Assembly (NCBI GenBank): GCA_963798085.1
Contig: CAWCRS010000003.1
Location: 256,001-320,000 of the forward strand
Length of the DNA stretch: 64,000 nt
Reading direction: 5' to 3'
DNA from: an uncultured Gemmatimonadales bacterium
GTDB taxonomy: Bacteria; Gemmatimonadota; Gemmatimonadetes; Longimicrobiales; RSA9
This document shows positions 1 through 64,000 of the stretch, piece by piece. The translations under genes and the position numbers were made by a program. How positions within the stretch are numbered: position 1 is the stretch's first letter; each line of letters starts with the position of its first letter. The notes beneath the pieces were generated by a model, which was not told the DNA's origin, made no database searches, and saw only the letters and a list, made by a program, of their open reading frames with translations.

Positions 1-14
1 TGGCGGCAGCGTAT

Positions 15-148
15 GGACCGTCCTGGCGCTCATTCGCACACCAGCTTATCGGACCGTCCTGGCACCCCTGCCGTTATCGGACCGTCCTGACACCCCTGCC
101 GTTATCGGACCGTCCTGGCACCCCTGCCGTTATCGGACCGTCTTGGCA
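15..148 (+). repeat. 28-bp tandem repeat (TTATCGGACCGTCCTGGCACCCCTGCCG) x3 plus a partial copy
   Basis: Units start at 46, 74, 102 and 130 (last one partial). An isolated core GGACCGTCCTGGC lies at 15-27. Confidence 0.9.
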
Positions 149-250
149 TTCTTGCGTTTCGGCCAGCGGCCGAATCCTCGCGACCCGCGCAACCATGAAC
201 AATGGTCAGTCGATACCGACATGGGTCGCCTGCATGGGCGCGCGTTGCGT

Positions 251-344
251 AAGGAAAGACACGCCAGGACGGTCCGACAATTGGCAAGGAAAGAACGCCA
301 GGACGGTCCGACAATTGGCAAGGAAAGAATGCCAGGACGGTCCG
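251..344 (+). repeat. 34-bp tandem repeat x3 carrying the inverted core GCCAGGACGGTCCG
   Basis: Core at 263, 297 and 331. It is the reverse complement of the core of the 28-bp array. Confidence 0.9.
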
Positions 345-355
345 CTAAGCCGGAC

Positions 356-861
356 TCAGTCGCTGCTCTCGCCGGTTTTGCTGTTGGCGCGATCGACGAA
401 CTGCTGCAGGATGGCGCTCCAGCCGTCCGGCGAAGACACGCCCGTGCGAATCGCCTCCGCCCCCTCGCCGTGACGCTCGAAATGGCGGTGTTCCAGCTCG
501 ACGCGCGTACGATCCGCCGCCTCCGCAATGAAACGCACCTCCACTTCACTCGCGTGGCTGATGTCCGGATCGAACGTCCACTGAGCGTTCAGCTGCCACG
601 CCAGCACCACGCGCCGCGGCGGCTCCCACACGAGTACGCGGCCCCACTCACACTCGCTGCCATTTACGCAGCGCTCGTAGAAGCGTCCATTGGCCGCCGG
701 CTGCATCACGACTTCCCGCAACTCGGCCCCACCGATGTGATGGCTGGCGGCCACCAGCTCGTGATCGAGCCAGTGAACACGCGGAAGGCGCGCGCCTGCG
801 GCGTGCTCACGATTGCCGAGCAGCGAACGCTCGGCTCCACCGTCTGTTGTGCTTCCCTCTT
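356..861 (-). CDS. SRPBCC/AHSA1-like (START-fold) protein, frameshifted near 748
   Basis: N-terminus (SVRCSAIVSTPQARAFRVFT..SWWP) is in one frame and C-terminus (HHIG..WGRVLVWEPPRRVVLAWQ..EVEVRF..TRVELEH..GWSAIL) in another. Start is uncertain: AAG sits where ATG is expected after GGAG. Confidence 0.75.
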
Positions 862-1064
862 GGTTTCTCCCCGGTGGTTTCGGCCGCCGCCTTGAACACG
901 GCCAGTGCTTGTGCCAGAACCGGTCGAACCAGGCCCGCAAGCCATGGCTTACGGTACGTGGATGCTTACCACTATCAAGACCCATCCAACCCTGATGGCC
1001 GCGTCCCGCATCGGCGCGAGTGGCGGGTACCGCTGCGCGAGCGGCAGCGGCCGGGTGGCAACTG

Positions 1065-1210
1065 GGCGGCGCGAACCAGGCGCCGGGAACCAGGCGGGTG
1101 GGATCCGGGTGGCGGGAGCCAGGCGCGCGGCGGAACCAGGCGGCGCGAACCAGGCGGCGCGAACCAGGCGGCGCGAACCAGGCGGGATCCGGGTGGCGGA
1201 AACCGGGCGG
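1065..1210. repeat. 14-bp minisatellite GGCGGCGCGAACCA with degenerate copies
   Basis: Exact copies at 1065, 1139, 1153 and 1167. GGGATCCGGGTGGCGG occurs twice, interspersed. Confidence 0.8.
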
Positions 1211-1385
1211 CGACCGGGCGGATCGGCAGCCGGTCACGGGTCCAGTGGGTCCGGTCACGGGTCAGACGGACCGGGATCCGCGGTCCGCACGACAGCGCCG
1301 CGCTGCAGGCCGCCCCCTGGCGCGCTCTGCGCAGCGCCGGGGGCGGCTCTAACATGTGGTTATGATGCCGCGGCGCCTCGACCCA

Positions 1386-3224
1386 TCAGCTGATGGTGAT
1401 GATCACTGTCCCATCGCTGTGACCGAGCTGGCTGGCGAGGCGGTACTGGAACGTGAACGTGCCGGTGAATCCCGCGGGCGGGGTGAAGCTGAAGCTGCCG
1501 TCCGCCATCACCGTGAGCAGACCACCGTTGAATCCGCCCACGCCGAAGGCCACGCTGCCGCCGGCTGTGTAGCTGGTGGCAGCGCCGCCCAGATCGGCAC
1601 CGCCAAAGCTGATGACCGTGCCCAGCGGGAAACCCGGGTCGTCATTGGCAAGCACACCCGTGGCCGCGTTCACGGTCAGAGTCATGCCGGCGCCCACCAT
1701 GTATGCATCGTCCACTGTGGACGGTGCGACGCCGACATTGATCGTCACCGTCGCATCGGAGCTGCCGGTGGCGTTCTGCAGCCGGTACTGGAACGTGAAA
1801 GCACCCTGGAAGTTGTTGCTCGGTGTGAATGTCAGGCTGCCGTCCGCGTTCACGCGGATGGAGCCACCGGTGCCGAATGCCACCGTCGTGCCCACGACAT
1901 TGGCGGTCGCGGTGCCCAGCAGGCTGCCACCACCGAACGACACGATGGTGCCGCTCGGTACGCCCAGTGTGTCATTGGCCAGCAGGCCGGGCGCGGGCAC
2001 CACCAGGGGTGTGTTTTTCGTCGCGGCAATCGTGTCCGCTACTGCGACCGGCGCCGCGTTGAGGCGCACCACAATGAGCGCCGAATCGGTGACGGCGCCA
2101 CTCGTGGCACGGACGTAGACGCTGCCGTTGGCCACGGCGCTGACAATGCCGTTTGGTGCGACAACAGCCACGCCGCCATTCGCTGTGCTCCACACTACCG
2201 CCGGCGCAGTGATCGGCTGGCCATTGGCATCCACGCCCGTCGCGGTGAGCTGCGCCGTGGGTGCGGCGCTCGTCAGCGTGTCGACGGCGGGACTCACGGT
2301 CAGACTGACCGCCACCTGCGCAACAGTGACCTGCGCCTGGCCGGTCACCGTGCCGATTGTGGCGCGCACCTGCGCCGTGCCGTTCCCCTTCGCGGTGGCG
2401 AGGCCCGTGCTGCTCACGTCGACAACCGCAGTATTGCTGCTGGACCAGACGAAGCTGCCGGCCGGCACTGTCACCGGATTGCCGTTGCGGTCCTTGGCCG
2501 AGGCCTGGAACTGCTGTGTCGCATTCGCGGAAGTGAACTGGACCGTGCCCGGATCGACGGTGATGCTGGCGGCCGCGGGCTGCACGGTCACCTGGGCGTC
2601 GCCCGTGGCGCCGTCCATGGTGGCGCGGACCGTCGCGCTGCCCGGGCTGACGGCCAGCACGTTCCCGCTGGCGTCCACCGCCACAATGTTTGAATTGGTC
2701 GATGTCCAGGCCGGCACGCGACCCGAAATGACGTTGTCGTGCGCGTCCTTCGCGACGAACTGCAGGACGGCCTGCGCTCCGATGGCATCGAGCAGCAATG
2801 GCGTCGGCGTGACCGTGATGCTGGCGGCCGGTCCGGCCACTGCGGTCGCGTGGAAGGTCACGGTTGCCGTGCCGATCGTCAGGGTGGCAGCCTGATCGCC
2901 CGCGGTGGGCCCCAGCGTCCAGTTGGCGCCGGCGCGACCGTTGTCGTCCGTCTTCATGGCGGTCGGTGTCACCGATCCGCCACCCGCGGCCTGCCACGCG
3001 ACCGTGGCGCCGCTCACCGGCTTGCCCTGCGCATCCAGCGCTTTCGCCACCACCGGCTGGATCAGCTGTGTGGCCACGGCGCCGCCCTGCAGGTCGCCAC
3101 TCGCGGCCTCGACGGTGGTCACCCGCCCTTCCGGCGGCCCCGCATTGTCCTTGCAGGCTGTTAGAAAGGCAGCGCAGCAGAGCAATGCGGCGGCGCGGGC
3201 CGGGCGGTAGCGGATCGGGATCAT
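1386..3224 (-). CDS. Surface lipoprotein with Ig-like (Big_1/Big_2) and cadherin-like/Big_9 repeats
   Basis: Lipobox FLTAC. Repeated 'WSSSNTAVVDVSSTGLATAKGNG' Big_2 motifs and two 'PVAVADT..GLLAND..VNADGS.TFTP..F.G.FTFQY' units. Confidence 0.85.
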   Translation of the reverse strand: MIPIRYRPARAAALLCCAAFLTACKDNAGPPEGRVTTVEAASGDLQGGAVATQLIQPVVAKALDAQGKPVSGATVAWQAAGGGSVTPTAMKTDDNGRAGANWTLGPTAGDQAATLTIGTATVTFHATAVAGPAASITVTPTPLLLDAIGAQAVLQFVAKDAHDNVISGRVPAWTSTNSNIVAVDASGNVLAVSPGSATVRATMDGATGDAQVTVQPAAASITVDPGTVQFTSANATQQFQASAKDRNGNPVTVPAGSFVWSSSNTAVVDVSSTGLATAKGNGTAQVRATIGTVTGQAQVTVAQVAVSLTVSPAVDTLTSAAPTAQLTATGVDANGQPITAPAVVWSTANGGVAVVAPNGIVSAVANGSVYVRATSGAVTDSALIVVRLNAAPVAVADTIAATKNTPLVVPAPGLLANDTLGVPSGTIVSFGGGSLLGTATANVVGTTVAFGTGGSIRVNADGSLTFTPSNNFQGAFTFQYRLQNATGSSDATVTINVGVAPSTVDDAYMVGAGMTLTVNAATGVLANDDPGFPLGTVISFGGADLGGAATSYTAGGSVAFGVGGFNGGLLTVMADGSFSFTPPAGFTGTFTFQYRLASQLGHSDGTVIITIS

Positions 3225-3846
3225 GTGGCAGCCTCGTTCGGGGGTTGTTCCGGTGCGATGGCCCGATCCCGTCGTCGCGATCCGGCTGCTGACTTCGCCG
3301 TTACGAACCCGCCGGTGGCACTGACGTTCCCACGCCGCTCGCCGCCCGCGCCATCCGCTCCCGCACTCAGCATTCCCTGCGATACAACGCCGACGCGCCG
3401 CCAGCGTGACAGGCGGCGCCCGACCCGCGTGTTCCCCGCCCGCGCACACCGCCGTTCGAGCATGGCTCCGGGCAGGCACGCGGCCCTCCGTGACTCCGGC
3501 TCAGCGGGCCGTACTCCCGGGCGATAGTGACAAAAACATGACGGTTAGCATTTCCCACGCTCAAGCCTCGAGACGGCGCACGAACCCATGCGCCACGTTG
3601 CCTGCCGCCTTCCCGTTGCGGGTCGCGGGACCGCTCGCACGTCTGAGCGACAGTCCGGATCGCGTGTGTGGCTGGTTGTGGGGCCATTCCCGGTCGGCCG
3701 GAGGGAGAGACTCAGGCCGGGCCCGAGTACCCATGGGCATTGCGCCGACCGCGCTGTCGTGCGGCAGACGTAGTCTCGCGATCAACGCGTCGCGGGCGGA
3801 CGCCGGCAGGCTGACGCCCGCACCGGCGGCCGGAGCAGCGGGTCGC

Positions 3847-6531
3847 CTAATCCGTAGTTAGTGCGCGCACCGGATCCACGCGGCTGGCGCGCCGGGCCGG
3901 CAGCAGCACGGCGAGCAGCGCCACCATTGCGGACAGAGCCGTCACACCGGCGATGATGGGCGGATCCCACGGGCTCACCTGGAAGAGCATGCTGCGCGCT
4001 ACCCGACCCAGCGCCAGCGTCAGCGCCAGGCCCGCGAGCAGCCCGGCCGCTGCCGGCGCCATGCCCTGGCGCAGCATCATCCCGGTCACCTGGCTGTGGC
4101 GTGCACCCAGCGCCATGCGCAGCCCGATCTCGCGCGTGCGCCGCGATACGATCCAGGCGACGACGCCGTACAGTCCCACCGACGCGAGCACCAGCGCAAT
4201 CGCCGCGAAGCTGCCCAGCGCAACCAGATAGAAGCGTGTGGGCGCCACCTCGCGGGCCACGGCTGCGTCGACGGTCTCGAGGTCGCGAACCGGCAGACCC
4301 GGATCGAGCGAACGCACCAGGTTGCGGATCGCGGCCCCGTCCGGCGCCATGCGGGCGCGTGTGCGCAGCAGCACGTGCAGCGCCAGCGGACCGAACTGCG
4401 GCAGCGGCACATAGACTTCGGACTCCGGTTCCCGCCGCACGCCCCGCTTCACATCGCCGGCTACGCCCACCACGGTCCACACCGGGGAACCATAGCCGAA
4501 GTCCGCCGTGACCCGGAAGCGCTGACCCAGCGGATCCTGCGTTCCAAACACGCGGTTGGAGAATGCCTGACTGATTACGGCCACAGGCGACGACGCACTG
4601 CCATTGGTCGCTTCGATCCAGCGCCCGCGCAGCAGCGGCATGCCTGCGGTGGCGGCGTAGCCGGGCGTGACCGCGTGCATTGATGCGAAGAGCATGTGGC
4701 CCGGCTCCGGCTCGGGCCTGCCCTGCACCAGGATCTCGCCGGAAATGTTCACCGGCGTGAGGGGCGGGCCGTATATCGAGCCCACGGACACCACGCCGGG
4801 CAGCGCGGCCAGTCGCTGCTCGAGCGTCTGGAACAACGCCGCGCCCGCGTCCAGCGAGCGATAGCGCGCAAGGTTGAGCGCCAGCTGGAAGCGCGTCAGC
4901 TCCTGCGGCTCGAAGCCGAGCCGCACGCGGTACATGCGGTCGAAGCTCTTGAGGACGAGGCCCGCGCCGGCCAGCAGCACGAGCGATAGCGCGACTTCGC
5001 CGGCCAGCAGTATCGATCGCGAACGCCGGGCACGCACGCCATCGCCTGCACGCTGCGTCGACACCAGGCCCGCGGCCAGCGAGCGGCGCGCCAGGCCCAG
5101 CGCCGGCGCACCGCCGAACAGGAGTGTTACCACCGTGCTGATGGCCAGCGTGAACAGCAGGACCGTGCCATCCAGGCCCGTCTGTTCACTGTGCGGCACC
5201 AGGCCGGCCGGCATGCGCCGCAGCAGCAGCACGGCAGCGCCCGCCAGCAAGAGGCCCAGCACCGTGCCCGCCGCGGACAGGAGCGCGCTCTCCATGAGCA
5301 CCGGCACGGCGAGGCGGCCGCCGGAGGCGCCCAGCGCCGAGCGCACGGCCACTTCGTTGCGCCGCGTCTCGCTGCGCACCAGCAGCAGATTTGCCACGTT
5401 GGCGCACGCGATCAGCAGCACCAGACCCACCGCACCCAGGATGAAGAGCAGCGCGCCGCGCACATCAGCCACCTGGTCATCCGCCAGACGCACGGCCCGG
5501 AAGCCGGTGCCGAGGTTCGACTGCGGATAGGCAGCCGCCAGCCGGCCGGCCAGTCCTTCTAACTGAGCATTAGCCATTTCCACGGTGGCGCCGGGCGCGA
5601 GCCGCCCGATCGTGTAGAGTGTGTGGCAACCTCGCCCGCAGGCCTCGGGAACCCGCCTCGCCACCCAGAGCTGCGCCTGGTCAGGGAAGGCGAAGCCTTC
5701 GGGCGCCACACCCACGACCTCGTAGCTGCCGCCGGACAGATCCAGCGTGGCGCCCAGGACATCGCTGCGTCCGCCCATGCGGTCGCGCCAGAAGCGGTAG
5801 CCCAGCACCACCACGAGCCCGCTGCCCGTCTCATTGTCCGCCTCCGCAATGTCGCGGCCCAGCAGCGGCGTCAGGTGGAAGGTGTGCAGCAAGCCGCTCG
5901 TTACCCGGCCCGTGGGAATCACCTCGGGATCACCGCTCCGCGTGATCACGGCCGTGCTCGCCCGCTGCCCCACGAGAGAAGCGAATGCCGGCAGCGCGCT
6001 CGCGTCCTCGAGGTCGGCCAGCGACATGTCGCCGCGCGCATCCGGATTCGAGGTCGCGTGCGCCCACACCATTACCAGCCCATCCGGATCGGCGTACGGC
6101 AGCGGCCGCAGCAACACGGCGTTAATGACGCTGAATACCGCGGTGTTTGCGCCCATGCCCAGTGCCAGCGTGAACACCGCCAGCGAGGTGAAGCCGGGTC
6201 GCCTGGCCAGCGATCGCACGGCAAAACGGAAATCCTGCAGCCACCGGTCCATGAACCCGCCTCCTCTCGAACGCTTCGGTGCGATTGCCGGGCGCGCGGG
6301 CCAGGATGGCCGCAGCCGCTCGAGCCAGCCGCGGCGCAGCAGCTCCAGCACCGCGCGCAGCTGGAACGCCGCCGCGCGCATCCGTGTCGGCCGGCCCGCC
6401 GCCTGCCACGCGGCACGCCAGTCCAGGTACGTGCGCTCCATGTCCGCGCCGAACTGCGCGCGGAAGCGGGGCGGGAATGCCCGCAGCGCTGCCCGCACGG
6501 GGAGCGGCAGACGATCCGGCTGATCCTTCAC
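3847..6531 (-). CDS. ADOP-family duplicated ABC permease (MacB-PCD/FtsX x2) with N-terminal prefix domain
   Basis: Motifs TLALGMGANTAVFSV, LLIACANVANLLL..R..E.AVR.ALGA and GLYGV...RTREIGLRMALGA. Start overlaps the PadR stop. Confidence 0.9.
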   Translation of the reverse strand: MKDQPDRLPLPVRAALRAFPPRFRAQFGADMERTYLDWRAAWQAAGRPTRMRAAAFQLRAVLELLRRGWLERLRPSWPARPAIAPKRSRGGGFMDRWLQDFRFAVRSLARRPGFTSLAVFTLALGMGANTAVFSVINAVLLRPLPYADPDGLVMVWAHATSNPDARGDMSLADLEDASALPAFASLVGQRASTAVITRSGDPEVIPTGRVTSGLLHTFHLTPLLGRDIAEADNETGSGLVVVLGYRFWRDRMGGRSDVLGATLDLSGGSYEVVGVAPEGFAFPDQAQLWVARRVPEACGRGCHTLYTIGRLAPGATVEMANAQLEGLAGRLAAAYPQSNLGTGFRAVRLADDQVADVRGALLFILGAVGLVLLIACANVANLLLVRSETRRNEVAVRSALGASGGRLAVPVLMESALLSAAGTVLGLLLAGAAVLLLRRMPAGLVPHSEQTGLDGTVLLFTLAISTVVTLLFGGAPALGLARRSLAAGLVSTQRAGDGVRARRSRSILLAGEVALSLVLLAGAGLVLKSFDRMYRVRLGFEPQELTRFQLALNLARYRSLDAGAALFQTLEQRLAALPGVVSVGSIYGPPLTPVNISGEILVQGRPEPEPGHMLFASMHAVTPGYAATAGMPLLRGRWIEATNGSASSPVAVISQAFSNRVFGTQDPLGQRFRVTADFGYGSPVWTVVGVAGDVKRGVRREPESEVYVPLPQFGPLALHVLLRTRARMAPDGAAIRNLVRSLDPGLPVRDLETVDAAVAREVAPTRFYLVALGSFAAIALVLASVGLYGVVAWIVSRRTREIGLRMALGARHSQVTGMMLRQGMAPAAAGLLAGLALTLALGRVARSMLFQVSPWDPPIIAGVTALSAMVALLAVLLPARRASRVDPVRALTTD

Positions 6532-6899
6532 GAAGCGCCCCCGCCGGGCAGCAGCCGCCGCTCACGCGCCAGCCACACCATCTGCGCCAGCCGTCTGGCC
6601 TCCTGCTTCACCACGCGCCGGCCTTCCGCTGTCAGCCCGTAGTAGCGTCGCTCGCGCCCGCGCGTGAATGGCGGCGCGCTCGCTGGCTCCGCCACTTCCC
6701 GCACCCAGCCTTCCGCCATCAGCCGCGCCAGCACGCGATACAGCGAGCCGATCTCCGGCGCAATCGCCCCGCCCGATTGCTCCGCCACGGCCTTCATGAT
6801 CGCGTAGCCCCAGCTCGCACCCTCCGCGAGCACCAGCAACACGTGAAAGTCCAGCGCGCTGAGTGGCGCCTGTTCCGTTTCCGCCGTTCGCCTGCTCAC
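6528..6899 (-). CDS. PadR-family transcriptional regulator
   Basis: WGYAIMKAV..GSLYRVLARL..GWV..RRYYGLT.EGR winged-helix signature. Confidence 0.9.
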   Translation of the reverse strand: MSRRTAETEQAPLSALDFHVLLVLAEGASWGYAIMKAVAEQSGGAIAPEIGSLYRVLARLMAEGWVREVAEPASAPPFTRGRERRYYGLTAEGRRVVKQEARRLAQMVWLARERRLLPGGGAS

Positions 6900-7128
6900 G
6901 CTGTTCCGCCTCCTGATGCGCGGCCCGATTACAGCCCTGCCGTATTATATGCCTGCCGCCTGTATTCGACACGCAGCGCGGCCCGATGGTTGGCAGGCGC
7001 CGGAATACGGTTGGTGGCAATCGCCGCGAAGCGACAGGCGGCCGCGCCTTGCGCAGCCATGCGGCTGCGGGGGCAGCGCGGTCGTCCGTGTCGCTCAGCC
7101 CTCCCCGAGGTTCTCTACGCGCCAGGTC

Positions 7129-8855
7129 TCAGCGCAGCCAGAAGAACGGACTCCTGTTCTCGAAATTGCCGGGTCGCTCGAGCCCGGGATCGTACAACGG
7201 GTGGGGATGGCCGTGGCGGAACAGTTCCCGATCAATGCGCTTGAAGGGCTCGAAGAAGCGCGGCTCCTCCAGGTCCCAGAATGCGACAGCGCGGCTCGCT
7301 CGACCCCGAGGCCTCGAGGATGCCGTTCACCGCACGCCGTGCGGCTTCGTTGGCCGCTTCCATGGTCGCGACGTCGGTATTCGTCTGCACATAGTCGGAG
7401 GCGAGGAAGAAGTTGTGGATCCCGGTCAGCGCAGGCGGCCGCACCTTCCACGTATTCACGGTGTTGATGAGCAGCGGCTCCTCGTTGACCCACTGGCCAT
7501 TGCAGTGGTGCACGCTGTCGGCAAGGTACGAGAACAGGACGTTGTGATCCTCGAGAATGGACTTCACCGGTGTCGTTGAGATGGCGTTTGAGCTCCTCCC
7601 AGACCTCGGCGATGATCTCCTCGCGCGTGCAGTCGCGCGCCATCCTGCCGCAGTGATCGCCCGGCGCATTCCAGTCGGAGATGTCGACGGACAGGATGCC
7701 ATCGACAGTGCCATCGCCGAAGCGCGAGAGATCGACGCCGGGCCAGAACTGCTTCTGCGAAATGGCCGTGAGCGCCCAGGGACAGTCGTTGATGATGACG
7801 TGGCCGCGGCTGAGCTTCACGTCCACATTGAGGAAGAACTGCAGTCCGATCATCCACTCGGTCTGCAGCCTGTCGAGATGCGCCATGCGGGGCTCGGATT
7901 CGATCATCTCCGGTGACACCAGGCGTCGCATGCGCTCGACCGGAAGCGCGGCAATGAAGTAATCGTCAGCGAACTGGTAACGTTTGCCGTTGGCTTCCCG
8001 GATCGTGACCTCGACCACGCGGTCGTTCAGGCAGCGGATGCGCTCCACCTGCGAGTTCATGCGATAGTCGACGCCCAGATGTCGCAGGTGCGCCAGCCAT
8101 GGATCGAGCCAGACGTCGTGCGTGGGTCCGTTGAGCAGCCGATCGACGTGCACGCCCGGCTTCATGTGATCGAGCCACAGCTGCATCCCAATGTTGCCGA
8201 CGGTGCGCGTGCTGGCCTTGCGTGCGTCCATGGCCACGAGGAAGCGCACGCTTACCTCGCCCACCAGGTGCTGGTATTCAGGCGAATGCCGGTCCACATC
8301 CATGAATTGCCACCAGCCGATACGATCGTACTCCTCCGTGCGGCGTTCCTGACAGGTTGTCAGCAGAGTCCAGAAGCGCTGCGCGATGAACAGGTACTGC
8401 TGCGGCGTCAGATTGAAGTCGGAGCGACGCAGGCGCATGATGTCCTGGATGTCTTCCACCGTGCGCGGGAAGTGCGTCAGCATCTGGAAGTCGATGGCGC
8501 CCTCGCGGGCGAACATGGTGCGCGAGGTGGGCACCAGATTGTCATGCACGCTGCCCTTGCCGAACGGGATGTTCTTCATGGTGTCGGGCAGGTGCTTGTA
8601 GAACGCGGGGAAGAAACGGAACCCGTGTTCGCCGGGCAGGTCGCGTCTCCCGTTGGTCCCGGTACCGGGCACGAAGATGCTGCGCGCCTTGCCGCCCTGT
8701 GTGCTCTTCGCCTCGAACACGGTCACGTGGTAACCGCGCTGCGCCAGTTCGTGCGCGGCGCTCATGCCGGCCACGCCGCCACCCAGAATGGCGACGCCCC
8801 TTCTTGGTCGTGCACCCAAAGTCAGCCTCCTGCGCCTCGGCAGCGCTGATAACAC
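7129..8855 (-). CDS. FAD-dependent oxidoreductase (HpnE/carotene desaturase-like), two frameshifts near 7557 and 7279
   Basis: GGGVAGMSAAHELA..FE...GGKARS, GEHGFRFFP, and C-terminal LASDYV...ATMEAANEAARRAVN in a shifted frame. Confidence 0.75.
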
Positions 8856-8931
8856 GGCGTCATCATCTGGCGATGTGCGGAAGAACGGACTGGACGCAGC
8901 GTCGTCGCGTGGCGTCAGGAATTCGGGGGGT

Positions 8932-10095
8932 TCAGGACGCTCGGCCTGCCGTCTGGGCGTTATTCTGGCGTTCCGTGCCGTTTTGTAAAGGGAGCGGCCG
9001 CCGGCCGGTGAAGGGCAGGAGGAACCACCGGCGCCGGATGGCGGCCACGGTCATGCCACGTGCATATCCGGTCATCAGGACCGCGGCTGCCGGGCGAGAG
9101 CACAGGATGCGGCAGCCGAGATCGAGATGATCATAGAACCACGCAGCATCGCGACTGCCCGTGCGCACGTCGTGCAGCACGGGGCGGAGATGGCGAGGGT
9201 AGATCGTGGTGAGCGCAGTCCGCGTCTGTGCCGCTTCGAGGATGGCGGCTGCCGCCGCCTGACCGCTGGCCACCGCGTTGTGGATGCCCTCGCCGAGCAG
9301 CGGCTCGACCAGACCCGCGGCATCGCCGGCCAGCGCCACTCGCGCACTGGCCACGCGACCTCGCCAGCCGGAGACGCCGATATGGTGACCCACCACGTCG
9401 CCCAACACGACGTCACCGAGCTTCGAGCGCACGTACAATGCGAGCGCGTCCCGGCCTGGTCGCGCGTCTACGGCAGAGGTGTAGAGACCCACATTGACGT
9501 GGTCGCCCTTGGGAAACAGCCAGCCGTAGCCGCGTGGCGCCACGCCGAAATCGAATTCCATGGGCGGCGGGTCCGCCGTGGGCACGCACGCCTCGATGGC
9601 AAAGGCGTGGGCGAGCGGCGTGAATCCGGGCACCATACGCCGCACCACGCTGTTGGCGCCGTCGGCACCGACGAGCCAGGGCGCTCGCCATGTGACGTCG
9701 TCGCTTTCCAGCACCACCTCATCCGCTTCCTCACGGATCGAGCGGATGTGGCGCACAACCCGGAACTCGGCACCGCGCTCGATGGTCTGACCCAGACAGA
9801 ACGCGTCCAGCTCGGCACGCACCGTCATGGCGCACACCGCGTGCTTCGCCTGCAGGGTCGCCGGAGCGGCGGACTGATTTCTGACGACGATGCTCGTACA
9901 GACCTCGCGCACCACCGGCGTCACCGGATAGCGCAGGCGTCGCAGCGTCTTGATCGTGATGCCGCCGGCGCATGGTTTCACTCGCGGGAAGCGCCGCCGG
10001 TCCAGCAGCAGCACGCTCTTCCCCGCCGCTGCCAGGTCCCAGGCCGCGGCACAGCCCGCCGGGCCCGCGCCCACCACGATCGCGTCGTAACGCAT
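8932..10095 (-). CDS. Geranylgeranyl reductase family flavoprotein
   Basis: YDAIVVGAGPAG, FPRVKPCAGG, GADGANS, GYGWLFPKG, GDAAGLVEPLLGEGI. Confidence 0.88.
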   Translation of the reverse strand: MRYDAIVVGAGPAGCAAAWDLAAAGKSVLLLDRRRFPRVKPCAGGITIKTLRRLRYPVTPVVREVCTSIVVRNQSAAPATLQAKHAVCAMTVRAELDAFCLGQTIERGAEFRVVRHIRSIREEADEVVLESDDVTWRAPWLVGADGANSVVRRMVPGFTPLAHAFAIEACVPTADPPPMEFDFGVAPRGYGWLFPKGDHVNVGLYTSAVDARPGRDALALYVRSKLGDVVLGDVVGHHIGVSGWRGRVASARVALAGDAAGLVEPLLGEGIHNAVASGQAAAAAILEAAQTRTALTTIYPRHLRPVLHDVRTGSRDAAWFYDHLDLGCRILCSRPAAAVLMTGYARGMTVAAIRRRWFLLPFTGRRPLPLQNGTERQNNAQTAGRAS

Positions 10096-10278
10096 GCCGG
10101 CAGACTGCGGCTTGCCCGGGGCGTGCACAAGGTCGGACGAAGTGCCCGATCGATCCTGCGCCGCGGCGTCCTGAGATGCGCGATCGCAGAGCGCCATGGC
10201 TCCTGCGCTTTGGCCCCCCGGGCAGGAAAGGAGACTGCTGCGCTGCGAACGCCCCTTCCATATTATTGTGTGTAACTG

Positions 10279-12534
10279 TTGCGTGACGGCCTACTCCCCG
10301 TAGTCGTCAGGCGTGGTATGGCAAGGAACCTCCGGAGCGATGTCGCTTGGGCGGTCAGTCCTTCTGATCGCCTGGTTTCGTTGTACGCTCACCTTTCCAG
10401 TCCAGCCGCGCGCCGCATCACGCCTGTCCTGATTGTCGGGTTCATTACAGTGGTGGCCTGGGCCCTGACGCTCGCGCTGCTCGGATCGGTTCGCTCCATC
10501 AGCGGCCTTTTTGCGTTGTCCCTGCCGGCGCATGCCTGGTGGGTTCCCCAACACGCTGTTTTGCTCTATCTGGCTCTCCCCATCTGGACAGTCGCGGCCT
10601 GCGCAGTCGTGCTGGCCCCGGGACTGCTCGCAACGCTCGCATTGGGCGGGGCGGATTCACTCGGCGAATTCCTGGTGCGCGCGTTTCTGCTCACGTTTGC
10701 ACTGCGACTGCCGGTGCATATGTCGCTCATCGCAGCGGGCGGCTCCTGGACGCCAGTCCGTTTCCTCTTGTGCGATGCGGGGCTTGATCTCGTTGTCTGG
10801 AGTCTGCTGTTCGTGCGGCTTCACGCGGGACGCGGTTTCCGCCTGCCGCCGCCGGGAAGCGAGCTGATGCGGCGCATTGGCTGGCTGCTGCTGATCCCGG
10901 CGCTCGCTGTGCTGCTCCTGTTTCCGGTCATCTTCTGGCAGGACATGACGGGCGACGGTGCCGAGGTGCTCGAGCTGGGGCGCAGTCTTTCGGCAAACGC
11001 GGTACCGCAGTTTCTCAGTCACATGCCGTTCGGCGGCCTGGCCATGGGCATGTTGAGCGCTGCCTGGCCCGTGCAATGGTTCGAAGTCTTGCTGGGCCCG
11101 GTCGATGCCGCCGCGCGCCTGCCCGCTGTGCTCTACCTGCCGGTGCTGTTTGCCGCATTGCTCGAGCTGGCCGAGTTCGGCCTGGCGCGCCGGCTGGGCG
11201 CTAACGGCGAGTTTGCCCTGCTCGCGGGTCTGGCGGGGGCAGTCACCGCTCTCGCGTTTCAGGCCTCCTACGACTCCTATACTGCCGATCTGGCGATGCC
11301 CGGCAGCACAGACCTGCTCCTTGTGCTGTGCCTGGCGGCCACCACCCTGTTTCTCTGGCGAAAGTCCTGGTTGTGGCTGGCAGGCTACGCGCTGCTGGGC
11401 TACTTCGATCGTCCCACGGAACTGCTTTTCGTGCTGCTGCTTTTCGGCGCAAACCTGCTCGTGCCCTCGGCCGACCGTCGGTCCTTTGCGCTGCTGCTGA
11501 TCGTGGCGCTCCTGGCGTGCACCGTAGGTCGGTTTCTGTACGAGAATGTCTATGTCGGCTGGGTTACCGGCGGGCTGGCCCCGGTGAACAGCAGCGCCAA
11601 CGCACTGCGGCGGTTGCGCTACCTCAGACTGACGGACGTGCAGCGCGTGCTTTTTCTGCTGGTGCCTTCGGGCTTTCTGCCGGCCCTTTCGCTCTTCGGT
11701 TGGAAGCTCCAGGACAGTCGCGCGCGTCTGCTCGCCCTCGCCTGCCTGCTCTGCTTCGCAGTGTTCTACTGCGAGGCGTTCACCAACCTGCACCACTACG
11801 CGCCGGCCATGATTCTGCCGCTTGCTGTATTCTGGCGGGTGATGTTGTTGTTGCAACCGGAGGGCGGGGAGCGGCAGGGGCAGCCCGCTTTCTGGCGCAG
11901 CCGCTGGCTGCCGCGCCTGGCGACGGCGGGCGCAGTCATCGCCGTGGCGCTGGGACTGCCTCGCCATTTCCAGATCCTGCGCGCGGCGCGCGACATTGGC
12001 TCGCGCACGCTTTACGCGGTAGGCGATTACAACGGGTCGTACGGCCCATTCAGGCAGGCCATCGATGGGCGCAGGGCCCTGTTGCTTCTCTTCCCGGCAA
12101 GCGATTCGATTCCGCCCGATCAGAGGCTCGTGCTCGTTGCCATTCAGATCCTGCACTACTCGGCCCGATTCCGCCCGTCTTTGCAGCATGCGGACTACGT
12201 GGTGCAGCCAGCCGGGCTGGATCCGCCGGCAGGCTTCGCGCAACTCGGCGTACGCGACAATGTGGCGGCCTTTGTCAGGGATTCGATTGTCTGGCAGCGG
12301 GACCAGCGCCGCGCGCCGCGTACCGACTACCGCAGTTCCGTGTATGCGATTCCGCCCGAACGCATGTTCGGCTTTCTGGGCCTGCGTCGGAAGGACTACA
12401 TAGACCTGGCGCGGATTCCCGGTTTGTGGCGCGTGTTTGCCGCGGGTCCGGCCGCAACAGAGGGAGATTTCGCTTCAGTCCGGCCACTCCCCTGCGGTAA
12501 CGCGGGCGCATCGGTCCCGGCCGGTGGGCCATGA
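10279..12534 (+). CDS. Large polytopic membrane protein, possible GT-C-like glycosyltransferase
   Basis: 751-aa ORF with many hydrophobic segments and an acidic loop motif WQDMTGDGAE. Stop overlaps the UbiA start. Confidence 0.6.
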   Translation: MRDGLLPVVVRRGMARNLRSDVAWAVSPSDRLVSLYAHLSSPAARRITPVLIVGFITVVAWALTLALLGSVRSISGLFALSLPAHAWWVPQHAVLLYLALPIWTVAACAVVLAPGLLATLALGGADSLGEFLVRAFLLTFALRLPVHMSLIAAGGSWTPVRFLLCDAGLDLVVWSLLFVRLHAGRGFRLPPPGSELMRRIGWLLLIPALAVLLLFPVIFWQDMTGDGAEVLELGRSLSANAVPQFLSHMPFGGLAMGMLSAAWPVQWFEVLLGPVDAAARLPAVLYLPVLFAALLELAEFGLARRLGANGEFALLAGLAGAVTALAFQASYDSYTADLAMPGSTDLLLVLCLAATTLFLWRKSWLWLAGYALLGYFDRPTELLFVLLLFGANLLVPSADRRSFALLLIVALLACTVGRFLYENVYVGWVTGGLAPVNSSANALRRLRYLRLTDVQRVLFLLVPSGFLPALSLFGWKLQDSRARLLALACLLCFAVFYCEAFTNLHHYAPAMILPLAVFWRVMLLLQPEGGERQGQPAFWRSRWLPRLATAGAVIAVALGLPRHFQILRAARDIGSRTLYAVGDYNGSYGPFRQAIDGRRALLLLFPASDSIPPDQRLVLVAIQILHYSARFRPSLQHADYVVQPAGLDPPAGFAQLGVRDNVAAFVRDSIVWQRDQRRAPRTDYRSSVYAIPPERMFGFLGLRRKDYIDLARIPGLWRVFAAGPAATEGDFASVRPLPCGNAGASVPAGGP

Positions 12535-13520
12535 GCCGGAAGCTGACGCGGAGCCGGCGCACACTGAACCGCTGGCAGAGCCCCGGCTTTCCGACACCCG
12601 ACGCTTCGCCTCAGGCCGGCCGTCCAGCAGCACAGCGCGCCGCGAGGGCGGGCGCCTGGATTCGGTTGCTGCGCCCCGCGCACTGGCTGAAGAACGGCTT
12701 CGTTCTTGTCCCCCTGGTTTTCTCGAGGCTGCTGACCTCAGAGCCGCAGCTGCTGACCGCGCTCGCGACATTCTGCCTGTTCAGCGTCACCGCGAGCGGC
12801 GTATACGCGTGGAACGACGTGCTCGACCTGCAGTCCGACCGTGCGCATCCGCGCAAGCGGCTGCGCCCGGTAGCCGCCGGCCTGATTGCTCCCAAACACG
12901 CCGTTATGGTTGCCGCCCTGTTGACCGGCACCGGCCTTCTGGGTGCCTTCATGCTCAATGCGGACCTCGCTGGCGTACTGCTGGCGTATGTCCTGCTGAA
13001 TCTTCTTTATAACTACTATTTCAAGCGGAAGGTGCTGCTCGACATCTTCTGCATTGCCAGTTTTTTCGTCCTCCGCCTCCTCGCTGGCGCTGCTGCCCTC
13101 GACGTTCAGCCGTCCATCTGGCTCTTGCTGTGCGGCGGACTGCTGGCCTTGTACATGGCTACGTCGAAACGGCGCCAGGAGCTGATCCTCCTGGCGGAGC
13201 AGTCCGCTGCCCACAGGTCCGTGCTGAGCCTGTATGATCCCGGACTGCTCGATCTGATGTCAATGGTGCTGCTCTCGGTGGTGATCGTGGCCTACGTCAT
13301 GTACACGCTGGACTCCGAAACTGCCATGGAAGTCGGTCGCAATCGCCTGGCCTACAGTTCCGTATTCGTGCTCTACGGCGTTTTCCGCTACCTCTACGCC
13401 ACGCGCAAGAGCGAGCACGGAGGCGACCCTACCGAGACCGTCATCAGCGACGGACCGCTCATGCTCGCGGTGATCCTCTGGTTCCTCTATTGCACCTGGG
13501 CTGTGTACGGACCTCGCTGA
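12531..13520 (+). CDS. UbiA-family polyprenyl-phosphate phosphoribosyltransferase (DPPR synthase-like)
   Basis: LRPAHWLKN, YAWNDVLDLQSDRAHPRKRLRPVAAG, KRRQEL, YGVFRYLY, GDPTE. Confidence 0.88.
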   Translation: MSRKLTRSRRTLNRWQSPGFPTPDASPQAGRPAAQRAARAGAWIRLLRPAHWLKNGFVLVPLVFSRLLTSEPQLLTALATFCLFSVTASGVYAWNDVLDLQSDRAHPRKRLRPVAAGLIAPKHAVMVAALLTGTGLLGAFMLNADLAGVLLAYVLLNLLYNYYFKRKVLLDIFCIASFFVLRLLAGAAALDVQPSIWLLLCGGLLALYMATSKRRQELILLAEQSAAHRSVLSLYDPGLLDLMSMVLLSVVIVAYVMYTLDSETAMEVGRNRLAYSSVFVLYGVFRYLYATRKSEHGGDPTETVISDGPLMLAVILWFLYCTWAVYGPR

Positions 13521-13537
13521 CCGGCCACCCTTTCGGC

Positions 13538-13972
13538 TCACTTCACCGGCGTTCCTTTCGCCGTGCGCCAGACGGGCGCATCGGCATCACGCTTGAGGCG
13601 CATCACGCCGTTCAGCTCTCCGGCGGCCGGCGTCAGCTCGAATTCGATGGTCAGCGTGACGGTCGACTCCTCGCCGTTCACGTTCACGTGACCCTCCCGC
13701 TTGCCGCTCATCATGAGCTTGCCACCGCTCATCATTCCCTGCAGTACCAGTGGCGGTGAGCCATTGCCCAATGAAAAGCTCGCCGTGGCGGAGTCGCCCT
13801 TCATGGTGATGTCCAGCACGCCGTGGTCAGGACTCTGGATCTGGATGTTGCCACCAGCGTCGCTCTGCCATTCGCCCAGCTGCATGTTCCACTTGCCCGC
13901 TGCCTTCGATTGGGCGCCTGCGGGCGAGGCCAGGGCAAGGGCGAGCATCGCCAGCATTACCGGGTTGCGCAT
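13538..13972 (-). CDS. Secreted beta-rich hypothetical protein
   Basis: Signal peptide MRNPVMLAMLALALASPAGA followed by AAGKWNM. Confidence 0.7.
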   Translation of the reverse strand: MRNPVMLAMLALALASPAGAQSKAAGKWNMQLGEWQSDAGGNIQIQSPDHGVLDITMKGDSATASFSLGNGSPPLVLQGMMSGGKLMMSGKREGHVNVNGEESTVTLTIEFELTPAAGELNGVMRLKRDADAPVWRTAKGTPVK

Positions 13973-14095
13973 TCGATCCTCAATGTTGGTGTTTTCAAAT
14001 GTGTCGGCCAATGCGCCGATCGGCCGCAGCGCGCAGCGGCAGCGATTGGCTACAGTTGTAAGATCCGGCCGCGTACGGCAGGGTTGTCCGGCGCC

Positions 14096-15310
14096 TCAGA
14101 GCAGGTCCAGCCGGCGGCGCAGCCAGGTTTCGAGGTCGGCGCTGGCCGCAATGGGATGACCGTTCTCGCGATACTCGAAGCGCAGCGCGCCGTCCGGCCC
14201 GCGCGTGACCGCAGCGCTGCGCGTCCGGTTGCCGGCAGTCTCCTGCACCTCAATGAGGGGCCCCGGGCTCGCGGCTTCCGTGCGCGATCGGCTCACGACT
14301 GCACGTGTGACGGGGTTTGCCCGCCGGTGCGAGGCGTGCGGTGCTGCCGCGAGGGCGGCGCTCAGCAGGACGAGCGGAAGGGCCAGCCGGAAATCGCGCT
14401 GCAATGGTTGGGTCGTTCCAGGATCGAGAATGCGCTCAACACGATCCGCGAACCGGGAATGCGAGCCGAGTGCGCGTACGGAATCCGGCTGGGCGGGCGC
14501 GACGCGGCGCGCGCACGTGAGCAGCGCAGTCGCGAGCGCGCGTGGATCGCCCGTGTCATGGACCGCTCGCTGATCCGCGCGGAATTCCGCCAGCGCGCTG
14601 ATCTGCCGGTGCGCGCTGCGAAGCAGCGGCTGATAGAAGAAGAACGCCGCCATTGCGCCGGTGAATCGTGTCCACGACAGATCGCGCTGCTGCACGTGGG
14701 CCAGCTCGTGCGCCAGTACCGCGGCGAACGCCTCGCCCGTCCACCGGGCGTCCGCACATTCGGGAAGGCAGATCTCGCTGCGTCCGACCACGGCGGGAAC
14801 CAGCAATCCGGGCGCGGTCGTGATACGCAGCCCGCTCTGCCGATGCTGTGGATGCAACGCGGGCGCGCGCGGCCAGGCCGGAGGGTCGAGCGGCCTGCGC
14901 GGGCCGAGCGCCTCAAGCTCTCGGCGCCACACCAGCAGCACGCGCAGCAGATTCAGCAGGCCGGCGGCGAGCGCAATGCCGGCAGCCAGCGCGAGACTCC
15001 GGGAAGGTCCCGTTTGCAGGCGAGTCATATCCCCGCTCACGCGCGTGTGCGTCGGCGGCATGCGCACACCCAGCTGATCCAGCGCTGTCGCATCGCGGAC
15101 CTTTACAACCAGCTGCTCGACGCGCTGCTGCGGGCGAGGCAATGTCAGGACGCGCGTGAGCGGGAAGACCAGGCTCACGATGACCGCGCCTTTGAAGAGC
15201 GCGTCGCGTGCGCGCAGCCCGCGCAGTTGGCTGCACAGCAGCCACGCGCTTCCCGGCGCGAGCGTGCTGACGACCATGAAATCGCGCAGGAAACCGACGA
15301 GCAGGCTCAT
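14096..15310 (-). CDS. BlaR1/MecR1-like M56 metallopeptidase
   Basis: VLAHELAHV zinc motif, FFYQPL, EFRADQ.AV and RVERIL. Coupled to BlaI. Confidence 0.88.
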   Translation of the reverse strand: MSLLVGFLRDFMVVSTLAPGSAWLLCSQLRGLRARDALFKGAVIVSLVFPLTRVLTLPRPQQRVEQLVVKVRDATALDQLGVRMPPTHTRVSGDMTRLQTGPSRSLALAAGIALAAGLLNLLRVLLVWRRELEALGPRRPLDPPAWPRAPALHPQHRQSGLRITTAPGLLVPAVVGRSEICLPECADARWTGEAFAAVLAHELAHVQQRDLSWTRFTGAMAAFFFYQPLLRSAHRQISALAEFRADQRAVHDTGDPRALATALLTCARRVAPAQPDSVRALGSHSRFADRVERILDPGTTQPLQRDFRLALPLVLLSAALAAAPHASHRRANPVTRAVVSRSRTEAASPGPLIEVQETAGNRTRSAAVTRGPDGALRFEYRENGHPIAASADLETWLRRRLDLL

Positions 15311-15705
15311 GCGCCCTGCTGCTTCGCGTCGAACTGCGCCAGCATCGCTTCCACCCGTTCGATATCTCCGGGCGACACGTCTTTTTCCTCGAGTGCGTAG
15401 CGGATCAGCGGTTCGGTATCGCCATTCAGCACGAAGTCGACCATCGAGCGCAGCTTGGCGCGAGCCACCTGCTCGCGGGTGATGAGCGCGCTGTAGACGA
15501 ACTCGCGCCCATCAGTGGTGTGCGCGACGAGTCGCTGCTCTTCCATGCGCGCGAGCAGCGTGGCAATGGTCTTGCGCGCCAGGCGAGCCCGGCGTAATGC
15601 GAGGTGCACATCCGCCACGGTCGCGCGTCCCGCCTGCCAGATCACGTCCATGATCTGGAGCTGTCGCTCCGTCAGCTGTTCGAGTCGCTTCCGTTTCGTT
15701 GCCAT
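15307..15705 (-). CDS. BlaI/MecI/CopY family repressor
   Basis: LTERQLQIMDVIW..ATV..TIATLLARMEE..GREFVYSAL. Confidence 0.9.
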   Translation of the reverse strand: MATKRKRLEQLTERQLQIMDVIWQAGRATVADVHLALRRARLARKTIATLLARMEEQRLVAHTTDGREFVYSALITREQVARAKLRSMVDFVLNGDTEPLIRYALEEKDVSPGDIERVEAMLAQFDAKQQGA

Positions 15706-16229
15706 TCAGCCTCGTCGCCTGCCGCATGGGACGCTCCCTCGCCCGGTTCGGGTTGCCCGCGGCGCCACCGTGCCGGCGGGAAGCGCCTGTCTGTCAGGCA
15801 AGTGTCGCGACCGACCGCGTCCTGGTCCGCTGGCCACCGGTCGCCAGCTGCACGCGACCGGCTGGCGGTCGACTTCCGCTGCTTCCCTGCGCAGCCGCAC
15901 CGCAGCGCACGGTGGGCGCCGTGCGCTGCGTGGGCGATAACAACAATGTTAGCACGGTTCGCCATCGTTCCCACGGCCGCTGTCCGGGAGCCGCACGACG
16001 ACTTCGCCGCAGGCGCGCCGGGTCGGGGCGGATCCGCAACAATGCGTTGGCCACGAGGCTGGTGCAGCTCGCAGCGCGGCTATTGACCCGTCTCCCGTCC
16101 GAAAGCCACCTTCGGTCCAGCGAGTCAGGGCCTGACTCCTGCCAGGGACGCCGCTTCGCCCGGAGCACAGAGCGAGCCTCCCCCCGTCCGCGCGGTGCAA
16201 CACAGTCCTTCCAGTGACGAGGAGCCGCA

Positions 16230-17938
16230 ATGCCAAAGCCCATTGCACTCATTGGCGCCGAGTTCGAGGAGAACCTCTCCATCCGCTATCTGGCCGCCGC
16301 TCTGGCGCAGGACGGCTTCACGGCGGAGCTGGTTCCCTTTCACAATGCGGCGGAGACGGCAGCCATTGTGCGCCGCATTGCCGGGCTCGATCCTCTCGCG
16401 GTTGGCATTTCGGTGCCATTCCAGCTGCGTGCCCGCGAGTTCCTGAACCTGGCGCAGGCGCTGCGCGCGGCAGGTGTGCAGGCGCACATCGTCATCGGCG
16501 GCCATTTCGCCACGTTCGAGTACGACAACATCATGCGCGACTTCCCGGCCGTCGATTCCATTGTGCGGCACGAGGGCGAGCACACGCTGCGCGAATTGTG
16601 CTGCCGCCTGCGCGACGGCGAGTCGGTGGCTCGGCATCGCGGGACGCTCACGCGCTGGCCTGATGGCGTCGTCGGACGGGGGCACGCGCCGCCTGCCGGC
16701 CCCTCGATGCGCTTCCATTTCCCGACCGGCGGGGGGCCCGCACGACGGTGATGGGTGTGCCGGTCTCGCCCATCGTGGGCAGTCGCGGGTGCTACGCGGA
16801 CTGCGCGTTCTGCTGCATCTACGCCTATGCCGAGAACGCCGATGGCGCCCGCTACCGCCGCCGCTCGCCGGAGAACATTGCCTGGGAGATGCGGCAGCGA
16901 ATACAAGGAGCGAGGCATTCGCCTGTTCGTCTTCCACGACGACAACTTCTTCGTGCCGTCGGCGAAGCTGAACATCGACGCGCTACACTCGGCTGAAGCA
17001 GTTGCTGGACGGGTACGGCATGAACGACATCGCGCTGGTCATCAAGTGCCGGCCCAACAATGTGGATGCCGAGCTGTTCCGCCTGCTGAAGGGACATGGG
17101 GATGATCCGGGCCTACGTCGGCATCGAGACGAACTCCGACGAAGGCATCGTCTCACTCAACCGGCGCATCACGTCGCAGGACAACCAGCGCGCGCTCGCT
17201 GTGTTCTACGCGAGCTGGATGTCTACTACTCGTACAACGTGCTGATCTTCGACCCGGAAGCGACGCTCGAGGGCGTGGCGCGCAACCTGGACTTCATGCA
17301 GGAACTCAGCGACGTGCCTTTCAACTTCTGCCGCGCGGAGGTCTACGCGGGCACGCCGCTGCAAGCCACATCCTGGAGCAGCAGCGGCGGCTGGAGGGCG
17401 ACTGGTTCGCCTGGGGCTACCAGATGCGCGATGCCCAGGTGGAGGTGCTGTTCCGCATTGCCATCACCGCCTTCGGCAGCGCGCAACTTCAAGCACGACG
17501 GCGTGGCCAACCTCAACCTCGGCATCCGCTTCGACCACGAAGTCGCGCGTCACTTCTTTCCCGAGTCGCGCGATGACGGCCTGCACGCGCGCCTGGTGGA
17601 CCTCTCCGTGCGCATCGGACACGACTCCGTGGCGCTCATGCGGGAAGCGCTCGCGTTCGTGCAGCACGCGGACATCCTCGATTCGGCACTCGTGAAGGCG
17701 TACACGCTCGACCTTGCACGCCGCGTAGCGCGCGCCGACCTCGGGCTTCGTCGCCGAGTGCAGGGCGCTGCGCCGCGAGATGGAGCAGCGCGTCGTCACG
17801 CAAGCGGGCGATCGCCTGGAGCGCACGTTCGGCAGGGGCATGCCGCCCTGGGCTGCGGAATCGTTCCGGCTGGGCAGCTCGGTGGGCCTCGAGGTGTCGA
17901 CGGAAGCGCTGCCCGCGCCCAGCGCGTTCCCCGGCTGA
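16230..17938 (+). CDS. Cobalamin-binding radical SAM enzyme (class B methyltransferase-like), split by about 8 frameshifts
   Basis: B12 domain (ENLSIRYLAAAL..IGGHFAT..EGE), SRGCYADCAFC CxxxCxxC motif, FHDDNF, YVGIE, NFCRAEVYAGTPL. Reconstructed across frames to the TGA at 17936-17938. Confidence 0.85.
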
Positions 17939-17950
17939 GGAGAGCAGATC

Positions 17951-18673
17951 ATGGGAATCAAGGACCAGACCCGGCGCATTGCTGCAGGCGCCAGTGTGGC
18001 GCTCGCGACCAGCGGCCTCAGCAATTGCCGCGACAACGGCGCCGTCGACCCGCCGCCGCCACCGCTCCAGTGCGCTTCACTGAGTGCGGGCGAATCCCTG
18101 GCTGCGACTGGCACTCGCTCGGCAGACACGGTGACGGTCCGCGTGCTCAATTCAGCGGGCTCGGGCTGGCATGTGGAGCGCGTGACGGACGTGATCGGCG
18201 CCACGCTGCTCAGCACGCAGTCGCCGCGCCCGGGGAGCCGCGACACGCTCGGCGTGGTGCTGCATCTTGCCAGCCCCACAATTCCGCAGGTGCTGTTCAC
18301 GGTCGAGGCCACGCTCATCGGCTATAACGGCGAATCCTGCAGCACGCGCCGCACGTTCGAGGTCAACATCACCGGAACCGGCGTGCAGGTCAGCCTTGCC
18401 GATCGCGATCCGCTGCCGCTCGCCGCCCGCCAGCGCGCCGAGATCATCCTCGCGCGGCAGGAGGGTCGCACGGTCGATCTGCAGGCGAAGACGCCGTGGC
18501 AGGGAAGCAGCGACATCACGTGGACCGTGAGCGGCGGAACGGTGGATTCGCGTGCTGGTCGCGACGTGCGCTGGTCGCTCCCCGAAACGCCGGGCCTGTA
18601 CCAGGCCGAGCTGCTGATCGACTTCGGCGATGATGGCTTCGCCATCGACACGCTGCTGCTCGAGGTCGTCTGA
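17951..18673 (+). CDS. Putative lipoprotein with GAVDPPPPP motif and two beta-sandwich (Ig/PKD-like) domains
   Basis: SD GAGGAG, signal-like N-terminus ending LSNC, C-terminal ITWTVSGG..VRWSLP..PGLY. Confidence 0.75.
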   Translation: MGIKDQTRRIAAGASVALATSGLSNCRDNGAVDPPPPPLQCASLSAGESLAATGTRSADTVTVRVLNSAGSGWHVERVTDVIGATLLSTQSPRPGSRDTLGVVLHLASPTIPQVLFTVEATLIGYNGESCSTRRTFEVNITGTGVQVSLADRDPLPLAARQRAEIILARQEGRTVDLQAKTPWQGSSDITWTVSGGTVDSRAGRDVRWSLPETPGLYQAELLIDFGDDGFAIDTLLLEVV

Positions 18674-18715
18674 ACCGGCTGCGGCGGACGGCGAACGGTT
18701 CAGCCACCCGCGCAC

Positions 18716-21700
18716 ATGCCAATGACACCGGAGTCGACGATGCCCGAGCCGGCCGTGGCAGGCGGTGCGCGCATTTTCATCTCGTACAGCCGCCGTAATG
18801 CGGAGTCGTTCGCCCGGGAACTGCGAGACCAGTTGAGCGACGCGGGCTTCGCCGTGTGGTGGGACCAGCAGAGCATGGCGAGCCGCGGCGACACCTTCCT
18901 CGACGAAATACAGAAAGCCATCATCGCGGCGCACCGCCTGGTGCTGATTGTCAGTCCGCGTGTCCGCACATCGCCGTACGTGGGCTGGGAGTGGGGTCTG
19001 GCCGAGCGCGAGTGCGTGGTCGTTAATCCTGTGTTGTACGACGGCCCGGATGAGCCCTGCGTGTTCGAGGCGCACTGCCCGCCGGAACTCAGGCAATACG
19101 ACGCCGTCGATTTCCGGAGTGGACAGGATCCGGCGGCGTCGCTTTCCCGACTGCTCCGGCTGCTGGCGGCGGCGCCCGTCCCCCTCGGCACGCTGCACCG
19201 CGTTCCGGAACTGCCGCCGGCGTGGGTGCCGCGAGACGCCGCGCTGCAGGCCGTGGCGCAGCTGGTCCATCCGGACCGCACCGAACCCGCTGTTATCGCC
19301 TCCGCCCTGCGCGCGTCCGCGCTACACGGCATGGGCGGTATCGGCAAGTCCACGCTGGCCGCAGACTTTGCGCGGCGCTGCGGCACGCGGCGTTTCTTTC
19401 CCGACGGGATCCTCTGGACCGCCGTGGGTCGCACTCCCGAGCTGGGCGCCCTGTGCCGCGAAATCGGCAGCGCCCTCGGCGAGGCGGCGGTTGCCAGCGA
19501 GCTGACGCCGGCCGGCGCGCTGGCATCGCTCAGCCGTGCGCTGCTGCAGCGCCGCTGTCTGCTCGTGTTCAATGACGTCTGGGAGCCCGAGCACATCCGG
19601 CCGTTCATCGACATGCAGACGGGGTCGCGGCTGCTCATCACCACGCGCACCGCGTCGCTGGCGCGCTCGACGGGCGCGCGCGAGCACCAGCTGGACATCC
19701 TCGAGCCCGCGGAAGCGCTCGAAGTACTGCGCTCCTGGTCCAGCCCGGAAGAACACGCAGCGGCCTGGGCCTCGCCGCCGGAGGCCGCGCCGATCGTCAA
19801 TGAGTGCGGCCGCCTGCCGCTCGCGCTCGCCATGATCGGCTCCATGGTGCGGGCGGGCGAGGTCGGCTGGACCGAGGCACTCGCGCGGCTGCGCGCGCGT
19901 CAGCTGGGCGACATCCGCGACCGCCTGCCCGCTTACGATCATCCCGACCTGCTGCGCGCCATCGCCGTGAGCGTGGATGCGCTGAGTGATTTCGAGCGCG
20001 CGCGTTACCTCGAGCTGTGCGTGTTCCCCGAGGAATGTGGTGATCCCGCGGGACGCGACGCAGCGCTACTGGTCGGCGTACTGCAATGCGACCGGCGCGA
20101 GCCACCTCTTCACCGCCTTCGCCGACCGGTCGCTGGCCCGCCGCGTCAATGCGGGCATCCTGCTGCATGACCTGCAGCGCGATTACGTGCGTGCCGTAGC
20201 GACGGATGAGCCCGCGCTCCAGCGCCGGCTGCTGGCTGCGCTGCGGCCCGCGGGTGGCTGGTACGCGCTGCGCGATGGCGACTACCTGTTCGACCGGCTG
20301 CTCGAGCACATGGCGCGCACGGACGACGTGGACGCAATCCACACGCTCGTCACGGACCCCTCGGCCAATGGCGGCAACGGGTGGTATCGCACGAAAGGCG
20401 AATGGCATCCCGGTCGCTACCTCGCGGATCTGAGCCGTGCGCGCGCAGTCACGCCCGCCGCGCAGCTCGAGCGCCACGCGCTCTACGCCGTAATGGAGGC
20501 TTCCGTGCGCAGCGCGCAGCGGTCGCTGCCGGCCAGCCTGCTGCGCGCACTCGTCGCCCACCATCTGTGGACCGCGGAACGGGCCGCCGCGCGCGTGCGG
20601 CTGCTGCCCGCCGGACAGCGCGCCCGCGGCATGGTCGAGATCGTGACGGTCGCGCCGCTCGAGGACGGGCTGCCGCTGCTGGCCGAGACGCTGAACGCGA
20701 TCCGCCAGGACTTCCGCTCCATCAGGATCTGGCGGAGCTGGTGCGCGACCTGCCCGGCACGCTGCCCGCCGAGGCGCTGGCTGCGCTGGCCGCGGAAGCC
20801 CGCGCCACGGGCAACTGGCTGGCGCTGGCGCACGTCGCCGCTCGTGCGCCTTCGCCGCGGCACGCGGAGCTGCGCGCCGAGGTGCTGTCCGGCGTGGACC
20901 ATATCACCGAGCGCGCCGCCTGCCTGACCGTGCTCGTGCGGGCGCTGCCTGACATGTCATTAGCGGACGACGTGGCGGACACGCTGGACGCCATTCTGGC
21001 GCTCGACTACCCCGGCTCGATCGCGGAGGCGCTGGAAGAACTCATTCCCGCGCTCGCCGGGGACGTGCTGCGCGAAACGGTCGCCAGATGGCTCGCGCTG
21101 CTCGACTCGGATCGCGTACACGTGTCTCCCATTGCGATCGCACGCTCACTCTGCAGCGTGGCGGCGGCCTCGCCGCAGATTGCGCCGCTGCTCGTGGAGC
21201 GTCTGCCGGCAAGTCTTGCCACCACGCGCGCCATCGCGCTGGCGCTGCTCACGCCGCACCTGCCGCAACCCATGCGCCGGGATATCGCCGCGCGGGCATT
21301 CCAGCTCGCGAGCGAGCGCCGGGAGCTGGATGGCGAAACTGCCTTCGAGCTGGCGCGCGTCGCGGAGTACCTGGATGGCACCCAGGTGGAGCGACTGCGC
21401 ACGGTCGCGCGCGCAGAGTCCGGCTACTGGCGAGGCGGTACGCTGGCCGGGCTCGCGCGCGTGCTGCCCGCCGCCGCATCAGTGGCGCTGGTGGATCAGG
21501 TGATCGAGTCCATTGCCACGGCAGGCGAGTGGCGCGACCGCGAGCACATCGCGGAGCAGGCAGCGCCGTTCCTGCCGGCCGACCGGCTGCTCGAGGCTGC
21601 GCGCGCCACCACACGCGCCGATGACGACCGCGAGCGGTTCGGCGCCGTGCTCGACATGATCGATCACCTCGACGACGCCACGCGCACGGACGTCTTGCGC

Positions 21701-22843
21701 CAGCTCCTCGACGTCGCGGCAGGCTCGAGCGAGAGCACGCGCGCCGAGGACCTCACGCAGATCGCTTCGCTGCTGCCGGAATCGCTGCTCGAACGCGCGA
21801 CCGGGATCGCGCGCGGCGTGGGCTCGCCGCGCTTGCGCGTGCGGGCACTGGGCGCGCTCGTATCGCGCAGACCCGCGCTCCTCGCCGAGGCTGATGCCGC
21901 CGTGCACGAAGTGGAGGACGCGGCCGAGAAGGGACACGCGCTCGCGCGCCTCATCCGCTGCCGCAAGCCGGAAGGGCAACACGAGGCCATCGCTGTGCTG
22001 CTCCCGCTGCTCGACGCGGAGAAGCACGACGAGACGCGTGCAGAAAGCATTGCCGCCATCCTGCCCTTCGCCGGCGCTGCGGCCGCTTCGATGGCGCACG
22101 ACGCCGTGGTGCGTTACCGCCATCACGGCGCGGCCATGCGCTTCCTCGTGCCGCACCTCGGGATCGAGCCGTTGCGCGAATACGCGGACCACCTCCAGTG
22201 GATCGACGCGTACAACGCACTGGCCGCGCTGCCCGAGCTGATGGTGCGGCTCTGCCGCACGGGCTACCCGGCGGAAGCGTGGACGCGGCTGAAGTCGATC
22301 GAACGCGACGACGCACCGGCACGCGCCCGCGCCGTGGCCGCCATGGCGCCCCTGATGCGTGTCAGTGATCTGTCAGAGGCACCTGCCTGGCTCGCAGCGC
22401 TGGACAACCATTACGCCAGCGAACCCGCGCTGGTCGAGGTGCTCGAAGCTCTCGCTGCGGCGGGCCACGGGCAGCACGCGCGGGAGCTGGCCGGCGCCAT
22501 GACGGATCCCATGCGCCACGCCGCTGCGCTCGCGGCGATCGCACGGCACAGCAACGACGCGCGCCCGCTCGTCGACCAGGCCGTCGCGATTGTGGAATCG
22601 CTGCCCTATGCGGAGACGCGGTGGCTCACCGTGCGCAAGCTGGCCGCGGCGCTCGCGACGCTCGACCCGACCGACATTCCGCCACTGCTCGCCCGCCTGC
22701 TCGCCTCGCTCTGCCAGACGCTGCGGCTGAACTTCGTTCCCGAGCTGAACGTGCTGGCCCCCGCGTTCGCGCGCGCCGGCGGGCCCGATGCGGTCGCAGC
22801 ACTGCGGCGGGTCGTGCAGCAATGCGCGGTGTGGTGGCCGTGA
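18716..22843 (+). CDS. TIR - NB-ARC (STAND) - APAF1-like helical - alpha-repeat protein, frameshifts near 20033 and 20718
   Basis: TIR: IFISYSR..WWD..SPYVGWEW. Walker A GMGGIGKST, Walker B LLVFNDVW, LLITTR, GRLPLAL, LHDLQRDY, then long helical repeats. Confidence 0.85.
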
Positions 22844-22962
22844 CCCGGCGGCGGGGCGCGGCCGCTTGCCGCCGGCGCACCGCTTCGCGCGCCCGAGCCT
22901 CGCACAGCGCTATCGCAACTTCTGGTTTTCAGGAGAGTTACGCATTGAGTCCGATAGCGCTC

Positions 22963-22990
22963 TTGACATATTCCCATATTGGAATATCAT
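22963..22990 (+). promoter_or_regulatory. Sigma70 promoter overlapped by a palindromic operator
   Basis: TTGACA (22963), 16-bp spacer, TATCAT (22985). Inverted repeat ATATTCC-N6-GGAATAT at 22968-22987. ATG follows at 22997. Confidence 0.75.
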
Positions 22991-22996
22991 GACGCC

Positions 22997-23353
22997 ATGG
23001 CAAGAGCAGCCACAACGACCAATGCCTTCAATGCGGTAGCCGAGCCGCGGCGGCGACAGATCCTGGACGTGCTCTCGCGCGGCGAGCTTCCCGTGAACGA
23101 TCTCGTCGCCGCACTTCGCCTGGCGCAGCCGCAGGTTTCCAAGCACCTGCGGGTCCTCCGCGAAGTCGGTCTGGTGGAGGTGCGAGACGAGGGCAGGCAG
23201 CGGTTGTATCGCCTGAACGGCCAGTCGCTCAAGCCCATTCACGACTGGATCAGCAACTACACGCAGCTCTGGAACGAGCGGTTCGAAGTACTGGACAATG
23301 TGCTGGGTGAACTCAAGGCGAAGGAGGACGACAATGGCGGCAGCGACGAGTAG
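22997..23353 (+). CDS. ArsR/SmtB family transcriptional regulator
   Basis: FNAVAEPRRRQIL..VNDLV..QPQVSKHLRVLREVGLV..GRQRLYRL. Confidence 0.92.
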   Translation: MARAATTTNAFNAVAEPRRRQILDVLSRGELPVNDLVAALRLAQPQVSKHLRVLREVGLVEVRDEGRQRLYRLNGQSLKPIHDWISNYTQLWNERFEVLDNVLGELKAKEDDNGGSDE

Positions 23354-23822
23354 CGGCTCGGCCGTGGTGACGCTTCCCACGGACACGCAGATCCTGATCA
23401 CGCGGGAGTTTGCCGCGCCCAGGCGCCTGGTCTACAAGGCCTGGACGACGCCGGAGCTGATCAAGCGCTGGTGGTCGGGCCAGCGCGGCAAGGTCACGCT
23501 GGCGGAAGTCGACCTGCGCGTGGGCGGCATGTGGCGCTTCGTGATGGTGGCGAACCGGGGCTTCGAGGTGGCGTTCCACGGCGTGTACCGGGAAATCGTC
23601 GAGAACGAACGACTCGTTTCCACCGAGGTTTTCGAAGGCATGCCGGAAGGCGAGGCGCTGGACACGGTCACGTTCACGGAAGTGAACGGACGCACCACCA
23701 TGAAGCTGCTCGTGGACCACACGATCAAGGCGCATCGTGACGCGCACATCAATTCCGGCATGGAAGCGGGCATGCAGGAGGCGATGGACCTGCTCGAGCA
23801 GGTGGCCATCTCGCTGGGTTGA
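23334..23822 (+). CDS. SRPBCC/AHSA1 family protein
   Basis: ITREFAAPRRLVYKAWTTPELIKRWW..DLRVGG.WRF..FHGVYREI..SGME.GM. SD AAGGAGG. Confidence 0.92.
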   Translation: MAAATSSGSAVVTLPTDTQILITREFAAPRRLVYKAWTTPELIKRWWSGQRGKVTLAEVDLRVGGMWRFVMVANRGFEVAFHGVYREIVENERLVSTEVFEGMPEGEALDTVTFTEVNGRTTMKLLVDHTIKAHRDAHINSGMEAGMQEAMDLLEQVAISLG

Positions 23823-23839
23823 AGCGACGCGCGCAGCGG

Positions 23840-23871
23840 AGGGACCGCCGCGCACGCGTGCGGCGGTCCCT
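23840..23871. terminator. Hairpin between convergent genes
   Basis: AGGGACCGCCGC-N8-GCGGCGGTCCCT, perfect 12-bp stem. Confidence 0.6.
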
Positions 23872-23884
23872 TCCCGTCCGGCAC

Positions 23885-26569
23885 TCAGTCGATGCGCAGC
23901 GACTCGATCGGGTCGACGGAGGAAGCGCGCCGCGCGGGCAGATAGCTGGCTAACAGGCCAGTCAGCACCATTGCGCCGGATGTGCTCACGAAGGTGAGCC
24001 CATCGATGGCTTTGACGCCGAAGAGCAGCGAGCCCAGCACGCGGGTGCTGGCGAACGCGCCGATGAGGCCCAGCATGATGCCGGGAACGACGACGGCCAC
24101 GCCCTGCGACACCACCATGCGCCGCACCTGGCCCGCTTCGGCGCCCAGCGCCATGCGCACGCCGATCTCGCGCGTGCGCTCCGCGACGACGTAGGAGAGC
24201 ACGCCGTAGAGGCCGACCGTGCCGAGGATCAGCGCGAGCAGCGCGGCGATGCCCAGCGTGAGTGTGGTGAAGGACAGCTCCAGCATCGACCGGCTTGCCA
24301 GTCCTTCCATCGTGTACACGCGGTACATCGGTGCTTCCGGCGCCACTTCCTTGACGAGGGCCCGGATGTCCGGCGCGATCGAATTCGCGCGCGGCGTCTT
24401 CACCACATAGCCCGGTGACGACAGGGCCCAGGCGTTCGGAGTCGGCCCCACCATGGGGAAATAGAGCTGTGCATTCGGCCCATCCCGGAGGCCGTACTGC
24501 ATGACATCCTCCACCACGCCGACGACGCTCATCCAGGGGGGCTCCGGCCCCGTCTGGCCCGGCGGATTCCATGGCTGGAGCCGCTTGCCGATCGGGTCCT
24601 GCCCCGGCCACAGCAGCTTCGCGGCGCTCCTGCTGACGATGACGTTGCCGAGATTCGTGGTGTGATCCGCCGGGGTAAAGGCGCGGCCGGCCAGGACGGC
24701 GATGCCCATCGTCGAGAAGTAATCGCCGCCCGTGAACGTGAAGTTGAGCAGCGCGCCGCGCTCCGGATCGCCTGCCATTTCATCCGACCTGAACCGCCTG
24801 TTAGCCGTGCCTTCGTCCAGCGGCACGTTCTCCACGATGCCCACCGACTGCACGCCGGGCAGCGCGGCGATGCGCTTCAGGAACTCATCGTGGAAGAGGG
24901 CCCACGATGGGCCGTCGTGCAGCGCCGGATTCTCGGGCGCGAACTGGAACGTGAAGAGGTCCTTCGTCTCGTAGCCGGGATCCACGTGGCGCAGCGCACG
25001 GAAGCTGCGCAACAGCAGCCCCGAGCCGATGAGCAGCAGCAGCGCCAGCGCGGTCTGCGCCACCACCAGCCCATCGCGTCCCCACGAGCGCCGCCGCGTC
25101 GAGCCGCGGCTGCTGTCACGCAGGCGGGTCAGCTTCGGATTCGATGAGCGGACGGCGGGCCCGAGCCCGCACAGCAAAGCGGACACGAAGGCGGCGGCGA
25201 GCGTGAAGGCCAGCGTATCGGGTCGCAGGTGCACAGCGGATAGACGCGGAACGCTGGGTGCCACGCGCAGGACGAGAGGCAGCGTGATCCACGCGAGCAG
25301 CACGGCGAGCACGCCCGCCGCCGCGGCGATGATCACGGTCTCCGCCATCTGCGAACGGATCAGCGCGCTGCGTCCGGCGCCGATCGCTTTGCGGATGGCC
25401 AGGTCCTGGCCCCGCCGTTCGGCGCGCACCAGCAGCAGGTTGGCCACGTTCGCACACGCAATCAGCAGCACGATGGCCACGGCGCCCAGCAGCACCCACA
25501 AGGTGCCGGCCACCCCCCCCACCAGCTGCTCCTCGAGCGAACGCACGATTGCGCGATGGCGGGCCATGATGCGCGCGTAGGCCGAGGAGCCGCCGAAGCG
25601 TGCGGGCAGCTCGGCTGCGAGCCGGTTCAGCTCCAGACGCAGCCCGTCCTGCGTGGCTCCCGGTGCCAGGCGGCCCACCATGCGCATGCCGAAGCGGCCC
25701 AGTATGATCTCCGCGGGCCGGATGACTTGGGGAACCCAGAGCAGCACGTTCTCGGTGGGAAAATGGAAGTTGGCCGGCATCACGCCAATCACCTGCCGGC
25801 TCGCGCCCGCTGCCTCGAACGACTTGCCAATGACGCCGCGGTCGCCGCCGAACCACGTCATCCAGAGCTGGTAGCTGATCACCATGGCGCGGTCTTCGTC
25901 TGCCGCCACTGGCAATCGTCCGAGGATCGGCGTCACGCCCAGGGTGGGGAACAGCTCGGGCGTAGCCCACGACATCCACACGCGCTCCGCCCGGTCACCG
26001 GCGCGCAGCGTCTGCGTCATGTCGCCGAACACCGCGACGTTCTCGAGCAGCTGCGACTTCTCGCGGTACTGCACGAGCATTTCCGCGGCCGGCGCGAACT
26101 CCTGCGGCAGATCCGAGCCAGGCGCCGTCGCCGCGATGTAGACGAGCCGATCCGGCTGCGGATACGGCAGCGGCTTCAGCAGGACGGTGTCGACCACACT
26201 GAAGATCCCGGCCAGGGCGCCCAGCGCGAGGCCGAGCGTGACCACGGACACCGCGAAAAAGCCGGGCGAGCGGCGCAGCGACCGCACCGCCTGCCGCAGA
26301 TCCTTCGACCATCCATCCATTGAGAGTCCCATTCCCTTTCTCGGGTTGTGCACCATCGGCTCGTCCAGCCACGCGGGGTTCCAGCGCTCCGCCAGGCCGG
26401 AGCACACGAGATCGAACACAGTCGAGATGTCGAACGCGAATGCGCGGAAGCGCCCACGCGCTGCCGCGCGCGCACGGTCGATCTCGATCTGCTCGACCAT
26501 GTCTTCGCCGAACTGCTCCCGGAATCCCGCCGGGAACAACCGCAGCAGGACGCGGGCGATGCGTCTCAC
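23885..26569 (-). CDS. ADOP-family duplicated ABC permease with N-terminal prefix domain
   Basis: Same motifs as 3847-6531. N-terminus LFPAGFREQFGEDM. Overlaps the PadR stop. Confidence 0.9.
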   Translation of the reverse strand: MRRIARVLLRLFPAGFREQFGEDMVEQIEIDRARAAARGRFRAFAFDISTVFDLVCSGLAERWNPAWLDEPMVHNPRKGMGLSMDGWSKDLRQAVRSLRRSPGFFAVSVVTLGLALGALAGIFSVVDTVLLKPLPYPQPDRLVYIAATAPGSDLPQEFAPAAEMLVQYREKSQLLENVAVFGDMTQTLRAGDRAERVWMSWATPELFPTLGVTPILGRLPVAADEDRAMVISYQLWMTWFGGDRGVIGKSFEAAGASRQVIGVMPANFHFPTENVLLWVPQVIRPAEIILGRFGMRMVGRLAPGATQDGLRLELNRLAAELPARFGGSSAYARIMARHRAIVRSLEEQLVGGVAGTLWVLLGAVAIVLLIACANVANLLLVRAERRGQDLAIRKAIGAGRSALIRSQMAETVIIAAAAGVLAVLLAWITLPLVLRVAPSVPRLSAVHLRPDTLAFTLAAAFVSALLCGLGPAVRSSNPKLTRLRDSSRGSTRRRSWGRDGLVVAQTALALLLLIGSGLLLRSFRALRHVDPGYETKDLFTFQFAPENPALHDGPSWALFHDEFLKRIAALPGVQSVGIVENVPLDEGTANRRFRSDEMAGDPERGALLNFTFTGGDYFSTMGIAVLAGRAFTPADHTTNLGNVIVSRSAAKLLWPGQDPIGKRLQPWNPPGQTGPEPPWMSVVGVVEDVMQYGLRDGPNAQLYFPMVGPTPNAWALSSPGYVVKTPRANSIAPDIRALVKEVAPEAPMYRVYTMEGLASRSMLELSFTTLTLGIAALLALILGTVGLYGVLSYVVAERTREIGVRMALGAEAGQVRRMVVSQGVAVVVPGIMLGLIGAFASTRVLGSLLFGVKAIDGLTFVSTSGAMVLTGLLASYLPARRASSVDPIESLRID

Positions 26570-26916
26570 GTGCTGGACCCCGCCGTGCGGAGCCGCTCCT
26601 CCGCCAGCGCGGCCGCGCCCTTCAGCCGCCTCGCCTCCGCCGCCAGCGCCGCGCGACCCGATGCGCTCAACCCGTAGTACTTCCTCGCCCGGCCCGGATG
26701 CGGCTCCGGCGTCGCATTGGCGACCTCAGTGACCAGACCCGTCGTCATCAGCCGCGCCAGCACCCGGTAGAGCGAGCCCGCCCGCGGCGCCAGCACCCCG
26801 CCCGACTCCTGCTCCACCCGATCCTTGATCGCGTAGCCGTAGAGAGACCCGCTCGCCATTGCCAGCAGCACGTGGTATTCGAGCGTGCTCATGCCGCTCT
26901 CGTTCACAGCGCCCAT
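26566..26916 (-). CDS. PadR-family transcriptional regulator
   Basis: LYGYAIK..AGSLYRVLARL..GLV..RKYYGLS.SGR. Confidence 0.9.
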   Translation of the reverse strand: MGAVNESGMSTLEYHVLLAMASGSLYGYAIKDRVEQESGGVLAPRAGSLYRVLARLMTTGLVTEVANATPEPHPGRARKYYGLSASGRAALAAEARRLKGAAALAEERLRTAGSST

Positions 26917-26945
26917 TGGGTCGTCATCCGCATGGTGGTTCGCAA

Positions 26946-26986
26946 ATACCCTGCGGGTATATATACCAAAAGAGTATTTATGTCCA
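26946..26986 (-). promoter_or_regulatory. padR promoter with tandem ATAC-N7-GTAT operators
   Basis: On the minus strand, TGGACA-17bp-TATATA. Palindromic half-sites at 26946-26960 and 26963-26977. Confidence 0.65.
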
Positions 26987-27091
26987 TGGTTTTGCCGCCT
27001 CTGGGGCTCGGGCTCGGGCTGGTTGCCCGGAACGGATCACGGCTTTCCGGCCGGCGGCCACCGCGCGGCCTCGGTACGGCCAGTATGCAGA

Positions 27092-27121
27092 AACGGCCGG
27101 CCCGGTTTCGGGTCGGCCGTT
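27092..27121 (-). terminator. Stem-loop downstream of the SBP56 operon
   Basis: AACGGCCGGCCCG-GTTT-CGGGTCGGCCGTT, 13-bp stem with one imperfect pair. Confidence 0.6.
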
Positions 27122-27149
27122 GCCGTGCGGATCGGGTCTGACTTCAGCT

Positions 27150-27770
27150 TCAGGCGAGCAGCACCGCCACCCCCGCGACCGCGAGCGCGCCACTCCACAG
27201 GATGTCGGTGTCGATCCAGGCGCGACGCAGCAATCCCACGCCGGCGGCGCGGTAGGCGACGACTGCGATGGTGGCCATGGCGGTGAGCATCGCCGCGGAG
27301 TGCACGGCGAGGACGGAAGCGTCGCCTGCAGCCGTCATGTTGTGGTGCATGTGGTGGCCGGTCATGCCGGCCGGGCCCAGCACCACGGGGAGGAGCATGA
27401 GCCCCGCCCCGTGCGCCGATGCCATGACGAACGACCATGCGAAGAGACCACGCGCGCTGAGGCGCATACCGACGCGCCGCGGGTGCGCGCGTCGCACCAT
27501 GAGATACGTCGCGTAGCCGAGCAGCACCGCCCCGCCCGCAATGCGCAGCGTCGCGGGCGGCAGGAACCGACCCGCCGCGAGCGCCACGCCCATGACTGCC
27601 GCCACGGAAGCGGCGTGTCCCAGCGCGATGGGCGGCAGTGCCCGCAGCATCGCCGCGGCGCGCTGCTCCTGAAGTCCGAGCGCCACGGCGAACAGCCAGC
27701 CCATCGCCGGATTGACGCCATGCCAGGCGCCGAGCAGCACCGGAATCCACCAGCTCATGACGCCGCTCAT
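27150..27770 (-). CDS. His-containing membrane protein coupled to SBP56
   Basis: LGAWHGVNPAMGWLFAVALG, ALGHA, SAHGAGLML and a His-rich loop GHHMHH. Overlaps the SBP56 stop. Confidence 0.8.
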   Translation of the reverse strand: MSGVMSWWIPVLLGAWHGVNPAMGWLFAVALGLQEQRAAAMLRALPPIALGHAASVAAVMGVALAAGRFLPPATLRIAGGAVLLGYATYLMVRRAHPRRVGMRLSARGLFAWSFVMASAHGAGLMLLPVVLGPAGMTGHHMHHNMTAAGDASVLAVHSAAMLTAMATIAVVAYRAAGVGLLRRAWIDTDILWSGALAVAGVAVLLA

Positions 27771-29183
27771 GGGAAGCAGAAGGAATCAGAGGAGGCGTCA
27801 CCACCCTGCAGCCTGACCTGGTGCGGGCGCATATGGCCGAAATCCATGAAGAAGTCAGGCGACGCCGTCATGCCACCATCCGCGCCCAGATCCAGCTGCG
27901 TGAGCCAGCCACGGATGCCGTCGGGATAGAACTGCGCATCCCACGCGAGGTAGAGCGAATTGGTGAGGTAGGCGCGCTTCCCGTCGCGGCTCAGCTCGAT
28001 CATTCTGCGGGCCGCCATTGAGCCGCAGGTGCGGCATTGCGGGGTGGGAGGAACGGCGCACGATGCCGCCGAGGTGCACGGCGCTGACCAGCTTCGGCTC
28101 GAACGGGTCGGTCACATTGTACTGTCGCAGCTCGCCTGTTCCCCAGCACGCGACGTAAAGGAACCGGTCGTCGAGCGAGAGTGCGATATCGGTGACCAGC
28201 GGTGGGACTGCGCCGAAGGGCTTGAGCGCCGGTGGCAGGACCGACGCGTCGGCAGGCTCGGCCGGAATGTCGATGACCTTCCTCGCCTGCCAGTCGCCGT
28301 CACGGTAGTACCACGTCCAGATCGAGCTGGAGAGATCGGTCAGGCTCAGCACTACATTGACGAAGCCATAACGCTTTGTTGGATTGTGCGCCGGTCGCAG
28401 TTCCAGCACCATTTGGTTGTCATCTCCCAGCAGCAGCGACTTGAGGTGCCGGCGCTCGCGCAGGTCCCAGAAGTGCAGGCGGCGGCCGTATTCCTTGGCC
28501 ATGAGCAGGTCGGGCTGCACGCCATTCTCCACCTGCCGGGGTGTGCCCCATTCGCTCGTGACCATCGTGTCCCAGCCGAGGTGCCACCAGAAATCGTACG
28601 CCTGGCGCTGCGGTCCGCGGTCCATCTCCCAGGCACCGAGCGGCTCGAAGGTGTCGTGGTCGAGGATGAAGATCCCGCCCGGACCGTCGCCTTCCGCGTT
28701 GCCGAGCGCGCTCATGTAGATGCCGTCGGGTCCGCAGTGCACGGTGTGCGGGCGCGAGTAGCCGGTCTTCGCGGCCAGCTCTTCCGGCTCGATCACCCTG
28801 ACCAGCCGAGGCTCCGCGGGATTGGGCTCGGTGTCGATGATGTAGATGCGCGACGACTTGAGTCCGGGAACGATCAGGTAACGCCGGCGCACGTGCGGGT
28901 GCGGCGCGTACGGGCACAGTGCCGAGCTGCAGGCGTTCCAGCCGAAGTGGTGCAGCTCATCGCCAGCGTACGGCAGTTCGAGCCGGCCGATGATGCGGCC
29001 GAACGTGGCGGACTCGCGGTCGCAGTCGAGTACGCCGATGGCATCTCCGCGGCCGTCCTCCGGCGTCGGGTTGATGAGCGCCACATACGCCAGCGTTTCC
29101 GCCGGCGCCTCGCGTGCGCTGCGCGGCGAAGGGTAGAACGTCGGGTCCGGCAGGAGCCGCCGTCTGGTCTCCGTCTTGATCAT
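27767..29183 (-). CDS. Selenium-binding protein SBP56 / methanethiol oxidase family, +1 frameshift near 28003
   Basis: DPTFYPSP, GDELHHFGWNACSS, PHTVHCGP, YDFWW, GGPQ|MIELSRDGKR.YLTNSLY..WD.QFYP, HQVRLQGGDASSD. Confidence 0.9.
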
Positions 29184-29341
29184 GGGAATGCCTTCCTGGC
29201 CTCCAGGGCCGATACAGGGATCAACGAGCGGAGTCGCGGTAGCGCTGCGTCGAGCAGCGTCCGTCGCTCGTGCGTGGAAGGTTGCGCTGGAGGGTGTGTG
29301 GGTGCCTCGGTGGATCAACCCAATTTGGGCGGAGCGGCTAC

Positions 29342-31957
29342 CTAACTTTCTCCTGCCTCGCGGCTCTCCGGCAGGATGCCGCGATCGTGCACGGCGGCGA
29401 TGGCCTCGGTGCGTGTGGCAACGCCGAGTTTGCCGAGAATGGCGGAAACGTGGTGGTCGACCGTGCGTGGCGAGAGGAAGAGCTCGCGCGCGATGGCGGA
29501 ATTGGAAAGCCCACGCGCGAGGAGTGCCAGCACGCGGGTCTGGCTGCGCGTGAGTCCGGCGGGATGCTGGCGGGTTGTGCTACGCTGCCCGCGTGGGATA
29601 CCCGCGAAACCGCGAGCGCGCAGGTCGCGCCGGACCGCGGCCGCGCTGGCGTTGGCGCCCAGGCGCTCGAGCTGCTCGAGTGCTTCACGATGCGCCGCCG
29701 GATCATTGCCATCGGCGAGTGCGAGCGCGCGCTCGTAGGGCGCACCGATCGCCTGCCACTGTGCGGCCGCCCCGCGCCAGTCGCCCGCGAACAGGTGCTG
29801 GAACGGCTCCGGCATCGCATCGGGCACGGCGTCGAGTCCACCCGCTCGCCGCAGCCAGCTGGCGAGCAGGCCCTGCGCCCAGAGGTCGTCGCTCGCCAGC
29901 GCGGTCGCGTACGCTTTCCTGATGTCGCCGACGACCGCGGCGAGGTCGCCCCGGATCCAGGCCGCTTCGGCGAGTGCGGCGGTGGCCGGCGCCAGGCGTT
30001 GCGTCTCTTCGGTCCGGGTGGCGAGGGCCATGGCCTCGTCGAGCAGCTCGGCCACGCCATTTGCGCCGCGGCGCGCTCGCAGCAGCGCCAGCACGATGAG
30101 TGGCTGACAGCGTGTTACAGTCAGCGCCTGGTACCTGCCCAGAATGGTCTGTGCATCACGCTCGGCCGCAGCCCAGTTGCCATGTTCCAGCTCCAGCCGC
30201 GCGCGCCATCCGAGAATGTAGAACTCCCAGGTCTCGATCTCGTGGTCAATGGAAAAGCGCAGCACCATGGCGACGCTCTGCACCGCCCGCTCATAGTCGC
30301 GGTGGCGCACATCGTTGCAGGCGATGTTGGTGTAGCCGCGCACGGCGTGTTCGTGGAAGCCGTGTCGGAGCGCCAGCTCGATGGCGCGCTCGATGCGCTT
30401 GCGCCCCTGCCCGGACTGTGGTGTGTACATCTCGGCGGAGCCGACATTGGTGAGCGCGTGCACGAGCGTCTCGGTATCACCCACCTGCTCCGCCATGGCG
30501 ATGGCGCGCTCGCCCCACGCGATCGTGCCGTTGGCCTGGTCCGCCAGCATGGCAAGCTGCGCGAGGTTGCTGTACGCCATGGCCAGCTCGGGCGTCGGCC
30601 CGAGCGGCTCCAGCACCTGAATGGCCAGTTCACCCAGCGTGCCGGCCTCGGCCCGCCGGCCGCTGAACCACGCGAGGCGCGAGAGCCAGCGCAGGTTGCC
30701 GCCTTCGCGCACGCGGTCATCCAGCTGGCGGCGCAGCGCCAGCGCCCGTTCGCGCACCTGGATGGACTCCGCTATGCCACCCGTCATGTACAGCTCGAAC
30801 GAGTAGGCTTCGAGCAGCGTCGCCAGTTCGGGCGGCGCCAGCCCGTCCGCGTAGCGCATGGCCGTGGCGTACTGCGCGGCGGCCTGACGGTGCGCGCCCA
30901 CAGCCATCGCTTCACGCGCAGCCGCGCTCGCGAAGTGCAGGACGCGCTGGCCATCGCCCGCGCCATCCGCGTGGTGGACGATGCGCGCCAGCTCGCGACT
31001 GCCCGCCTCTCGATCCAGCAGCGCCTGGAGAATGCGGGCGTGCAGCAGGCGATCCGTACCCGGTTCCAGCGACGCCTGCCACGCCAGGCGCGCCAGTTCG
31101 TGCCTGAAACCCACCGCCTCGGCGGCGACCGCCAGCACGCCGGTGCTGGCACACTCGCGTACCAGCGCGGGCGCACCATCCACCAGGGTTTCCAGCAGAC
31201 GACGCTCCATCCGGCCGGGTGCCAGCGACACCACATCGAGGAGCCCGCGCGCCGGGGCGGAGAGTCGCGCGGCGCGGGCCAGCACCGCTTCGCGAATGGA
31301 AGCCGGCACGGCACCCCCGCTCGATGCCAGCACCTCGGTCACGAAGAAGGGATTGCCGCCCGTCAGCGTGAACAGACCCTCGCCGGCGTGGCCGCTGCGC
31401 CGCGCCAGTTCGCGCACGGCGGCATCGCTCAGCAGCGGCAGGCGCAGCCAGCGCACCACGCCCGCGGGCAGCTCGCCTAACAGCTGATGCAGGCGATGCT
31501 GCGAACCCACCTCATCGTCGCGGTAGGTGATGAGCAGCAGTGCGGGAAAGCGACGAATGCGCCGGCCCACGAACTTGAGCAGATCCAGCGTCGCGTCGTC
31601 GGCCCAGTGCACGTCTTCCACGAGCACCATGCGCGGCGACGGCGCCACGTCCAGCTCCTCGAGGAAGGCGCTGAACACGCCCTCGCGGCCTTCGCCCGCG
31701 CGCAGTGCCGCCGAGAGCGGCCCATCGGACTGGCGCGTCATGTCGTGGATCGGACCGAGCGGCCGCGGGGTGGACAGAGGATCGCAGAGGCCGCGCAGCG
31801 CGCGACCGCCGTGCGTGGCCGTGAACCGCTCCGCCAGGCTGGTCTTGCCCGCACCCGCCTCGCCGCAGACCGCCGCGATGTGGCCAGCGCCCGCGGCCGC
31901 GTCGCGCAGCAGCGACTCCAGTTCCGCCAGGATGGGCTCGCGCTCGAGAAGGTCCAT
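29342..31957 (-). CDS. LuxR-family STAND regulator (AAA ATPase - TPR - LuxR HTH)
   Basis: GEAGAGKTSL, VEDVHWADDATLDLL, TGGNPFFV, C-terminal GLSN..IA..LFLSPRTVDHHVSAIL.KLGV. Confidence 0.92.
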   Translation of the reverse strand: MDLLEREPILAELESLLRDAAAGAGHIAAVCGEAGAGKTSLAERFTATHGGRALRGLCDPLSTPRPLGPIHDMTRQSDGPLSAALRAGEGREGVFSAFLEELDVAPSPRMVLVEDVHWADDATLDLLKFVGRRIRRFPALLLITYRDDEVGSQHRLHQLLGELPAGVVRWLRLPLLSDAAVRELARRSGHAGEGLFTLTGGNPFFVTEVLASSGGAVPASIREAVLARAARLSAPARGLLDVVSLAPGRMERRLLETLVDGAPALVRECASTGVLAVAAEAVGFRHELARLAWQASLEPGTDRLLHARILQALLDREAGSRELARIVHHADGAGDGQRVLHFASAAAREAMAVGAHRQAAAQYATAMRYADGLAPPELATLLEAYSFELYMTGGIAESIQVRERALALRRQLDDRVREGGNLRWLSRLAWFSGRRAEAGTLGELAIQVLEPLGPTPELAMAYSNLAQLAMLADQANGTIAWGERAIAMAEQVGDTETLVHALTNVGSAEMYTPQSGQGRKRIERAIELALRHGFHEHAVRGYTNIACNDVRHRDYERAVQSVAMVLRFSIDHEIETWEFYILGWRARLELEHGNWAAAERDAQTILGRYQALTVTRCQPLIVLALLRARRGANGVAELLDEAMALATRTEETQRLAPATAALAEAAWIRGDLAAVVGDIRKAYATALASDDLWAQGLLASWLRRAGGLDAVPDAMPEPFQHLFAGDWRGAAAQWQAIGAPYERALALADGNDPAAHREALEQLERLGANASAAAVRRDLRARGFAGIPRGQRSTTRQHPAGLTRSQTRVLALLARGLSNSAIARELFLSPRTVDHHVSAILGKLGVATRTEAIAAVHDRGILPESREAGES

Positions 31958-32152
31958 GGGCCGGGGTTTCCTGCGGAAATGGAGTGCGGCTCGCCGGGAA
32001 AGATGCGGGCGGCGGGGAAGCGTCGTCCAGAGCGAAGGCGGGACCGGCCTCGGCGCGGCAGTCACGGAAGTATGGCGGGTGCTGCCGCCGGCAGGCAGCC
32101 GGCGCGGGGGCCACCCGGGCGACGCGCTTCGCCTCCCGGGTGGAGCCTCGTC

Positions 32153-34505
32153 TTACTGCGGGATGAAGCTGAGCCTCAGACTGGCGTACCAGCCAGTCTT
32201 GTAGGGGGCCGGGATGATGAAGCCGTCGCCGTGCCCGCCGTCCTCGTCGAGCGCCAGCCCGGCGTAGTTCGGACCCACGAACAGGAACGCCGGATACGTG
32301 CTGCCCGTCAGGTTGTCCGCGCCGCCGTACAGGTCGATGCGCCAGCGGTTGTGGATCGCGCGCTGGATCCCGGCCTTCAGGTCCATCAGCGAGTAGCCGT
32401 TCACAAAGGTCGAGTTGTCGAACGTGATCGCCTGCCTGTCGACGTGCTGGTACGTGCCGTTGAGGTAGACGCCGCCGCTGAGCAACAGATCGAGGCCCGC
32501 GTTGAAGACGTTCTTCGGCACGCGCGGCACCTGGTTCCCGGAGAAGTCCACGGTGCTCGCGCTGTGGTTGTTGTCGCTCTTGAAGTCGATGAACTTCGCA
32601 TCCGTGTACGAATAGGTGAGCCACGGCCGCACGCGGGACAGCGGGCGCCCGGGCTGGTCCACGGCGAGCAGGCTGAGCGACACCTCAGCGCCGCGGTTGC
32701 GCTGCTTGCCGGCGTTCGTCGTGTACGTCACCGAATTCGACGTCGCGGAAACCAGCTTGTCCGTGTTCTCGACGTCATAGAGCGCGATGCGCCCCGAGAG
32801 CCGGTGCGCCGCCATCGATCCCTGCGCGCCCACCTCGTACTGCACGGCGCGCTCCGGCTTGAGCGCCAGATCCACCGTGCCGTCGTTCGCCACCGTGTTG
32901 CCGAGCAGCGGCGGCGCGTAGCCCGAACCCACGCTGGCGTACAGCGAGGTCGCACTGCCCAGCTCCTTCGCGAACGACACGTGCGGCGTGAACACCGCGT
33001 CGAAGGTGCGCACGCGCACCAGCGCGCTGTCGAACACCACGTTGTTGCGCAACATGTTCTGAATGGCGAACCCATCCTTGTGGTAGCCCGCACCCAGCGT
33101 CAGCCGCGTGCCCGCCGGCATGTCGAAGCTCCAGTCCGTGAACAGGGCCGCGTTGGTGGCGTAGTTCTGCTGGTCGCTCGGCCGCTGCGGGTTGGGCGGC
33201 GCGGGCACGATGAACACGCCGTTGCTCGTGACATTGGAGCGCTGCAGCATGCCGCCGAAGGTGCCGCTCACGCCCACACTGCTGCCCAGCCGGCCGGCGA
33301 CCCCCAGCACGCTGCGCGCACCGAAGCTGAACTGGTTGTTGTTGGTCAGGCCGTGCGCGAAACGCTGATCGTACGTCAGACCCGTCCCGTACAGCGTGGT
33401 GCGATCGGTGAAGCGATCGCTCAGCTGGATGTGGTCGGTCACGCCCGCCACGAAGCCGTTCATGACGATGTGCGAGTTGTTCGCCAGGTACGCCGCGTTG
33501 CTGCGCGGATTGCGCGCGTACAGGTCCGTGGTGTCGATCTCGCCCGCCAGCTCCTCGAAGGAACGGTTGTAGGCGAAGTACGACGAAAGGGTGTGGCTGT
33601 CCGAGGCCTGGAAGTCGCCGGTCGCACTCACGAAGTGCTTCTCCGACCCGCTGTGCGGGCGGAACGAGTCGTAGGTCTGGTAGCCGTAGTTGAGCACGAA
33701 ATCGGAACGGTCCGTCGCCTTCTCGAACGTCGTGTTAGTACGCAGTATGCCGTCCGTACCGCCCAGCAGCTGCTGGCTGAACGACGTCTCGTCGGGCGCG
33801 GGCCGCTCCGTGCTCAGGCGCAGCGCGCCGCCAATGAAGCTGCCGAACTCCGGCGACGCCGGCCCCTTGATGATATCCACGCGCCCGAGCGTCGCGAAAT
33901 CCACGTCATCCAGAATCGTGAGGCCGGAGGCATCCGTGATCGGGATGTCGTTCAGGAATACCTGGTAGCCCAGCCCGTTCGAGTTGGGGCTGTTGCCGCT
34001 GGTGCTCGGGTAGTAGCCGCGAATGGTGACGCGCGTGCCGCCCCACGGCGTGCGTGACTGCATGAACACACCCGGCACCGTGTTGATCGAACTCTCCAGG
34101 CGCAGCTCATTGGCGCGCTCCAGATCGTGCTGCGTCAGCAGGCTCACCGCCGGCGTCGCGCGCGTGGCCACCGCCTGGATCCCCGGTATCGGCACCGCGG
34201 CCGGCGCCAGCCGGATGTTCAGCACGCCATTCGCATTCGCCACATCCACCTGTTTCGCGGCGTAGCCCAGGCTCGACACCGTCAGGCTCGAGACCGGCTC
34301 CCGCGCGCGCAGCGTGAAAGAGCCCGCCTCGTTCGTCACTGTGCCCCTGTCCGTCCCCGTGATCCGCACGGCGGCGCCGGCAATGGCCGAGCCCGTCTGC
34401 TGATCCACGACCGTGCCCTGCACCAGCGTCTGCGCGTGCAGCCTGGCCGGCATCACAGGGAGTAGCGCGCCGAGCAGCGCGATGCACGATCGGAGTCTAG
34501 TTCAT
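32153..34505 (-). CDS. TonB-dependent receptor with N-terminal carboxypeptidase-regulatory-like domain (1-bp deletion just after the start)
   Basis: Signal peptide M-(K)TRLRSCIALLGALLPVMPARLHA. GTVTNEAGSF, plug motifs IRG and RVDIIKGPAS..GG, LKPE, NAGK, C-terminal beta strand. Confidence 0.88.
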
Positions 34506-34524
34506 GAGTGGTGTCCCGGCATAG

Positions 34525-34545
34525 GTTCATGAAACTTTCATGAAC
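34525..34545. promoter_or_regulatory. Perfect 10-1-10 palindrome / TTCATGA direct repeat, probable response-regulator site
   Basis: GTTCATGAAA-C-TTTCATGAAC, about 20 bp upstream of the TonB receptor start. Confidence 0.65.
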
Positions 34546-34596
34546 GCGACGATACGCGACGGGACCCACCGCTGCAAGGCGGAACCCGCAACGCGA

Positions 34597-36054
34597 CTAC
34601 GCGTTGGGGCCGGTGAGCGGCGGCGACCCGGCCGCGAGCGGGAGGGTGACGCGGAACTCGGTGCGGCCGGGGCGGGAGTCGGAAACCACGAGACTGCCGC
34701 GATGCAGTTCGACAATGCGGCGGCAGATGGAGAGGCCGAGGCCGGCGCCGCTCGTGAGTGTGCTTTCCTGCCGGGAGCGGGCGACGTCGACCCGGAAGAA
34801 GCGTTCGAAGATGCGTTCGCGCAGATGGGCGGGAATGCCGGGTCCGGCGTCGACCACGGAGAGCTGGCAATGGGTCGCGCTGCTGCGCAGGGACACGCGG
34901 ACGCTGGCGCCGGCCGGCGAGTGTTTGATGGCGTTGTCGAGGAGGTTGAGGATGACGCTGTCGAGGAGGTCGGCGTCGCCGGTCAGCGGGACTTCCACAA
35001 TGTCGAGGATCTCGAGTGCGATGTCGCGCTTGTCGGCGATGGGCTTGACCGTGCGGACGGTGTCGCGGACGAGGTCGTCGAGGTAGAGCGGCGCGGGCAG
35101 GGGCACGAGATGGCCGGCATCGGCGCGGGCAATGAGGAACACGTCGTCGACGATGCGTGCGAGCCGCCGCGACGCGTCCTGCACCACGGCCAAGGAGGCG
35201 CGGTACTCGTCTTCGCTGCGCGTGGCGCGTGACAGGGTCACGTCGGCTTCGGTCCGGATGATTGCGGAAGGCGTGCGCAGCTCGTGGGAAGCGTCGGTCA
35301 TGAAGCGACGCTGCTGCTCGAAGGACTTTTCGAGTCGGTCGAGGAGGTGATTGAGGACGCGGGCCAGTTCGCCCAGCTCATCCTCGGCGCCGGCGGGCAG
35401 CCGCTCGTGCAGTGTGCTGGCGCCGATGGCGGCGGCATGGGCGGCCATGGCGGCTACGGGCCGAAGGCTCCTGCGCGTGAGGAAGGATGCGCCCGTGGCG
35501 GCACAGGCGAGGATGAGCGGGATGGCGATGAGGAACAGGCGCCGGATGCGCTTGAGCATCGCCTCCGAGGCCGCGAGCGGGTGCACACCGGCGATGAAGA
35601 AGCTCCGGTTTCCGACGGCGAGCCGGCGCACGAGGACGCGAAACGGGATGCCGTCCGTGCGCACGGTGCGCGGCAGACCTGAGGCATCGGCGGCGAGTCC
35701 TGCGCGCGCCAGGACGGAGTCCAGGTCCGGCACGGATGCGTCGCCTGCATCCGCCGCGCTCCGGCCGACGATGGCGCCGGTGGTGTTGAGGATCACGATG
35801 TCGACTTCGCGGAAGCGCACTTCCTCGAGCGTGCGGCGGATGGCGGACTCAATGTCGGGCCCGGCGCGCCGTTCGGAGCCCAGCTCGCGGGAGAAGACGG
35901 TGAGGGCATCGCCCACGAACGCGTCGGTGCGGACGCCGATGGTGCTGGAGAAAATGAGATAGGACGCGATGGCGAAAGCGATGAGCGGCAGCGCCAGGGC
36001 CACCGTGTACCAGAGCGTCAGTCGGGTTCGGACCGATGTGGGGACGACGCGCAT
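34597..36054 (-). CDS. Sensor histidine kinase (HAMP-HisKA-HATPase, CusS/CzcS-like layout)
   Basis: RLTLWY, DELGELA, FMTDASHELRTP, NLLDNAIKH, DAGPGI, FERFFR, GAGLGLSI. Confidence 0.92.
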   Translation of the reverse strand: MRVVPTSVRTRLTLWYTVALALPLIAFAIASYLIFSSTIGVRTDAFVGDALTVFSRELGSERRAGPDIESAIRRTLEEVRFREVDIVILNTTGAIVGRSAADAGDASVPDLDSVLARAGLAADASGLPRTVRTDGIPFRVLVRRLAVGNRSFFIAGVHPLAASEAMLKRIRRLFLIAIPLILACAATGASFLTRRSLRPVAAMAAHAAAIGASTLHERLPAGAEDELGELARVLNHLLDRLEKSFEQQRRFMTDASHELRTPSAIIRTEADVTLSRATRSEDEYRASLAVVQDASRRLARIVDDVFLIARADAGHLVPLPAPLYLDDLVRDTVRTVKPIADKRDIALEILDIVEVPLTGDADLLDSVILNLLDNAIKHSPAGASVRVSLRSSATHCQLSVVDAGPGIPAHLRERIFERFFRVDVARSRQESTLTSGAGLGLSICRRIVELHRGSLVVSDSRPGRTEFRVTLPLAAGSPPLTGPNA

Positions 36055-36058
36055 CGGT

Positions 36059-36757
36059 TCAGCCGTTCCCGGTGTCCTCGCCGGCCGCGGCGTCGGGGTC
36101 CAGCAGGTAACCGACGCCGCGGCGGGTCGCAAAGAGCGGCACGGTTTCGCCCTCGTCGATCTTGCGGCGCAGTCGGCTGGCGTAGACATCGATGACGTTG
36201 GAATGGGCGTGGCTGTCATCCCAGACGTGTGTCATCAGATCGCTGCGTGGCACCACGCTGCCGGCATTCCTGGCGAGGTGAACGAGGAAGGTGAACTCCT
36301 TTGCGGTCAGCTGGATCTCGCGCGCACCGCGGCGCACCGTGCGCCGCCGCGTGTCGATCACGAGATCGCCGACCTGCAGCTGAGGCATGGACTTCTCACC
36401 GCGGCGGCGGGTGAGCGCGCGCAGTCGAGCCAGCAGCTCGCCGAAATCGAACGGCTTGGGCAGGTAGTCGTCGGCGCCGGCATCGAGTCCCTCAATGCGG
36501 GCATCGACGCCGTCGAGTGCCGTGAGCATGAGCACCGGCACCCAGTTCTCTTTCACGCGCAGCTCGCGGCACACCGCGATGCCGTCCTTCCCGGGCAGCA
36601 GGATGTCGAGGATAACGCAGTGATAGGATCCGGCCGCGGCCATGGCGGCAGCGTGCAGGCCGTCCGCCGCCTCATCGACCTCGTTGCCGGCTTCCCGGAG
36701 CCCGCGCGCCATCGACGTGCGGAGCTGGTTGTCATCTTCGACGAGCAGGATGCGCAT
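36059..36757 (-). CDS. OmpR-family response regulator
   Basis: MRILLVEDD, ILDILLP, GADDYLPKPF, NVIDVY..LRRKID, RRGVGY. Confidence 0.93.
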   Translation of the reverse strand: MRILLVEDDNQLRTSMARGLREAGNEVDEAADGLHAAAMAAAGSYHCVILDILLPGKDGIAVCRELRVKENWVPVLMLTALDGVDARIEGLDAGADDYLPKPFDFGELLARLRALTRRRGEKSMPQLQVGDLVIDTRRRTVRRGAREIQLTAKEFTFLVHLARNAGSVVPRSDLMTHVWDDSHAHSNVIDVYASRLRRKIDEGETVPLFATRRGVGYLLDPDAAAGEDTGNG

Positions 36758-36853
36758 GGGCCGGAGCGGTTCGTTTGCGGGCGTCATCGTGCGCCTGTAA
36801 CCTATGCCTCCCCTCACCACACCACGACCCCCCACGAACAAGGACGCGCAGCC

Positions 36854-37779
36854 ATGGCCATGACGCCACCTCGCCTCGGGATATCCCTGCTGCTGCTGGG
36901 CTCACTTGCCTGCGGTGGGGGGGACGCAGCCGACCGGGCACAGCCGGGCGCCGCCGCGGCAGCGGAGTCCTTCGATCTGAGCCGGGTGGTGTGCGTGTCG
37001 AAGCAGATCAACGAATTCATGTACGCGATCGGCGCGCAGAATGAGCTGGTGGGGCGTCGACCTGACGTCAGTCTACCCACCGGAGATCAAGGAGCTGCCC
37101 AACGTGGGCTACCACCGCGCGCTGAGCGCGGACGGCATCATGTCCATGAAGCCCACGTTCTTTCTGACTGACGGCAATGTCGGTCCGGAGGCCGTGCTGG
37201 ATCAGATCCGGAAGGTGGGGATCCCGGTGAAGGTGATGGCACCCGGTGGCACACCGGAGGATGCGCGGAAACTGCTGCGCGAACTGGGCGCGCTCTTCGG
37301 CAGGAAGGCGGCGGCGGACAGCATTGTCGCGGAGTGGCAGCGCGGGATGGATGCCGCTCTGGCCGACACGAGCCAGTGGTCCGCTGACACGAGCCCGCGC
37401 GTGCTGGTGATCCACTTCGGGCAGATGGTCAACAACTACCTGGGGGTCAAGTCGGGGGGAGCGGCGGGGCAGGTGCTGCACTGGGCCGGCGCGGAGAACG
37501 CGATGGACTCCGTGGGCGGCATGTCTCGCCTGACGCCCGAGCTGATCGCGCAGCTCAAGCCGGATGTCATCATTGCGACGGAGGTGGGCTTCGACCGCGT
37601 AGGGCAGTCCGGAGGAGTTCGCGACGCTGCCGGGGGTGAACCTGACGCCGGCCGCGAAGAACGGCCGGATCTACCGGATCGAAGAAGACAAGATCATGTA
37701 CTTCGGCCCGCGCACGCCGGCCGCGGTCCGCGAGCTCGCCGCAGATCTCCACCCCGGGCTGCAGCCTGACGGAAGCTGA
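36854..37779 (+). CDS. hmuT: Heme ABC transporter substrate-binding lipoprotein, +1 frameshifts near 37055 and 37604
   Basis: Lipobox SLAC, VG|VDLTSVYP, VGYHRALSADG (heme-ligand Tyr motif), TPAAKNGRI..YFGPRT. Confidence 0.8.
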
Positions 37780-37793
37780 GCGCGCGTGTCCCG

Positions 37794-38859
37794 TTGCTGA
37801 AACGCCTGCCGGACGGCACGGTGCACCTGCTGCTCGGGCTGCTGCTGCTCGACGCGGTGATCGTGTCGGCGGGCATCGGGGCGCTCTCGTTTTCGCCCGC
37901 CGAGAATGGTGCGCTATGCGGAGCAGGGACTGCACCGGCTTCCCGCGACGCCGCCGGAAGCGCTGGGCCGCAACGTCTTCCTGCAGCTGCGTCTGCCGCG
38001 CGTAGTGCTGGCCGGGCTCACGGGGGCGGTGCTGGGCGTCTCCGGCACGCTCATGCAGGGTCTGTTCCGCAACCCGATCGTCGAGCCCGGGCTCGCGGGC
38101 ACGTCGGCGGGAGCGGCGGTGGGCGCGGCGTTCGTGTTCGTGTTCGGCGGCAACACGGCGCTCGCCTTCACGAGGCCGCTGGGCTCGCTGGCGGTGCCGG
38201 TGCTCGCGTTCGCCGGCGCCTTCGCGGCCACGATGCTGGTGTATCGGGTGTCCACGGCGTTCGGCAAGGTCAACGTCTTCACATTGCTCCTCGCCGGCAT
38301 CGCGGTGAACGCGGTGTGCAATGCGGGCACCGGCTTCCTCTCGTACGTCGCACGCGACCCGCAGGCGCGAAACATCACGTTCTGGAACCTCGGCACCTTC
38401 ACCACCGCCGACTGGCGCGGCGTGGCCATGGTCGCGCTGTGCTTCGCGCTCTGCTTCGGCTGGACGGTGCGCAAGGGCAAGGCGCTCAATGCGCTCATGC
38501 TCGGCGAGGATGAGGCGAGCTACCTCGGCATCGATCCGTCCCGGCTGATCCTGACGCTGCTGATCGTGAACACGCTGATGGTGGCGGTGGCGACGGCGAT
38601 GGTCGGCGTCATCGCGTTCATCGGCCTCGTGGTGCCGCACATGCTCCGCATCACGAAGTCGGCCGACTACCGCTTTCTCATCCCCGGCTCGGCGCTACTC
38701 GGCGCGGTACTCATGGAAGTGGTGGACACGATCGCCCGCCTCATCATCCCGCCCGCGGAACTGCCCATCGGCATCATCACGGCCATGGTGGGTGCGCCGG
38801 TCTTCCTGTGGATCCTGCTGCGCCAGCGGGGAAAGGGTGGCGCGGGCTTCTATGGTTGA
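37794..38859 (+). CDS. hmuU: FecCD-family heme ABC permease, +1 frameshift near 37905
   Basis: LRLPRVVL, QGLFRNPIVEP, LGEDEASYLG, FIGLVVPH, ELPIGIITA..GAPVF. Confidence 0.85.
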
Positions 38860-39637
38860 GCTGCGGGACATTGCCTGGCGCGTGGGTCAGGCGCGCATTC
38901 TCGAGGACATCACACTGGGCTTCCGCCGCGGCGCTTTCAACTGCGTGCTCGGGCCGAACGGCGCCGGCAAGTCGACGCTGCTCCGCATCGCGACCGGGCT
39001 GCTGCGGCCCAGCGCCGGCCGCGTGCTGTACGACGGCGCGCCGGTCGAGAGCATCGGCGCGGAAGCACTGGCCCGCGGGCGGGCCGTGCTGTCGCAGCAC
39101 GTCGAGCTGAGCTTCCCGCTGCCCGCGCGCGCGGTGGCCATGATGGGCCGGTATCCGCACTACGGGCGGGTGCCGGGCGCGCGGGACCGCGCCATCGTCG
39201 AACGCGCCCTGGAGATCGTGGGCATCGGCGAACAAGCGGACCAGGCGTATCCGACGCTGTCGGGCGGGGAGCAGCAGAAGGTGCAGCTGGCGAGGGTGCT
39301 GGCGCAGATCTGGAACTACGACTCGCCTTCGGGGCACAAGCTGCTCTTCCTGGATGAGCCGACGACGAGCCTCGATGTGCACTATCAGATCCACCTGCTG
39401 GACGTCGCCCGCGACCTGACACGGCACGACTGCACGGTGGTCGCCATCCTGCACGACCTCAACGTGGCGCTGCAGTACGGCGATGCGTTCTTCGTGCTGG
39501 ACGGCGGCCGCCTGGTGCACCAGGCGGATTCGGCCGGCGCCATCGAGGCCGACCTGATCGAGCGCGTCTTCCGCGTGCACGCCCACCGCATTGTCGATCC
39601 GCAGGACGGCCAGTCGCTCTGGCGCTTCAGGCTGTAG
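38852..39637 (+). CDS. hmuV: Heme ABC transporter ATP-binding protein
   Basis: GPNGAGKST, YPTLSGGEQQKVQLARVLAQ, LDEPTTSLD, ILHDLN. Confidence 0.88.
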   Translation: MVELRDIAWRVGQARILEDITLGFRRGAFNCVLGPNGAGKSTLLRIATGLLRPSAGRVLYDGAPVESIGAEALARGRAVLSQHVELSFPLPARAVAMMGRYPHYGRVPGARDRAIVERALEIVGIGEQADQAYPTLSGGEQQKVQLARVLAQIWNYDSPSGHKLLFLDEPTTSLDVHYQIHLLDVARDLTRHDCTVVAILHDLNVALQYGDAFFVLDGGRLVHQADSAGAIEADLIERVFRVHAHRIVDPQDGQSLWRFRL

Positions 39638-39701
39638 CGGCCTAGAACCAGTCGTTAGAGACGAGCGCCGCCATGAGCAGCGCTGTTCTTCCAACCGCCC
39701 G

Positions 39702-42557
39702 TTATCGGGCTGGGGCGTCAACCCCGCTACGGACGCCGCCGCGCGCCGGGGCGGAGGATGTGTCCGGCTTGAGCAGTGCATCCGCCCGTTTGCTCGCCTC
39801 CGCAACCAGCCCGTTGGCGCGATCGTCCGCTTCCTTCTCGAGCTTCGTCGCCTTGTCGTCGCCTTCCTTGCGGATGCGGTCGGCCACAGGCTTTGCGGCG
39901 GCGCGCGCGAGGTCGCTCTTCGCCGCGGCCAGCACGTCATCGGCACGGCGGTTCGCTTCGGCGCGCACCTCGTCGCCCAGGCGCTTCGCCTGTGCCCGGA
40001 TGGTGTCGGCGCGCACCTGCGCCTCGGCAATGAGGCTGTCGGCCCTCGCCTGCGCCTGGCGTCTTGCCGCTTCCTTCGTCGAGTCGACGCGCTCCTTCGC
40101 CTCCGTCGTCTTCTGCTCGACCGCGCTCCTGACAGCCTGTTGCGCCTGCTCCCCCACCGATGCCACGGCACTGCCCAGTCCTACGTCCAGCAATGGCGAT
40201 GTCACCGTACCGGTCACGTGAATGCCCAGACGCACGGAATCGGCAGCCTGCAGGTCGAGATCCGCCTTGCCTGCCTTCGTCGCCAGGTTCTGCAGGAACT
40301 GGTTGGCTGCATCACCCAGCACGCCACGCGGCGCGACCAGGTCGAGCGCATAGTCCAGTGACTGATCAATGCCGTTCGAACCGCTGACCTGCAGGCCGAA
40401 GTCGCCGGCACTCACGTGGAACGGCTTCACGAACAGCCGGCCATCGCGAATCGAGAAGCTGGAGCGGATCGCGTCCAGTGTGGGATTGCTGAGGCGGGGG
40501 ACTTTCAAGGTCTCGGAAAGCTTCTGCATCAGCGGGAACCCTTCCAGCGCGATGCGCGACGTGCGGAGCGAGCCGCTGCCGTCGAGTACGTCGAACAGCG
40601 GTGTGAGGTCGTGCGCCAGCGCGCCACTCAGGCTCAGCTGCGTCGAGAACGTGCCCTGTGCATAACGTGCGACGGGCGCGAGTGTACGCACGGTCAGCAG
40701 CGCCGCCGATGCGTCGTGGATGTTGAGCGAATCGATGTTCAGGTTGACGGCGAAATTCGGACGCGTCGTGTCGACTGTCTCATAGAAGCCGCGCACGCCC
40801 ATGCGTCCGCCCAGCGTCTCGAACGTGAAGTTCTCGAGCGTGAGCCGCTGCTCCCTCACGCGCACGCTGCCGCGCGCGTTCGCCATCTGCAGGGCGCCGT
40901 AGCTGAGCTGCGCGATCGTGCCATCGAGCGTGAGATCGAGCAGCGGCGGCACGGGAATCACCTCCAGCCCGGGCTGATCCGACTTCCACTCATCCAGCAC
41001 GAAGCGCTGGCTGGCGAATGTCGCGGTGGCACGCAGCGGCTCGCCGTGCATGAGGAAGCCGGGCAGGTTGTCGATCCCGCCTGTGGCCTGCAGATCGCTG
41101 CTGCCCAGTTGTGCGCGGAACGCATCCAGGCTGGTGCGGCGAGGTGAGAGCGCGATGCGCGCTTCCGCGATGGCCACGGGCTGGCGCAGCTGCGCCGTTT
41201 CGACACGCACCCCCTGTGCGGAGACAGTGCCGTGCGCGGCAATGCGATCGTAGCGTGCGTTCGCGACATCGGAGCGCCTTGCCGCGAGCGCTGCGTCGGC
41301 CGTCACGACACCGGCCAGCTGCTTCACACCTTCGAGCTTCATGGTGCGCCCCAGCTCGGCCAGATCGAGCGTGCCTTTGACGTTCGCGTCGACGTACGGA
41401 TCGGACACCGGCGTGCGCAGCGTGAGCGTCGCATCGAGCGGGTGCGCGCCGATTTCGGCGTGAAAGCGTCGCAGATTCACGACCGTGCTGTCCGCTGAGC
41501 CGCCCGGATTGGCGACAGCCAGGTCGAGCGCGATGGCGTGCGCTGCCTGCGGCAGGTCCGGGTAGCGGAACATGCCATCGCTCACGCGCACGTGGAGCGC
41601 GAACGCGGGCACGACGTCCTTCGCAAGGGTGCCGTGCACATGGCCGTCCAGTGCGAAGGTGCCCGAGGTCTGGAGCGACTGGTAGTCGTGCGCGTACACC
41701 GCGGGCACCAGCGACAGGATCTCCTTGAACGCGGTACCCGGCGCATCGAATTTCACGTCGAGCGCAAACGCGCTGTCAGAGCGGGCGGCCGTACCGTCGA
41801 AACGCAGCGCCAGACCGTTCAACTGCAGCGTATTGTCACGGAACGCAAACCGCTGGTTAGCCAGGTCCGCGTCCACGTCCGCCTGGAAATCCAGCGCCAC
41901 GCCGTCGAGCCACGGCGTGCCGGCATAACGGACCGTGGTGTGGTCCGCGTGCGTCCGCGTGCGCACACCCAGGCTGTCCCGGGCGAAGTCGCCGCTGAGC
42001 GTCTCGTGCAGTCCGTCCAGCGAGGCCATCAGTCCCGAGTGGGCGTCATGATAGGCGACACTGCCGTCCGCCAGCTCGAAATCGCGCAGCGCGACGTTCA
42101 GCGCACGCTTCGATTCCGTCGCTGGCCCGGCCGCGGTGGGCGGCTGCGGCTTCATGATGTCCCAGTTGGCGCTGCCATCGGCGAGCGCCTGCAGCCGCAG
42201 CACCGGCTGCTGCACACGGATCGAGCGCACGACGATCGGGCTGCCATGCATCAGGCTGCCCAGCACGCTCCCGAGGTCCAGCACCAGGCGGAAGCTCTGC
42301 ACGGACGCCAGTGTGTCCCCCGCGAAGCGGTCGCGTCCCACCACCGTCAGCCCGTTGATGCCGAGCGTCACGTTCGGGAAATGGCGGAAGAAGCCCAGGC
42401 TGATTCCGCGCCAGTCCACCTGCGCCGTCACGGCGTCGTTCACGGCCGCGCGCGCCCTCGCCTCAATGCGGCCGCGGAAGAGGATCGGCACGATCAGCAG
42501 CGCGGCCAGCAGGCAGGCGAGGAGCAGGCCCGCGGTAATGAGCAGTTTCTTGCGCAC
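39702..42557 (-). CDS. AsmA-family protein with C-terminal coiled-coil
   Basis: N-terminal anchor, FFRHFPNV, DGSANWDI, C-terminal IRDGRLFVKPF..SGSNGIDQSLDY and an Ala/Glu/Lys-rich tail. Confidence 0.85.
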   Translation of the reverse strand: MRKKLLITAGLLLACLLAALLIVPILFRGRIEARARAAVNDAVTAQVDWRGISLGFFRHFPNVTLGINGLTVVGRDRFAGDTLASVQSFRLVLDLGSVLGSLMHGSPIVVRSIRVQQPVLRLQALADGSANWDIMKPQPPTAAGPATESKRALNVALRDFELADGSVAYHDAHSGLMASLDGLHETLSGDFARDSLGVRTRTHADHTTVRYAGTPWLDGVALDFQADVDADLANQRFAFRDNTLQLNGLALRFDGTAARSDSAFALDVKFDAPGTAFKEILSLVPAVYAHDYQSLQTSGTFALDGHVHGTLAKDVVPAFALHVRVSDGMFRYPDLPQAAHAIALDLAVANPGGSADSTVVNLRRFHAEIGAHPLDATLTLRTPVSDPYVDANVKGTLDLAELGRTMKLEGVKQLAGVVTADAALAARRSDVANARYDRIAAHGTVSAQGVRVETAQLRQPVAIAEARIALSPRRTSLDAFRAQLGSSDLQATGGIDNLPGFLMHGEPLRATATFASQRFVLDEWKSDQPGLEVIPVPPLLDLTLDGTIAQLSYGALQMANARGSVRVREQRLTLENFTFETLGGRMGVRGFYETVDTTRPNFAVNLNIDSLNIHDASAALLTVRTLAPVARYAQGTFSTQLSLSGALAHDLTPLFDVLDGSGSLRTSRIALEGFPLMQKLSETLKVPRLSNPTLDAIRSSFSIRDGRLFVKPFHVSAGDFGLQVSGSNGIDQSLDYALDLVAPRGVLGDAANQFLQNLATKAGKADLDLQAADSVRLGIHVTGTVTSPLLDVGLGSAVASVGEQAQQAVRSAVEQKTTEAKERVDSTKEAARRQAQARADSLIAEAQVRADTIRAQAKRLGDEVRAEANRRADDVLAAAKSDLARAAAKPVADRIRKEGDDKATKLEKEADDRANGLVAEASKRADALLKPDTSSAPARGGVRSGVDAPAR

Positions 42558-42698
42558 GTTCACATCGATCCGGGCTGGCATGTTTGGCCGTTGGCAAGTG
42601 CACTCATGTGCGACGCGATGCACCTTGCGTTCCAGCGTACACCTGTACGCTGCCTGTTGGCCCACGCGCGCCGCGCGCCGAGGGTCGCTGCCGGACAG

Positions 42699-45330
42699 TC
42701 AGTGGATGAGCTGGCGGTACGCAGCCGCACGAGCATTCATGCCCATATCATCGAGCATCCCGGCGGCGGTGTTCAGCTGCGAGCGCGAGTCGGCATCGAG
42801 TTCCGCACCGCGCAGCAGCGCGAGGTTGCGGTCGAACAATCGGTCGGCCGCTTCGGTGTGGCCGCGGAGAGCACTGCTCAGAGCGATCCATGTCCCGGCG
42901 GCGAGAGTCCAGGCGTGATGCGCGCCGAGCGTCGCGGTCCAGCTGTCGACGGCGGAGCGAAGCGCCGGTTCCGCCTCGGCAGGACGTCCATGGCGGGCGA
43001 GCGTCATGCCGAGAGCCATGAATGCGTTGCCGATCCGCCAGTGGCCGTCAGGCCATGTCTCGCGACTGATCCGGATGCGGTCACGCAGCACGGCGAGCCC
43101 TTCGTCCAGTCGGCCACCCCTCACGAGCGCACCGGCGAGATTGCCCATCAGCAGGAGCGTCCGTGGATGGCCGGCGCCGAAGATGGCGGACTGCATGTCG
43201 ACGGATGCGCGGTAGAGTGAGGCGGCCTCGTCGAAGTCTCCTTTGCGCGTGAGCAGGAAGGCGAGGTTGTTCATTGTGAAAACGAGGTCGGCGTTGGTAC
43301 TCCCGAGTGTGGCCCGTTGCCGGGCGAGCACGTCGCGGTAGATCCGCTCGGCGGCATCGAGGTTGCCTTGTGCGCGCAGAGTCACGGCAAACGTGTTCAG
43401 CAGTCCGAGGTACGACGCGCCCGTAGTGTCGCCATGTGCGCGGGTGAGTTCGAGCGACCGGTGCACCAGCACAGCCGCGGAGTCGGCATTGCCCAGTTCG
43501 CGCAACGCGGTGCTCAGCCCGGCAAGCGTGCCCGCCAGGCGCGCGTCCTGACCGCTGTCGACTGCGAGCCGGATCGTCAGTGCACGCGTGTAGCCCGCGC
43601 GGGCCAGCTCGAAGTTGCGCCACTGCAGGAAGTTCAGCGCGAGTGCATCGAAACCGTCGGCAACCCGTGCATCATATTTCCCGTACAGCTGCTGGCGCAG
43701 CTTGATGGCATCGGTGAGCATCGTATCTGCGATCTCGTGACGGCCGAGGCTGCTGTACACGTGGCCGATCGAGAGCAGGAGTTCGGCCTGAACAGCCGGC
43801 TGGTCGCCGAGTTCGCTCGCAATGCGCTGCTTGCCGCGCTCCAGCAGGACGCGCGCGCTCACGGAATCACCGAGCGTTTCCTCTGGGTCGCTGCCACTGA
43901 AGATGTCCGTGAGGAAGGATGTGACCTGTCGAGCGGTCTCGGATTCCTGCTTTGCCGACTTCGCGGCTGCCTCTGCGCGCTGGCGTTCCCGCTCGGTTTC
44001 GGCCTGCTTCACGACGACAGTCGCGATCCAGCCCACCACCAGCAGAGCGACTGCGATCGAAGCCGATGCAACGCCGCGGTTTCGTTGCACGAACTTGCGA
44101 ACCCGGTATGTCGCATTGCCTCGGCGGGCGCGAACCGGTCGGCCATCGAGGTATCGGCGCAGGTCATCGCCGAGCGATTCCGCCGATCCATACCGCGACT
44201 CCGGTTCTTTGCGCATCGCTTTCAGCACGATCGCGTCCAGGTCGCGGGAGAGCGACGCTCGTCTCGCCGCGGCCGTGGCTCTTCCCGCGCTGCGCGCGGT
44301 GTCCGGAGCGACCGCGCGCCCCGGCTCCGGCGTTTCGCCGGTGTTCCTGCGTCGCACGACGGCCGACGGCGGTTCGGGATCGCTCTCGCACACCGCCTGC
44401 TCGATCGAGTGGCGACTCTGCTCGCTCGATTCGTACGGCCAATGTCCGGTGAGCAGCTCGTACAGCAGGACGCCCAGCGCATAGACGTCGGACGCGGTGG
44501 TGATGCGCTCGCCGCGAATCTGTTCGGGCGCGGCATACTGCGGCGTCATCGGGCGGAGACCGGGACGGGTCAGCGTCGTCGTATCGGGCTCGTCCGGATC
44601 GAGGAGCTTCGCAATGCCGAAGTCCAGCAGCCGCACGCGGCCGTCCGGCGTAACCAGGATGTTGTCCGGCTTGAGATCTCGATGGACGATCAGGTTGCGG
44701 TGCGCGAACTGAACCGCATCGACCACCTGCAGTACGAGACGGATGCGGTCAGCTGATGGACAGGTCGTGCCGGTCGCAGTGGCGATCGATGCGCTCGCCC
44801 TCAATGTACTCCATGACCAGATAAGGACGACCATCGTGCGCAATGCCACCGTCCTGGATGCGCACAATCCCCGGATGCTCGAGGCCGGCGAGGATCTGTC
44901 GCTCCTTGTGGAATCGCCGGCCGGGCTCGCCCGACGCGAAGTCGCGCAGCAGCACCTTGATGGCTACACGCTGCTGGAACTGTCCATCGGCGCGCTCACC
45001 CAGATGGACCGTGCTCATGCCACCGCGCCCGATCTCGTTCAGCACGCGGTACGCGCCCAGCCTCTGGCCTTCGAGTGACAGTGGCGTCTCCACTCCGGCC
45101 TCGAAGACCAGATCCGCCGCATCGCCGTCGAGGAAATCCGGCGCATTCCGGTCCGCCGCCAGCAGCGACTCGACATCGGCGCGCAGCCCTGCATCCCCTG
45201 CGCACGCCGTGTCGAGGAAGGCGCTCAGTTCGTCAGCCTCGAGATCGAGCGCGCCATCGAGCAACTGCTCCACGCGCAGCCAATGCTGTTTTCGTTCATT
45301 CACGACAACATCCGGCGAATGCGGATTCAT
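42699..45330 (-). CDS. Membrane Ser/Thr kinase with TPR repeats, +1 frameshift near 44754
   Basis: IGRGGMSTV, VAIK, HRDLKPDN, DFG, TPQYAAPEQ, one TM segment, then TPR repeats. Confidence 0.92.
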
Positions 45331-45899
45331 TGCGGATCGATATCTGCCCCCAGCTCGCGACTCAGCCAGGCCCTGGCCTTGCGCCATTCGCGCTGCACCG
45401 TGCGCACGGACACGTCGAAGACAGCCGCGATCTCCTCTTCGGTCAGTCCCGCAAAGAAACGGTACTCGACGATCCGCGCGAGACGCGGACTCACGCTATC
45501 CAGCTCGGCAAGCGCGTCGTCCAGCGCGATCAATCGTGCGGCATCGCGATCGGCCGGTATGCGCTCCTCATCGAACGTCACGTGCGTCCTGCCGGCTCCC
45601 CGCTTCCCGGCCTGCCGCGCGCGCGCGTGGTCGATCAGCACCTGTCGCATCGCACGCGCCGCGACCGCCATGAAGTGCTTCCGGTTCGACCAGTCCTCGC
45701 TCTGGCCCACCAGCTTGAGCCAGGCCTCGTGCACCAGCGCCGTCGGATTGAGCGTGTGACCCTCCCGCTCGTGCCGCAGCTTCTGTCTCGCCATGGCCCG
45801 CAATTCGTCGTATACCACTGTGAACAGACGGTCCGTCGCGGAATCGTCGCCGCTCCGGATCCCGTGCAGCAGCGTGCTGACTTCGAGGGAGCCGGCCAT
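45327..45899 (-). CDS. ECF sigma factor, kinase-associated type (ECF43-like)
   Basis: VYDELR.MA, HTLNPTALVHEAWLKL, AMRQVLIDHAR..KRG, RFFAGLT..EIA..RTVQREW..ARAWL. ATGA overlap with the kinase. Confidence 0.9.
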   Translation of the reverse strand: MAGSLEVSTLLHGIRSGDDSATDRLFTVVYDELRAMARQKLRHEREGHTLNPTALVHEAWLKLVGQSEDWSNRKHFMAVAARAMRQVLIDHARARQAGKRGAGRTHVTFDEERIPADRDAARLIALDDALAELDSVSPRLARIVEYRFFAGLTEEEIAAVFDVSVRTVQREWRKARAWLSRELGADIDPQ

Positions 45900-46028
45900 C
45901 GTTGTCGCGTGGAGGGCTCTCCGTTCCGGGCCGTGGGCGGCCCGGCGTGCGGAGCCGTGCGCAGAATGGGAGCAATGTAGGCTCCATGACACGATCCGGC
46001 GATGTCGGGCCACCCACGATGTGTTTCA

Positions 46029-48062
46029 TCAGCCCGGCTGGCAGTGATCCGACACCTTGTCGGGCGGCGGGATGTACGTGGGTGCGATGCAGCCCCGCGC
46101 GATGGTCGGGCCGAAGCCGAAAACGAGCGCGAACAGCGCGTTCGCGCTCGTCACATTGCCGGTGAAGCTCGCCAGCGATTCGTTCGTGCCGGCGCTCTCC
46201 ATGACTACCGTGCCCACTTCGTTCACACCGCCGAACTTCTTGCTGCCGGCATCCAGGAAGTCGACGTAGTCGAAGCTGGCGTTGCTCTCGAAGAGCAGGA
46301 TGCCTTGCCACTTCGCGCCATCGCCCTGCAGCCGGATGCGGTCCGTCATCGTACCGACCGCCGTGAACGTGGAATTGCGGACGTTCAGATCCACGTCGCT
46401 GGCAAGGAACATCTCCACACCCTTTTCGATCGTGAAGCTCGTATGGTCGATCTCGAGCTCCTTGCCGATGAGTTGATAGGGAATGCCAATGTCGTGCACG
46501 GTCGTTTCCTGACTGATGGATCCGCCCGTGGTCTCCACCGTCAGCCGATCGAAGTCGTTGCCGGAGTACGATCCGTTCGCGGTGACCGCGTTGACGTGCG
46601 TTGCGGCGATGTACGCGGGGCCGAGCGCGTTCGCCGTGAGCGTGTTGCCCGTGAACTCGTCGACCGAGACGTCACTCGCACGCGTGAACAGGCCGTACCC
46701 CGCGCTCAGCTGCAGCACGGTGTTGCGCAGGCGCAGGCGAGTCGGGTCACTGCCGGTACCCAGCTTCAGGTCAGCTGGCTGGAGCGTACCACTGCCGCCA
46801 GGGCCGCCGCCGTACTCGATGACGACGTGGTCGAGCACGAATTCCCCGCCTTCGATCTGCAGGCCGCGCCAGGATCCACGTGTGTGCTGCGCGCCCGTCA
46901 GCCGGATCGGCGCCTGGGCCGTGCCCATCGCCATCAGGCTCCCGCCACTCACCGTCATCGCCTGATCCTGCTCGAACTCGAGGACCGCGCCCGGGCCGAG
47001 CGTGAGCGTTCCCTGGACTCCGAACTTCTTCGGATTCGCCAGGATGTGGTACGGCTCGCCGAGTGCGTTCCAGGACACGTTCGAATCCAGATCGTCCGCG
47101 ACGACATCCACGTCATCACGATCATTGCCGGTCATGAGCGGCGGCGTTGGAGCACTGCCGAGAAGGTGCGCGACGGATGCCCACACGTAGGCCGCACCCA
47201 GCGCATTCTTCGTGATCGAACCGCCCTGGTATCCGCCCGGGATCGAGCTGTCGAAATGCAGGTCCAGACCGTAGCCCGCACTCTCCTGCAGCGTCACGTT
47301 GACGAGTACCGTCTGCGCCCCCTGCACCAGAGCCAGGTTCGCGGGCTGGATGCCACCGCCGGCTCCGTGTCCGCCGCCGTACTCGATCGTCGTGTTCTCG
47401 ATGCGGTTGGACGCGTGCTGTGTGATTTCCATCTGGATGCCATCCCAGATCCCACGCGTGGGCGTGATCCCGGAGATCCGGATCGGCTTCGCGGCCGTAC
47501 CCGCAGCGTTCAGCCCCGCCGTGGCCGTCACGAGGAGCCTCCCCTGATCGAAGCCGACGACGACACCCGGCTCGATCGTCAGAAGCGCACCGTTCACGGT
47601 GACCGACTGCTTTGCCTCGTAGTCGAAACAGATCGGATCGGCGATCCAGTCCTGCCACGTCGTGTTCGCATTGATGCTGCTCGCCGCTGCGCGCGGCAGC
47701 GGACACCCTGCGACCGTCAGCTGGATCGAGCCCTGAATCGTCGGCGCAGCCGTGCTCGTGGCCGTAATCGTCACACTGCCCTGCGTGACACCGGTGACCG
47801 TGCCGCTCTGGTCCACCGTCGCGATATTCACGTTACTGCTCGTCCACGTCACACCCTGAGCGGATCCGGACGGCACCACGGTCGCCGTCAGCTGCACCGT
47901 GCCGGTCACGATCAGGCTGGTGGCCGAAGCCGTGACGTTTACGCCGGTCACATTCACACCCGTTGGCGTGCCGGTCGGGCTGGGGCTTTTGCAGCCGAAG
48001 CTGAACGCGCTGAGGAGAAGGAGCGCGCGCCCAGCGCGCACGCAGTGCGGATTTCGGGACAT
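46029..48062 (-). CDS. Lipoprotein with Big_2 domain and beta-helix-like repeats
   Basis: Lipobox SFGC, VTWTSSNVNIATVDQSG, three 'LTIEPG...G.L.A.GT...PI...G..W.GI' repeats. SD GGAGG. Confidence 0.82.
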   Translation of the reverse strand: MSRNPHCVRAGRALLLLSAFSFGCKSPSPTGTPTGVNVTGVNVTASATSLIVTGTVQLTATVVPSGSAQGVTWTSSNVNIATVDQSGTVTGVTQGSVTITATSTAAPTIQGSIQLTVAGCPLPRAAASSINANTTWQDWIADPICFDYEAKQSVTVNGALLTIEPGVVVGFDQGRLLVTATAGLNAAGTAAKPIRISGITPTRGIWDGIQMEITQHASNRIENTTIEYGGGHGAGGGIQPANLALVQGAQTVLVNVTLQESAGYGLDLHFDSSIPGGYQGGSITKNALGAAYVWASVAHLLGSAPTPPLMTGNDRDDVDVVADDLDSNVSWNALGEPYHILANPKKFGVQGTLTLGPGAVLEFEQDQAMTVSGGSLMAMGTAQAPIRLTGAQHTRGSWRGLQIEGGEFVLDHVVIEYGGGPGGSGTLQPADLKLGTGSDPTRLRLRNTVLQLSAGYGLFTRASDVSVDEFTGNTLTANALGPAYIAATHVNAVTANGSYSGNDFDRLTVETTGGSISQETTVHDIGIPYQLIGKELEIDHTSFTIEKGVEMFLASDVDLNVRNSTFTAVGTMTDRIRLQGDGAKWQGILLFESNASFDYVDFLDAGSKKFGGVNEVGTVVMESAGTNESLASFTGNVTSANALFALVFGFGPTIARGCIAPTYIPPPDKVSDHCQPG

Positions 48063-48254
48063 GAGAGCCTCCGGTCACAGGCGGATGACGCTTGCCGTCC
48101 GCGCCCGGCGCGGACGGGCGACTCACCTGTCAAGCGGAGATTTCGACCAGATGACGACACGGGCCGCGGTTCAGCCCTGGAAGTCCAGCGCCACACCGTC
48201 GACCCAACGGTGTGTGCCGGCCTTGAAGAACAGCGCGACGCCGGCGAGCAACGT

Positions 48255-48815
48255 TCAACCGGCCCGCTTGCGCGCTCGCTTCCTTGCGGGCTTCCCTGCC
48301 AGCTCGCGCTTCACATCGTAACGCAGCAGCATCGTTCCGGTCCTCGGATAGAGGTGGTGACTCGCGAGCGCGAGGCGCGTGCGGACCGGCGTCTCTCCTA
48401 ACAAGGGTATGCCCCGGCCCAGCAGCACGGGAATCACTGCCACCTCGACGGCGTCCACCTGCCCCAGCTCGAGCAGGCTGCGGAACAGTATGCCGCCCCC
48501 GAACAGCGCGATTTCCTTTCCCGGCCGCGCACGCAGCTCCTCGAGCCTTTCCACAATCCCGTCACTGACCACGGTTACGCCTGGATGCTCCTCCGGCCGC
48601 AACGTGCGCGAGAACACCCACACTTCCATATCGTTCGCGCCGCCCTGCCGCGCGAAAGGCTCGTACGTGCGACGCCCCATCAGGAACGTGTCGAAGCGTG
48701 CCATCTGCGCGGCGAAATCAATGTCCGGGTCCATGGGAATCCAGTCGTACTCGCCGTTCGGTCCGGCAATGTAGCCGTCCAGACTGGCAGCGGCTCCGTA
48801 CGTGATGCGTCGCAT
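48255..48815 (-). CDS. Dihydrofolate reductase-like (RibD C-terminal) protein
   Basis: ASLDGYIAGP, LMGRRTYE, VFSRT, GGG.LF, IPVLLGRGIPL. Confidence 0.9.
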   Translation of the reverse strand: MRRITYGAAASLDGYIAGPNGEYDWIPMDPDIDFAAQMARFDTFLMGRRTYEPFARQGGANDMEVWVFSRTLRPEEHPGVTVVSDGIVERLEELRARPGKEIALFGGGILFRSLLELGQVDAVEVAVIPVLLGRGIPLLGETPVRTRLALASHHLYPRTGTMLLRYDVKRELAGKPARKRARKRAG

Positions 48816-48891
48816 GGGTCGCTCTCCGTGGCGGTGGTCGTCCTCGCCTGCGGCCGCTGCCGACTGGCGCGGCCGGCCCGGCGGGTCCATA

Positions 48892-48940
48892 CTGAATGTG
48901 CATTCAGAAATGCGGAACCTATATCTAAAAGTGCATTTAG
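48892..48940. promoter_or_regulatory. Two TetR-type operators in a divergent promoter
   Basis: CTGAATG-TG-CATTCAG (48892-48907) and CTAAAAG-TG-CATTTAG (48925-48940). Confidence 0.75.
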
Positions 48941-48959
48941 TTATCGTCAAGAGGTGTCG

Positions 48960-49577
48960 ATGAGCCCGCGCCCGCGCAAGGCCAGTGATGCGGAGATCTT
49001 CGCCGCGACTCAGCGCGTGATGATGCGCACGGGTCCGGGCGACCTGTCGCTGGCGCAGATCGCGGCTGAGGCGGGGATCACGGCGGGCGCGCTGGTGCAG
49101 CGCTTCGGTTCGCGCCACGCGCTGCTGCTTGCGGTGATGGACGAGTGGGCGGAGGGCACGGCCGCGATGCTGGAGGCCATGCGGCGGCGGCGGCGCTCGC
49201 CGCTGGCCACGGTGCTCTTCTACGCCGAGTGCATGGGCGGCATGGGCGAGAGTCCGCGCGCGCTCGCCAATCACCTTGCCTATCTCCAGCTCGACCTGAC
49301 CGACCCGTCGTTCCGGCAGCGCATGCTCAAGGCCGCCCATGCCACGCGATCGGCGCTGGAAGGCTGGCTGAAAGAGGCTGTTAGTGCGGGCGAATTGCGG
49401 CGCACTACGGAGACCGCCGGTTTGGCGCGCCTGGTGGAGATGGCGATCGGCGGCTCATTGCTCAACTGGGCGGTCTATCAGGAAGGAACGGCGGCGCGCT
49501 GGGTGCGGCAGGATCTCGAGACACTGCTGGCGCCACACCTGCAGACTCGACGGCGGCGGCGCCCCGATCCGGTGTGA
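48960..49577 (+). CDS. TetR/AcrR family regulator
   Basis: SLAQIAAEAGIT.GALVQRFGSR..LL. SD GAGG. Confidence 0.9.
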   Translation: MSPRPRKASDAEIFAATQRVMMRTGPGDLSLAQIAAEAGITAGALVQRFGSRHALLLAVMDEWAEGTAAMLEAMRRRRRSPLATVLFYAECMGGMGESPRALANHLAYLQLDLTDPSFRQRMLKAAHATRSALEGWLKEAVSAGELRRTTETAGLARLVEMAIGGSLLNWAVYQEGTAARWVRQDLETLLAPHLQTRRRRRPDPV

Positions 49578-49690
49578 CGCGAGCCTGGGCGCAAACGTGG
49601 GAGGTCAGACGTGTGCGACCCGTGTGCAGGTGCATGTGCCTTGCTGTTCGTGGAAACTCGGCCCGGCGTGATGGCTCTCGCAGCAACGGG

Positions 49691-50323
49691 ATGCGTGTGA
49701 TGGTCGACAACACGCAGGATACTGCACCGCGACAACGCCGCCTGCCGGTGGAAGCCATACTCGTCCTGGCGGGCGGTGGCCTGCTCTGGGCGGGAACGCG
49801 TTTCTCCGCCGCCATCCTGACGGGCCTCGGCATATTCGCGGTGGCGCTGGCCATGGGGCGCATCGGGAGCGAAATGCTCCGCACGCGCCGCGCTGATTTC
49901 CGCATGCAGAACTGGGGCCCGGGTCCTGTCGAGAGATACTCGGGTCTGGCCGCACAGCTCTATGGTGTCTGGTTCATCGGTGTGGGCCTCGGTTTCGCCG
50001 TCCTTGGTGTGGTCGCGATCACTTCGCGCGGCGGCATGGAAGGATTCTGGAAGGCCGTGGCTTCGACGCCGCAGGGTTGGGGCCTCGTGGTGATCGCCAT
50101 CGGTTTGCTGGTCGCCGTCCGCGGCGTCATCCGCATCCTCGCCGGCACGGCCGGCGTCGACTACGGTCTTCCGGGCGGTGTCGCGGGAACGCTGACGCGC
50201 GCGAACGGCGCGCTGGTCGTGCTGCTTGCCGCAGCAATGGTGGCGCTCGGGATCCTGCTGGTGCTCGTGCCCGGAGTGCTGCGCGCGCTGGCCGACCACA
50301 TCATCCGGCGGATCTTTCAGTAG
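49691..50323 (+). CDS. Hypothetical membrane protein
   Basis: About five hydrophobic segments in an otherwise unoccupied interval. Confidence 0.6.
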   Translation: MRVMVDNTQDTAPRQRRLPVEAILVLAGGGLLWAGTRFSAAILTGLGIFAVALAMGRIGSEMLRTRRADFRMQNWGPGPVERYSGLAAQLYGVWFIGVGLGFAVLGVVAITSRGGMEGFWKAVASTPQGWGLVVIAIGLLVAVRGVIRILAGTAGVDYGLPGGVAGTLTRANGALVVLLAAAMVALGILLVLVPGVLRALADHIIRRIFQ

Positions 50324-50418
50324 CGCGCGACGCTGGCGATCCGCGTGGGTGTGAACGCGGCCGTGTTCGGTGTGCTCGACCGGCTGTTCTTCCGGGCGCC
50401 GCGTACCTCATCGATCCA
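50324..50418 (+). pseudogene. Remnant of the first TM segment of an ADOP permease
   Basis: Reads TLAIRVGVNAAVFGVLDRLFFRAP then YLIDP after a shift, resembling the TLALGIGANTA.F.V...LL.PLPY..P motif of the intact ADOPs here. Confidence 0.55.
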
Positions 50419-50505
50419 CGGCGCTTCCCGCGTGGCGCGCCGCGCGCGTGGATCCGAACCGTTCGCTGGGGGTCGACCGCTGACGGCGCATTCGACAACA
50501 GCGTG

Positions 50506-52981
50506 TTATTCCGCCGACAAGGCGACGAGCGGGTCGATGCGTGCCGCGCGCGCAGCCGGGATGAGAATGGCGACGATCGCGACCATGGCCAGCAGCAGTC
50601 CGACCGCCGCGAACGTGAGGCGGTCAGTGTCGCTTACACCGAACAGGAGCGATTGCATGAAGCGGGTGAGCGCCCACGCGCCGGCGAGGCCGCTGGCGAG
50701 ACCGCTGGCGGCGAGCACGCTGCCCTGGCGCAGCACCATGCCCAGGATGCTTCGCTGCGACGCGCCCAGCGCCACGCGGATGCCGATATCGCGCGTGCCC
50801 TGGCTCACGATACAGCTCATTACGCCGTACGTGCCAATGGCGGCGAGCACGAGCGCGAAGCCGGCGAAAATGGTGAGCAGTGTCATGGCGAAGCGCGGGC
50901 GTGCGAGCGCCGCGTCGACGCGTTCGTCCATGCTGCGCGCGCGATACATCGGCAGATCCCGATCGACGGCCTGCAATGCGGTGCGAACGGCGGGCGCGAT
51001 GGTTTCCGGCGGACGTGTCGACCGCACCGTGACGTAGAGCGAGCGCGTGTTGAACTGCGTCTGCGCCAGGTACATCGCGATGCGGCCGTCCGCATCGAGA
51101 CCGTACTGCTTCACGCGCCCCACCACACCGACGACGGTCATCCAGTCGTTCGTGCCGGACGAGATGGGTCCGAGACGCAGTCGCTTTCCCACTGCATCCT
51201 GACCCGGCCAGTACTGATCGGCGAGGTACTCGTCGATGATGACGACGCGCGGCGCATCGGCACGGTCGGCTTCCGAGAAATACCGGCCACTGCGGAGCGG
51301 GATCTTCATCGCCTCGAAGTAGCGGCCGCCAACGACGCGCTGATCGGCGTTGATGAAGTCATCGCCGCCGGGCGGTGTGTAGCCTTCGACGGTGATCGGT
51401 CCCCACGCCATGTATCCGGAGAGGGGCAACGACGTGATGCCCCCGGCATACTCGACGCCCGGCACCGCCTGCAGCCGCTGCCACAGGTTCTCGTAGGCAT
51501 TGAGAACGGCGGGACCGTTCGGATACTGCGGACCGGCGAGGGACAGCTCGAACGTGAGTACGCCCCCGGGATCGAAGCCGGGTGGCACGTCGCGCAAACG
51601 GCTGAAGCTGCGGATCAGCAGGCCGGCGCCGATCAGCAGAATGAGGGAGAGTCCGAGTTCGCCGGCCACCAGCACGCGGTGCAACCGGCCGCCGCGTCCC
51701 CACATCGCGTTCGCGCCAATGGAGCCGCGACCCGCGTCCTTGAGTGCGCTCTGCAGATCGAGTCTGCCCATGCCGAGCGCGGGCGCAGTGCCGAACAGCA
51801 AGGCCGATGCGAAACACAGGCCGGTTGTGAACAGGAGTACGGGCAGCGTAATGCCGATGTGGTCGAGCCGCGGCACGTTGGGCGGCTGGAGCGCGCGCAT
51901 CCACGCAATGCCGCCGAGCGCCAGCACCAGCCCGAGCAGACCACCGGCTGCTGCGAGCACCAGCGATTCGGTGAGAAGCTGGCGCGTGATGCGGCGCGCG
52001 CGTCGCGCCCAGCGCGGAACGGACCGTGATCTCGCGCTGCCGGCCGAGTGCGCGCGAAAGCAGCAGGTTCGCCACGTTGGCACAGGCAATGAGCAGCACG
52101 AACGCCACCGCGCCGACGAGGATCAGCAGGGGTCGTCGGACGGTGCCGACCACCTGGTCGAGCAACGGCACCACGCTGAACGTCAGGCCGCCATTGGGCG
52201 GATAATTCGCGGGAAAGTCGCGACGCAAACGCGCTGTCAGGCGATCCATGTCCGCCTGAGCGGCGGCGACGCTGACACCGTGTTTGAGCCGTGCGATGAT
52301 GTTGTAGTCCTCGCGCCCGCGGAAACCGGCGGCGCCCGCCTGCATGGGAAGCGGCAGGAAGATGTCGCCGTCATCCGCCATGCCCAGCGTGGGCAGCACT
52401 TCGTGCGGCAGCCTGAAGCTCTGCGCCAGCACACCCACGATCTCGATCGCCTGGCCGTTGAGTCGGATGCTGCGTCCGATGACGCCGGGATCCGCGGCGT
52501 AGCGGTGAACCCACGTGTCGTGTCCGAGCACGGCCTTCGGGGCGCGGCCCGCGTGGTCGTCATCCGCCACGAACAGCGCACCGTGCGCGGCCGCGGCGCC
52601 CAGCATGGGCAGCAGATTCGACGACACACGGATGACGCCGACACGCTCGGGCTGGCTCTCGTCATCGGTGAGGTTCATCGTGTTGCCCAGCGCGATGGCG
52701 ACGTCGTCGAAGCTCGCGTTGTTGTTCCGGATGTCGAAGTACTGCGCCGTCGAGAACCAGTCCTCCGTGATGTTCAGGCCGGGCGAGCGGTTCCAGAGGA
52801 TGGCGAGCCGATCCGCGTGGGCGTAGGGCAGCGGGCTCAGCAGCAGTGCATGCGTGACGCTGAAGAGCGCCGTGTTCGCGCCAATGCCGATGCCCAGCGA
52901 GAGCACGGCCGCGCCCGCGAAGACAGGTTGCCGCGCGAAATGCCTGAGCGCATAGCGGATGTCTCGAGCCAGCATCGTCAT
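50506..52981 (-). CDS. ADOP-family duplicated ABC permease without prefix domain, +1 frameshift near 51998
   Basis: DIRYALR, LGIGIGANTALFSV, LLIACANVANLLL, GTRDIGIRVALGA, AARIDP. Confidence 0.88.
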
Positions 52982-53457
52982 GTCGTTCCCCGGGCCAGCA
53001 GGGCAGCCGCGCGCACGGTGCCGAAGCCCCGGCAGCCTCTCGCGGAAAATATTCCGGCGGGGACGAATACAGAATAGCGCGGCAGCGACGAGATTTCCTG
53101 ACAGCCTCCGCTCGCGCCCGACCGCGGCGCCGCCATGCGCGCAATTCGCCGCCGATCTCGCCTACAAACGCGACTGGGTTCGTCACCGCTGCCGCATCCC
53201 CGGCCAGTCTTCCGATGGAGGGTCTCGATCCATCGGAGGACTGATTCCTCGCGACTTCTCGCCTGTGTATTTTTCGGAGTGACCGATTCGGCAATGCGAA
53301 CAGAAGCCGTCCCACCGATCCCGAGTCGATTGGAACCGAAAACCCGTCGCTGGATGGGGAGAATGATCCCTGACATCGAGAGACGGTGTATCGTTCGATC
53401 CCGGGCTGCATGCCGACCTTTCCGCGGGGTCATCCCGGCCACGGAGAGGTGCACATC

Positions 53458-53904
53458 ATGAACGACCGGGTCCCACCTGGCGCCGAGGAACTGGCACACT
53501 GCCTTCTCGCGCATGAATCGAACGGGCGGAAACGACCCGAGGACCTGCTGGCAGCCACGGACGCGACGCTGCTCAAACTCCGCCACGCGCTGTCGCGGCT
53601 CCTCGGCACGGAAGGCATCTCGTCGATCGAAGCGAGGGCACTCGTTCGTGCAGAGCGCCTGCATCCGGTTCTCGGCCCCGTCTGGACCGGCGGGAGCAGC
53701 AAGCGCGCACTGGATGAGGCTCGCGCCAGTCTCGCGGAGCGGGACCCACGCGAGGCCGTGTCGGCTCTTCGTGCCGTTTGCGTCCAGCTCATCGGGCTCC
53801 TGTTCACGTTCCTCGGCGAAGACCTCACCACGCATATCGTTTACCTGACATGGCCCGACCTTCCAGCGGATGGCACACAGGGTCGAGAGAGAGATTCGCA
53901 ATGA
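53458..53904 (+). CDS. Small helical protein coupled to the KaiC-like gene
   Basis: SD GGAGAGG and ATGA overlap with the KaiC-like ORF. Confidence 0.7.
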   Translation: MNDRVPPGAEELAHCLLAHESNGRKRPEDLLAATDATLLKLRHALSRLLGTEGISSIEARALVRAERLHPVLGPVWTGGSSKRALDEARASLAERDPREAVSALRAVCVQLIGLLFTFLGEDLTTHIVYLTWPDLPADGTQGRERDSQ

Positions 53905-55637
53905 CCGATGACAGGAGCGTGCCCATCCGCGGGGTGTCCACCGGTGTTCCGGGCTTCGACGAGATTCTGGGCGGGGGGATCCCGCAGTACTCGTTCAATC
54001 TCATCGCGGGCGAACCGGGCACGGGCAAGACCACCTTGACGCAGCAGATCATCTTCGCCAACGCAACACCGGACCATCCCGCGCTCTACTTCACCGTGCT
54101 GGGCGAACCGACGCTCAAGATGCTCCGCTATCAGCAGCAGTTCTCCTTTTTCGAAACAAGTGCGGTCGGGCGTGCGGTCCAGTTCGTCAACCTCAGCGAA
54201 GTGGCGCTCGAGCAGGATCTGCCGAAAGTCCTCGAACGCATCATCCAGGAGGTCGAGGAAAGAGCTCCGTCCTTCGTGGTTGTGGATTCCTTCCGGACCG
54301 TGCTCCGGGCTGCAACAACCGAGGCAGGCGTGGAGATGGACCAGCAGAACTTCATTCAGCGCCTCGCGGTGCAGCTCACAAACCGCGAGGTCACGTCCTT
54401 CATGGTCGGCGAATACGCGGAGATCGAGGTCCGGCAGAACCCGATCTTCACCGTGGCGGACGGCATCATCTGGATGTTCCAGAAGGCAGAGGGCAACGCG
54501 AGCATGCGCAAGCTCAGCGTGGTCAAGATGCGTGGCAACGCATCCATATCCGGCCTTCATCCATTCCGCATTACCCGTGATGGGATCCGGGCATTTCCAC
54601 GCATCAGCGAGATGCCGCCGAGGTCCCAGGCCATGTCGACTGACCGGCGGCTCTCCACGGGCATCGCGAGGCTCGACGAGATGATGGGCGGAGGACTGCC
54701 CGCTGGCGACGCTGTTCTCGTCGCGGGTCCGGCGGGTTCGGGGAAGACGCTCGTGGCCATGCAGTTCATGATCGAAGGTTTGAAGAGCGGAGAATCCGGT
54801 GTCATCGTCATGTTCGAGGAGCATCCGGCGGAGTACCTGATGCGCGCCCGCACGCTGGGCGTAGACCTCGAAGCGATCGTTGATGCCGGCAAGCTTCGCC
54901 TCATGCGGCTCCGTCCACTCGACCTCTCCGTCGATGAGGTCGTGTACGAAATCCAGAATTCGGTGCGCATGATGGGAGCGACGCGCGTCGTGATCGACTC
55001 ACTGTCGGGCTTCGAGGTCGGCCTCGCGACAACGGAGAGCGACGAGATGCGCCAGTCGCTCTATCGCATGATCGCGACGCTCACGGGGTTGGGTGTCACT
55101 GTGGTAATGACGGCGGAGGTCGCCGAGGCGTTCGCAAGACCGCGTTTCACCCCGCACGCGATTTCCTTCCTCACCGACGACATCATCATGCAGCGTTTCG
55201 TCGAGATCAATGGTCACATTCACCCCGTCATCGGTATCGTGAAAATGCGGCGCAGCGGGCACAGCCGCGCACTCCACCTTTATGAGATCACACCGGAAGG
55301 CACGGTCATCAACGGAGTCCTGCGCGGCTATGACGGAATCCTTACGGGTGTGCCGGTCCAGCGTGCCGCCGTGACGTCCGCCGCGTTCGCAGGAATGACC
55401 GGCGGCGAGAGTGCCGTTCTCCGTTCTCTCATGGAGATGCGGACAGCGACAATGCATTCGATCCGCGACGAGACGGGTATGACTGAGGAGGAGCTTCTCC
55501 CGATCCTCGATCGATTGGCGGCACAGCAATTCATTGCTCAGGACGGACACGAAGGCGTAACCGCGTACCGGTACCAGTCACAGCCGGGTGACGTACAGCC
55601 AGGCTCGCGCCGCGAAGACGTTCAGTCGGGCAGGTAG
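53901..55637 (+). CDS. KaiC-like duplicated RecA-superfamily ATPase
   Basis: Two ATPase domains (STGVPGFDEILGGG..GEPGTGKT; STGIARLDEMMGGG..GPAGSGKT..FEE), KMRG/KMRR, ISFLTDDII. Confidence 0.9.
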   Translation: MTDDRSVPIRGVSTGVPGFDEILGGGIPQYSFNLIAGEPGTGKTTLTQQIIFANATPDHPALYFTVLGEPTLKMLRYQQQFSFFETSAVGRAVQFVNLSEVALEQDLPKVLERIIQEVEERAPSFVVVDSFRTVLRAATTEAGVEMDQQNFIQRLAVQLTNREVTSFMVGEYAEIEVRQNPIFTVADGIIWMFQKAEGNASMRKLSVVKMRGNASISGLHPFRITRDGIRAFPRISEMPPRSQAMSTDRRLSTGIARLDEMMGGGLPAGDAVLVAGPAGSGKTLVAMQFMIEGLKSGESGVIVMFEEHPAEYLMRARTLGVDLEAIVDAGKLRLMRLRPLDLSVDEVVYEIQNSVRMMGATRVVIDSLSGFEVGLATTESDEMRQSLYRMIATLTGLGVTVVMTAEVAEAFARPRFTPHAISFLTDDIIMQRFVEINGHIHPVIGIVKMRRSGHSRALHLYEITPEGTVINGVLRGYDGILTGVPVQRAAVTSAAFAGMTGGESAVLRSLMEMRTATMHSIRDETGMTEEELLPILDRLAAQQFIAQDGHEGVTAYRYQSQPGDVQPGSRREDVQSGR

Positions 55638-55681
55638 TCGAGTCCCGATCCCGACCAAGGGGAGAAGGAGCGAATCCGCCG

Positions 55682-57287
55682 ATGACGAGATCAGTGAGCC
55701 GAATGTCGGACAGGGTTAGAAGCCGGCCGCGACCGAAACCGATCGGCGCCGCAGTCTCATGGGCGGATGTCATCGCGGATTCACCGCTCGCCCTGGCTGT
55801 GATCGATCAAGCCACGTTCCATATCCTCGCAACGAACTCCGCTTTCGTGCACGCGACCGGTGCGCGGCACGGCCAGTGGCAGGACCGGCCCTTCACAGAG
55901 CTGCTAACAGAGGGTGCAGAAGCGACACGTTCGATTCTCGAGACCGACTCGCGAGACCAGCGTGCCGGGGCATGTCGAAGGGGTTGTCTACATGCATCCG
56001 GAGCGTGGTCCGGTCCGCTGGGAATGTACGGTCTGGAGGGTTCCGAGAGGCGCGGGCCGAGGCTGCCTCTCCATCATGGTCTCCGACGGTTCGAGCCAGG
56101 ACCGGGAACCGAGCGGACTCGCTGTGCTCGCCGAAGAGATCCGCGCTGCCAACGAGCAGCTGCTGCTTGCAGGCATGCGCCAGTTGGATCTGGCCGATCG
56201 GGCCCGCGATCACGCCGAGCAGATCGACCACCTCCTCGCCAGCCAGGACGGCGGCGTCGTCCTCCTCGACGGCGCAGGCAACATCCTCCTCGCGAACGCG
56301 ACCGCACAGCAATTGCTCGGGCTGCCCGATCCGGCCGATTCCGCCTTCGCCAGCCGATTCCTCCAGCTCGATCTCCGGAATGCGGACGGATCCATCGTAC
56401 CCACCGCGCAGCGGCCGGAGATGAGAGTTCTCCGCGGCGAACAATTTTCCGATCTGGACCTGCGGTTGTCACACCCGGAACGCGAGCCGGTCCATCTGCG
56501 CTGCACCGGAAGCGCCGTCGCAGACGGTGACAGTCGCCAGGTGACCCTCGCGATCCTGGTATTCCACGACGTCACGGACAAGCACCGGCTCGATGAACTT
56601 CGGGCCGAATATATCTCTCTCATCTCTCACGACCTCTCGTCACCGGTCAGCGCAATCCTCGGGTACGTATCGCTCTTTCGCGACATGGCGGAGAGCTCCG
56701 CACCGGCGGCCGCCACGGTATGGGTCGATCGCATCAGCGATTCGGCGGAACGCATGGCCGCGATGATCCGGGACCTCGTCGAGTCGACGCGCCTGGAGTC
56801 GGGAGTACTCACGCTGCAGCGCGAACCCGCGAACCTTGCATTGCTTGTCGGTCGCGCCGTCACGCTGCTGCCCTCGGTCGAGGACCGCCGTCGTTTCAGC
56901 ATCGAGGTCGCCCCTCCGGCCCTGGTCGCGCTCGACCTGGAGCGCTTCGACCGCGTCATCACGAACCTGATATCCAACGCACTCAAGTATTCCACCCCCG
57001 GCTCATCGATCGATGTGCGGTTCCATAAAACGGATCACGAACTGATCATGTCGATGAAGAGCATGGGGCCAGGCATCCCGCCGGAGAGCATTTCGAAGAT
57101 CTTCGGGCGCTACTTCCGCGTGGACGCTGGTTCACGGATCCGCGGCACCGGACTCGGGCTGTATATCGCGCGGCTGATCGTGGAGGCACATGGCGGCCGC
57201 ATCTGGGCGGAATCCGTCGCAGGCCAGAGCACCACGTTTTCCATCGCACTGCCTTCTGACTGCGGGCCGGCCGCCGATCCCGCTTGA
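55682..57287 (+). CDS. Cytoplasmic PAS-PAS histidine kinase, +1 frameshift near 55943
   Basis: PAS-like N-terminus, ISHDLSSP H-box, NLISNALKY, GPGI, GTGLGLYI..HGG.IW. Confidence 0.85.
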
Positions 57288-57339
57288 CGATTGCCTCTGC
57301 TTTTATCGCTGCCGCATTAGCACGCCAGCAGAACGTAGG

Positions 57340-57355
57340 CGGCACCAGACTTGCT
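57340..57355 (+). promoter_or_regulatory. Candidate sigma-54 (-24/-12) promoter
   Basis: CGGCACCAGACTTGCT fits GGCAC-N5-TTGC, upstream of the repeat lipoprotein gene. Confidence 0.5.
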
Positions 57356-57432
57356 CCTGAAACAGGAATCCGCAGCCCCCTGTCAGTTGACCCATCGGAA
57401 TCCGTAGCCATCGGATGAGGTATTGAACCACG

Positions 57433-60400
57433 GTGACCCACCGCCGTCGGCAAACCTCGCTCACCGGCAGCGTCGCCGACCCGCGGACTTCTCGTCGAAG
57501 CTCATTCCGCCTCGTTTCCGATAAGCCTGCCGTGGCGGCGGTGCCGCCGCAGCAGCCGGTCCTCCACCACGGTCCAGGCCGGAGGGCCTCTGGCCCGCGC
57601 GTCCCTGTCAACCTCGCCAGGCGACTTCTCCTCCTGTGCGCTCTCTCCAGCGCGGCGTTCGGCACCGGTTGTCGCGAGATCAATGTGACCACGGCGCAGG
57701 TGGCGGCTCTGGCGGTCGTGCCAGACACCGCCTCCGTGAGCGTCGCCACGCGCCGGCAGTTGCGCGTCGTGCTTCGTGATGCGGCCGGCCACGAGCTGTT
57801 CGGACGGGCCGTCGACTGGTCCAGCAGCGACACCCGGCTGGCCACGGTTGATCCTGATGGCATGGTCGAGGGGGTCGCGGTTGGGACGGTCACGATCGGG
57901 GCGGCTGTCGGCGACGCCAGCGGGGTCGCCGAGATCAGAATCCTGCCGGCGCCGGCCATTGCAGCGAGCCCGGATACGGCGCGCATGACGCTCGCCGGGC
58001 ACGCGTCGGCTCCGGCAGTCGTCGATGTCGTGCTGTCGAACCCGGGCATTGCCGCGGTCACAGGCCTCCGCGCCACAACCATTGATGGTCAGGGTCAGCC
58101 TGTGGGATGGCTCCAGGCGACGCTTCTCTCTGCGTCGTTGCCGGCTGTGCTCCGGCTCGCCGGCTCGGCCGGGTCGCTGAACAGCGGCACCTATCAGGCA
58201 AGAGTAATGGTCGAAGCTTCCGCCGGTGCCTCACCAGCCTCGATTCCTGTCGAGCTTACGGTGTCGCCGGCGGGCCCCGCCATTGCCCTGTCCGATTCCG
58301 TCATTGCAATGACCGCGCTGGAAGGAGGCGCCGATCCACAGGGTGTGAGCATCACGGTGACGAACGGAGGCGGGGGCACGCTCTCCGGGCTGGGTGCGTC
58401 GGTCACATACACGAGCGGCCAGGGCACTGGCTGGCTGACCGCGAGTCTCAGTCCCTCGACACCGCCCAGCTCGTTGACGCTCACCGCGCAAACCGGCTCG
58501 CTCCAGCCCGGCACGCACGTGGCCAGTGTGCTCATCAGCTCGGCCACCAGCGGCGTGAGCCCGCGCATGATTGCGGTCAGCTTTGTGATCTCAGCGATGC
58601 CCCGTCCGACCATTGCGCTGTCGGCGACTGACGCACTGTTTTTCGCGGATGCGGGTGGTGCCGACCCCGGCAGCCAGCCCGTCGACATCAGCAACGCGGG
58701 CGGTGGCACGCTGAGCGGGCTCTCTGCCGCGGTACAATATGCCGCTGGCCAGTCCACCGGCTGGCTGACTGCCACACTCGCCGTGACCACCGCGCCCGCG
58801 GAACTGACGCTGCACGCGCGCACCGGCTCGCTGGCTCCCGGCCGCTATGATGCTTCGGTGCTGGTCAGCGCACCCAATGTCTACAACAGCCCGCAAGTGA
58901 TAACAGCGCATTTCCAGGTGGACGCGGCCGTGGTCGTGCCGCCTTCGATCGGGCTCTCAGTTGTCAGCATTGCCTTCACCGCTGCGGCTGGCGGCCCTGA
59001 CCCACAAGGTCAGACCGTGGATGTGAGCAACCGGGGCGGCGGTACGCTGAGCGGCCTCTCGACTGCGGTCAGCTACCCGGCCGGACAACCGTCGGGGTGG
59101 CTTGCCGCCGGGCTCTCTTCCACCGTGGCCCCGGCTACTCTGACATTGCAGGCGACGACGGGTTCGCTGGCCGCCGGCACATGGACGGCGAACGTCGAGG
59201 TCCGGTCCGCCGGCGCGATCAACAGCCCGCAGACCGTGACCGTCACCTTCATCGTGACGCCGGTTGCAGTGCCCCCGGCGATTTCCTTGAGTCCGCCCAC
59301 GGCGTCCTTCACAGCGACGGCCGGTGGCGCCGACCCGCCTGCTGCGGCCGTCACGGTCAGCAACGCTGGCGGCGGCACGCTCAGCGCGCTGGCAGTCAGC
59401 GTGCAGTACGCGGCCGGCCAGCCCACTGGCTGGCTGAACGCCACACTCGCCGCGACCACCGCGCCCACGACGCTGACGCTGCGGCCGGTGACCGGCTCGC
59501 TGGCTCCCGGCAGCTATGACGCTTCGGTGCTGGTCAGCGCACCCAGTACCTCCAACAGCCCGCAAGTCGTAACAGCGCATTTCCAGGTGGACCCGCCCGT
59601 GGTCGTGCCGCCTTCGATCGGGCTCTCTGCTGTCAGCATTGCCTTCACCGCTGCGGCTGGCGGCCCTGCCCCACAAGGCCAGACCGTGGATGTGAGCAAC
59701 CGGGGCGGCGGTACGCTGAGCGGCCTCTCGACTGCGGTCAGCTACCCGGCCGGACAACCGTCGGGGTGGCTTGCCGCCGGGCTCTCGTCCACCCTGGCCC
59801 CGGCTACTCTGACATTGCAGGCGACGACGGGTTCGCTGGCCGCCGGCACATGGACGGCGAACGTCGAGGTCCGGTCCGCCGGCGCGATCAACAGCCCGCA
59901 GACCGTGACCGTCACCTTCATCGTGACGCCGGTTGCAGTGCCCCCGGCGATTTCCTTGAGTCCGCCCACGGCGTCCTTCACAGCGACGGCCGGTGGCGCC
60001 GACCCGCCTGCTGCGGCCGTCACGGTCAGCAACGCTGGCGGCGGCACGCTCAGCGCGCTGGCAGTCAGCGTGCAGTACGCGGCCGGCCAGCCCACTGGCT
60101 GGCTGAACGCCACACTCGCCGCGACCTCCGCGCCCACGACGCTGACGCTGCGGCCGGTAACGGGCGCTCTTGCGGCGGGAACCTACAACGCCACGGTTGC
60201 GGTAACCGCGAACGGTGCCGCCAACAGTCCGCAGACGATCGGCGTGACCTTCACCGTGGACGCCGGCATCACCATACCCCCAGCGCCCACCGGTCTCCAG
60301 GCCACCACAAAGAGCCGCAGCGAGATCGATCTCAAATGGATCGACAACAGCATGGTGGAGGACAGCTTCGTAGTGGAGCGCAGTCCGCTGCTGCCTGTCG

Positions 60401-60552
60401 CCTGGTCCAGCGTTGCGACGCTCAAACGCAACACGACCAGCTACGCGGACAAGGGCCTGCTGAGCAACACGCTCTACTGGTACCGTGTGCTGGCCTGCAA
60501 TGCCGCCGGCTGCTCCACCTCCAACGTCGATTCGGCGACCACAAAGCGCTGA
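57433..60552 (+). CDS. Large surface lipoprotein: Big_2, tandem BACON-like Ig repeats, C-terminal FN3 (start uncertain)
   Basis: RRLLLLCALSSAAFGTGC, WSSSD..ATVD..G, repeated 'SNAGGGTLSGL..Y..GQ.TGWL.A.L' units, terminal PPAPTGL..LKWIDNS..YWYRVLA.N. Confidence 0.85.
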   Translation: MTHRRRQTSLTGSVADPRTSRRSSFRLVSDKPAVAAVPPQQPVLHHGPGRRASGPRVPVNLARRLLLLCALSSAAFGTGCREINVTTAQVAALAVVPDTASVSVATRRQLRVVLRDAAGHELFGRAVDWSSSDTRLATVDPDGMVEGVAVGTVTIGAAVGDASGVAEIRILPAPAIAASPDTARMTLAGHASAPAVVDVVLSNPGIAAVTGLRATTIDGQGQPVGWLQATLLSASLPAVLRLAGSAGSLNSGTYQARVMVEASAGASPASIPVELTVSPAGPAIALSDSVIAMTALEGGADPQGVSITVTNGGGGTLSGLGASVTYTSGQGTGWLTASLSPSTPPSSLTLTAQTGSLQPGTHVASVLISSATSGVSPRMIAVSFVISAMPRPTIALSATDALFFADAGGADPGSQPVDISNAGGGTLSGLSAAVQYAAGQSTGWLTATLAVTTAPAELTLHARTGSLAPGRYDASVLVSAPNVYNSPQVITAHFQVDAAVVVPPSIGLSVVSIAFTAAAGGPDPQGQTVDVSNRGGGTLSGLSTAVSYPAGQPSGWLAAGLSSTVAPATLTLQATTGSLAAGTWTANVEVRSAGAINSPQTVTVTFIVTPVAVPPAISLSPPTASFTATAGGADPPAAAVTVSNAGGGTLSALAVSVQYAAGQPTGWLNATLAATTAPTTLTLRPVTGSLAPGSYDASVLVSAPSTSNSPQVVTAHFQVDPPVVVPPSIGLSAVSIAFTAAAGGPAPQGQTVDVSNRGGGTLSGLSTAVSYPAGQPSGWLAAGLSSTLAPATLTLQATTGSLAAGTWTANVEVRSAGAINSPQTVTVTFIVTPVAVPPAISLSPPTASFTATAGGADPPAAAVTVSNAGGGTLSALAVSVQYAAGQPTGWLNATLAATSAPTTLTLRPVTGALAAGTYNATVAVTANGAANSPQTIGVTFTVDAGITIPPAPTGLQATTKSRSEIDLKWIDNSMVEDSFVVERSPLLPVAWSSVATLKRNTTSYADKGLLSNTLYWYRVLACNAAGCSTSNVDSATTKR
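58822..60159 (+). repeat. Near-identical intragenic 669-bp tandem duplication
   Basis: Copy 1 spans 58822-59490 and copy 2 spans 59491-60159. In frame (223 codons), few substitutions. Confidence 0.92.
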
Positions 60553-60715
60553 TTCCCGAGCGTCGGCCATGCGCCATTCCGCATGGCCTTGCGCACTTCA
60601 ACGCGCCCCGGGCGCGGCGGCGGGGGACAGCGCGGGCGTTCCCCGCACCTTGACCAGCCGTCGCGCAGCGCAGCGGTACTCACGGCACGAGGCGAGGCGG
60701 CGATTGCGGCGCCCT

Positions 60716-62158
60716 CTACGTCGCCGGTGTGCCCAGAACCCGCTTCACCGTCTGCCCGGACCGGAGCGGGTCGGTTGGGCCAATTCCGTTGATGAGGGCG
60801 ACCTCATCGAGGGACACACCCGAAGGGAACTGACTGTTGAATTGACCGAGCGTCATCGCGCGTGGGGCCGTGGCGAGGCTGAGCCGCATCGGTTGCACCG
60901 CGAGCGCCGCGGCATCGGTCAGTCGATCGAAGCTCGTGACGCTCGCCTGCATGGCGGAACTGTAGGTGTTGAACTTGGCGCTCGTGGAGTAGGCGGTCAC
61001 CTGATAGGTGGCGCCGCTGAACTCGATGAAGGTCGCGGTCCCCTGTAGGGCCGTACCCTGGCTGGTCTGGGCGCTGAACTCTCCAGTTACCGCGGGGAAG
61101 CCATGGATGCTGTTCTGCGAAGTGCGACCGGCCACGACTCCCTGCTGGGCGAAGAACGCCTGCGCTGCCTGGGCTGCGGTCCCCTGCGCGCCTCGCAGTT
61201 CGACGATAGCGTCCTGCGCCGAGCTCATGCCGATCACGGCATCGCTTGCGTTCTGGGTCTGCCAGCCGTTCGGGAACTGAAACTGGAATTTGAGATCCGG
61301 GTGCAGGAAAAGCGGGCCGCGGAAGAAGCCCTGGCGCGGATTCTCGCCGTAGACCATTCCGTCGATCACCTTGAGGAACTCATCCCGGCCGACTTTCAGG
61401 TTGGCGAGGTTCTCCTGCACTGTGGCAAGCCGGTCCTCGGTAGCCTTGATCCGATTGCCGGGGTCGGGGTGGGTCGACTCCCATTCGGGCAAGCGCCCGC
61501 CGCCGCTCATTTCCCCCTGCTGTTCGAGCATCTTGAAAACACTGACCATCTCGCGGACGTCATACCCATCGGCCAGGGCATAGCGGAATCCGAGCTGATC
61601 CGCCTGCGTCTCATCATCACGGCTGAACTTCAGGAACAGCAGGTCGAGACCAGCGCCGGCCGCACCGCTGTATTGCCGGATACTCGAGGAGAGGATGGAC
61701 CCGAGGCCCAGCCCTGCCTGGGCCAGTTCTGCACGGCTGATCTGCTGAACGCTGTGACGCGCGGCCACATGACCACTCTCATGGCCCAGAACGGTCATCA
61801 GTTCGGCCTCGTTGGTCATGTGCGTCAGGAGGCCGCGGGTGACGAAGACGAAGCCGCCGGGAAGCGCGAATGCGTTGACGGAGGGGTCATCGACCACCTG
61901 GTAGGCCCACGGCAGACTGGGCCGCTCGGTCCGGGCGGCAAGAGTCAACCCCAGGCGGCTCACGTAGGCCTGTACGGCAGCATCCTTGTAGAGCCCGATG
62001 GTCTGCGCGACATCGGCCGCGCCCTGCCTGCCCATCTCGATTTCCTGCGACTCCGAAACCAGGGCCAGTTCGTTCTTCCCGGTCACCGGGTTGATGGCGC
62101 AGGAGGCCAGAACGGTGGCCACAAGCAGTGCGCTGGTTCGCAGGCTTCGACGCACCAT
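60716..62158 (-). CDS. M48-family (BepA/YfgC-like) metalloprotease lipoprotein
   Basis: LASCAINPVTG, VNAFALPGG, GHESGH zinc motif, SRDDETQAD.LG, STHP. Confidence 0.9.
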   Translation of the reverse strand: MVRRSLRTSALLVATVLASCAINPVTGKNELALVSESQEIEMGRQGAADVAQTIGLYKDAAVQAYVSRLGLTLAARTERPSLPWAYQVVDDPSVNAFALPGGFVFVTRGLLTHMTNEAELMTVLGHESGHVAARHSVQQISRAELAQAGLGLGSILSSSIRQYSGAAGAGLDLLFLKFSRDDETQADQLGFRYALADGYDVREMVSVFKMLEQQGEMSGGGRLPEWESTHPDPGNRIKATEDRLATVQENLANLKVGRDEFLKVIDGMVYGENPRQGFFRGPLFLHPDLKFQFQFPNGWQTQNASDAVIGMSSAQDAIVELRGAQGTAAQAAQAFFAQQGVVAGRTSQNSIHGFPAVTGEFSAQTSQGTALQGTATFIEFSGATYQVTAYSTSAKFNTYSSAMQASVTSFDRLTDAAALAVQPMRLSLATAPRAMTLGQFNSQFPSGVSLDEVALINGIGPTDPLRSGQTVKRVLGTPAT

Positions 62159-62375
62159 CGTCGGGCGGCGTGCGTCCCTGTGAAGCGTTTCGATCCCGAC
62201 GTGTTGCCCAACAAGGGCCCTTTGCGCCACACCTCTGGCTTCAAGCGTGTGGATGCTGCGGCACGAATCCATCATGAGTACTCCTTGTGGTTTCTATCGC
62301 CCATCACGATCGCCACGCTTGGCGGATCGGAAGCCGACCTGATCCTCTCCTGTGCGCTGCTCCAACCGACGTGAC

Positions 62376-62570
62376 TCAGCCGGTCTTCTTCACGCCCTTC
62401 TTGCGATGTGCGCCGCGAGCGGCCTTGATCCTGTCGAAGGTCCGCTGTGCTGCTTCGCGGAGGCGCTCTTCCGCGGACTTCGCGGCGTCGCCAAGGTCTT
62501 CGACGAGCTTTCGCGTCGCGGCCTCGTCCAGCTTCGCGAGGCGGTCGATCTTGTCTCTCCCTCCGGTCAT
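62376..62570 (-). CDS. Small charged hypothetical protein
   Basis: 64-aa helical ORF, co-oriented with its neighbours. Confidence 0.5.
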   Translation of the reverse strand: MTGGRDKIDRLAKLDEAATRKLVEDLGDAAKSAEERLREAAQRTFDRIKAARGAHRKKGVKKTG

Positions 62571-62607
62571 GGTGATGCAATCCCTCGCTGAACCTTGAAC
62601 GGAGTCG

Positions 62608-63102
62608 TCAGGCGCGCCTCCGCGCTCCGACTACGATCAGCCCTAACCCCACCAGCAGGACGGCCCCGCCCGCCCACGGCACGACCGATTGCTGCCCGTT
62701 CGCCATGACCATCGTGTCACCCATGTGGCCGATATTGCTCCGGGACGTGAGGCTTGCACCGCGCAGAAGCATGAAGCCACCCAGTGCGGCAGCGAGGATC
62801 CCCGCGATGATCATTGAACGCATTGAGACTCCTTTCGAGCTATGCCGGATGGTCAGTCGACTTCGCGGCGCACTTCGCGGGCGGTCGACCGACCGTCCCG
62901 GTATTTCGCCGTCAATGATGCGCCGGCCCAGGCCCGCGCAACGGGCCTCGGCTTCCTGCTTCGTCCGGTATCGTCCGGCCGTGCCGAACATATGGGTCTT
63001 GTCACGGCGGCTGATCTCGAGGTCCGCAGCCCAGCACCCGGATTCGTGGAGGCGATACGGCCACGCCACGATGTTGAAGCCCTTGTAATCTCTGTTGGTC
63101 AT
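62608..63102 (-). CDS. Hypothetical protein: small soluble domain in frame with a 2-TM protein that has its own start at 62823
   Basis: YKGFNI..EAEA.C..LGRRIIDG domain. Internal SD AAAGGAG precedes MRSMIIAGIL. Confidence 0.6.
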   Translation of the reverse strand: MTNRDYKGFNIVAWPYRLHESGCWAADLEISRRDKTHMFGTAGRYRTKQEAEARCAGLGRRIIDGEIPGRSVDRPRSAPRSRLTIRHSSKGVSMRSMIIAGILAAALGGFMLLRGASLTSRSNIGHMGDTMVMANGQQSVVPWAGGAVLLVGLGLIVVGARRRA

Positions 63103-63174
63103 GACCCGCGTCCTCGCCGTGTCTTTTGCGTCCCCTTCAAGGGTGTTCCGTTCGAGACTCGCTCGATTCGCACG

Positions 63175-64000
63175 TCATGCCCCCGAATTCAGGTCAAACG
63201 GAATGAACTCGAAAGGCGGGAGCTGGCGCAGCGTGTCGCCCGCCGACGTCGCGGGCCCCCGACCCGCGGCAGCGGGGTGCTCCAGCTTCTTCTGTCGTTC
63301 CTGTTCGAGCATGCCGTCATGGCCGTAAACGTCGTGCATGAAGCGAACAGTGCCATCCTCATCGACCCAGGCCGTGAAATAGACGATGTAGACCGGCACG
63401 CCTTCGTCGAAGCGGATCGTTTTCTCCTTGCCGCTGGCGAGGAGCGAGTCCAGCTGTTCCGGCTGCGTGTGGGTGACGCGCTGCATCAGCGCACGGGCCA
63501 GCTGTTTCGGCCGCTCGACCCGGATACAACCGTGGCTGAACGCGCGGTCCGTGCGTGAAAAGAGTTGCCCCGCGGGCGTGTCGTGCAGGTAGATGTTGTC
63601 ATTGTTCGGAAGCATGAACTTCAGCCGGCCGAGCGCATTGTCGGGACCCGGCTGTTGACGGAACCGGTACGCATCGGCTTTCGAGGAATCCACTGAACCC
63701 GGGGCCACGACGCGATCACCCACAAGCACGTCAAAATGGTGGCTGGCCAGATAGTGGGGGTCGCGGCGCCATGCGGGCAGGATCTCTTCCGTGGCGATCG
63801 CTGCCGGCACATTCCAGAAGGGGTTCACGACCACGGATTCCATGGTGTCGGAGAAAATGGGCGTGTTCCAGCCCTCCTTCCCGACAACGACGTCCATGAT
63901 TTCCACGGGGCTGCCGTTCTCGATCATCTCGAGTTCAAAGCCGGCCACGTTCACGACAATGTAGCGCTCGCCCAGCTCGCGCGGCAGCCAGCGCCAGCGA
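63175..64000 (-). CDS. L,D-transpeptidase (YcbB/LdtD-like), 5' end outside the window
   Basis: NPFWNVP, RQQPGPDNALGRLKFM.PN, IYLHDTP, FSHGCIRV, YFTAWVD, DVYG.D. Confidence 0.92.
   Translation of the reverse strand, partial: RWRWLPRELGERYIVVNVAGFELEMIENGSPVEIMDVVVGKEGWNTPIFSDTMESVVVNPFWNVPAAIATEEILPAWRRDPHYLASHHFDVLVGDRVVAPGSVDSSKADAYRFRQQPGPDNALGRLKFMLPNNDNIYLHDTPAGQLFSRTDRAFSHGCIRVERPKQLARALMQRVTHTQPEQLDSLLASGKEKTIRFDEGVPVYIVYFTAWVDEDGTVRFMHDVYGHDGMLEQERQKKLEHPAAAGRGPATSAGDTLRQLPPFEFIPFDLNSGA

What the first reader, a model, noticed from the sequence alone, without database searches (positions are those of the whole stretch)
18716..22843. TIR-NB-ARC-helical repeat protein: bacterial NLR-like candidate defence sensor
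Seen: after joining three frames, a protein of about 1370 aa with a TIR domain that keeps the catalytic-type Glu (SPYVGWEW) and a full NB-ARC motif set (P-loop, LITTR, GxPLAL, LHD). It also has an APAF1-like helical segment and about 700 aa of alpha-helical repeats rather than WD40. Walker B reads FNDVW instead of the usual LDDVW. Established: STAND proteins with TIR effectors (Avs/bacterial NLR-related) sense phage proteins and deplete NAD+ or make signals. Inference: this may be an uncharacterised architecture of that class.
Basis: partly seen in the sequence, partly recalled or inferred. Interest (0 to 1): 0.7.

Follow-up and report, generated by a model that had tools for sequence, protein, structure and literature searches.

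The report
Apaf-1-like receptor with swappable helical sensor
This bacterial gene, whose breaks are likely sequencing errors, encodes a relative of the animal cell-death switch Apaf-1 with a predicted NAD-cleaving head and an uncatalogued helical-repeat tail that many other receptor ATPases also carry, so it likely works as an immune sensor of a known general type with an unknown trigger.

Summary
Observation confirmed. Three frames read through as one 1,367-aa protein, 55.5% identical and collinear to an intact homologue (P0004, 1,363 aa). It has a TIR domain with the conserved Glu, an Apaf-1-type NB-ARC/WHD/HD2 module and a helical solenoid. The two frameshifts and the Walker B Asn are most likely assembly errors. 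10 of 46 conserved genes in this assembly are frameshifted; short-read contigs read CGATG at 4 of 15 covered CAATG sites; and the Asn codon (1 of 182 relatives) lies in that motif. No listed contig bridges these three sites, so this is inferred. TIR-NB-ARC-repeat receptors are a known class. What is new is the tail: a bracketed cassette (arm block, 32/36-aa repeats, cap ending RWWP) with no Pfam, NCBIfam or PADLOC model and 511 relatives. It follows several STAND ATPase types and effectors (TIR, caspase, trypsin, CHAT, kinase), mostly in Chloroflexota, Planctomycetota and Methanotrichaceae. In relatives, near-identical repeats vary at positions 12, 13 and 16 (pN/pS about 2.4); here the repeats are degenerate. 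The neighbourhood is not a defence island, and function is untested. Verdict: new variant of a known kind.

The parts
18740..22843 (+). Single STAND receptor gene, 1,367 aa when read through two compensating breaks (alternative starts 18716/18722; GGAG at 18730-18733)
18773..19156 (+). TIR domain; conserved Glu at 18989-18991
   Evidence: Pfam TIR_2 73.5 bits; Glu in 63 of 70 aligned TIRs; aligns with the Glu of bacterial TIR 7uxr, E 8e-4
19208..20038 (+). NB-ARC / AP-ATPase, Apaf-1 type: P-loop 19328-19354, Walker B 19565-19582, LITTR 19634-19648, RLPLAL 19811-19828
19570..19574 (+). CAATG holding the Walker B Asn codon (19571-19573); likely a G-to-A miscall of an Asp codon
   Evidence: N in 1 of 182 NB-ARC rows; same motif differs from short-read contigs elsewhere in the window; site itself not bridged by a listed contig
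20033..20039 (+). Break 1 (one extra base, in GAATG)
20040..20360 (+). Winged helix with LHD motif (20163-20171) and start of the Apaf-1-like helical domain
20361..20633 (+). Arm block that opens the sensor cassette
   Evidence: in 63 of 63 cap+NB-ARC, 72 of 72 cap non-NB-ARC and 0 of 73 WD40-sensor proteins
20715..20723 (+). Break 2 (one base missing, beside CATC)
20723..22606 (+). Alpha-solenoid of degenerate helical repeats (family unit 32 or 36 aa)
22607..22843 (+). Conserved C-terminal cap of about 78 aa ending WWP-stop
   Evidence: cap HMM E 1.5e-24 on this gene (the gene was in the training alignment); cap in 128 of 149 listed tail relatives

Best explanation
The gene encodes a TIR / Apaf-1-type ATPase / helical-solenoid protein that is likely intact in the cell and likely acts as a ligand-gated immune switch: an unknown foreign protein would bind the solenoid, the ATPase would oligomerise, and the clustered TIR domains would cleave NAD+. 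Shown: the domain order, the conserved motifs, the intact homologue, and the membership of the tail in a cassette family (arm block, repeats, RWWP cap) that follows different STAND ATPases and effectors. Inferred from the assembly's error pattern: both frameshifts and the Walker B Asn are errors. Inferred from established Apaf-1, plant TIR-NLR and Avs biology: an autoinhibited nucleotide-bound resting state, activation by ligand, oligomerisation, and NAD+ depletion or signal production leading to arrest or death of the infected cell. Speculative: the conserved arm and cap clamp the solenoid as an autoinhibitory latch, and this collinear, non-homogenised array has settled on one conserved ligand such as a core phage protein.
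For: Intact collinear homologue. 10 of 46 orthologue pairs are frameshifted in this assembly (0.18 breaks/kb) against 1 of 41 in the reverse control, where the one case mirrors a break in this assembly; two or more breaks in 4.1 kb then have P about 0.17. The adjacent radical-SAM-like gene is split here but is one ORF in 5 of 5 related loci, and a short-read contig with 0 substitutions is one base shorter across it. Five of 9 low-depth short-read differences are CAATG versus CGATG (binomial 1e-11). The nearest solved ATPase is Apaf-1. The TIR Glu is conserved. Among 31 chosen relatives the same tail follows TIR (3), caspase (3), trypsin (2), CHAT (2) and kinase (1) heads, and one carries an Avs3a-like N-terminus at 690 bits. 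On the NB-ARC tree the cap label needs 9 changes, at least 6 forced by starred branches (FastTree). The gene is patchy: the tail was not found in 60 relatives or in 300 phylum genomes (three hits were unrelated). Positions 12/13/16 of near-identical repeats in relatives show pN/pS 2.4 (gene bootstrap 1.8-3.1).
Against: No listed short-read contig bridges either break or Walker B. At invariant catalytic Asp sites in the CGATG context only 1 of 12 reads Asn (Fisher p 0.23), and the genome-wide CAATG excess (1.58x) is matched by other AT-rich 5-mers. The sequencing platform is not known. No NCBIfam defence gene was found near the gene among 49 window ORFs. Only 2 of 19 family loci have a PADLOC hit at E <= 1e-20 within 4 kb, with no matched control. 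No Avs model matches this gene. The second-nearest solved STAND is the Streptomyces regulator AfsR, so this ATPase clade includes non-defence proteins. No activity, trigger or phage protection has been shown.
Confidence: 0.6

Rival explanations
1. The gene is intact but is a non-defence signalling STAND: it senses a host or stress ligand, and the TIR makes a second messenger or scaffolds partners.
For: Housekeeping-type neighbourhood; weak defence linkage of family loci (2 of 19); AfsR is in the same ATPase clade; Lee 2026 section 5 says defence and non-defence STAND clades are interspersed.
Against: No DNA-binding domain; the heads found on the cassette are death/immunity effectors; patchy distribution; diversifying repeat positions in relatives.
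Confidence: 0.18
2. The gene is a recently inactivated pseudogene: the two indels and the Walker B change are real.
For: Three lesions in one gene; the family produces many remnants, including cap-only copies and an NB-ARC fused to the cap; the sites are not bridged by listed contigs.
Against: No in-frame stop in 1,367 codons and even GC3 of 0.85-0.89; the same assembly breaks conserved genes at a rate that accounts for two breaks; all three lesions lie in or beside the motif at which short reads disagree with the assembly.
Confidence: 0.13
3. The frame is intact but Walker B Asn is real, giving a hydrolysis-impaired helper or decoy receptor.
For: The codon is AAT as written; the preceding Phe is also unique (1 of 182); degenerate Walker motifs occur in KpAvs8 (Lee 2026, Extended Data Fig. 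11 legend).
Against: P0004 has LDDVW; 180 of 182 rows have Asp; the codon lies in CAATG, of which 4 of 15 covered sites read CGATG in short-read contigs.
Confidence: 0.06
4. The pieces are separate genes or are joined by programmed frameshifting.
For: Three ORFs as assembled.
Against: Break 1 cuts the ATPase module; the homologue is one ORF with no gap at either junction; no close split relative was found among 243-772-aa proteins at E <= 1e-60 apart from the window's own piece and one 719-aa protein.
Confidence: 0.03

Closest known systems
Bacterial Apaf-1 orthologues / AP-ATPase STANDs (Lee et al. 2026, PMC13581612, section 5; human Apaf-1, PDB 1z6t)
   Same: NB-ARC, winged helix and helical domain match Apaf-1 117-505 at E 3e-70; the gene sits in a 36-row NB-ARC clade of which 25 have WD40 sensors; an enzymatic effector is fused N-terminally.
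   Different: The paper describes beta-propeller sensors for these orthologues; here the sensor is an alpha-solenoid cassette. The head is TIR, not CARD or caspase.
NLR-like NB-ARC/NACHT-repeat proteins of multicellular prokaryotes (Dyrka et al., bioRxiv 10.1101/2020.01.06.895854; Kaur et al. PMC7159879, PMC8195603; passages only)
   Same: Effector-NTPase-repeat order; TIR, caspase, trypsin and kinase heads; enrichment in Chloroflexi, cyanobacteria and aggregate-forming archaea; repeats of high internal conservation are already noted there.
   Different: Those passages name TPR and WD repeats. This repeat, the arm block and the RWWP cap hit no TPR or other Pfam model. No amyloid motif, EAD partner or ternary system was seen next to this gene.
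Avs anti-phage receptors (Avs1-5 in PADLOC/NCBIfam; Avs7-21 in Lee 2026)
   Same: Effector-STAND-helical sensor layout; like the Avs7 sensor, this one spans several STAND clades and effectors; one relative has an Avs3a-like N-terminus.
   Different: No Avs model matches this gene; no Avs structure appears among the listed sequence or fold hits. Whether the cassette is one of the 684 sensor clusters could not be checked.
Fungal HET-E/HET-D-type NLRs with high-internal-conservation repeats (as summarised in the Dyrka passage)
   Same: Relatives have near-identical repeats with a few diversifying positions.
   Different: The repeat type differs, and the window's own array is not homogenised.
TON_1535 of Thermococcus onnurineus (PDB 3zpj)
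   Same: Best solved-structure match of the tail profile, E 7e-12.
   Different: A 359-aa chain with no function given; designer PPR proteins score almost as well, so the match may reflect generic helical-repeat composition.

Membership tests
STAND NTPase, AP-ATPase / NB-ARC clade | NB-ARC domain above the curated cut-off with P-loop Lys, sensor-1 Arg and GxP | tested here: met
   104 bits vs cut-off 23.5; K 182/182, R 180/182, P 173/182
STAND NTPase, AP-ATPase / NB-ARC clade | Walker B with first Asp | tested here: inconclusive
   Asn as written; Asp in P0004 and in 180 of 182; likely miscall but site not bridged
STAND NTPase, AP-ATPase / NB-ARC clade | Winged helix with MHD/LHD motif followed by a helical domain | tested here: met
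   LHD at 20163; profile matches Apaf-1 to residue 505
TIR NADases | TIR fold with catalytic-position Glu | tested here: met
TIR NADases | NAD+ cleavage or cyclic ADP-ribose production | not testable with these tools
   needs an enzyme assay
Bacterial Apaf-1 orthologues (Lee 2026) | WD40 beta-propeller sensor | tested here: not met
   no WD40 hit; all-helical model
Avs1-5 (PADLOC 2.0 / NCBIfam models) | Match to an Avs family HMM | tested here: not met
   only TIR-region hits for the pieces and for P0004
Avs7-21 and the 684 sensor clusters of Lee 2026 | Sensor falls in a defined structural cluster | tested here: inconclusive
   three supplement files too large to read; motif absent from the 7 readable files, whose long cells are cut; no Avs chain among listed fold hits
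Bacterial NACHT NLR-related proteins | NACHT module | tested here: not met
   NACHT 16.9 bits, below cut-off 26.7; NB-ARC 104 bits
FxSxx-COOH system TIR-AP-ATPase-TPR protein | NF040586 above cut-off | tested here: not met
   74.7 bits vs cut-off 300, ATPase region only
NLRs with high-internal-conservation repeats | Near-identical repeat units within the protein | tested here: not met
   this gene: 3 weak repeat hits, P0004: none; relatives: 50 of 134 have a repeat pair at least 80% identical
Anti-phage defence systems | Protection against phage or activation by a phage protein | not testable with these tools
   context gives no support in the window and weak support in relatives

The most novel reading that the evidence does not exclude
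The arm-repeat-RWWP cassette is a reprogrammable receptor module of filamentous bacteria and archaea. Fixed brackets let it plug into any STAND ATPase, while recombination among 32/36-residue repeats and a three-position code (12, 13, 16) rewrites its specificity, in the way TALE or PPR repeats are coded, possibly for nucleic acid. This gene would be a copy whose code has frozen on one target.
Probability: 0.15. Interest if true: 0.85.

Novelty: new variant of a known kind. Interest (0 to 1): 0.47.

Why it matters
The gene itself is one more untested TIR-STAND receptor. The useful result is a sharply bounded sensor cassette that the domain libraries searched here do not model, with at least 511 representative proteins. 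It is exchanged with WD40 and TPR sensors on the Apaf-1-like ATPase and carries diversifying repeat positions. That makes two questions testable: what the NLR-like proteins of multicellular prokaryotes detect, and whether their repeats follow a binding code. The case also warns that in this assembly frameshifts and Asp-to-Asn oddities near GATG/CATC should be treated as probable errors.

Tried and rejected
Reads: three runs of one sample were laid; none of the listed pieces bridges the breaks or Walker B, and no RNA holder was listed. Loci for P0004 were not found in genome or metagenome contigs, so its neighbourhood is unknown. Operon with the upstream radical-SAM-like pair: rejected; the pair is conserved in 5 loci with no TIR, NB-ARC or cap within the fetched flanks, though one contig ends just downstream. 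Genome-wide 5-mer, orthologue Asp/Asn (6 of 60 vs 16 of 396) and catalytic-site tests of the error motif were weak. Three phylum hits of the tail profile were unrelated peptidase-like repeat proteins with no cap. Viral contigs: 1 match to the cap pattern, with no cap domain. Fold searches gave only generic HEAT/ARM solenoids (best Z 13.9, rmsd 8.1, 289 aligned; Foldseek TM at most 0.33), within the range expected for helical repeats; no Avs chain was listed. The ESM Atlas returned unnamed clusters and minor TPR annotation. Literature: 'RWWP' gave nothing relevant among the 20 listed of 34 papers; 'Ton1535' gave none; the repeat-protein survey PMC10392669 has no STAND, NB-ARC or TPR terms.
Full report
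Observation. The region 18716-22843 codes in frames +2, +3, +2. The first piece carries TIR_2 (73.5 bits) and NB-ARC (104 bits); the other two pieces have no Pfam, PADLOC or NCBIfam match above cut-off. An intact 1,363-aa protein, P0004, matches all three pieces in order. Read through with X at the two breaks from ATG 18740, the product is 1,367 aa, has no stop, and is identical to P0004 at 760 of 1,369 columns, with no gap within 15 residues of either break. Identity by region is TIR 60%, NB-ARC 67%, WHD/HD2 61%, repeats 49% and cap 60%.

Are the lesions real? The genome is 6.2 Mb in 12 contigs; a long-read assembly is inferred, not known. I took 20 stretches (394 kb) of the one same-genus genome. 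Of its 100 predicted genes, 46 had orthologue-like matches here, and 10 of those 46 change frame (11 breaks, 0.18 per kb). One of them begins like DNA gyrase B (name recalled). The reverse control gave 1 of 41, and that case mirrors a break in this assembly. At this rate two or more breaks in 4.1 kb have P about 0.17. The upstream radical-SAM-like gene is split over several frames here but is one ORF in 5 of 5 related loci. A short-read contig with no substitution over 17375-17644 is one base shorter than the window.

The substitutions share a motif. Of 9 listed differences that I took from low-depth, near-identical contigs of run X1, 5 are window CAATG versus read CGATG, on either strand (binomial 1e-11); I left out rows from deeper or more divergent contigs. 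Within the 3,026 bases of the eight long listed pieces, 4 of 15 CAATG sites read CGATG. The Walker B Asn codon lies in CAATG, and Asn occurs in 1 of 182 NB-ARC rows. Break 1 lies in GAATG and break 2 beside CATC. A preprint (10.64898/2026.01.14.699587, abstract only) reports G-to-A nanopore errors concentrated at methylation motifs. Against this reading: no listed piece covers the three sites; X1 may be another strain; only 1 of 12 invariant catalytic Asp sites in that context reads Asn; and genome-wide word counts are not decisive. I put the gene at about 85% intact.

The ATPase and effector. The nearest solved structure is human Apaf-1 (E 2e-17 for the piece; E 3e-70 over residues 117-505 for a 14-sequence profile), followed by AfsR and plant NLRs. 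The TIR keeps the Glu found in 63 of 70 aligned TIRs. It weakly resembles bacterial TIRs and SARM1 (best E 8e-4).

The tail. A search of 1.84 billion representatives found 511 proteins at E <= 0.001 and 138 at E <= 1e-10. Of the 149 listed (including the window's own piece), 128 carry a roughly 78-aa C-terminal cap, and 90 of 146 end exactly in WWP. The repeat unit is 32 aa (835 spacings) or 36 aa (512), with a median of 17.5 units in 144 long proteins. A 90-aa arm block lies ahead of the array in 63 of 63 cap proteins with NB-ARC (the HMM was trained on 54 NB-ARC members), in 72 of 72 cap proteins without NB-ARC, and in 0 of 73 WD40-sensor proteins. It precedes the first strong repeat in 70 of 70, and the arm-to-end length ranges from 172 to 1,443 aa. 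The sensor is therefore a bracketed cassette.

What carries the cassette. Among 31 relatives chosen for variety, it follows NB-ARC, AAA_16, NACHT or NPHP3-like ATPases, with TIR, caspase, trypsin, CHAT or kinase heads; 5 had no Pfam hit. One has an Avs3a-like N-terminus. On a FastTree tree of 182 NB-ARC domains, this gene and P0004 sit in a 36-row group (support 95) with 25 WD40 proteins, apart from a 55-row all-cap clade. The cap label needs 9 changes, at least 6 forced by starred branches. I ran no clade test and did not root the tree, so the direction of swapping is not shown. The single-sequence model is an all-helical solenoid of modest confidence; its fold matches are generic HEAT/ARM proteins. 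The tail profile's best PDB sequence hits are TON_1535 and designer PPR proteins.

Distribution. An exact DNA pattern for one version of the cap found 72 stretches (71 loci) in GTDB genomes. The pattern is biased and would not match this gene's own end. The tail was not found in 60 relatives of this genome, and the three hits among 300 phylum genomes were unrelated, so the gene is rare in its lineage. Many family loci are remnants or are frameshifted.

Repeat evolution in relatives. 50 of 134 proteins have a repeat pair at least 80% identical. In 61 nearest-neighbour repeat pairs from 19 genes, positions 12, 13 and 16 have pN 0.30 against overall pS 0.12 (ratio 2.4, gene bootstrap 1.8-3.1), while frame positions are far below 1. 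Caveats: the positions were chosen after seeing protein entropy; pS at those same codons is 0.19 (ratio 1.6); the seed pattern fixes several conserved positions; pairs are not independent; and positions 27-32 are confounded by the 36-aa variant. The window's own repeats are degenerate and collinear with P0004, so this result describes the family and not this gene.

Context. NCBIfam on 49 window ORFs gave permeases, regulators, prenyltransferase, oxidoreductases, ABC transport and signalling genes, and no defence gene above cut-off. The gene lies between the conserved radical-SAM-like pair and an ArsR/SRPBCC pair that has its own promoter-like site. For 19 family loci, 115 of 122 neighbouring ORFs within 4 kb were scanned (I dropped a near-duplicate locus, two repeated rows and one family gene). 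Two loci had PADLOC hits at E <= 1e-20 (Ssp/Dnd-like; Hma). Pfam on 57 chosen neighbours showed other STAND, caspase, TIR and recombinase genes at 6 loci. There was no matched control, so this is weak support.

Mechanism. The steps from ligand binding through nucleotide exchange and oligomerisation to TIR activation follow established Apaf-1, plant TIR-NLR and Avs biology and are inferred here. In Lee 2026 the Avs7 sensor's C-lobe contacts the NTPase and effector in the inactive state (Extended Data Fig. 7 legend); the conserved cap could act likewise, but no complex prediction was available.

Comparison with print. Lee 2026 (PMC13581612): I read the abstract, passages, sections 5, 6, 13, 15 and 44, and searched 7 supplement files; three files were too large to read and may list this sensor among 684 clusters. 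Dyrka (bioRxiv 10.1101/2020.01.06.895854), Kaur 2020 (PMC7159879) and Kaur 2021 (PMC8195603): passages only. These establish the general class, its enrichment in multicellular prokaryotes, and bacterial repeats of high internal conservation. Nine full-text searches showed no paper naming this cassette, or testing a bacterial TIR-NB-ARC-helical receptor, among the listed titles; subscription journals are mostly not covered. Earlier unchecked notes of this scan appear to describe the same repeat in other genomes.

Verdict. A real and likely intact gene, and a new variant of a known kind. The odd Walker B and the breaks are likely artefacts; the sensor cassette is the part worth following. Interest 0.47.

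Noticed in passing
whole assembly G000; window 12957, 13770, 16344, 28003, 28038, 28118: Systematic-looking errors near GATG/CATC (CGATG read as CAATG; single extra bases); 10 of 46 conserved genes are frameshifted. Other findings from this genome should be read with that in mind.
   Followed up: yes
window 16230-17938 and 17951-18673 (+): A B12-radical-SAM-like gene (weak HpnR hit) and a 240-aa gene with no family match form a conserved pair in 5 other loci; two genomes carry tandem copies of the 240-aa gene.
   Followed up: partly
window 50506-52981 (-): An ADOP permease split into two frames, probably another assembly break.
   Followed up: no
L002, L003, L004 and genome-wide: Three more STAND genes in this genome (TIR-NB-ARC-WD40-like, TIR-NB-ARC-TPR-like, and a cyclase-like-STAND-TPR by eye) and 16 ORFs with TIR-like hits: the same TIR-ATPase chassis with three different sensors in one genome.
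   Followed up: partly
L008, L029, L035, L055, L065 (cap only); L054 (NB-ARC fused to cap, 437 aa); L017 (two caps 120 bp apart): Orphan caps and internal deletions suggest rapid birth and death, or recombination, of the cassette.
   Followed up: partly
L042:2731-12178 (-): Two cassette genes flank a caspase-domain gene and an unknown 597-aa gene in one apparent operon.
   Followed up: no
P0144: An Avs3a-like N-terminal region (690 bits over 1-450) joined to about 20 homogenised cassette repeats.
   Followed up: no
PDB 3zpj: The solved archaeal protein TON_1535 matches the repeat profile (E 7e-12) and could serve as a structural template; no paper naming it was found in the library.
   Followed up: partly
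whole assembly G000: TGTTA/TAACA and GTTAG/CTAAC are 7-10 times more frequent than in the same-genus stretches (only 17-20 counts there); possibly a second error-prone motif.
   Followed up: no
window 22963-22990 (+): An 11-of-12 sigma-70-like promoter upstream of the ArsR/SRPBCC pair.
   Followed up: no
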